Below are positions 1 through 32,000 of a DNA stretch of 32,000 nucleotides, piece after piece. How positions within the stretch are numbered: position 1 is the first letter of the stretch; the number at the start of each line of letters is the position of its first letter. The DNA lies in assembly GCF_000091665.1 (NCBI RefSeq), contig NC_000909.1, forward strand, positions 212,871 to 244,870, given 5' to 3'. This stretch comes from Methanocaldococcus jannaschii DSM 2661 (GTDB lineage: Archaea; AGJL01; Methanococci; Methanococcales; Methanocaldococcaceae). Both the position numbers and the translations under genes were made by a program. The notes under the pieces are model-generated. The model was not told the origin of the DNA, ran no database searches, and was given only the letters and a program-made list of their open reading frames with translations.

Positions 1-1269
1 ACCAAGCTTATTAGCTCCCTCACTAACTTTTCCAATTTTTTTCCAAATAAATAAACCTATTATAGTCAATAGCAAACCATAAACAGCGTCTGTTAGCATA
101 ATTCCATAGAACAATAGGAAACCAGGAACCAGCAATAATGTTGGATCAACTTCATTGTATTTTGGTAGAGCATACATCTCTGTGAGCATCTCAAATGGTT
201 TGATAACCTTTGGATTGTCAAGTAGAACAGGTATTTTCTCTTCTGGTTCATCTGGTTCAGTTATTTCAACAAATGCAAAACCATCTGCTGAATTTTCTAT
301 TAAGCTTTTAGCTTTTTCAGCATCTCTTGCAGGAACCCATGCCTCTATGTAGTATGTTCTATCGGTCTTACCAAATTGTGAATAAGCATCTCCTCTTGCC
401 TTCTCTATTGATAACAATTCATAAACAGCTAACAATTCCTTTTCCCATTTTTGTGCTAATGCTTTCAACTTTTCTATTAAGCTGTTTCTCTCTGATTCTA
501 TTGCCTTTAATTCACTCTCTATTTTTGAGAGAGCCTCACTTGGTGTTCCTTCAACATCACTTATGTCATATCTTTCAAACTCAAACTTTCTAATCTCTGA
601 TAAAACATTCTCAAGCTTCTCTTTCAATGTAACAAATACAATTGGAACCCTAATCTTCTTATCCTTTTCAAATTCACTTCCAGAGAATATTCCAATATAT
701 CCATCTGCTACTTTATCAAGTTCTGCTTTCAATTCTCCAAGCTTTTCCTTAGGAACACTTCCTGCCCCAATAAATACATACTCTCCAGAACCAAGGTATT
801 TTAAATCAAACTCTAAACCTTTTAAATAAGATATCTGCTCTTTCAGCTGTAATAACTTTGATTTTTTGTTATCTAACTCTGATAATCTCTCAGCAGGTCC
901 ATCAACCTCTTTGCTAATCTCATTTAATACCTTTTCAGCATAATCAATAACTTCCTGATATGAGTTGAAGGAAACTTTCTTCTTTTCCACTGGCTTTGGG
1001 TTTAAGATATCTTTTATACTTGTCTCCTTCTGACTAACACTTGAAAACATGTCCAATATTCTACCTGCTTTTATCATCAATGATGTAACATTTCTAACAT
1101 AATCAGCTGATGATGAAGGTGATAACAATGTCTTCCATTCTAAATCCTCCAACTTTTCAGATAAATCACAGAGTTCCACTATCCCTTCTTCATGTAAGCT
1201 TCTTACAACATTATCAATTTTTTCATCCAATATCACCGCTTTTAACTTCTTCATTCTTACGGGTCTCAC
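1..1269 (-). CDS. atpI: A1Ao/V-type ATP synthase subunit I (membrane a-subunit), N-terminal 423 codons; the gene continues past the left edge
   Basis: I hand-translated the minus strand from GTG at 1269-1267. It is open to position 1 with no stop: VRPVRMKKLKAVILDEKIDNVVRSLHEEGIVELCDL...NPKVIKPFEMLTEMYALPKYNEVDPTLLLVPGFLLFYGIMLTDAVYG. This is the typical subunit I/a architecture. It lies directly downstream of atpH. It is missing from the ORF track because it has no stop inside the window. Confidence 0.85.
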   Translation of the reverse strand, partial: MRPVRMKKLKAVILDEKIDNVVRSLHEEGIVELCDLSEKLEDLEWKTLLSPSSSADYVRNVTSLMIKAGRILDMFSSVSQKETSIKDILNPKPVEKKKVSFNSYQEVIDYAEKVLNEISKEVDGPAERLSELDNKKSKLLQLKEQISYLKGLEFDLKYLGSGEYVFIGAGSVPKEKLGELKAELDKVADGYIGIFSGSEFEKDKKIRVPIVFVTLKEKLENVLSEIRKFEFERYDISDVEGTPSEALSKIESELKAIESERNSLIEKLKALAQKWEKELLAVYELLSIEKARGDAYSQFGKTDRTYYIEAWVPARDAEKAKSLIENSADGFAFVEITEPDEPEEKIPVLLDNPKVIKPFEMLTEMYALPKYNEVDPTLLLVPGFLLFYGIMLTDAVYGLLLTIIGLFIWKKIGKVSEGANKLG

Positions 1270-1286
1270 TAAAATCACCTTTTTAT

Positions 1287-1601
1287 TTAAATTTCAAGAA
1301 TCTCAGACAATTTCAACGAAAGTATCTTAACCTTGGCAATGGATATGATTTCTTTTATCTCTTTTTCTGTCTCTTCAAGAATCTTTTCAGCTTCTTTTTT
1401 TGCTTCTTCCTCTGCCTTTTTAATCATCTCTTCAACAAGTTTTTTTGCCTCTTCTTCAGCTTCAGCAATGAGTTTTTTTGCTTCTTCAATTGCCTCTGCT
1501 TTTATCTGCTCAGCTCTATTTTTTGCTTCCTCTATTTCTTTAACTGCCTGTTCTTCAGCTAATTTTACTTCTTTTATTGCTTCCATAACACTAACGCTCA
1601 T
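1287..1601 (-). CDS. atpH: A-type ATP synthase subunit H (small Glu/Lys/Ala-rich coiled-coil stator protein)
   Basis: 104-aa ORF with an EAK-rich heptad composition, immediately upstream of atpI on the same strand. This is the first-gene position of archaeal aha/atp operons. Confidence 0.7.
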
Positions 1602-1689
1602 ACTTCCACCTGCAGTTATTGGTAATATTTTAAAATAGGGTTATGTATATAAAATTTTTTATCTCTGACTCTATCAAATATTTTTAATA

Positions 1690-2199
1690 TCAAATGTATT
1701 TAGTATAGCAATATATCACAGCTGGAATACTGCCAATAGCAGTGCAAGTTTCTAAAGACACCCTTTTTTCAGTTACATCTAAATGATAGACACAAGATTC
1801 CATTATATCTTTTGGTAGTCCATGCCTACCCAATCCAACATATACGCCAATTGGTTTTTTCTTTAATAAATAGGCAGTATCTAACGGAGTTATAGCCTTT
1901 TTTTCATCTGGTTTGGATGTTGAGGCAATTGGAATTCCAAATTGTGGTAGAAATTTATCAACAATAAAAAATCTATTTTTTTCGATTAATTTTTCTAAAT
2001 ACTCCCCAGAATTACCAATAGTAGTTTTTATATTTAAAATATCCTCCATCTTACATGGAAAGTCCATTATCGCTAAGTTACAATCAAACGCATAACAGAT
2101 TGGGGCGGCTCTTGCTATAGCTCTCTTGTGAGCTTCATGCCATCTTGTTTTATCATAGGAGTTGTATAAAATTAACGTCAGCCTCTTCAACTTTTTCAT
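1690..2199 (-). CDS. Conserved archaeal protein of unknown function (C-terminus weakly resembles a SPOUT-type knot)
   Basis: 169-aa ORF with clean coding composition. The C-terminal GLGRHGLP...VSLETCTAIGSIPAVI motif is suggestive only. Confidence 0.6.
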   Translation of the reverse strand: MKKLKRLTLILYNSYDKTRWHEAHKRAIARAAPICYAFDCNLAIMDFPCKMEDILNIKTTIGNSGEYLEKLIEKNRFFIVDKFLPQFGIPIASTSKPDEKKAITPLDTAYLLKKKPIGVYVGLGRHGLPKDIMESCVYHLDVTEKRVSLETCTAIGSIPAVIYCYTKYI

Positions 2200-2339
2200 A
2201 CTTTACCTCAGGAGGAAATATGTTTCCTATTTAAATAGGTTTTTATAATTATGGGAAAACTTATTAATATATATTTATCTTTTGCACGAAACCGAAAAGT
2301 ATATATATGAGTTCATCTATTCTATAATTCGCTTGCGGT

Positions 2340-2427
2340 GCAGGGGTCGCCAAGCCTGGCCAAAGGCGCCGGACTTAAGATCCGGTCCCGTAGGGGTTCG
2401 GGGGTTCAAATCCCCTCCCCTGCACCA
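2340..2427 (+). tRNA. tRNA-Leu (anticodon UAA), long variable arm, genomically encoded CCA
   Basis: Acceptor stem GCAGGGG/CCCCTGC. Anticodon arm CCGGA-CTTAAGA-TCCGG. Variable arm TCCCGTAGGGGTTC. T-arm GGGGG-TTCAAAT-CCCCT. Ends ACCA. A TATATATA box sits about 35 nt upstream. Confidence 0.95.
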
Positions 2428-2578
2428 TTTTTATTTTAGGTAATAATATTTATTAATTTAAATTAATAAAGATTACAATTTTAAAAACGAAATTTTTAAA
2501 TATTTTTAAAATTTTCAAATAATCTTTTTTAATATAAGTTTAAATATTTAGAAGCATAATTATAATTTCATTTTTTAG

Positions 2579-3370
2579 GTGATGAGATTGGAGAAAGTTT
2601 TCTATCTAACCAATCCTACTACCAAAGATTTAGAAAATTTTATTGATATGTATGTGTTTAAATATATATTAATATTATTAGCTCGATGTAAAGTTTTTTA
2701 TGAAGGCAGAGCTAAAAGTCAGTTAGAAGAGGGAGATAGAGTCATTATAATAAAACCAGATGGAGCCTTTTTAATTCATAAAGATAAAAAAAGAGAACCT
2801 GTAAATTGGCAACCTTCTGGAAGTAGTATAATATGGGAAGTTGAAGATAACTTTTTCATTTTAAAAAGCATTAGAAGAAAGCCAAAAGAAGAGTTAAAGG
2901 TTGTTATTTCAGAAGTTTATCATGCATGTGCTTTTAACTGTGAAGATTATGAAGAGATAAATCTAAGGGGTAGTGAATCAGAGATGGCAGAGATGATTTT
3001 TAGAAATCCAGATTTGATTGAAGAAGGATTTAAGCCCATATCAAGAGAGTATCAGATTCCCACTGGAATCGTTGATATTTTAGGAAAAGATAAAGAGAAT
3101 AAATGGGTTATCTTAGAGCTAAAGAGAAGGAGAGCTGATTTACAGGCAGTTTCTCAACTAAAAAGGTATGTGGAATATTTTAAAAACAAATATGGTGAGG
3201 ATAAAGTTAGAGGAATTTTGGTTTCTCCCTCTTTAACTACTGGGGCGGAAAAATTGCTGAAAGAGGAGAACTTAGAATTTAAAAGACTTAATCCACCAAA
3301 AGGAAGTAAAAGAGATTTAAAACATAACATAAAAACTAAAAAAACAACAGTTTTAGATGAATGGCTATAA
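2579..3370 (+). CDS. nucS: Endonuclease NucS/EndoMS (RecB-like nuclease, mismatch/branched-DNA specific)
   Basis: 263-aa ORF. The C-terminal IPTGIVDILGKDKENKWVILELKRRRADLQAVSQLKRY is the PD-(D/E)xK core of NucS. The start could be GTG 2579 or ATG 2582. Confidence 0.85.
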   Translation: MMRLEKVFYLTNPTTKDLENFIDMYVFKYILILLARCKVFYEGRAKSQLEEGDRVIIIKPDGAFLIHKDKKREPVNWQPSGSSIIWEVEDNFFILKSIRRKPKEELKVVISEVYHACAFNCEDYEEINLRGSESEMAEMIFRNPDLIEEGFKPISREYQIPTGIVDILGKDKENKWVILELKRRRADLQAVSQLKRYVEYFKNKYGEDKVRGILVSPSLTTGAEKLLKEENLEFKRLNPPKGSKRDLKHNIKTKKTTVLDEWL

Positions 3371-3409
3371 AGGAAAAATTATATACTAAAAAATCTTAAA
3401 TAGATTATG

Positions 3410-3480
3410 CTCCCCAGTGGGTTAGCCCTCTTGACGTAGCAGAGCTAAAGGATGATAGAGGGTGTTAAACTGGGGAGACA
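3410..3480 (+). ncRNA. Candidate single-hairpin H/ACA guide sRNA
   Basis: GC-rich island in AT-rich spacer. Lower stem CTCCCCAGT (3410-3418) pairs with ACTGGGGAG (3469-3477). Pocket strands are GGGTTAG (3419-3425) and TGTTAA (3463-3468). Upper stem CCCTCT (3426-3431) pairs with AGAGGG (3457-3462). The apical region has UGA...GAUGAU GA motifs resembling a K-turn. ACA (3478-3480) follows the lower stem directly. A TATA-like AAATTATATACT lies about 26 nt upstream. Confidence 0.55.
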
Positions 3481-3544
3481 CTCTCTTTATAAAAATATAC
3501 CTTATTTATTCTAAAATGTTTTGCAAAGAACTCTTGGTGAAATC

Positions 3545-4102
3545 ATGAAAATCTATTTTGCTACAGGAAATCCAAATAAAATTAAAGAAGCAAATATTAT
3601 TTTAAAAGATTTAAAAGATGTAGAGATCGAACAGATAAAAATTAGCTATCCAGAAATTCAGGGAACATTGGAAGAGGTTGCTGAATTTGGGGCAAAGTGG
3701 GTTTATAATATATTAAAAAAGCCAGTTATTGTTGAAGATAGTGGATTTTTTGTTGAGGCATTAAATGGATTTCCTGGAACATATTCAAAGTTTGTTCAAG
3801 AGACTATAGGAAATGAAGGAATTTTAAAACTCTTAGAAGGTAAAGACAATAGAAATGCCTATTTTAAAACAGTTATCGGTTACTGTGATGAGAATGGGGT
3901 TAGATTATTTAAAGGGATTGTTAAAGGTAGAGTTTCAGAAGAAATAAGAAGTAAAGGATATGGATTTGCTTATGACAGTATTTTTATCCCAGAAGAAGAA
4001 GAAAGAACTTTTGCAGAAATGACAACAGAAGAGAAAAGCCAAATCTCCCACAGAAAAAAAGCTTTTGAAGAGTTTAAAAAGTTTTTATTGGATAGGATTT
4101 AA
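3545..4102 (+). CDS. rdgB: Non-canonical NTP pyrophosphatase (ITPase/XTPase, HAM1/RdgB family)
   Basis: [16 protein letters not shown]...SHRKKAF is the HAM1 signature. ATG 3545 gives 185 aa. The ORF-track start at TTG 3521 is probably an upstream extension. Confidence 0.9.
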
Positions 4103-4666
4103 ATGGTTTCTAATAGTTTTTTCAACATTTCCATCTCTATCTATTAAATAAATACTAAAAAATAATCTTGATTTTGGAACTAAAATGACATATTTTGTGT
4201 TATTTTTAGATTTTATTTTATATCCTTTAAAAAACTTCCAAGGTAAAACAATATAACGGTTTAAAAATGGTTTTAAAGTGTTGAATATTTTAATATATAC
4301 TGCAATTCCTTCTTTATAAATCTCAACAGTTCCAGAGGCAGGAGTGAGTTTGTCATAAATGATGGCAATAAACAAAAATATAAGCGAAAATGTTAATATC
4401 TCATCATGAGGGCGATTTATATTTATTAAAATATAAAATCCAGAACATAAAGCAATTATTTCCACTATTAATATAAAAATCCATCTGCTTCTATTCATTC
4501 CCATATTGGTTGAGGTTATATAGTGCCATTCTTCTTTTGCTTTTCTGTATTTTTTGTATAGAAGATAATCCAAAATACAATAGGGAGGATTGAAAATTAT
4601 AAAGAGTGCTATCAAATAAGGAGTAAGAAATAAAACTACTATCAATAAAATTAACTCAATATCCAT
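4085..4666 (-). CDS. Membrane protein of unknown function (3-4 N-terminal TM helices plus a soluble C-terminal domain); intact paralog of the neighbouring disrupted gene
   Basis: 193-aa ORF. It is homologous to the 4681-5293 locus: VEIYKEG...LPWKFFKGY...[18 protein letters not shown]. Its 3' end overlaps the rdgB 3' end by 18 nt. Confidence 0.75.
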
Positions 4667-4680
4667 AATAACCCCTTTAA

Positions 4681-4848
4681 TTAATGTTTAAAATGTTTTT
4701 TAAGTATTTCTTCAACTTTCCCATCTTTATCTTTTAAATATACATCTGGAGAGATATATTTTTTACCAATTAATTTTATTCTATCTCCAATTTTCTCATA
4801 GCCATCAAAACCTTTCCAAGTGTAAAATTGGTTAAAATGGTGTCTTTC
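4681..4848 (-). pseudogene. Displaced C-terminal 55 codons of the disrupted membrane-protein paralog
   Basis: Hand translation gives ERHHFNQFYTWKGFDGYEKIGDRIKLIGKKYISPDVYLKDKDGKVEEILKKHFKH, stop at 4683-4681. It aligns to the C-terminus of the 4085-4666 protein (WK.F.GY, YL.D.DG.VE). It has no start codon of its own and is in a different frame from 4925-5293. Confidence 0.7.
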
Positions 4849-4933
4849 AAAACTTCCTGAATAACCAAGGCACTAATGAATGCCTTCCTTTGGAAGGCGT
4901 TCAAATCTTCCTTAATAAATTTTATCAATTTTG
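4849..4933 (-). mobile_element. 85-bp hairpin-rich insertion interrupting the paralog gene
   Basis: Removing exactly 4849-4933 (85 nt, equal to 1 mod 3) joins ...YKDGFYGVF to ERHHFNQFYTWKG... in frame. The flanks are a 14-bp inverted repeat, GGTGTCTTTCAAAA at 4839-4852 and its reverse complement at 4929-4942. Internal overlapping hairpins: 4867-4872/4881-4886, 4882-4888/4892-4898 and 4892-4896/4907-4911. Confidence 0.55.
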
Positions 4934-5293
4934 AAAGACACCATAAAAGCCATCTTTATATATTTCAACCCTATATTTTTTAAAGCAAAATAAATAAATA
5001 ATTAAAAAGTAGGAGAACAACATAGTTAATCCTAAATATAAGTCAAAATTAAAAACAAAGCATATAAACAAAGCAAAAATAACAAATACTATGGTAAATG
5101 TCAATAAAATACTGTAAAACATATATGGAGAAAAGTTTTTCAAATTATCTACATAAACATAAATAATTTCCTTATTTTTTCTTTCTAATTTTGAGTATTT
5201 GATGAAAGCATATAGTGAAATAAATCCAAAAATAAAAGATAAAAATCCAGCGTAAAGATAAATAGCCAATCCAACCACATTCATTGTTCCCAC
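4925..5293 (-). CDS. N-terminal (TM) portion of the disrupted membrane-protein paralog, terminated by a stop inside the insertion
   Basis: 122-aa ORF ending ...[18 protein letters not shown] and the stop are encoded by the inserted segment. Its homology to the neighbouring gene continues at 4848-4681. Confidence 0.7.
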
Positions 5294-5347
5294 CTATAGT
5301 ATATGCATTTACCTAATTCCCAAATATATAAAAATTTTGGTGAAAGC

Positions 5348-6229
5348 ATGAATCCCTTTGATATAATGAAAGCTTCTCAAATAGCCTGTTGCTTAGAAGT
5401 TAGCTCCTTTAAACCTGGAAATGTTCATAGAAATAGGGATTATAGAGACATCAAATATCATCACTTTATAAATGCTGGAATTGCATTTGGAAATGTTGTT
5501 TATGAAGCAGCTCAAAAAGATAGAGATGTTGGTTTATACATAAAAAAAGCAGTTATTGAGAGTAAAAAATGGTCTCCAACTAATGCCAACTTAGGAATTA
5601 TAATGCTACACATCCCTATAGCCATGGCTGCTGGAAAATTAGAAAATTTTGATGAAAATAAATTAAAAGAGAATTTAAAGAAGATTGCTGAAAATACAAC
5701 TGTTGAAGATGCCTTAAATGTTTATGATGCTATAAATATAGCAATGGCTTATGTTAATAAACCAAAGAAAGGGCCTGATGTTACTTCAGAAGATGCAAAA
5801 AAAGAACTTATTGAAAAAGGATTAACTCTTTTGGATGTTTATAAAATATCTGCAGAATGGGATAATATAAGCAAAGAATGGGTTGATAACTTTAAAATCT
5901 CATTTGAAGGCTATAATTTATTAAAAAAGTATTATGATGAGCTCAACAATATCAACTTAGCTGTAACAAAAACATTTTTAAACCTATTGGCTAAATATCC
6001 TGATACATTAATTGCAAGAAAGAGAGGTTTTGAAACTGCCTTAAAAGTTTCTAAAATGGCTGAAGATGTGTTAAATAACTTTAAAGAAGAAAAGGTCAAA
6101 GAATTTGACAAATATTTATCAAAAGAAGGAAATAAATTAAATCCCGGAACAACTGCTGATTTAATTGCATCAAGTTTAATGATATTTATATTAGACAGAA
6201 TAGATAAGAGAGAGACAATACTTTGGTGA
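5348..6229 (+). CDS. CitG/MdcB-family protein (triphosphoribosyl-dephospho-CoA synthase-like)
   Basis: [17 protein letters not shown] and [13 protein letters not shown] motifs are typical of the CitG family. ATG 5348 is preceded by GGTGA. The track start at 5303 lies inside the TATA/SD region. Confidence 0.6.
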
Positions 6230-6233
6230 GAGA

Positions 6234-7967
6234 ATGGAAAAAGATATTTACGAAAAAATTATGGATTTAGCAAAAAGAAGAGGTTACTTATGGAGTTCAT
6301 TTGAAATCTATGGAGGAATTGCAGGATTTGTTGATTACGGACCTTTAGGATGTTTATTAAAAAATAACATCATATCAAAGTTTAGAGAGCAATATATTAT
6401 TAAAGAAGGATTTTATGAGATTGAAAGCCCAACAGTAACACCTTATGAAGTTTTAAAGGCATCTGGGCACGTTGATAACTTTACAGACCCAATTGTTGAG
6501 TGTAAAAACTGCTTAGAGTCGTTTAGAGCTGACCACTTAATTGAAGAATTTGTAGATGTAGATACAGAAGGAAAAACATTAAAGGAATTAGATGAATTAA
6601 TCAGAAAACACAATATAAGATGTCCAAAGTGTGGAGGAGAGCTTGGAGAGGTTAAGAAATTTAACTTAATGTTTGTCACATCTATAGGTCCGGGAGGAAA
6701 GAGAACTGGATACATGAGACCTGAAACAGCACAGGGAATATTTATACAGTTTAGGAGATTAGCCCAATTCTTTAGAAATAAATTGCCTTTTGGTGTTGTT
6801 CAAATTGGTAAAAGTTATAGAAATGAGATTTCCCCAAGGCAGGGAGTTATTAGGTTGAGAGAATTCACCCAGGCAGAGATTGAATATTTTGTCCATCCAG
6901 AGAGAAAGGAGCATGAGAAATTTGATTTAGTTAAAGATGAAGTTGTTCCATTATTACCGGCTGAAAGGCAGATGGATGAAAACTTAAGTGATGATGAAAA
7001 GGTAATTAAGATAAGTATTGGTGAGGCTGTTGAGAAAGGAATTATAAGGCATCAAACAATTGCCTACTTTATAGCTCTAACAAAGAGGTTTTTAGAAGCA
7101 ATTGGAATTGATAAAGATAAAATAAGATTTAGACAGCACCTCCCAAATGAGATGGCACACTATGCTATTGACTGTTGGGATGCTGAAATATACACAGAGA
7201 GATTTGGATGGATTGAGTGTGTTGGGATTGCAGATAGAACAGATTATGACTTAAGAAGCCACTCTGCTCATAGTGGAGTTGAACTCTCAGTATTTGTTGA
7301 GCTTGATGAAGAAAGAGAGATTGAAACTTATGAAATAAATCTAAATTATAAAGTTGTTGGAAAGATATTTAAGAAAGATACAAAGGCAATTGAGGCATAT
7401 ATAAACAACTTAAGTGAAAAAGAAAAAGAAGAATTTGTTAAAAACATTGAAAATGATGGAAAAGTAATAATAAACATTGATGGAAAGGAATTTGAGATTT
7501 TAAAGGATTATGTTGAAATTAAAAAGGTTAAAAAAGTTATTAAAGGAGAGAAAGTTATCCCTCACGTTATAGAGCCATCCTATGGAATTGATAGAATAAC
7601 CTACTGTTTATTAGAACACTCTTACAGAGAGGAAGAAGATAGAGTTTATTTAGATTTAAAACCATCAATTGCCCCTATAAAAGCTTATGTTCTGCCGTTG
7701 GTTAATAAAGATGATATGCCAAAAATAGCTAAAGAAATAGAGCAAATGTTGAGAGAAAATGGTATTATAGCTGAGTATGATGACAGTGGAGCTATTGGAA
7801 GGAGATATATGAGAGCTGATGAAATTGGAGTTCCATTCTGTATAACAGTAGATGGACAAACATTAGAGGATAGAACTGTAACTGTTAGGGAGAGAAATAC
7901 AAGAGAACAAGTTAGAGTTAAAATAGATGAGCTCGTTGATTATTTAAAAGAAAGATTGAAAGAATAA
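6234..7967 (+). CDS. glyS: Glycyl-tRNA synthetase (archaeal/eukaryotic alpha2 type)
   Basis: 577 aa. Class II motifs are present (YMRPETAQGIF, FRNEISPR, IEPSYGIDR), followed by a C-terminal anticodon-binding domain. Confidence 0.95.
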   Translation: MEKDIYEKIMDLAKRRGYLWSSFEIYGGIAGFVDYGPLGCLLKNNIISKFREQYIIKEGFYEIESPTVTPYEVLKASGHVDNFTDPIVECKNCLESFRADHLIEEFVDVDTEGKTLKELDELIRKHNIRCPKCGGELGEVKKFNLMFVTSIGPGGKRTGYMRPETAQGIFIQFRRLAQFFRNKLPFGVVQIGKSYRNEISPRQGVIRLREFTQAEIEYFVHPERKEHEKFDLVKDEVVPLLPAERQMDENLSDDEKVIKISIGEAVEKGIIRHQTIAYFIALTKRFLEAIGIDKDKIRFRQHLPNEMAHYAIDCWDAEIYTERFGWIECVGIADRTDYDLRSHSAHSGVELSVFVELDEEREIETYEINLNYKVVGKIFKKDTKAIEAYINNLSEKEKEEFVKNIENDGKVIINIDGKEFEILKDYVEIKKVKKVIKGEKVIPHVIEPSYGIDRITYCLLEHSYREEEDRVYLDLKPSIAPIKAYVLPLVNKDDMPKIAKEIEQMLRENGIIAEYDDSGAIGRRYMRADEIGVPFCITVDGQTLEDRTVTVRERNTREQVRVKIDELVDYLKERLKE

Positions 7968-7975
7968 AAGAATAG

Positions 7976-8263
7976 CTATTCATTTTCAAATAATTTTTTT
8001 ATAATCTCATTGTCAATATAGAACTTAAATTCTTTTGCTTTATATATTCTTTTAGCTCTACTTCCTTCTAAAACCAAATCACTCTCAACTAAATCAGCAT
8101 CTTCCAATTTTCTTAAATGGGCATAGACAACAGGTCTTGATAGTTCCAACTCTTTGGCTAATTCATAAATATTTTTTGGCTGTTTATTTAAGATGTATAA
8201 TATCTTAACCCTTATTGGATTTGACAATGCCTCTCCCATTTTTACAACATCTATCAACTTCAT
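7976..8263 (-). CDS. ArsR/SmtB-family winged-helix transcriptional regulator
   Basis: 95 aa. ALSNPIRVKILYIL...IYELAKELELSRPVVYAHLRKLEDADLV is a classic ArsR HTH. Confidence 0.8.
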   Translation of the reverse strand: MKLIDVVKMGEALSNPIRVKILYILNKQPKNIYELAKELELSRPVVYAHLRKLEDADLVESDLVLEGSRAKRIYKAKEFKFYIDNEIIKKLFENE

Positions 8264-8267
8264 AAAA

Positions 8268-8513
8268 TCACTCTATCTCTTCCCATTTCTTCTTCAACTC
8301 CTTAACTATTTCTTTTATCTCCTCAACATCCTTCTCTATTTTTATAAGTTTCTCATTGTCTATTGAACTTGACTGTTTTTTTAATGGAGAGATTAGGATA
8401 TATATTATTACCGCAATGATTACTACAAAAATAATCATCCAAAGAATATCGTAAAAGGGATTTATTGCGACTCCTTCACTACCTACATAATGCACTCCAA
8501 AACCCATTGGCAT
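8268..8513 (-). CDS. Small single-pass membrane protein with an acidic coiled C-terminus, co-transcribed with the ArsR regulator
   Basis: I prefer ATG 8513, preceded by AGGTGA 5 nt upstream, over the track start at TTG 8531. There is one TM helix (ILWMIIFVVIIAVIIYILI). A 4-nt gap separates it from the downstream regulator. Confidence 0.6.
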   Translation of the reverse strand: MPMGFGVHYVGSEGVAINPFYDILWMIIFVVIIAVIIYILISPLKKQSSSIDNEKLIKIEKDVEEIKEIVKELKKKWEEIE

Positions 8514-8546
8514 TATTTCACCTACAAACAAAATTTGTAATCTCTT

Positions 8547-8560
8547 AATTACATGTAATT
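8547..8560. promoter_or_regulatory. Perfect 14-bp palindrome AATTACATGTAATT, candidate operator of the ArsR-family operon
   Basis: On the minus strand it lies about 8-10 nt downstream of a TATA-like TATATTTATTTTAA and 34-47 nt upstream of ATG 8513. An extra TGTAAT half-site is at 8536-8541. Confidence 0.45.
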
Positions 8561-8670
8561 TCCAATTAAAATAAATATACTATATCCTAATACTAATATG
8601 TATATTTTTAACTACATATATTGCCAAAAAGTTATATATAGGTTTTGTTTAATTTGTTTATATAAATTTA

Positions 8671-9921
8671 TTAATTAATAATTTCACCCTTAAACACTAC
8701 TGAAGGAGAAATTAACTTCCCTCTCTGTTCAACATCGTTTAATGGGATAGCTTCTTTAAACATCTCAAATATATTCCCTCCAAACATTCCTCTTTTAATT
8801 GGAATTATCTTCCCATTTTTGTAATAGTATGAGTTTTGAATCTCAACAGCAAAATCTCCAGTTATTGGATTTGATGTGTGAGAGCCAATAACTCCATTGA
8901 TATAAACATACTCATCAAAATCATCTAAGCTATTTTTTGTTTCTTTAATAATAAAGTTTGTTGGTGAAACATAAGGTAAAGAGCGATAACCTCTTGAAGC
9001 ATTTCCAGTTGATGTTTTTCCTTCTCTATTTGCTCTCTTTATATCATATAGGTAGTTTTTCAAAACTCCATTCTCAACCAAAACTGTTTTTTGGGTAGCT
9101 GTTCCTTCACCATCACACTTTGATGAGTATAGGGCATAATCTAAAGTCCCATCATCAATTATTGTTATATTCTCTCCAAAAATCTGCTCTCCTATCTTTC
9201 CTTTTAAAACACTCCTATCCCTCTGCACATTTTCAGCACTGAATGCTGGCATTAACGTATAGGATAACAAGTCATACAATGCCCTTGGTGATAAAACTAT
9301 ATTCCCTTTGTAAGATATGGCTTTTCCATTTGCTGACTTCTTAGCTAAATCCAATGCCCTATAGCTAATTTCTTCAACATCAAAAATGTTGTGCCTTGTT
9401 CTACATTCATAGGATGTTTCTCCATCATACATTATAGATATTGCCGCAGAGAAATAAGTATCTTGTTCTTCAACATCTACGCCGTTTGAATTTATCAATC
9501 TTGCATAGCCAACCTCTTTACTAACACCTCCACTCAAAACAATGGCATTATTATCTAAGGCAATATCTCTCATGGTTATTAAATCCTCTAACAATTTTTC
9601 TTCATCTAAATCCAAAATTTCTTTATAAAACATTCCTTTTGGTTCTTTATATTTTTGTGGATGGGCAAATTCAGTATATTTATCTTCAACTAAGTTTTTC
9701 ATTGCTTTATAAACAATATTTTCATCAAATTTATTTGCATAGGCAAAGCCAACTTTCCCATCCTTTATAACTCTAACTCCAATACCGTAAGAGATTCCAG
9801 TTTGAAAGCTATCTACACTCTTTCCATCTAAATCAACACTAACCTCATAGGATTTAACAAATAAAACTTCAGTTTCAAATCCTTCTTTTTCTCCAATTTT
9901 TATTAACTTTTCTAAATCCAT
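8671..9921 (-). CDS. pmbA: TldE/PmbA-family metalloprotease component
   Basis: 416 aa. The full-length PmbA/TldD fold signature is present, including the C-terminal GDFAVEI...GG motif. Confidence 0.8.
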   Translation of the reverse strand: MDLEKLIKIGEKEGFETEVLFVKSYEVSVDLDGKSVDSFQTGISYGIGVRVIKDGKVGFAYANKFDENIVYKAMKNLVEDKYTEFAHPQKYKEPKGMFYKEILDLDEEKLLEDLITMRDIALDNNAIVLSGGVSKEVGYARLINSNGVDVEEQDTYFSAAISIMYDGETSYECRTRHNIFDVEEISYRALDLAKKSANGKAISYKGNIVLSPRALYDLLSYTLMPAFSAENVQRDRSVLKGKIGEQIFGENITIIDDGTLDYALYSSKCDGEGTATQKTVLVENGVLKNYLYDIKRANREGKTSTGNASRGYRSLPYVSPTNFIIKETKNSLDDFDEYVYINGVIGSHTSNPITGDFAVEIQNSYYYKNGKIIPIKRGMFGGNIFEMFKEAIPLNDVEQRGKLISPSVVFKGEIIN

Positions 9922-9944
9922 AATCTCACCTAATTAAACATTAA

Positions 9945-9996
9945 AATAGAAAAAAAGTTGAAATATAGTTTCTTGTAAAACATTTTGAAAGAAACT
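9945..9996 (-). terminator. Possible eno terminator: hairpin followed by an oligo-T tract
   Basis: AGTTTCTT (9967-9974) pairs with AAGAAACT (9989-9996). On the minus strand this is followed by CAACTTTTTTTC, 57 nt or more after the eno stop. Confidence 0.3.
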
Positions 9997-10052
9997 TTTA
10001 GGAAAGATTGGATGAAAACCTTAAAACTTAGGTATTAAAAAATTAGAAAAAT

Positions 10053-11336
10053 TTAAAATGGACATCTAAAGTTTCTCCCAGCATATTTGCTTAATCCTAA
10101 CTCTTGCTCAATTCTTATCAACTGATTGTATTTAGCTGTTCTCTCCCCTCTTGCTGGAGCTCCAGTCTTTATTTGTCCAGAGTTCAAAGCAACTGACAAA
10201 TCAGCTATTGTTGTATCCTCAGTCTCTCCACTTCTATGTGAAACAACTACACCATAACCATTTCTAAATGCCAATTGAGCAGCATCAACTGCCTCACTTA
10301 AAGTTCCAATCTGATTGACTTTCAAAAGCAGAGCGTTAGCAGCCTTCATCTCAATACCTTTTCTAAGCCTTTCAACATTTGTAACAAACAAGTCATCTCC
10401 AACTATCTGTATATCTAATTCTTTAGTTATCATTGCAAAGCCTTCAAAATCTTCCTCATGGAATGGGTCTTCAATTGAGACTATTGGATATTCATCAACT
10501 AATGCTTTATAGTAATCTAAAAGCTCCTCTCTTGTTAATTTTTTACCTTCAACGTAATAATATCCATCTTTATAAAACTCTGAGGCAGCAGCATCTAATG
10601 CAAAGACAACCTCATCCTCATACCCAGCCTTTTTAACACTCTCAGTTAATAAATCTAAAGCCTCCCTTGATGTTTTTAATGGTGGAGCAAAACCTCCCTC
10701 ATCTCCAACATTTACAGCATTTTTTCCATATTTTTCTAAGATGACATTTTTTAAGACATGATAAACTTCTGAACCCATCCTTACAGCTTCAGAAATTGAT
10801 GTAGCTCCAACTGGCATTATCATGAACTCTTGCAAATCTAAATCATTCCCAGCGTGTTTTCCTCCATTTATAACGTTCATCATTGGAACTGGCATGACAT
10901 AGGAGTTAAATCCCCCCAAGTATTTATAGAGAGGGATTTTTGCTGTTGCTGCTGCTGCCTTTGCTACAGCTAAAGAAACAGCCAATATGGCATTAGCTCC
11001 CAATCTTGATTTATTTGGAGTACCATCTAATTCTATCATTATTGTATCTATTTCTCTCTGCATTCTTGCATCATAACCTAAAATCTCTGGTCTAATTATT
11101 GAATTTACATTTTCAACAGCCATTAAAACTCCTTTTCCACCAAATCTCTTTTCTTTATCCCTCAACTCTAATGCCTCATGTGTTCCAGTTGATGCACCAC
11201 TTGGAACAATTGCTGAACCGTAACCATTCCCTTTTGTTATAACTTCCACTTCAACTGTTGGGTTTCCTCTTGAGTCAATTACTTCTCTTGCAACAATATC
11301 TTTAATTTCAAATCTCTCATCCATATTATATAACAA
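10053..11336 (-). CDS. eno: Enolase (2-phosphoglycerate dehydratase)
   Basis: 427 aa. [24 protein letters not shown] and SHRSGETED motifs are present. Confidence 0.97.
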
Positions 11337-11407
11337 ATTATCACCTAATAGATATTTTTAAATACTTTAATTATGAATTTTTATAATAAACTTGGAGGTG
11401 AAGTTAT

Positions 11408-12241
11408 ATGGGAACTATTGAGAGTTATTTAACGAACTCATATAACTATATTATCTTTAACTTTAAAAAGTTATGTATTGGGGGCTTAATGAGTGCCATA
11501 GTTGGAGCAATGAGTGGAGTCACTACTGCATTTATTGATTTATTTATGGAAAGGGCTAATTATGACATTATGCATATTATAATGTCATTTTTAATTTATT
11601 TTGGGATAATTTTTATCATTGGGCTAATTGTTTCTGCTATTATAGGAGGATACAATGTGAGAATTATGAAGACTACTGTTGAAGGATTAAATGTAGCTCC
11701 TGATTGGAATAACATTACTGATTTGCTGTATAGGGGAATACTATATATTGTTGGGTTAGTTTTATTAAATATTATATTTTACTTTATCCCAGCAATTTTA
11801 TTTGTTTTTGGAATATTTTCACTATACATTAGCAAAATTATTGGGGCTTTCCTTATTATAATCTCAATACTAATTTTTATAATTTCAGTAATTAGTTTAT
11901 GGCTTTATTCTAAGTTGGCAGAGGTTAATTATTCAGTTAAAGGATTTTATGGATTCTTTGAATTTAAAGAAATATTTAAGATGATTGGGATAAGATACAT
12001 AATCTTAGTGATTATCATAGCAATTATTAATTTTATAATAAGTCTAATAGTTGTTTTACCACTTAATATTATTGATATATTTATCTCATATTCAGCATTA
12101 GCTAACAGTATTTTAACAATAATTTATATATCAATAAAGGGAATATCTTACGCATTATCAACATTTGTTGATTTCTATTTAGGTGTGTTTTCAATAAGGG
12201 CAGTTGCATTATACTATAAAGATAGAAAGGGGATAACATGA
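11408..12241 (+). CDS. Polytopic membrane protein of unknown function
   Basis: 277 aa with about 7 hydrophobic helices. Its stop overlaps the trpD start (ATGA). Confidence 0.7.
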
Positions 12242-13248
12242 TAACTGAGGCATTAAAAAAGGTTATTGAATTTAAGGATTTAGATGAAAAAGAGGCAGAG
12301 GCTGTTATGAAAGACATCATGAGTGGAAATGCAAAACCTACACAAATAGCTGCTATCTTAACAGCTTTAAGAATGAAAGGAGAAACTATAGAAGAAATAA
12401 CTGCCTTTGCAAAGATTATGAGAGAATTTTCACTAAAAATAAATCCTAATGTTCCTAAGCTTTTAGATACTTGCGGAACTGGAGGAGATAATTTAAACAC
12501 ATTCAATATAAGCACTGCCACAGCCTTTGTAGTCTCTGCCTATGTTCCAGTTGCAAAGCATGGAAATAAAGCAGTGAGCAGTAAAAGTGGAAGTGCTGAC
12601 GTCTTAGAGGCATTAGGAGTTAATCTAAATGTTCCTATTGAGAGGGTTAAAGAATCTATAGAGAAAATTGGCATTGGGTTTTTGTTTGCCCCTCACTTTC
12701 ACCCAGCGATGAAGTTCGCTACACCAGTTAGGAAGGAGTTGGGGATAAGGACTGTTTTTAATGTATTAGGACCTTTAACAAATCCAGCTAACGCTAATTA
12801 TCAACTAATGGGAGTTTATGATGAAAAATTGACGGAGAAATTGGCAAATGTTTTAAAGAATTTGGGATTGAAGGGGGCTTTAGTAGTACATGGTAGTGGA
12901 ATGGACGAAATCACTACTATAGGAAAAACAAAAATATCTGAGTTAAGAAATGGGGAGATAAAAAGCTATTACATTGAACCAGAGGATTTTGGCATTAAAA
13001 AAGCTAAGTTAGAAGATATTAGAGGGGGAGATGCTGAAGAAAATGCCAAGATAATTGGGGAGATATTTGAAGGTGAGGAGGTTGGAGCTAAGAGGGATAT
13101 TGTTGTCTTAAATGCTGCCTTTGCCCTATATATTGCTGAAGAGGCTAAAGATGTTGAAGAGGGTATTAAATTAGCTGAAAAATCCATTGATGAAGGTAAA
13201 GCGTTAAAAAAATTAGAGGATTTAATTGAATTCTATAGAGAGGGTTAA
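12238..13248 (+). CDS. trpD: Anthranilate phosphoribosyltransferase
   Basis: 336 aa. [27 protein letters not shown] and NPANA motifs are present. Confidence 0.95.
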
Positions 13249-13250
13249 GT

Positions 13251-13499
13251 ATGGAAAAATTAATAATAAACTCAATGAAAAAGGTATTTTTAGAAGAGCT
13301 GAAAGATCTTGAGAATGAATTAAATCAAATTTTTAAAAAATATAATGTTAAAAGTAAAGATGAGCTTAAAAAGAAAATAGCTAATGGAGAAATTAAAGAA
13401 GAGCAAATTAAAGATGACTTAGAGAGAATTGAATTTTTAGAGGAGAATATAGAGAGGGTTATGAAGTGTTTAAGAGAGATAAATGTGAAATCATTATAA
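13251..13499 (+). CDS. Small coiled-coil protein of unknown function
   Basis: 82-aa charged helical ORF tightly packed between trpD and thiDN. Confidence 0.55.
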   Translation: MEKLIINSMKKVFLEELKDLENELNQIFKKYNVKSKDELKKKIANGEIKEEQIKDDLERIEFLEENIERVMKCLREINVKSL

Positions 13500-13515
13500 A
13501 ATTTTGGTGATTTTA

Positions 13516-14769
13516 ATGGTTATTTTAGCTATTGGTGGCTACGACCCTACAAGTGGAGCTGGCATCTCTGCTGATATAAAAACAGCCCATACATTGGGAG
13601 TTTATTGCCCAACAATAACAACATCAGTAATTCCTCAAAATAATAAAATGGTTTATGAAAAGTTTGATTTACCAGAGGAGAATATAAAAAATCAGTTTAA
13701 GGCCGTTTTTGAGGAGTTTGATATTGAATATGTTAAGACTGGAGTTTTAACAAAACCAGCTATCGATACTCTGCTAAAATATATTGACAAGTATGATTTA
13801 AAAGTTATATGCGACCCGGTTCTTGCATCTACAACAAAGTTTTCATTTGTTGATGAAAAGTTGATGGAAAAATATATTGAGCTTTTTAATAAGAGCTTTT
13901 TAATAACTCCTAACAAAGAAGAATATAAGAAAATCATGGAATTTATAAAAAATAACAATCTGATGATTAGAAATGATTTATACATCTTAGCTACTGGCAT
14001 TGATGACATTTTAATGAAAAATTTTAAACCTATAAAGACATTTAAAGGATTTAGAGTTGATAAAGAAGTTCATGGAACTGGTTGTGTTTATTCAACAGCT
14101 ATAACTGCTTTTTTATCTAAGGGCTATGATTTAGAAGAGGCAATTAAAGAGGCAAAGAGATTTGTTTTATCTTCAGTTATCTATGCCAAAAAATCAAAGT
14201 TTGGCTATAACTCTAACCCAACTTATATCAATAAAGAAAAAGTGATAAAAAACCTTAGCTATGCCATATATTTATTAAAAAAGATGAACTTTACGTTAAT
14301 CCCAGAGGTTGGTAGTAATATAGCTGAGTCTCTACCATTTCCAAAAGATTTTAAGGATGTTGCTGCATTAACTGGAAGGATAATAAAAAATAAGCTTGGA
14401 GGTTTTTATATTGTTGGAGATATTGAGTTTGGAGCTTCTGAGCATATAGCAAAGATAATTTTATCTGCAAGCAAATTCAACCCAGAGATAAGGGCTTGCA
14501 TGAATATAAAATATGATGGGGGGTTAATAAAGTTGTTGAAGGATAAATTTGCAGTTTCTTCATTTGATAGAAAAGAAGAGCCGCCAAATGTCTCAACTAT
14601 GGAATGGGGAACAAAAATAGCTTGTGAAAAATTTGGTGGAGTTCCAGACATTATTTATGATAGGGGAGGGGAAGGAAAAGAGCCGATGATTAGAGTTTTA
14701 GGTAGAGATGCTATTGAAGTTGTTAAAAAAGTTGAAGTTATTCAAAAGATATATAACACATTAATGTAA
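13516..14769 (+). CDS. thiDN: Bifunctional HMP/HMP-P kinase (ThiD) and ThiN-type thiamine-phosphate synthase
   Basis: The N-terminus (AIGGYDPTSGAGISADIKT...HGTGC) is ThiD. The C-terminal domain of about 170 aa matches archaeal ThiN. ATG 13516 follows GGTGA. The track start at TTG 13504 is less likely. Confidence 0.85.
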   Translation: MVILAIGGYDPTSGAGISADIKTAHTLGVYCPTITTSVIPQNNKMVYEKFDLPEENIKNQFKAVFEEFDIEYVKTGVLTKPAIDTLLKYIDKYDLKVICDPVLASTTKFSFVDEKLMEKYIELFNKSFLITPNKEEYKKIMEFIKNNNLMIRNDLYILATGIDDILMKNFKPIKTFKGFRVDKEVHGTGCVYSTAITAFLSKGYDLEEAIKEAKRFVLSSVIYAKKSKFGYNSNPTYINKEKVIKNLSYAIYLLKKMNFTLIPEVGSNIAESLPFPKDFKDVAALTGRIIKNKLGGFYIVGDIEFGASEHIAKIILSASKFNPEIRACMNIKYDGGLIKLLKDKFAVSSFDRKEEPPNVSTMEWGTKIACEKFGGVPDIIYDRGGEGKEPMIRVLGRDAIEVVKKVEVIQKIYNTLM

Positions 14770-14833
14770 ATATTTAAACATTTTAATTAAATTTTATAAA
14801 ATTATAAAACTAAACCTTTTAGAAATCAAAAAA

Positions 14834-14910
14834 TGGTGGACTGGGCGGGATTTGAACCCGCGGCCTCCGCACAGCCAATGCGGCGCTCTCCCAGTCTGAG
14901 CTACCAGCCC
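14834..14910 (-). tRNA. tRNA-Ala (anticodon GGC), encoded CCA
   Basis: Reverse complement: GGGCTGG TA GCTC AGACTGGGA GAGC G CCGCA TTGGCTG TGCGG AGGCC GCGGG TTCAAAT CCCGC CCAGTCC A CCA. The G3:U70 alanine identity pair is present. Position 37 reads U, which is unusual. Confidence 0.85.
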
Positions 14911-14915
14911 ACAAA

Positions 14916-15017
14916 ACAATCAATCATCAAAGTTTAGGTATGTAATTAAATTTATTTAAAAACCCATTGGGTTTTTATATTTTCCATAGTAAATAAGTTT
15001 ATTTGATGATTGATTGT
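14916..15017. repeat. About 100-bp composite palindrome upstream of tRNA-Ala
   Basis: A 15-16-bp perfect inverted repeat, CAATCAATCATCAAA (14917-14931) and TTTGATGATTGATTG (15002-15016), encloses a near-concentric hairpin AAAAACCC-ATT-GGGTTTTT (14958-14976). Confidence 0.6.
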
Positions 15018-15149
15018 AGCAGTGTTCTTATAATATCATCTTCATATATAAACTTTTCTATCATTTATTTAAATTAATAAATTAAAAAGAAGGTATTTAA
15101 AGAAAATCCCCAATTTTTAAATTAAATAAAAAATGAGAGAGGGAAGACT

Positions 15150-16850
15150 ATGGATATCAAAAGTAATATCATCAATGCATTAAAAGAAGTAATTAGCAAA
15201 GAGATATGTAAAGAGATTGACATAAAGTTGGATAAAACACCAAACTTAGAGTTAGGAGATTATTCTGTAAATATCTGCTTCAGATTAGCTAAAGAGCTAA
15301 AAAAGAATCCAAAAATTATTGCTGAAGAGTTGGTAGATAAGTTAAAAGCTATGAACATTGAAGGAGTTAAAGAGATAAAGGCAGTCAATGGATATATAAA
15401 CTTCTATATTGATTATAACAAATTTGCTAAAAATTTAATGGAAGAGATTGATAAAAAAGGAAATAATTATGGTAGAGGAGATAAAAAATCTATAAAAATC
15501 ATCTTAGAACATACATCAGCAAATCCAAATGGGCCTTTACATATTGGACATTTAAGAAATGCCATTATTGGAGATTGTTTAAAGAGAATATTAGAATTCT
15601 ATGGATATGATGTTGAAACCCACTACTATGTAAATGATATGGGTAGGCAGATGGCTTTGGTTGTTTATGGAATTGAATTATTTGGTTTAGACAAAGAAAA
15701 AAAGAAAGACCATGCAATTGCTGAAACTTATGTAAAAATTAATAAATATTTGGAAGAGCATCCAGAAGAGGAAGAAAAGATTCTTGAATTAATGAGAAAG
15801 TATGAAGATGCTTTAGAAAACAATGAAGATAATGAAATAACTAAAAAATTTGAATTTGCAGTAAATTATGCATTGGATGGAATAAAAGAGACATTAAAGA
15901 ATTTAAATATTAAGCATGATACCTTTGTTTGGGAAAGCTCTTATGTAAGAAATGGAATGGTTAAAAAGGTTATAGAAAAATTAATGGAAACTGGAAAGGT
16001 AATTAAAGAAGAAACCTATATGCTTGATTTATCAGACTTTGGCATTGAAAAGAAAATGGTTTTAGCAAGGGCAAACGGAACAAGCTTGTATTCAACAAGA
16101 GATATTGCCTATCACTTAGATAAGTTATCAAAGTGCGATATAGGAATAGATGTCTTAGGGGCTGACCACAAATTAACGGCAGAGATGGTTAAAGCAGCTT
16201 TAAAACTCCTTGGAAGCAAAGTGCCAGAAGTTATATTCTATGAATTCATCTCCCTTCCAGAAGGTTCAATGAGTACAAGAAGAGGAAGATTTATAAGTAC
16301 CGATGAGTTGTTAGAAGAGGCGATAAAAAGGGCTAAAGAAGAGTGTAATAAGAGAGGTGTTGAGGAAAATATTGCCTATGATATTGGATTAGGGGCAGTT
16401 AGATACAACATTGCAAGAATTTCTCCTGAAAAGCCAATGGTATTTAGATGGGAAGAAGCCTTAGACTTTGAAAAAGTTGGATGTCCATTTATACAGTATG
16501 CACACGCAAGATGTTGCAGTATTTTAAAAGAAGCGGAAAATAAAGGAGTTAAAGATGAAGCAGTATTTAACTATGAACTAACCAGTGAGGAGAAAGAATT
16601 AATTAAGATGTTGGATGAATTTAAGGATATAATTAAAGAGAGTGCTGAAAGTAGAAGAGTACATATATTAGCCAACTACTTATTAGAGCTTGCCAAGGCA
16701 TTCAATAGATTTTACGCAAACTGTCCAATTTTAATGACAAAAGTTGATGATGATGTTAAAAAATCAAGATTAAAGTTGGTTAAAAGCACTAAGACAGTAT
16801 TAGAGACAGGTTTAGAATTGTTAGGAATAAATTGCCCAGGAAGGATGTAG
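15150..16850 (+). CDS. argS: Arginyl-tRNA synthetase
   Basis: 566 aa. HIGH-type [20 protein letters not shown] (a KMSKS variant), and a C-terminal DALR anticodon-binding domain ending in M. Confidence 0.95.
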
Positions 16851-16981
16851 GATGTAAAATTATTTAATTATTTTTTGTACTAAATTTTTAAGATTTTTAT
16901 AGTAAAAGGTGATTATTATCCTTTATAATTATGTCTTATATTTTAATGTTAGGATGGGACAATTTTGGGGGATTGATTTAA

Positions 16982-17575
16982 ATGGAGGTTAAAAAAGTGC
17001 TTGTTATCGACAATATTGACTCATTTGTCTGGAATTTAGTCCAATATGTAGGGACTTTAGGGTATAAAGTTAAGTTAGTGGATAACAAAATCACATTAGA
17101 TGAAATAAAGAAAATAAATCCAGATAGAATAATTATAAGCCCAGGACCAAAAACTCCAAAAGAGGCTGGAAATTGTATAAAGATTATTCAAGAGGTAGAT
17201 ATTCCAATATTGGGAGTTTGTTTAGGACATCAGTGTATTGTTGAGGCGTTTGGTGGAGAGGTTGGGAGAGCAAAGAGAGTTATGCATGGAAAGGCAAGTT
17301 TAATAAATCATGATGGAGAAGGTATCTTTAAAGACATTCCCAATCCATTCTATGGAGGAAGGTATCATTCTTTAATAGCTAAAGAAGTTCCAAAAGAGTT
17401 AAAAATAACTGCTAAGAGTTTAGATGATAACTATATTATGGGAGTTAGGCATAAAAAGCTACCAATTGAAGGTGTTCAGTTCCATCCGGAGAGTATATTA
17501 ACTGAATCAGATAACTTAAAATTCCCAGATTTGGGCTTAAAACTTATTAAAAATTTTGTTGAAAGTGAATATTAA
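16982..17575 (+). CDS. trpG: Anthranilate synthase component II (glutamine amidotransferase, TrpG/PabA type)
   Basis: 197 aa. The class I GATase triad context is present (GVCLGHQ, QFHPES). Confidence 0.9.
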   Translation: MEVKKVLVIDNIDSFVWNLVQYVGTLGYKVKLVDNKITLDEIKKINPDRIIISPGPKTPKEAGNCIKIIQEVDIPILGVCLGHQCIVEAFGGEVGRAKRVMHGKASLINHDGEGIFKDIPNPFYGGRYHSLIAKEVPKELKITAKSLDDNYIMGVRHKKLPIEGVQFHPESILTESDNLKFPDLGLKLIKNFVESEY

Positions 17576-17623
17576 CTTCTTAAAATTAGTTAAAAATTTA
17601 AAAATTTCAAAAAGAAATCTTAA

Positions 17624-18118
17624 GTGAAAAATATGGATGTTTATGAAATACTATACCAATTTTGCTTAGAATATGAAGTATTGTTAGATGATGAAAAAAT
17701 CCCCCTATGGAAATTAAAAAAAGAAGATTTAGATAAGGTTGATTTAGATTTACCTTGGACTTCTATTAGAGATTTAGCCATCTATTTATATGAGCTAAAA
17801 AAGAAACAACAAAACTCTAAAGAACTTATTAAATGTGATATAGTGGAGATTTTAGTAGGAATTGCTTTATTAAAGCCAGAGGAAGGAAGCAATTACATGG
17901 GACTTGTTACGGAAGATATGTGTCTAACATATTTAAGTGAGCTTATAACTGCAAGAATCAACTGTATAGCAAGATACTACTATATGATGAAAAAGCCACA
18001 AAACACAAATATATTTGACGAAATAATATTAAAATTTCCTCAAAAAAAGGACATAAGAGCTTCTAACATAAACGATTTAAGGGAGTTAGTTGGAAAAATT
18101 AGAAATTATTTTAAATAA
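17624..18118 (+). CDS. Hypothetical protein
   Basis: 164-aa ORF with no recognisable motif. The start could be GTG 17624 or ATG 17633. Confidence 0.6.
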   Translation: MKNMDVYEILYQFCLEYEVLLDDEKIPLWKLKKEDLDKVDLDLPWTSIRDLAIYLYELKKKQQNSKELIKCDIVEILVGIALLKPEEGSNYMGLVTEDMCLTYLSELITARINCIARYYYMMKKPQNTNIFDEIILKFPQKKDIRASNINDLRELVGKIRNYFK

Positions 18119-18119
18119 T

Positions 18120-18218
18120 CTAAAAACCCATTAAAAATACTGGAATTATTGATAACATCATAACTAAAGCTACAAATATCGCCAATATTTGCCTCTTACC
18201 TATTTTTGTTTTTTTCAT
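18120..18218 (-). CDS. Candidate 32-aa hydrophobic micro-protein, translationally coupled to the CYTH gene
   Basis: Hand translation: MKKTKIGKRQILAIFVALVMMLSIIPVFLMGF. Its ATG (18218-18216) overlaps the TAA stop of the upstream CYTH gene in a TAATG junction. It has a basic N-terminus followed by one TM helix. It is too short for the ORF track. Confidence 0.4.
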   Translation of the reverse strand: MKKTKIGKRQILAIFVALVMMLSIIPVFLMGF

Positions 18219-18745
18219 TATAATCCCCTTAGCTCCAAGTATGATTTTCTAATGATATTGTCTTTACTAATATTTAAAGCTTTCAGTATCTCCATCATCT
18301 CCTCTAAAACCTTATCTTTTTCATTAATATCTGATATTGACTTTTCTAATTCTAAGAATAAGCCAAGACCCTCAACATCATCAATACTTGCCTCTATATC
18401 CTCCTTTTTGTAAATCTCCCTAATCTTTCTGATTGGTGGAACTTCTTTAAATCCAAGTTTTTTAAATATTTGCCTCATCTTTTCTTTATCCTCTATTTTT
18501 ACTTCAATCTCTTCTCTTGTTTTTGATATTTTATCTATTTTTGGACCTTTATAGGTAACAAAGAAATTTCCATCCTCATCCCTAATTCTCAAAGCTTCAT
18601 CAGTTTCTCTAAAGTCCCTATCAATTCCATTGAAATAAATATCCTCCTGAAATTTCTTCTTGATAAATTTAAATCCAAGTTTTTTTAATTGCTCTACAAC
18701 TTTATTTTTATCATCAATTTTTACCTTAATCTCAACCTCTATCAT
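18218..18745 (-). CDS. CYTH-domain triphosphate tunnel metalloenzyme (class IV adenylate cyclase / thiamine-triphosphatase family)
   Basis: 175 aa. The N-terminal EVEIKVK (ExExK) signature and alternating charged beta-strands are typical of CYTH. Confidence 0.8.
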   Translation of the reverse strand: MIEVEIKVKIDDKNKVVEQLKKLGFKFIKKKFQEDIYFNGIDRDFRETDEALRIRDEDGNFFVTYKGPKIDKISKTREEIEVKIEDKEKMRQIFKKLGFKEVPPIRKIREIYKKEDIEASIDDVEGLGLFLELEKSISDINEKDKVLEEMMEILKALNISKDNIIRKSYLELRGL

Positions 18746-18751
18746 AACAAC

Positions 18752-19189
18752 TCACCAAAGAATGGAGATTTTTTCAACCACATCCTCCAAAGTATTTTTT
18801 ATCTCATCCTTATCTACATTTTCCACAACTAAGTAAATAATTACCTCATCTCCTTCTCTCTCAAGGACTGTTGATGTTATATTGCCCCCAATCTTTGATA
18901 TTCTTGAAGTTATATCAGCTAACAAACCAATCCTATCCTTAGCAACAATCTGCAATTTTAAAGATCCTAAGGTAATTTCTCCTTTTTCTAACAAATATAA
19001 CCCTTCTTTTGTTAATCTAACTCCTCCATTTCTACCTTTTTTTGTTTCCACTAATCCCAAATCTCTTAAAACTCTAATTTTAACATCTAAGTTTTTTGGA
19101 TGCATGTTTAGTTTTTTAGCAAGTTCTTTAATTGTTATTGGCTCTTTTAAATGTTCCATAATTTTTTTGGTTAAGCCAACAACTTTCAT
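18752..19189 (-). CDS. Regulator with an N-terminal winged HTH and a C-terminal ACT domain
   Basis: 145 aa. The N-terminus is ITIKELAKKLNMHPKNLDVKIRVLRDLGLV and the C-terminus is LQIVAKDRIGLLADITSRISKIGGNITS (ACT). Confidence 0.7.
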   Translation of the reverse strand: MKVVGLTKKIMEHLKEPITIKELAKKLNMHPKNLDVKIRVLRDLGLVETKKGRNGGVRLTKEGLYLLEKGEITLGSLKLQIVAKDRIGLLADITSRISKIGGNITSTVLEREGDEVIIYLVVENVDKDEIKNTLEDVVEKISILW

Positions 19190-19256
19190 AATCTCACAAT
19201 TTATTTAAATTAATTGATTAATTTTTCTATAAAAATAAAATAAGGAAAGTAAAAAA

Positions 19257-19325
19257 TTATGACCTAGCTCTCTTTCTCTCTCTCTTTAACCTTCTTAATC
19301 TTTTCTTGTACCACTTCCATCTCAT
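19257..19325 (-). CDS. rpl41e: Ribosomal protein L41e (eL41)-like micro-ORF
   Basis: Hand translation from ATG 19325-19323 gives [22 protein letters not shown], stop at 19259-19257. This closely resembles eukaryotic eL41 ([25 protein letters not shown], recalled from memory). The same frame stays open and basic upstream to 19376, but that stretch has no canonical start. Confidence 0.6.
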
Positions 19326-19441
19326 TCTTCCTTTCTTTTTCCATCTTCTTGAACTCCTCTTTATGGTATCACCCTCTTATCTTGTTTTTTAAATTTTTAC
19401 CTACAATAATATGAAACCATTACTTAAACTTTTTGGTTTTG

Positions 19442-19690
19442 TTATTTTAACCAGCTACCTTTTTCTACAACAACATAGCCCTCTTTATTTACCTTAGGGG
19501 CAATTTTTAGGAATTTCTCTCTGAATTCTGGATTACTTTCAACTGCTTCGTCCTCTCTTAAAACATTTCTGGTGTCTATAATATAGTAACTCTCTTCCAT
19601 CTCTAAGTTGAACTTCTCTAATACCTCGCTAAATTTATTAATAATCTCTTCAGCCTCTTTTTTTATTTTTTCAATGGTTTTTTCATCCAT
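19442..19690 (-). CDS. GatC-like small protein (Asp/Glu-tRNA amidotransferase subunit C family)
   Basis: 82 aa. The acidic helical N-terminus and the C-terminal REDE...FLKIAPKVNKEGYVVVEK resemble the GatC tail. The assignment is tentative. Confidence 0.45.
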   Translation of the reverse strand: MDEKTIEKIKKEAEEIINKFSEVLEKFNLEMEESYYIIDTRNVLREDEAVESNPEFREKFLKIAPKVNKEGYVVVEKGSWLK

Positions 19691-19708
19691 TAAACTTCAC
19701 CATAAAAG

Positions 19709-20578
19709 TTAAATTAAACCAAGATCTTTTAAAACATTTTCCAAAATCTTTTTATGCTCTTCACTCATCTCACATAATGGCAATCTTAACTCGCCAGCAG
19801 GTCTTCCCATCATATTTAAGGCAGTTTTAACAGGAATTGGGTTGGTTTCAATGAACATCGCCTTCATTAATGGGAACAATTTATAATGAATTTCCCTTGC
19901 TTTTTCGAAATCTCCTTCTAATGCGTAATTAACCATTTCAACAAACTCTTTTGGGACGATGTTGGCCACTACGCTAATAACCCCTTTTCCTCCTAAGGCG
20001 ATTATTGGGAGGGTTAGTTCATCATTCCCTGAAAGAACTGTTATCTTAGCATCATGTATTAGCTCAGAAACTTGGGAAAGATTTGGATTTGCCTCTTTAA
20101 CTGCTGAAATATTGCTGTATTCTTCAGCTAAAAGCTTTACTGTCTTTGGTTCTAAATTAACAGCTGTTCTTGATGGAACATTATATAAAACTATTGGAAG
20201 ATTTATAGATTCAGCAACCTTTCCAAAATGCTTTCTTAAACCTTCCTGTGTTGGTTTATTATAATAGGGAGTTATTGACAATACAGCATCTGCTCCCACA
20301 TCTTCAGCAAAAACAGAAAGCTCTATTGCCTCCTCTGTGCAGTTTGACCCAGCTCCTGCAATAACCTGAACTCGCCCATTAACAACATCTACCACTTTTT
20401 CAATAACTTTTTTATGCTCTTCGTGGGATAGAGTAGGGCTTTCTCCAGTAGTTCCAACAGCTACAATTCCGCTAACTCCATTTTCAATTAAAAAGTTTAT
20501 GTTCTCCTCTAATCCATCAAAATCAACTTCTTTATTTTTAAAAGGAGTAATGATGGCGGGATAGACCCCCTTAAACAT
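19709..20578 (-). CDS. dapA: 4-hydroxy-tetrahydrodipicolinate synthase
   Basis: 289 aa. GTTGES, YNVPSRT and the active-site Lys context SAVKEA are present. Confidence 0.93.
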   Translation of the reverse strand: MFKGVYPAIITPFKNKEVDFDGLEENINFLIENGVSGIVAVGTTGESPTLSHEEHKKVIEKVVDVVNGRVQVIAGAGSNCTEEAIELSVFAEDVGADAVLSITPYYNKPTQEGLRKHFGKVAESINLPIVLYNVPSRTAVNLEPKTVKLLAEEYSNISAVKEANPNLSQVSELIHDAKITVLSGNDELTLPIIALGGKGVISVVANIVPKEFVEMVNYALEGDFEKAREIHYKLFPLMKAMFIETNPIPVKTALNMMGRPAGELRLPLCEMSEEHKKILENVLKDLGLI

Positions 20579-20588
20579 AGCTTCACCT

Positions 20589-20780
20589 TTATTGGAGCTG
20601 TCTCATTTTGTGAGTTATATATCCTGCAATTCTATTTCTTAATCTTTTTGTTGAGATTTGAGCAACTTCCTCTAAAACTCTTTTATTTGTTTCAAAGTCA
20701 GTTGTAAATAAATCTCTATACTTTTTAATTAATTCCATAGCTGTTCTTTTAATTAATGTCTGCCTAATCCTTCCCATCAT
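20589..20780 (-). CDS. rps17e: 30S ribosomal protein S17e
   Basis: The ORF track gives MMGRIRQTLIKRTAMELIKKY..., the S17e N-terminal signature. The second ATG may be the true start, since GGTGAG abuts the first. Confidence 0.88.
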   Translation of the reverse strand: MMGRIRQTLIKRTAMELIKKYRDLFTTDFETNKRVLEEVAQISTKRLRNRIAGYITHKMRQLQ

Positions 20781-20824
20781 CTCACCTTCTTATCCTTTTT
20801 TATTATTTTTCTATTAATTTTTAA

Positions 20825-21124
20825 TTATTTTTTGTTTTTATTTTGTGTTTCCTCAAGATATTGCTTTTGGAGAGCTTTATTATGCTCTATAAGTATTTGA
20901 AATATTTTAATGCCAATATTTTCATCAACGTTATGTTCTTTACAAAGTTTTCTTATTCTATCGTATATATATTTTTCTCTTTCTGGGTCGTTAATAGGAA
21001 TACCAAGCTGATTTTTTATCTCAGCTACATCCTTAGCTAAACTATTTCTTTCAGCAATTAGCTTTAATATCTTATTGTCAATCTCATCAATCTTCTTCCT
21101 AATTTCAGCAAGTTTCTCTATCAT
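20825..21124 (-). CDS. aroQ: Monofunctional AroQ-class chorismate mutase
   Basis: 99 aa, all-helical. LAEIRKKIDEIDNKILKLIAERNSLAKDVAEIK is the AroQ signature. Confidence 0.9.
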   Translation of the reverse strand: MIEKLAEIRKKIDEIDNKILKLIAERNSLAKDVAEIKNQLGIPINDPEREKYIYDRIRKLCKEHNVDENIGIKIFQILIEHNKALQKQYLEETQNKNKK

Positions 21125-21312
21125 TGTAACCCCAGAATGTTATTATAAAAACTTAAATAAAATATATAAAGTTATCCGCCATATTATTTGTATTGTTTAT
21201 GTATAAAAACAAAAGATGGACAATACCTAAAAATATAGAAGAAGTATAAAAATGTTTTTATAATCCTAATGGATAAATTACTATTTACTTTTTTATTATA
21301 AATATAATCTGC

Positions 21313-21328
21313 TGTCAAAAGTTTGACA
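21313..21328. promoter_or_regulatory. Palindrome TGTCAAA-AG-TTTGACA next to a TATA-like box upstream of the PCNA operon
   Basis: A 7-bp inverted repeat with a 2-nt spacer sits about 10 nt upstream of ATTTATAAAA. It lies in the 300-bp divergent intergenic region between aroQ and pcn. Confidence 0.3.
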
Positions 21329-21425
21329 TAAAAAGGTATTTATAAAACCTCAAATAGGTTTTATATTTATTCCCTCAGAAAAGTATATTTATTTTGGCAA
21401 CTACCTAAAATATTGGTGATATATT

Positions 21426-22169
21426 ATGTTCAGAGGAGTTATGGAGAGTGCAAAAGAGTTTAAAAAAGTTGTTGATACAATCTCAACACTTTTAGATGAG
21501 ATATGTTTTGAAGTTGATGAGGAAGGGATAAAAGCGAGTGCAATGGACCCAAGCCATGTTGCTTTAGTTAGTTTGGAAATCCCAAGATTGGCTTTTGAAG
21601 AATATGAAGCAGATTCTCATGATATTGGTATAGATTTAGAGGCATTTAAAAAAGTAATGAATAGAGCTAAAGCTAAAGATAGGCTAATTTTAGAGTTAGA
21701 CGAAGAAAAGAATAAATTAAATGTTATATTTGAAAACACTGGAAAGAGAAAGTTCAGCTTAGCTTTGTTAGATATATCTGCCTCATCAGTTAAAGTTCCT
21801 GAAATAGAATATCCAAACGTAATCATGATTAAAGGAGATGCGTTTAAAGAGGCTTTAAAGGATGCTGATTTATTCAGTGATTATGTAATTTTAAAAGCTG
21901 ATGAGGATAAGTTTGTTATTCATGCTAAGGGAGATTTAAACGAGAATGAAGCAATATTTGAAAAGGATAGCTCAGCTATAATTAGCTTAGAGGTTAAAGA
22001 AGAGGCAAAAAGTGCTTTCAATTTAGATTATTTAATGGACATGGTTAAGGGTGTTAGCTCAGGAGACATTATTAAGATTTACTTAGGTAATGACATGCCT
22101 CTAAAATTAGAATATTCAATTGCAGGGGTAAATTTAACCTTCCTATTGGCTCCAAGAATTGAAGGATAA
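21426..22169 (+). CDS. pcn: DNA polymerase sliding clamp PCNA
   Basis: 247 aa with the typical archaeal PCNA sequence ([17 protein letters not shown]...LAPRIEG). GGTGA lies upstream of the ATG. Confidence 0.95.
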
Positions 22170-22268
22170 AAACCATTCTGCAGCATTTACTATATTTTGA
22201 GGGTTTTCATAATTATTATTTATTTCAGATGTTTTTCAAAAGACCACAAACCATATTTTGTGATAACC

Positions 22269-22781
22269 ATGTATGAATCTCTAAAAAATTATTTTTTTGA
22301 AGAAATAAAAAATGATAAATTGTTAAAATTGCCTGATGACTTTTATGATGACATTAGGGAATATATAAAAAATATTAAAGATGATATTGAACTTGAAAGG
22401 GTAAAATATTATTTCAAAGAGCTTAGAAAGTTGAGAATATACAAAGCTCTGTATTTGGATAATGAGAGAGAAAACTTACTTCCAGAAGAGTTAAATATTA
22501 TACATGCCATTGAAAATATTGTTGTTGAATTGAAAATTGAGGAAACTCCTGAATTTAAAAAACCTACTGAGATTGATACACCAAAACCTATATATACAAT
22601 AAACGATATTGATGTTGTAAAGGTTGATAAAAACTTTCCACCATTCACAGATGGTACTTTTATATATGACCTAAACAAAAATGATGTTCTCTCTTTAGAC
22701 AGAAAGATATCTCATATTTTAGAAAAACACAGAATTATCTCAAGGATAGGTGAAAGTTATGAAAATCCCGAAGAAAGTTAG
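22269..22781 (+). CDS. gins51: GINS complex subunit (Gins51 / GINS15 family)
   Basis: From ATG 22269: [33 protein letters not shown]...[10 protein letters not shown] is the A-domain pattern. The C-terminal B-domain is [41 protein letters not shown]. The track start at 22197 is an unlikely extension. Confidence 0.7.
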
Positions 22782-23043
22782 AAGATACTGCCCATACTGT
22801 AAAAAACACACTATCCACATTGTAGAGAAGGCAAAAAAAGGAAAACCAAGTGAATTGACTTGGGGTCAGAGGCAGTTCAGAAGAGTTACTGCTGGTTATG
22901 GAGGTTTCCCAAGACCATTACCAGACAGGTCAAAACCAGTTAAAAAGATTGACTTAAGATTTAAATGTACTGAATGTGGAAAGATGCACACAAAGGCAAA
23001 TGGATGCTTCAGGTCAGGAAGATTTGAGTTCGTTGAGAAATAA
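22759..23043 (+). CDS. rpl44e: 50S ribosomal protein L44e (zinc ribbon)
   Basis: [18 protein letters not shown]...CTECGK. ATG 22759 follows GGTGA and lies 23 nt inside the 3' end of the GINS gene. Confidence 0.93.
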
Positions 23044-23110
23044 ATTTTAAAAACCTTAATAAATTTATAAAACTCTTTTAAACACTTTAAACAAAATTGT
23101 AGAGAGGGAG

Positions 23111-23299
23111 ATGATGGAGTTAATCCCACAGCCAAGGACAAAGTTCTTAAGAGTCCAATGTCCAGAATGCAATAACGAGCAGATTGTATTTGGAAGTCCA
23201 GCTACCGTTGTTAAGTGTTTAACATGTGGGAAGGTTTTAGTTGAGCCAAGAGGAGGAAAAGGAAAAGTTAAAGCCAAGATATTGGAGATTTTAGGATAA
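23111..23299 (+). CDS. rps27e: 30S ribosomal protein S27e (zinc ribbon)
   Basis: 62 aa. [32 protein letters not shown] is the S27e CxxC...CxxC motif. Confidence 0.93.
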
Positions 23300-23693
23300 A
23301 TCTTCCATCCATTTTTTAATAATTTGTTTATCACGTTGGAAAAGTTTTATATTTGATAATAATTAATTTGAAATTTTTATTTGGTTATTTAATATAATTT
23401 TATCTTATTTCTAAGGGTTTGCTGGTTTGATTATTTGGAATATTTAAGTTTATTGAATTATTTAGATTTTTAAAAATTAGGATTAATTAGAAGAATAAAT
23501 AAAATTTCTCTAACAAATAAGTTAAATTTTTGAATTTAAAAAGATAAAAATGCTTTGTTTTAGTAAAGGGAGAAAGATTTAAATACTAAAAGGTTTATAT
23601 TATGAGATAGTTACCCAACCTTAGAAAAATAAGGTATAGGAAAGCTTAAATATTAGAAAAGTAAAAGTATGTTATGTTGTTGATGATTGTCCT
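23300..23693 (+). promoter_or_regulatory. CRISPR leader (AT-rich, about 390 bp)
   Basis: Non-coding AT-rich tract directly upstream of the intact-repeat end of the array. It contains TATA-like boxes (for example TTTATATTAT near 23594 and TTAAATAT near 23646). The degenerate repeats are at the opposite end of the array. Confidence 0.6.
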
Positions 23694-25314
23694 ATTAAAA
23701 TCAGACCGTTTCGGAATGGAAATGATATTATTAAACAACATAATCAGTGTAATTGTATAGATATGATTAAAATCAGACCGTTTCGGAATGGAAATATTTG
23801 ATGATTTGGTGGATTATACAAATAGAAATTAATTAAAATCAGACCGTTTCGGAATGGAAATTACTGTTAAATATTCAGATTTATTAATCAGTTATTTCCT
23901 ATTAAAATCAGACCGTTTCGGAATGGAAATGATTTTCTTATGTTTAAAATCCTTATGAACGCTCGGATATTAAAATCAGACCGTTTCGGAATGGAAATTC
24001 TTTATCTCTCTTTACAGTATCGTATCTTAATTTTATTAAAATCAGACCGTTTCGGAATGGAAATTTTTCAACAAGCATTTCTAACAAGTTTGGAGGTAAT
24101 ACTGCAACAATTTCAGTTAAAATCAGACCGTTTCGGAATGGAAACGTGATTGTAGAATTCTCATCTTCTTCTTGGGAGAGCCGATTAAAATCAGACCGTT
24201 TCGGAATGGAAATGATTGGATGAGGGATATATCCAAAACTCAAAAGGATTGATTAAAATCAGACCGTTTCGGAATGGAAATCTGTTAGGGAACCCTAAAA
24301 AGGTTCCCTTGAGGGTTCATTAAAATCAGACCGTTTCGGAATGGAAATCTGTTAGGGAACCCTAAAAAGGTTCCCTTGAGGGTTCATTAAAATCAGACCG
24401 TTTCGGAATGGAAATCTGTTAGGGAACCCTAAAAAGGTTCCCTTGAGGGTTCATTAAAATCAGACCGTTTCGGAATGGAAATCTGTTAGGGAACCCTAAA
24501 AAGGTTCCCTTGAGGGTTCATTAAAATCAGACCGTTTCGGAATGGAAATCTGTTAGGGAACCCTAAAAAGGTTCCCTTGAGGGTTCATTAAAATCAGACC
24601 GTTTCGGAATGGAAATCTGTTAGGGAACCCTAAAAAGGTTCCCTTGAGGGTTCATTAAAATCAGACCGTTTCGGAATGGAAATCTGTTAGGGAACCCTAA
24701 AAAGGTTCCCTTGAGGGTTCATTAAAATCAGACCGTTTCGGAATGGAAATTCATTTGCATCATTTGTGCTGGGTCTGGCTGACTCTGTGTGTCATTAAAA
24801 TCAGACTGTTTCGGAATGGAAATTTCTTGGAATTGCTAAGTGGTTTATGCATAGTTGCATTAAAATCAGACCGTTTCGGAATGGAAATATGAGATTCATT
24901 CTTTGATCGAGGGCGATAGAGGTTCATTAAAATCAGACCGTTTCGGAATGGAAATGAATTTTCGCACACGCGCTACATCTAATAAACAGATTTGATTAAA
25001 ATCAGACCGTTTCGGAATGGAAATGATGAAAAGAAAGCAATTGAAACAGCTATTATAACTTAATTAAAATCAGACCGTTTCGGAATGGAAATATACCATT
25101 AACAATTTCATATATTCTGTTTTTGTATTCAATCTTTTTATTAAAATCAGACCGTTTCGGAATGGAAACGCATAGATTATTTTTAAGCTGTTTTTTGGAT
25201 TTTCTAATTTTAAATTATTAAAATCAGACCGTTTCGGAATGGGAACAATGTTCTAAATTCTCCTTGTAATTCTCCTAATGTTGTATTAAAATCAGACCGT
25301 TTCGGAATAGAAAT
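23694..25314 (+). CRISPR. CRISPR array: 24 repeats of 30 nt and 23 spacers (35-51 nt)
   Basis: Consensus repeat ATTAAAATCAGACCGTTTCGGAATGGAAAT. Repeat starts: 23694, 23766, 23832, 23901, 23969, 24035, 24116, 24184, 24252, 24319, 24386, 24453, 24520, 24587, 24654, 24721, 24794, 24859, 24926, 24995, 25063, 25140, 25217, 25285. Variant repeats start at 24116, 24794, 25140, 25217 and 25285. Degeneracy at the right end, together with the ATGGAAAT 3' handle, indicates plus-strand transcription. Confidence 0.98.
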
Positions 25315-25411
25315 CCTCCTCCCTCACCAGATTTTTCTAATCTTAAAAATTATCTATTATCAAAAATAAAAGTTTAAAAATAGCAAAGTTCTCTTTTTAA
25401 GATTTCCATCT

Positions 25412-25855
25412 TCAATTCCTACGAGGTATTTTTTCATCTGGGAATATTATAGCGTTGTTTTCACAGCACATTATAGAGCAAGCATTACAATTTACTATGC
25501 AACTATATGGATATTTAACTACAACCTTTCCGTTTTCTGCATCATAAACTCCTCTTGGACAAAAAGAGATACATTTTTCACAATTTTTGCATCTATTATA
25601 ATCAATTTTGGGATACCAAGAGATATCTTTTCTTTTTTTACCATATTCTTCATAAAACATCTCTTTTATTGCATCATAATACTGTCTATATAGCTTAATA
25701 TTTGGCTCTCTAACAATTTTTGTAACTTTTTCATAAGCTTCGTAAATATCACTATCTACATTTAACTCCTGCATTAACTTTTTAATTTCTAAATTTAAGA
25801 TAAGAAACTCTCTTATTTTCTTTAAAAGCTCTATTTTCTTTTCTAAATTTTCCAT
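25412..25855 (-). CDS. Ferredoxin-domain protein (helical N-terminal domain plus 2x[4Fe-4S] C-terminal domain)
   Basis: 147 aa. The cysteine motifs are CKNCEKCISFCP and CIVNCNACSIMC. Confidence 0.75.
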   Translation of the reverse strand: MENLEKKIELLKKIREFLILNLEIKKLMQELNVDSDIYEAYEKVTKIVREPNIKLYRQYYDAIKEMFYEEYGKKRKDISWYPKIDYNRCKNCEKCISFCPRGVYDAENGKVVVKYPYSCIVNCNACSIMCCENNAIIFPDEKIPRRN

Positions 25856-25975
25856 ACTCTCACCAATAAATTCACAATATATAAAATATTCTTAATATTA
25901 ATTACAGTTAATTTGACATCAACTTTTTTATATAAATTTTATCCAAACTATAACGCAAAAAATTGCGGGGATAGG

Positions 25976-26617
25976 ATGCCAAAGTTAATGTTAGCTCTTG
26001 ACGTTTTGGATAGAGATAGAGCTTTAAAAATAGTAGAAGATGTTAAAGATTACGTTGATGCTATAAAAGTTGGATATCCTTTAGTTTTATCTACTGGGAC
26101 AGAAATTATAAAAGAAATAAAAAAACTTTGTAATAAAGAGGTTATAGCTGATTTTAAGGTTGCAGACATCCCAGCAACAAATGAGAAGATAGCAAAAATA
26201 ACATTAAAATATGCTGATGGAATAATAGTTCATGGTTTTGTTGGAGAGGATTCAGTTAAAGCAGTGCAAGATGTTGCTAAAAAGCTAAACAAAAAGGTAA
26301 TAATGGTTACTGAAATGAGCCATCCAGGGGCTGTTCAATTTCTACAGCCAATAGCAGATAAATTGTCAGAGATGGCTAAAAAACTAAAAGTTGATGCTAT
26401 AGTTGCTCCATCAACAAGGCCTGAAAGGCTTAAAGAAATTAAAGAAATTGCAGAATTGCCAGTAATAACACCAGGAGTCGGAGCTCAGGGAGGGAAGATT
26501 GAGGATATTTTAAATATTTTAGATGAGAATGATTACGTCATTGTTGGAAGGGCAATCTATCAATCACAAAATCCTAAAGAAGAGGCTAAAAAATATAAAG
26601 AAATGCTAAATAAGTGA
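25976..26617 (+). CDS. pyrF: Orotidine 5'-phosphate decarboxylase
   Basis: From ATG 25976: MPKLMLALDV...DAIKVG...ADFKVADIP...VGRAIY. The track start at TTG 25913 spans the TATA region. Confidence 0.93.
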   Translation: MPKLMLALDVLDRDRALKIVEDVKDYVDAIKVGYPLVLSTGTEIIKEIKKLCNKEVIADFKVADIPATNEKIAKITLKYADGIIVHGFVGEDSVKAVQDVAKKLNKKVIMVTEMSHPGAVQFLQPIADKLSEMAKKLKVDAIVAPSTRPERLKEIKEIAELPVITPGVGAQGGKIEDILNILDENDYVIVGRAIYQSQNPKEEAKKYKEMLNK

Positions 26618-26621
26618 TAAA

Positions 26622-27086
26622 ATGAAAAAGAAGGATATATTAATTGTTGGTTGTGGAAATCTGTTGTTTGGAGATGATGGCTTTGGATGTGAGGTTGTTA
26701 GCAAATTAGAAAAAATGAACTTGCCAGATAACGTTGAAGTTATAGATGCTGGGGCAAGTGGAGCATACTATTTAATGACGTTGGTTGATGAAGATATAAA
26801 AAAGATTATTGTTGTTGATGCCATTGATTTTGATTTAGAACCTGGAACAATAAAAAAGATAGATGTTGATGAATTACCGAATATTAAAAAATATTCTTTC
26901 GATGCCCATAACGTTCCATTAGCCCCATTTCTCAAAGATTTACATAATAAAGGCATAGAAGTCGTGGTTATTGGTTGTCAAGGTAAAGAATTTACAATGC
27001 CAGACATAAAACCAGGGTTGTCTGAAGAGGTTGCCAAGGCAGTTGATAAAGCAATAGAAATAATTCTGGGAGAAATTAAGAAATAA
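26622..27086 (+). CDS. Hydrogenase maturation endopeptidase (HycI/FrhD family)
   Basis: 154 aa. ILIVGCGNLLFGDDGFG, VIDAG, VVDAI and DAH are the metal-ligand motifs. Confidence 0.85.
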   Translation: MKKKDILIVGCGNLLFGDDGFGCEVVSKLEKMNLPDNVEVIDAGASGAYYLMTLVDEDIKKIIVVDAIDFDLEPGTIKKIDVDELPNIKKYSFDAHNVPLAPFLKDLHNKGIEVVVIGCQGKEFTMPDIKPGLSEEVAKAVDKAIEIILGEIKK

Positions 27087-27095
27087 GGGATTTAC

Positions 27096-27734
27096 ATGCT
27101 AAAAGAGATTTTATTGGGAAATGCTGAAAAAGGGATAATAACTCAAATTTATGGGCCTCCAGGCGTAGGGAAGACAAATATATGTATTATCAACTCTATA
27201 AACGCTGTTAATTCTGGGAAGGTAATTTATATAGACACTGAAGGGGGTTTATCAATAGAGAGGATTAAACAAATAGCCTCAAATAATTACAAAATAGTTT
27301 TAGAAAATATGATTATATACAATGCCTTTGATTTCTATGAGCAGGATAAAATTATACAAAAAGAGCTTCCATTAATAACCAATAATGCAAGTTTGATAGT
27401 GGTTGATAACATAACATCTTTATATAGATTAGAGTTGAGTGATGAAGCTAATAAAAACATCATGCTCAATAAAATGCTCGGCAACCAAGTAAAAACTTTA
27501 TTAAAATTAGCTAAAACAAATAACTTAGCTGTTATAATAACAAATCAAGTAAGAGAGACTGTTAATGGCTTTGAGGCTTCTGGAGGGAGGTTGTTAGAGT
27601 ATTGGAGTAAATGTATTGTTAGGTTGGAAAAGCTCAACGGAGATAGATTGGCTATATTGGAGAAACATCTACATGCTGGAGAGGAAAGAGTTAAATTTAG
27701 AATAGTTGAGAGAGGGATTGAAATTATTGATTAA
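27096..27734 (+). CDS. radB: DNA repair and recombination protein RadB
   Basis: 212 aa. Short RecA-core protein with Walker A (GPPGVGKTN) and Walker B (LIVVDNI) and no N-terminal HhH domain. Confidence 0.88.
   Translation: MLKEILLGNAEKGIITQIYGPPGVGKTNICIINSINAVNSGKVIYIDTEGGLSIERIKQIASNNYKIVLENMIIYNAFDFYEQDKIIQKELPLITNNASLIVVDNITSLYRLELSDEANKNIMLNKMLGNQVKTLLKLAKTNNLAVIITNQVRETVNGFEASGGRLLEYWSKCIVRLEKLNGDRLAILEKHLHAGEERVKFRIVERGIEIID

Positions 27735-32000: not shown

Follow-up and report, generated by a model that had tools for sequence, protein, structure and literature searches.

An imperfectly palindromic 106-nt insertion, perhaps a MITE-type element, disrupts a small membrane-protein gene in Methanocaldococcus jannaschii

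Introduction

Repetition is a defining property of MITEs, and those of the IS630/mariner type carry TA as their duplication signature. For Methanocaldococcus jannaschii, a survey by Suyama, Lathe and Bork (FEBS Lett 2005) reportedly described 141 palindromic repeats of ~100 bp in three groups, MJRE1-3; these are said to be mostly extragenic, with a few copies inside genes, and the intragenic MJRE2 copies reportedly keep the frame of their host. Two other papers cite the MJRE palindromic repeats in this sense (PMC2229807, PMC2996958). The bacterial Correia/NEMIS, RUP and ERIC elements are 100-150-bp MITEs with inverted-repeat ends and a 2-bp TA duplication, which occur in tens to hundreds of copies and have identifiable parent IS families (PMC2229807). 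Rickettsia palindromic elements (RPE) are palindromic coding inserts that are in frame and tolerated (PMC2996958). The only IS of M. jannaschii documented for comparison is ISMja1, an archaeal IS6-like element with repeats of 19/22 nt starting with GA; most archaeal ISs tabulated with it show 8-bp duplications, none being recorded for ISMja1 itself (PMC6807381, Table 5).

The locus described here lies in a 32,000-nt stretch of the M. jannaschii DSM 2661 chromosome, hereafter the window, and consists of a ~100-bp palindrome within a protein-coding gene. It resembles MJRE1-3 in genome, palindromic form, size and the occasional intragenic position, and has a fully open frame of 34 codons; whereas the intragenic MJRE2 copies are reportedly in frame, the present 106-nt insertion breaks the frame. 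This likeness is one of description. No similar copy was seen in ~52 kb of M. jannaschii DNA, and the element is possibly one of the published MJRE repeats. With Correia/NEMIS, RUP and ERIC it shares its size, terminal inverted repeats, a hairpin spanning the whole element, a tiny duplication and landing in genes, but it would have duplicated AT instead of TA, and neither a further copy nor a parent is known. Like an RPE it is a ~100-bp palindromic insert in a protein-coding gene, but it is out of frame and truncating. The event is ordinary in kind, a miniature transposon-like insertion that makes a pseudogene; it offers a clean, datable case of a miniature palindromic element inactivating a gene of a model hyperthermophilic archaeon, with the exact empty site known from relatives.

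Results and discussion

A membrane-protein gene is interrupted within its most conserved motif

The window is AT-rich (30.8% G+C) and contains NucS, Ham1 NTPase and GlyRS genes, a CitG-like gene and a CRISPR array with 30-nt repeats. The disrupted gene, encoding a small membrane protein, is found in the interval from the CitG-like gene to the Ham1 NTPase gene, where its tandem paralog follows downstream (Table 1). Its 5' part belongs to an ORF at 4925-5293 on the minus strand, in which the ATG at 5284 is the probable start because orthologs begin with MNGIGL. Its 3' part belongs to a start-less open frame at 4848-4681 reading ERHHFNQFYTW...KKHFKH up to the stop. Both frames had been noted in the initial annotation and are present in the sequence, and the neighbouring gene taken there as a paralog is a true, though distant, one (27% identity, E = 5e-7).

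The insertion point falls within the most conserved motif of the protein family, YKDGFY^FNQFYTW, where the caret marks the point of insertion here and below. The 106 nt of the insert do not divide by three and so break the reading frame: measured against the 5' part, the 3' part is read in the +1 frame, and translation ends five codons past the junction, the last five sense codons of the 5' part (GVFQN) and its TGA stop being supplied by the element. The frame of the 3' part contains no ATG, GTG or TTG after the last upstream stop, and the C-terminal domain is therefore not expected to be made. Both halves of the gene are otherwise intact.

Table 1. Features of the disrupted gene, its paralog and the inserted element (window coordinates).
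Feature	Position	Strand	Basis or remarks
Disrupted gene, 5' part	4925..5284	-	ORF analysis, ortholog alignment
Disrupted gene, 3' part (FNQFYTWKGF...KKHFKH, stop)	4681..4836	-	Alignments, direct reading of sequence
Intact tandem paralog, 193 aa	4085..4666	-	ORF analysis, homology, synteny
106-nt insertion relative to orthologs	4837..4942	-	DNA and protein alignments
Terminal inverted repeat, 5' end in gene sense	4929..4944	.	14 nt in element (4929-4942); 16 nt perfect with AT
Terminal inverted repeat, 3' end in gene sense	4837..4852	.	14 nt in element (4839-4852); 16 nt perfect with AT
Central GC-rich hairpin a, GCCTTCC-AAA-GGAAGGC	4882..4898	.	7-bp stem, extendable to 12 nt at 92%
Hairpin b	4867-4886		
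Hairpin c	4892-4911		

Orthologs define the extent of the insertion

The ortholog search was performed with the repaired protein and recovered seven full-length relatives, all of 165-167 aa except one of 218 aa. Among them are the Methanotorris igneus ortholog (60% identity) and a vent-metagenome protein (65%). The motif of the relatives is ...Y(K/R/S)xGFY-F(N/H/E)(Q/R/K)...TW..., with nothing between GFY and F in any of them (7/7). DNA alignment of the M. jannaschii locus with those of M. igneus, Methanocaldococcus sp. FS406-22 and an ENA vent-metagenome contig (L007) gave a single clean gap of 106 columns against M. jannaschii, and the protein alignment agrees. The empty sites of the three other sequences, GG(C/T)TTTTAT^TTTAA(C/T)CAATTTTA, are almost alike and non-palindromic, and FS406-22 reads through YKDGFY^FNQFYTW without interruption, as do the intact orthologs of M. 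igneus and the vent-metagenome contig. The filled site of M. jannaschii is GGCTTTTAT (GGTGTCTTTCAAAA...76 nt...TTTTGAAAGACACCAT) TTTAACCAATTTTA, with the insert in brackets; the target is the T-rich site GGCTTTTAT^TTTAAC. Synteny supports the assignment: M. igneus carries GlyRS, CitG, the 166-aa gene, its 191-aa paralog and Ham1, so that the tandem pair is conserved. With 4837-4942 deleted, the gene encodes 165 aa, and this protein can be aligned with the M. igneus ortholog over its entire length (62% identity, E = 7e-75), gap-free at the junction; a deletion of 106 nt is the only one to yield gap-free alignment to the orthologs.

The insertion is composed of a 104-nt element, GGTGTCTTTCAAAA...TTTTGAAAGACACC (4839-4942), and one copy of the dinucleotide AT. 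Because AT flanks both ends (4943-4944 and 4837-4838), the boundary slides by up to 2 nt. Judged from the sequence, the event may have been either insertion of a 104-nt element with a 2-bp AT duplication or insertion of a 106-nt element without duplication; the target being TTTTATTTTAA, the two are indistinguishable, and the duplicated length is at most 2 bp. A 5-bp TTTTA duplication was ruled out, as the gene would stay frameshifted relative to its orthologs.

The initial annotation had drawn the ends differently. It proposed that an 85-nt hairpin element (4849-4933) entered a pre-existing near-palindromic 19-nt site, GGTGTCTTT^GAAAGACACC, which implies an uninterrupted M. jannaschii-like allele reading GFYGVFERHHFNQ. 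Deleting these 85 nt does fuse the two frames into one, and the resulting GFYGVF aligns loosely with GIAVYI of the distant paralog. Restoration of a frame does not by itself fix the ends, however, because deletions of 76 nt or 106 nt restore it equally well, and the ortholog alignments place the true ends 106 nt apart. The sequence GVF...ERHH is absent from all seven orthologous proteins and from the three aligned DNA sequences. The inverted repeat at 4839-4852 and 4929-4942 is perfect, as had been described, and extends to 16 nt, but its arms are not the two halves of a target: the ortholog-defined gap takes in both of them, so they belong to the insert, and GVFQN and ERHH are likewise encoded by the element and not by the gene. 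The 19-nt near-palindromic junction therefore never existed, its halves being the element's own terminal inverted repeats, and the apparent palindromic target arose from boundaries placed inside those repeats. Targeting of palindromes finds no counterpart in the non-palindromic empty sites either. We regard the 85-nt reading as highly improbable.

The same alignments bear on the idea that the gene split long ago into two stably maintained, separately translated genes, for which the calling of the 5' ORF as a gene in public assemblies could be adduced. Neither the DNA of FS406-22, M. igneus and the ENA contig nor any recovered ortholog protein contains the insert, the 3' part lacks an in-frame start codon, and the C-terminal part retains ~80% identity to that of M. 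igneus, all of which make such a split extremely unlikely. With orthologs that lack the insert and two halves that remain open and conserved, the interruption of the gene by an inserted hairpin-forming segment, as first proposed in the initial annotation along with a lineage-specific pseudogenisation, is upheld, and its suggested comparison with relatives gave loci uninterrupted by the insert in FS406-22, M. igneus and the ENA contig. We are confident that a lineage-specific DNA insertion has pseudogenised the gene, and both fragments can be annotated as one pseudogene. The insert is not an assembly artefact, because six independent Logan assemblies give the same sequence. The M. jannaschii-like contigs that were accessible all come from the same strain and match the window at 100% identity throughout the region.

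The element is an imperfect palindrome with perfect ends

The element as a whole is an imperfect palindrome of 35% G+C with a near-perfect 12-nt central hairpin and diverged mid-sections. In first-order Markov simulations, a perfect 16-nt inverted repeat such as that formed by its ends together with AT, with a spacer of 30-150 nt, was expected 0.01 times per window. The right-end sequence recurs as a third, partial copy inside the element (TTATTAAGGAAGATTTGAA versus TTATTCAGGAAGTTTTGAA). Folding predicts one long hairpin with hairpin a at its apex (RNA, -49.4 kcal/mol, z = -7.2 versus shuffles; DNA, z = -6.3 and -7.7 on the two strands). Three hairpins within the insert had been described as mutually exclusive in the initial annotation; all are present and hairpin a does exclude the other two, but b and c can form together. 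The element has no transposase gene; one frame, of 34 codons, is open throughout and has no homolog.

Two classes of structured sequence were considered and rejected. PATEs, the palindrome-associated elements derived from IS200/IS605, have a subterminal hairpin at each end, no terminal inverted repeats and no duplication; here no subterminal hairpins are found near the ends, which pair with each other. A C/D-box sRNA was rejected by eye, there being no RUGAUGA/CUGA pair in the right places.

The gene decays in parallel in related lineages

The FS406-22 copy (L010 9489-9987) has no insert, but a 1-nt frameshift divides it into ORFs of 80 and 77 aa. In M. bathoardescens (L009 9920-10000) the gene is wholly absent, with 81 nt separating CitG and the paralog. 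Frameshifted independently in the one and deleted in the other, the gene is dispensable in this clade. Together with a different insertion in a further lineage, described below, the same gene thus shows parallel decay by frameshift, deletion and insertion in sister lineages.

These losses also weigh against a gene that still works because its insert is taken out of the RNA as a bulge-helix-bulge intron or is skipped in translation by ribosomal bypassing. The insert is indeed a stable hairpin between two open gene halves, and like the archaeal bulge-helix-bulge introns of mRNAs and tRNAs it is a short intervening sequence closed by a helix. The geometry differs, however: the junctions lie across from one another at the foot of a continuous helix of 16-18 bp, and the two 3-nt bulges separated by 4 bp are missing, by which a bulge-helix-bulge intron was excluded. 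Bypass elements, as in T4 gene 60 and the mitochondrial 'byp' sequences, have matched take-off and landing codons with a stop directly after take-off. Matching TTT codons are present here 85 nt apart, but the stop comes two codons after the first rather than directly after it, and a bypass product would hold 7 extra residues within the most conserved motif. No Rfam match was found for the insert, and with the gene decaying in FS406-22 and lost in M. bathoardescens no selection for rescuing it is evident. Removal or skipping of the insert is accordingly very unlikely.

In another Methanocaldococcus lineage, represented by vent-metagenome contigs (L012 162-410 and L013; protein P0008), the ortholog carries a 249-nt insertion at another site, between KNLMP and STFNQ. 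This sequence has 46% G+C, folds very stably at -102.8 kcal/mol (z = -7.4) and has at its end a perfect 14-bp hairpin, ATAGTATGTGTGCT-CACAAA-AGCACACATACTAT. Neither an Rfam match nor a copy among the loci compared was found for it; it may represent a non-autonomous element of the IS200/IS605 type or else a structured RNA.

Searches for further copies

We searched for a second copy of the element with blastn-short and nhmmer. None was detected in the 32-kb window, in ~20 kb of flanking M. jannaschii DNA or in ~65 kb representing four relatives. The loci searched outside M. jannaschii came from M. igneus, M. bathoardescens, FS406-22 and vent metagenomes, and the related DNA covered amounts to about 130 kb. 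Larger collections were scanned with the terminal-repeat pair GGTGTCTTTC-N68-98-GAAAGACACC. The genome collection returned 18 matches, close to our rough chance estimate of ~17-34, all in bacterial or candidate-phylum genomes and with unrelated inner arms; the scan did not return the window's own locus, so that this region or the entire genome is masked or absent, which leaves the searched share of the M. jannaschii chromosome uncertain. Among the 65 matches in metagenomes none was related, and the repeat was never shared beyond the 10 searched bases except in one match reaching 13. Scans of viral contigs with the repeat pair, the central hairpin or a single arm gave noise only, and blastn gave no match in a plasmid collection that does not contain the M. 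jannaschii extrachromosomal element. At the protein level, the open 34-codon frame matched only itself among 1.84 billion representative proteins, and all open frames concatenated had no match among 5.8 billion proteins. An Rfam search of the element region gave no credible family.

The initial annotation had suggested a mobile or recombinogenic element; the uniformly negative searches for a second copy lend no support to mobility or repetition. It had also counted an insert without other copies in the genome against that proposal, and none were found as far as the data allow.

A different palindromic repeat family was caught by chance in the metagenome scan. Its members are ~104-118 nt long with ends GGTGTCTTTCGATTTTAATGTT(G/T)C, are unrelated to the present element and occur on many contigs of 41-50% G+C (L039, L047, L050, L051, L060, L069, L075 and others), including the JGI contigs Ga0105053/54/55, Ga0209491 and Ga0335396.

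Origin of the insertion

On balance we favour a recent, lineage-specific insertion of a MITE-type mobile element that made a pseudogene of its host. According to this model, a 104-nt non-coding element would have hit the M. jannaschii membrane-protein gene at the DNA level, presumably moved in trans by a DDE-type transposase recognising its ends; insertion into the T-rich site shifted the frame and introduced an early stop, and would have cost the protein its C-terminal domain. Consistent with the model, the terminal inverted repeats lie exactly at the boundaries of the insertion (14 nt, or 16 with AT), and the element is small (104-106 nt) without a transposase gene. The event was probably recent in the M. 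jannaschii lineage, since the ends are perfect and the gene halves are open and well conserved. The insertion, its exact extent, the empty sites of the relatives and the frameshift with its early stop are established by the sequences; mobility through a transposase, recency and loss of gene function are inferred. The main weakness of the MITE reading is that the searches found no second copy, repetition being a defining property of such elements. The possible AT duplication, being unlike the TA of IS630/mariner-type MITEs, also counts against it.

We know of no IS with ends matching the element. IS6-type ends often begin with GG and contain ...TT.CAAA, to which GGTGTCTTTCAAAA bears a loose resemblance. 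Derivation from ISMja1 itself does not fit: the element's ends start with GG and measure 14-16 nt, and the duplication is at most 2 bp.

The negative searches for a second copy or relative are the main support for a different origin, in which a unique piece of hairpin-forming DNA, perhaps of foreign or viral origin or left over from repair or replication, was captured once at a break and never formed a mobile family. A duplication of at most 2 bp would be compatible with microhomology-mediated joining. However, perfect terminal inverted repeats of 14-16 nt exactly at the boundaries are a hallmark of transposase substrates and unexpected for random DNA, and the internal third, partial copy of the end sequence also counts against capture; moreover, the searches could not verifiably cover the rest of the M. 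jannaschii genome. A single capture is unlikely, though it deserves consideration. That the element is truly single-copy, an orphan, perfectly terminated 104-nt palindrome with no relatives in any sequenced genome or metagenome, appears quite improbable. A new question would be opened only if it were such an orphan or were bypassed during expression. As a true orphan it could be an unrecognised cut-and-paste hairpin element of hyperthermophilic methanogens with a copy number of one; alternatively, the insert could be tolerated, with ribosomes or an RNA-processing activity skipping it and the gene functional. The insertion also provides a defined pair of target site and end sequence for work on small mobile elements in Methanocaldococcales.

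Other hairpin elements and repeats in the window

Perfect GC-rich hairpins with a stem of at least 7 bp and a 3-nt loop occur five times in the window, once as the centre of the element. The remaining four make up a pair of related two-hairpin modules, one on each side of taw1. The initial annotation had linked the element to this taw1-associated sequence; the kinship is unsupported and was rejected, as alignment reveals nothing past a generic CC-AAA-GG apex. The architecture is different, the taw1 modules having long direct duplications and no terminal inverted repeats.

The taw1 modules, each ~90 nt, lie at 29700-29845 (upstream) and 30790-30945 (downstream). They have in common the sequence GGGGTATCCCAATAGGG(G/C)G...CCCTATGG, and their first hairpins are alike in shape, not in sequence. 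A long direct repeat of the 3' end of the adjacent gene flanks each of them. In the first module the repeats are 29700-29727 and 29817-29844 (28 nt, 27/28 identical); in the second they are about 30795-30830 and 30905-30945 (roughly 35-41 nt) and more diverged. Such lengths, roughly 28-41 bp, are unusual for target duplications and near the 30-nt length of the CRISPR repeats of this genome; a staggered, Cas1-like integration of the modules is a speculative explanation. The CRISPR array of the window (23694-25314) has 24 repeats (Rfam CRISPR-DR13, 30 nt) and is located directly downstream of ribosomal protein genes.

A ~102-nt palindromic element at 14916-15017 lies directly upstream of a tRNA-Ala gene (minus strand, 14834-14910). 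It has perfect 16-nt inverted-repeat ends, ACAATCAATCATCAAA, for which the expectation is likewise 0.01 per window, and at its centre a AAAAACCCATTGGGTTTTT hairpin. Its architecture is the same as that of the element in the membrane-protein gene, but by eye the two have no obvious sequence similarity.

Follow-up and report, generated by a model that had tools for sequence, protein, structure and literature searches.

A seven-copy CRISPR spacer in Methanocaldococcus jannaschii corresponds to what is probably the replication origin of a small plasmid from the same genus

The origins of bacterial iteron plasmids are built from iteron arrays, and these plasmids are subject to iteron-mediated incompatibility. 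The phage ICP1 nuclease Odn is reportedly aimed at origin iterons of this kind, those of the PLE satellite. The spacer considered here, of which seven copies lie in tandem in a CRISPR array of Methanocaldococcus jannaschii, resembles the Odn/PLE case as a sequence-specific defence against the iterons of a rival replicon's origin. The two cases differ in that Odn is a protein nuclease operating in a conflict between phage and satellite, with neither a CRISPR spacer nor an amplification involved.

Tandem copies of a spacer have been described before. In Xanthomonas citri, spacer Xcc_02 is present in two, three or four tandem copies (PMC9504256), and the CRISPRDetect paper mentions "seven identical spacers in a 24 repeat array" in M. 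jannaschii (Biswas et al. 2016, PMC4869251). Because the stretch analysed here belongs to M. jannaschii DSM 2661 and its array has 24 repeats, the CRISPRDetect array is the present locus. The X. citri and M. jannaschii arrays share contiguous identical spacer-repeat units within an otherwise normal array (PMC9504256), but M. jannaschii has seven copies rather than two to four, and its spacer carries inverted iterons and can be assigned to a plasmid target. For CRISPRDetect (PMC4869251) the array serves as a software test case, and the paper gives no target, protospacer-adjacent motif (PAM), mechanism or link to a plasmid origin. Both the type of event and the present instance are already known; in the literature we found no PAM, nor any report that the target is the iteron-type origin of a family of small Methanocaldococcus plasmids. 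The assignment of target and PAM is a useful annotation-level result, not a new kind of system.

The array and its sevenfold run

Within the 32-kb window (the whole stretch of 32,000 nucleotides analysed), the repeat parser and Rfam delineate a CRISPR array at 23694-25314 on the plus strand, whose 24 repeats are 30 nt long and whose 23 spacers measure 35-51 nt. The consensus repeat, ATTAAAATCAGACCGTTTCGGAATGGAAAT, is exact in 19 of the 24 repeats, with one or two changes in the other five, and all 24 exceed the Rfam CRISPR-DR13 gathering score on the plus strand. The repeats are direct, regular and near-identical, with a length inside the 24-47 nt range used as a criterion for such arrays. One variant (GTT...AAAC, 24116-24145, plus strand) lies two units upstream of the amplified run, another (C to T at position 14, 24794-24823, plus strand) is the first repeat past it, and three degenerate terminal repeats (25140-25314, plus strand) occupy the old, or trailer, end. 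Because the most degenerate repeats are found at 25140-25314, the leader was assigned to the AT-rich stretch upstream of 23694; it spans 23300-23693 on the plus strand, directly upstream of the first repeat, and corresponds to the multi-copy 'long repeat' of M. jannaschii. AT-rich leader and degenerate repeats thus mark opposite ends of the array. A TATA-like sequence in the leader, TTTATATTA (23594-23602), is a candidate promoter element. The organisation of the M. jannaschii genome into long repeat (LR)/leader plus short repeats has been described (Haft 2005), and short-read contigs approaching from the PCNA side all end at ~23416-23525, within the leader, where its multi-copy element is taken to start, for which reason we judge the leader to be multi-copy and common to the CRISPR loci of this organism.

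The array sits in the MJ0247-MJ0254 region of M. jannaschii DSM 2661, with MJ0247 (PCNA), MJ0251 and MJ0254 (RadB) among its flanks. On one side are dapA and the genes for chorismate mutase, PCNA, a GINS subunit, L44e and S27e; on the other are those for ferredoxin, pyrF, HycI, RadB, ComA and ComDE. These neighbours are all housekeeping genes, and no cas genes were found within the 32-kb window, where the sole Cas-related Pfam match was to Cas4 at 20.0 bits (cutoff 22.7) on the NucS open reading frame (ORF). The NucS endonuclease gene itself (2579-3370, plus strand; Pfam NucS_N and NucS_C) is unrelated to the array. According to the literature, Csa3 is MJ0379, away from the array in the M. jannaschii genome, and the organism is classed as type I-A plus partial III-A (PMC7694759). 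As its cas genes lie outside the window, elsewhere in the genome, the array is an orphan, which is normal for the multi-array M. jannaschii. Two minus-strand ORFs inside the array, at 23953-24243 (96 aa) and 24760-24969 (69 aa), were rejected as repeat artefacts, as FPFRNGLIL or FPFRNSLIL recurs in them once per CRISPR repeat. In Methanocaldococcus sp. 10A (L028, CP187542.1) the array is absent downstream of S27e, the syntenic site, so the array locus is not conserved between M. jannaschii and 10A; the same 10A sequence carries a TnpB/IS605-family gene (Cas12f1-like_TNB) at 8429-9733, adjoining PCNA.

The amplified run occupies 24252-24750 on the plus strand and consists of eight consensus repeats around seven identical 37-nt spacers, that is, a 67-bp unit repeated seven times. 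The spacer, CTGTTAGGGAACCCTAAAAAGGTTCCCTTGAGGGTTC, fills spacer positions 9-15 of 23, and its copies lie on the plus strand at 24282-24318, 24349-24385, 24416-24452, 24483-24519, 24550-24586, 24617-24653 and 24684-24720, each an exact pattern match. Tandem Repeats Finder places the run at 24245-24750 (period 67, 7.6 copies, 99% matches, score 998). Direct reading, the repeat parser, Tandem Repeats Finder and the pattern search thus agree with the earlier note, made from the letters alone, which had described seven perfect 67-bp units at these spacer positions; its further statement that the other 16 spacers are unique was borne out by the repeat parser. Allowing up to three mismatches, the pattern search met no further copy of the spacer in the window, and 100 shuffles gave 0 matches. 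Every one of the eight repeats bounding the run (24252...24750) is the consensus. The mutual uniqueness of the spacers, to which the remaining 16 conform, is broken by the seven identical ones, which is a known kind of variant. The units are contiguous and have the same spacer, the same boundaries and the same flanking repeats with 0 mismatches, the features expected of tandem duplication.

Each copy of the spacer contains an inverted iteron pair, AGGGAACC ... GGTTCCCT (24287-24309 in the first copy), which forms a hairpin stem of 8-10 bp and recurs every 67 bp. The run holds 14 GGGAACC/GGTTCCC words, the only ones in the 32-kb window (0.7 expected). This inverted pair gives the amplified spacer a self-complementarity that none of the other 16 distinct spacers approaches: its minimum free energy as DNA is -7.3/-8.3 kcal/mol, versus -3.7 for the next-best. 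As RNA, the hairpin amounts to -14.4 kcal/mol at 37 °C and -1.9 at the growth temperature of 85 °C, where it is marginal; DNA folding at 85 °C yielded implausible structures that were disregarded.

The match on plasmid pI and its PAM

The earlier note had suggested a protospacer search, and this led to a plasmid. BLAST of the 37-mer against PLSDB returned one record, plasmid pI of Methanocaldococcus lauensis SG7 (NZ_LR792633.1, 5142 bp, circular), which matches the spacer at 36 of 37 positions. The protospacer lies at pI 4703-4739 on the crRNA-sense strand, in a noncoding site, with the mismatch at spacer position 32. The three bases directly 5′ of it are CCT (flank ...TTCCT). Type I-A systems use a CCN triplet 5′ of the crRNA-sense strand as their functional PAM, and reconstituted type I-A Cascade was active in vitro on both CCT and CCA (PMC4005679); the chance of finding CC at this position is ~2% in a plasmid of 29% GC. 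The amplified spacer therefore matches a mobile element with an accompanying PAM. No annotated pI gene transcribes the strand complementary to the crRNA, which makes DNA interference by the type I-A system more plausible than RNA-dependent type III targeting.

The amplified spacer is the only one of the 17 distinct spacers with an identifiable target; the other spacers of the array gave no match in the plasmids, phages or loci fetched. An exact scan of the genome and viral collections with the 25-mer core of the spacer was blank, and its scope is bounded by the fact that the source genome and M. lauensis pI are themselves not visible there, or are masked. The 21-mer core likewise had no match in viral contigs. 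Three metagenome matches to the 21-mer were unrelated sequences, mostly GC-rich hairpins lacking iteron clusters, and were put down to chance, and a phage BLAST gave only 25-nt, 92% matches to terminator-like hairpins of enterobacterial phages, which were dismissed. The sole protospacer found thus belongs to another species from another vent field and carries one mismatch, and no collection searched holds a pI-like plasmid of M. jannaschii DSM 2661. Spacer 18 (24889-24925) ends in GAGGTTC, similar to the GAGGGTTC end of the amplified spacer and to GAAGGTTC of pI; as it matches nothing anywhere searched, this likeness is probably coincidental.

An origin-like region and its neighbouring probable Rep

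The site matched by the spacer has a distinctive setting. The single large ORF of plasmid pI (1108-4338) encodes 1076 aa; behind it lie ~400 bp of noncoding DNA, and all ten GGGAACC/GGTTCCC words of the plasmid fall within 4403-4741 (0.12 expected). From left to right, three direct iterons with 10-bp spacing (4403, 4413 and 4423) and an inverted one (4437) form a cluster at 4403-4443; a T-rich tract separates this cluster from two direct copies at 4506 and 4515; one inverted copy follows at 4641; and a right-hand cluster of one direct (4709) and two inverted iterons (4723 and 4735) constitutes the protospacer. A long imperfect inverted repeat (4338-4411 / 4733-4806) encloses the whole region. 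With its clustered repeats, their helical spacing, the A/T-rich tract and the adjoining rep ORF, this is the layout of an iteron origin, and the protospacer is the right-hand iteron cluster of this probable pI replication origin.

The large ORF is likely the replication protein, Rep. Residues 120-359 give DNA primase/polymerase PHROG matches (E = 1e-5), the motifs Y-D-L-D-S-D and G-Y-H-I-F are invariant, a Walker A/B pair (GKSGKGKS / LLDE) is present, and the C-terminus has weak winged-helix (wHTH) matches. Residues 491-984 are 34-38% identical to ORFs of pURB500 (Methanococcus maripaludis C5) and of a M. okinawensis plasmid. No Pfam or NCBIfam family was reached at threshold, nor was there a PDB sequence match with either the single sequence or a profile, and the AlphaFold2 model (pLDDT 42) was too poor for a fold search. 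The architecture presumably resembles that of the pRN1 ORF904-type replication proteins, which join a primase-polymerase, a P-loop helicase and a winged helix.

Five relatives of the pI Rep, at 73-92% identity, were found in metagenomes and on a contig of M. villosus KIN24-T80; the related-locus search confirmed none in the genome and viral contigs, and we found no paper describing this Rep-only Methanocaldococcus replicon family. Wherever the downstream region is present, the origin layout is common to the six replicons, in the order three direct plus one inverted, T-tract, two direct, one inverted, and one direct plus two inverted, yet the iteron word differs in all six: AGGGAACC in pI, AGGGAAC in L019, AGGGAATG in L018, AAGGGAAGGT in L014, AAGATACC in L016 and ATGTCCCCC in L017. 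The origin regions lie at 4338-4806 (L010), 4040-4400 (L016), 4125-4625 (L019), 1-290 and 11295-11375 (L018), 4020-4083 (L014) and 3490-3659 (L017). L018 is the M. villosus KIN24-T80 contig (APMM01000029.1, 11375 bp); because its origin region is split between both contig ends, it is probably a circular plasmid. Beside its rep lies a gene for a 1166-aa N6-methyltransferase / Eco57I-like protein (type IIG restriction-modification-like).

A constant layout combined with a changing word beside rep is the signature of Rep-binding iterons, and the words here are putative Rep-binding sites. The Rep of L014 is 92% identical to that of pI and yet its iteron differs, which suggests rapid switching of specificity; a windowed comparison of Rep identity with iteron word gave no clear signal. 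The pI region resembles bacterial iteron origins in its 10-bp-spaced direct and inverted repeats, its A/T-rich tract and its neighbouring rep gene, and the family resembles them also in that the repeat word varies between related plasmids at constant layout. Unlike the bacterial paradigm, the family is archaeal, and its origin, Rep binding and incompatibility are putative.

Origin and meaning of the run

We consider it likely that the spacer came from a plasmid and was multiplied afterwards, when CRISPR repeats recombined unequally or slipped against each other; the additional crRNA would be a by-product. One ordinary spacer would have been taken up from a small Rep-only plasmid resembling M. 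lauensis pI, and the 67-bp repeat-plus-spacer unit would then have grown to seven tandem copies as the identical 30-bp CRISPR repeats misaligned, whether in unequal homologous recombination or through replication slippage. With one duplication in place, misaligned copies can pair over 97 bp or more instead of 30 bp, which would have eased the later steps. A hairpin flanked by direct repeats is well known to favour replication slippage, which makes a link between hairpin and amplification plausible: the inverted-iteron hairpin, the strongest among the spacers of the array, may in this one case have favoured misalignment. As a result, seven of the 23 crRNA units of the array would carry a single guide, and it is in this stoichiometric sense only that the crRNA would be the top product of the locus, as the earlier note had anticipated. 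The sense strand of the 67-bp unit has no T-run (a T5 occurs on the antisense strand), and transcription into the older spacers should therefore not be blocked. With this guide, the type I-A system would attack the DNA of the plasmid at its origin.

Other readings concern whether the run is real and whether its copies arose by copying at all. The count of seven comes from a single 1996 assembly; no contig in the collections searched spans the run, and a search for records of the two spurious in-array ORFs, intended to find crossing contigs, returned none. The run (506 bp by Tandem Repeats Finder) is also about as long as a mid-1990s Sanger read, so that seven could be the product of a collapse, and thereby a lower bound, or be inexact in some other way. 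On the artefact reading, the true locus has one copy, or a number quite unlike seven, that the 1996 shotgun mis-resolved. However, perfect tandem repeats are collapsed by assemblers rather than expanded; with a run close to one Sanger read in length, a wrong count is likelier to be too low than too high, and a true single copy is very unlikely. The old spacers next to the trailer recur unchanged in at least nine independent assemblies, and the two longest of these pass 8-9 CRISPR repeats and then halt at the run border. One of these, the NCBI third-party assembly L001 (GCA_013329685.1), breaks off inside the repeat at 24721-24750; L009, a contig from JGI, continues for another 47 nt, past one full amplified spacer, and so confirms in an independent data set that the amplified spacer adjoins spacer 16. 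Stops at and just inside the border are what a looped assembly graph predicts and, as soft evidence, fit two or more tandem units. L001 also has a run of N in the array (~430-486 of its reverse complement, window ~25160-25140) with the stretch around it duplicated, either a scaffold gap or masking, and short reads resolve this locus poorly. Of the three origins proposed in the earlier note, repeat-mediated recombination or slippage is therefore the best supported, and an artefact in the form of a single copy is unlikely given where the contigs stop; artefact as a whole seems to us very improbable. Still harder to credit is a series of seven independent, consecutive acquisitions of one protospacer at the leader end, in front of which eight newer spacers were then added. 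A proper PAM does accompany the protospacer, and origins and fork-stall sites can be acquisition hotspots, but spacer length varies from 35 to 51 nt across the array and yet all seven copies have the same boundaries, at 37 nt, which favours copying over separate acquisitions, and nothing would select for a sevenfold uninterrupted re-acquisition in one lineage.

The remaining alternatives accept the amplification and attribute it to a benefit or to the iterons themselves. More crRNA might have been selected to raise the dose of a weak, self-folding guide acting against the bound or structured origin of a multicopy plasmid, in which case lineages with more copies would clear the plasmid better. 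It accords with this that, of 17 spacers, a target could be identified for the amplified one alone, as do the strong self-complementarity of the spacer and the position of its target within an iteron cluster; moreover, a homogeneous seven-copy run should be recombinationally unstable, so its persistence would hint at recency or selection. Drift, however, can yield seven copies once a duplication exists, DSM 2661 has no pI-like plasmid in any collection searched, and the hairpin is nearly melted at 85 °C, and we regard selected amplification as rather unlikely. Considerably less probable is that the run acts, independently of Cas, as a chromosomal iteron decoy that titrates or handcuffs Rep and was amplified for this reason, or that forks stalled by Rep drove the expansion. 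Each unit does carry one intact inverted iteron pair identical to that of pI, the run offers 14 iterons against ten on the plasmid, and cloned iterons cause incompatibility in bacterial iteron plasmids. Yet we know of no demonstration of iteron incompatibility for archaeal plasmids, the case is built purely by analogy on a Rep-iteron binding that is putative in this family, and the simpler reading, a plasmid-derived CRISPR spacer expanded by recombination or slippage, accounts for all observations.

The run alone is an oddity already known from a much-studied genome, and the added value lies in its target. The sole amplified spacer of the array points to origin iterons in a family of small, as yet uncharacterised plasmids from hyperthermophilic methanogens. 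Its match to pI provides a rare link between host and element for Methanocaldococcus and, with CCT, a first data point on the PAM used by type I-A in M. jannaschii. Rep together with the ~400-bp origin is a candidate minimal replicon for vectors in a genus with few genetic tools. The run also offers a clean test of how spacer copy number relates to crRNA dose and immunity, and of captured iterons as decoys; if the decoy reading were true, an origin-derived CRISPR spacer would double as an incompatibility determinant.
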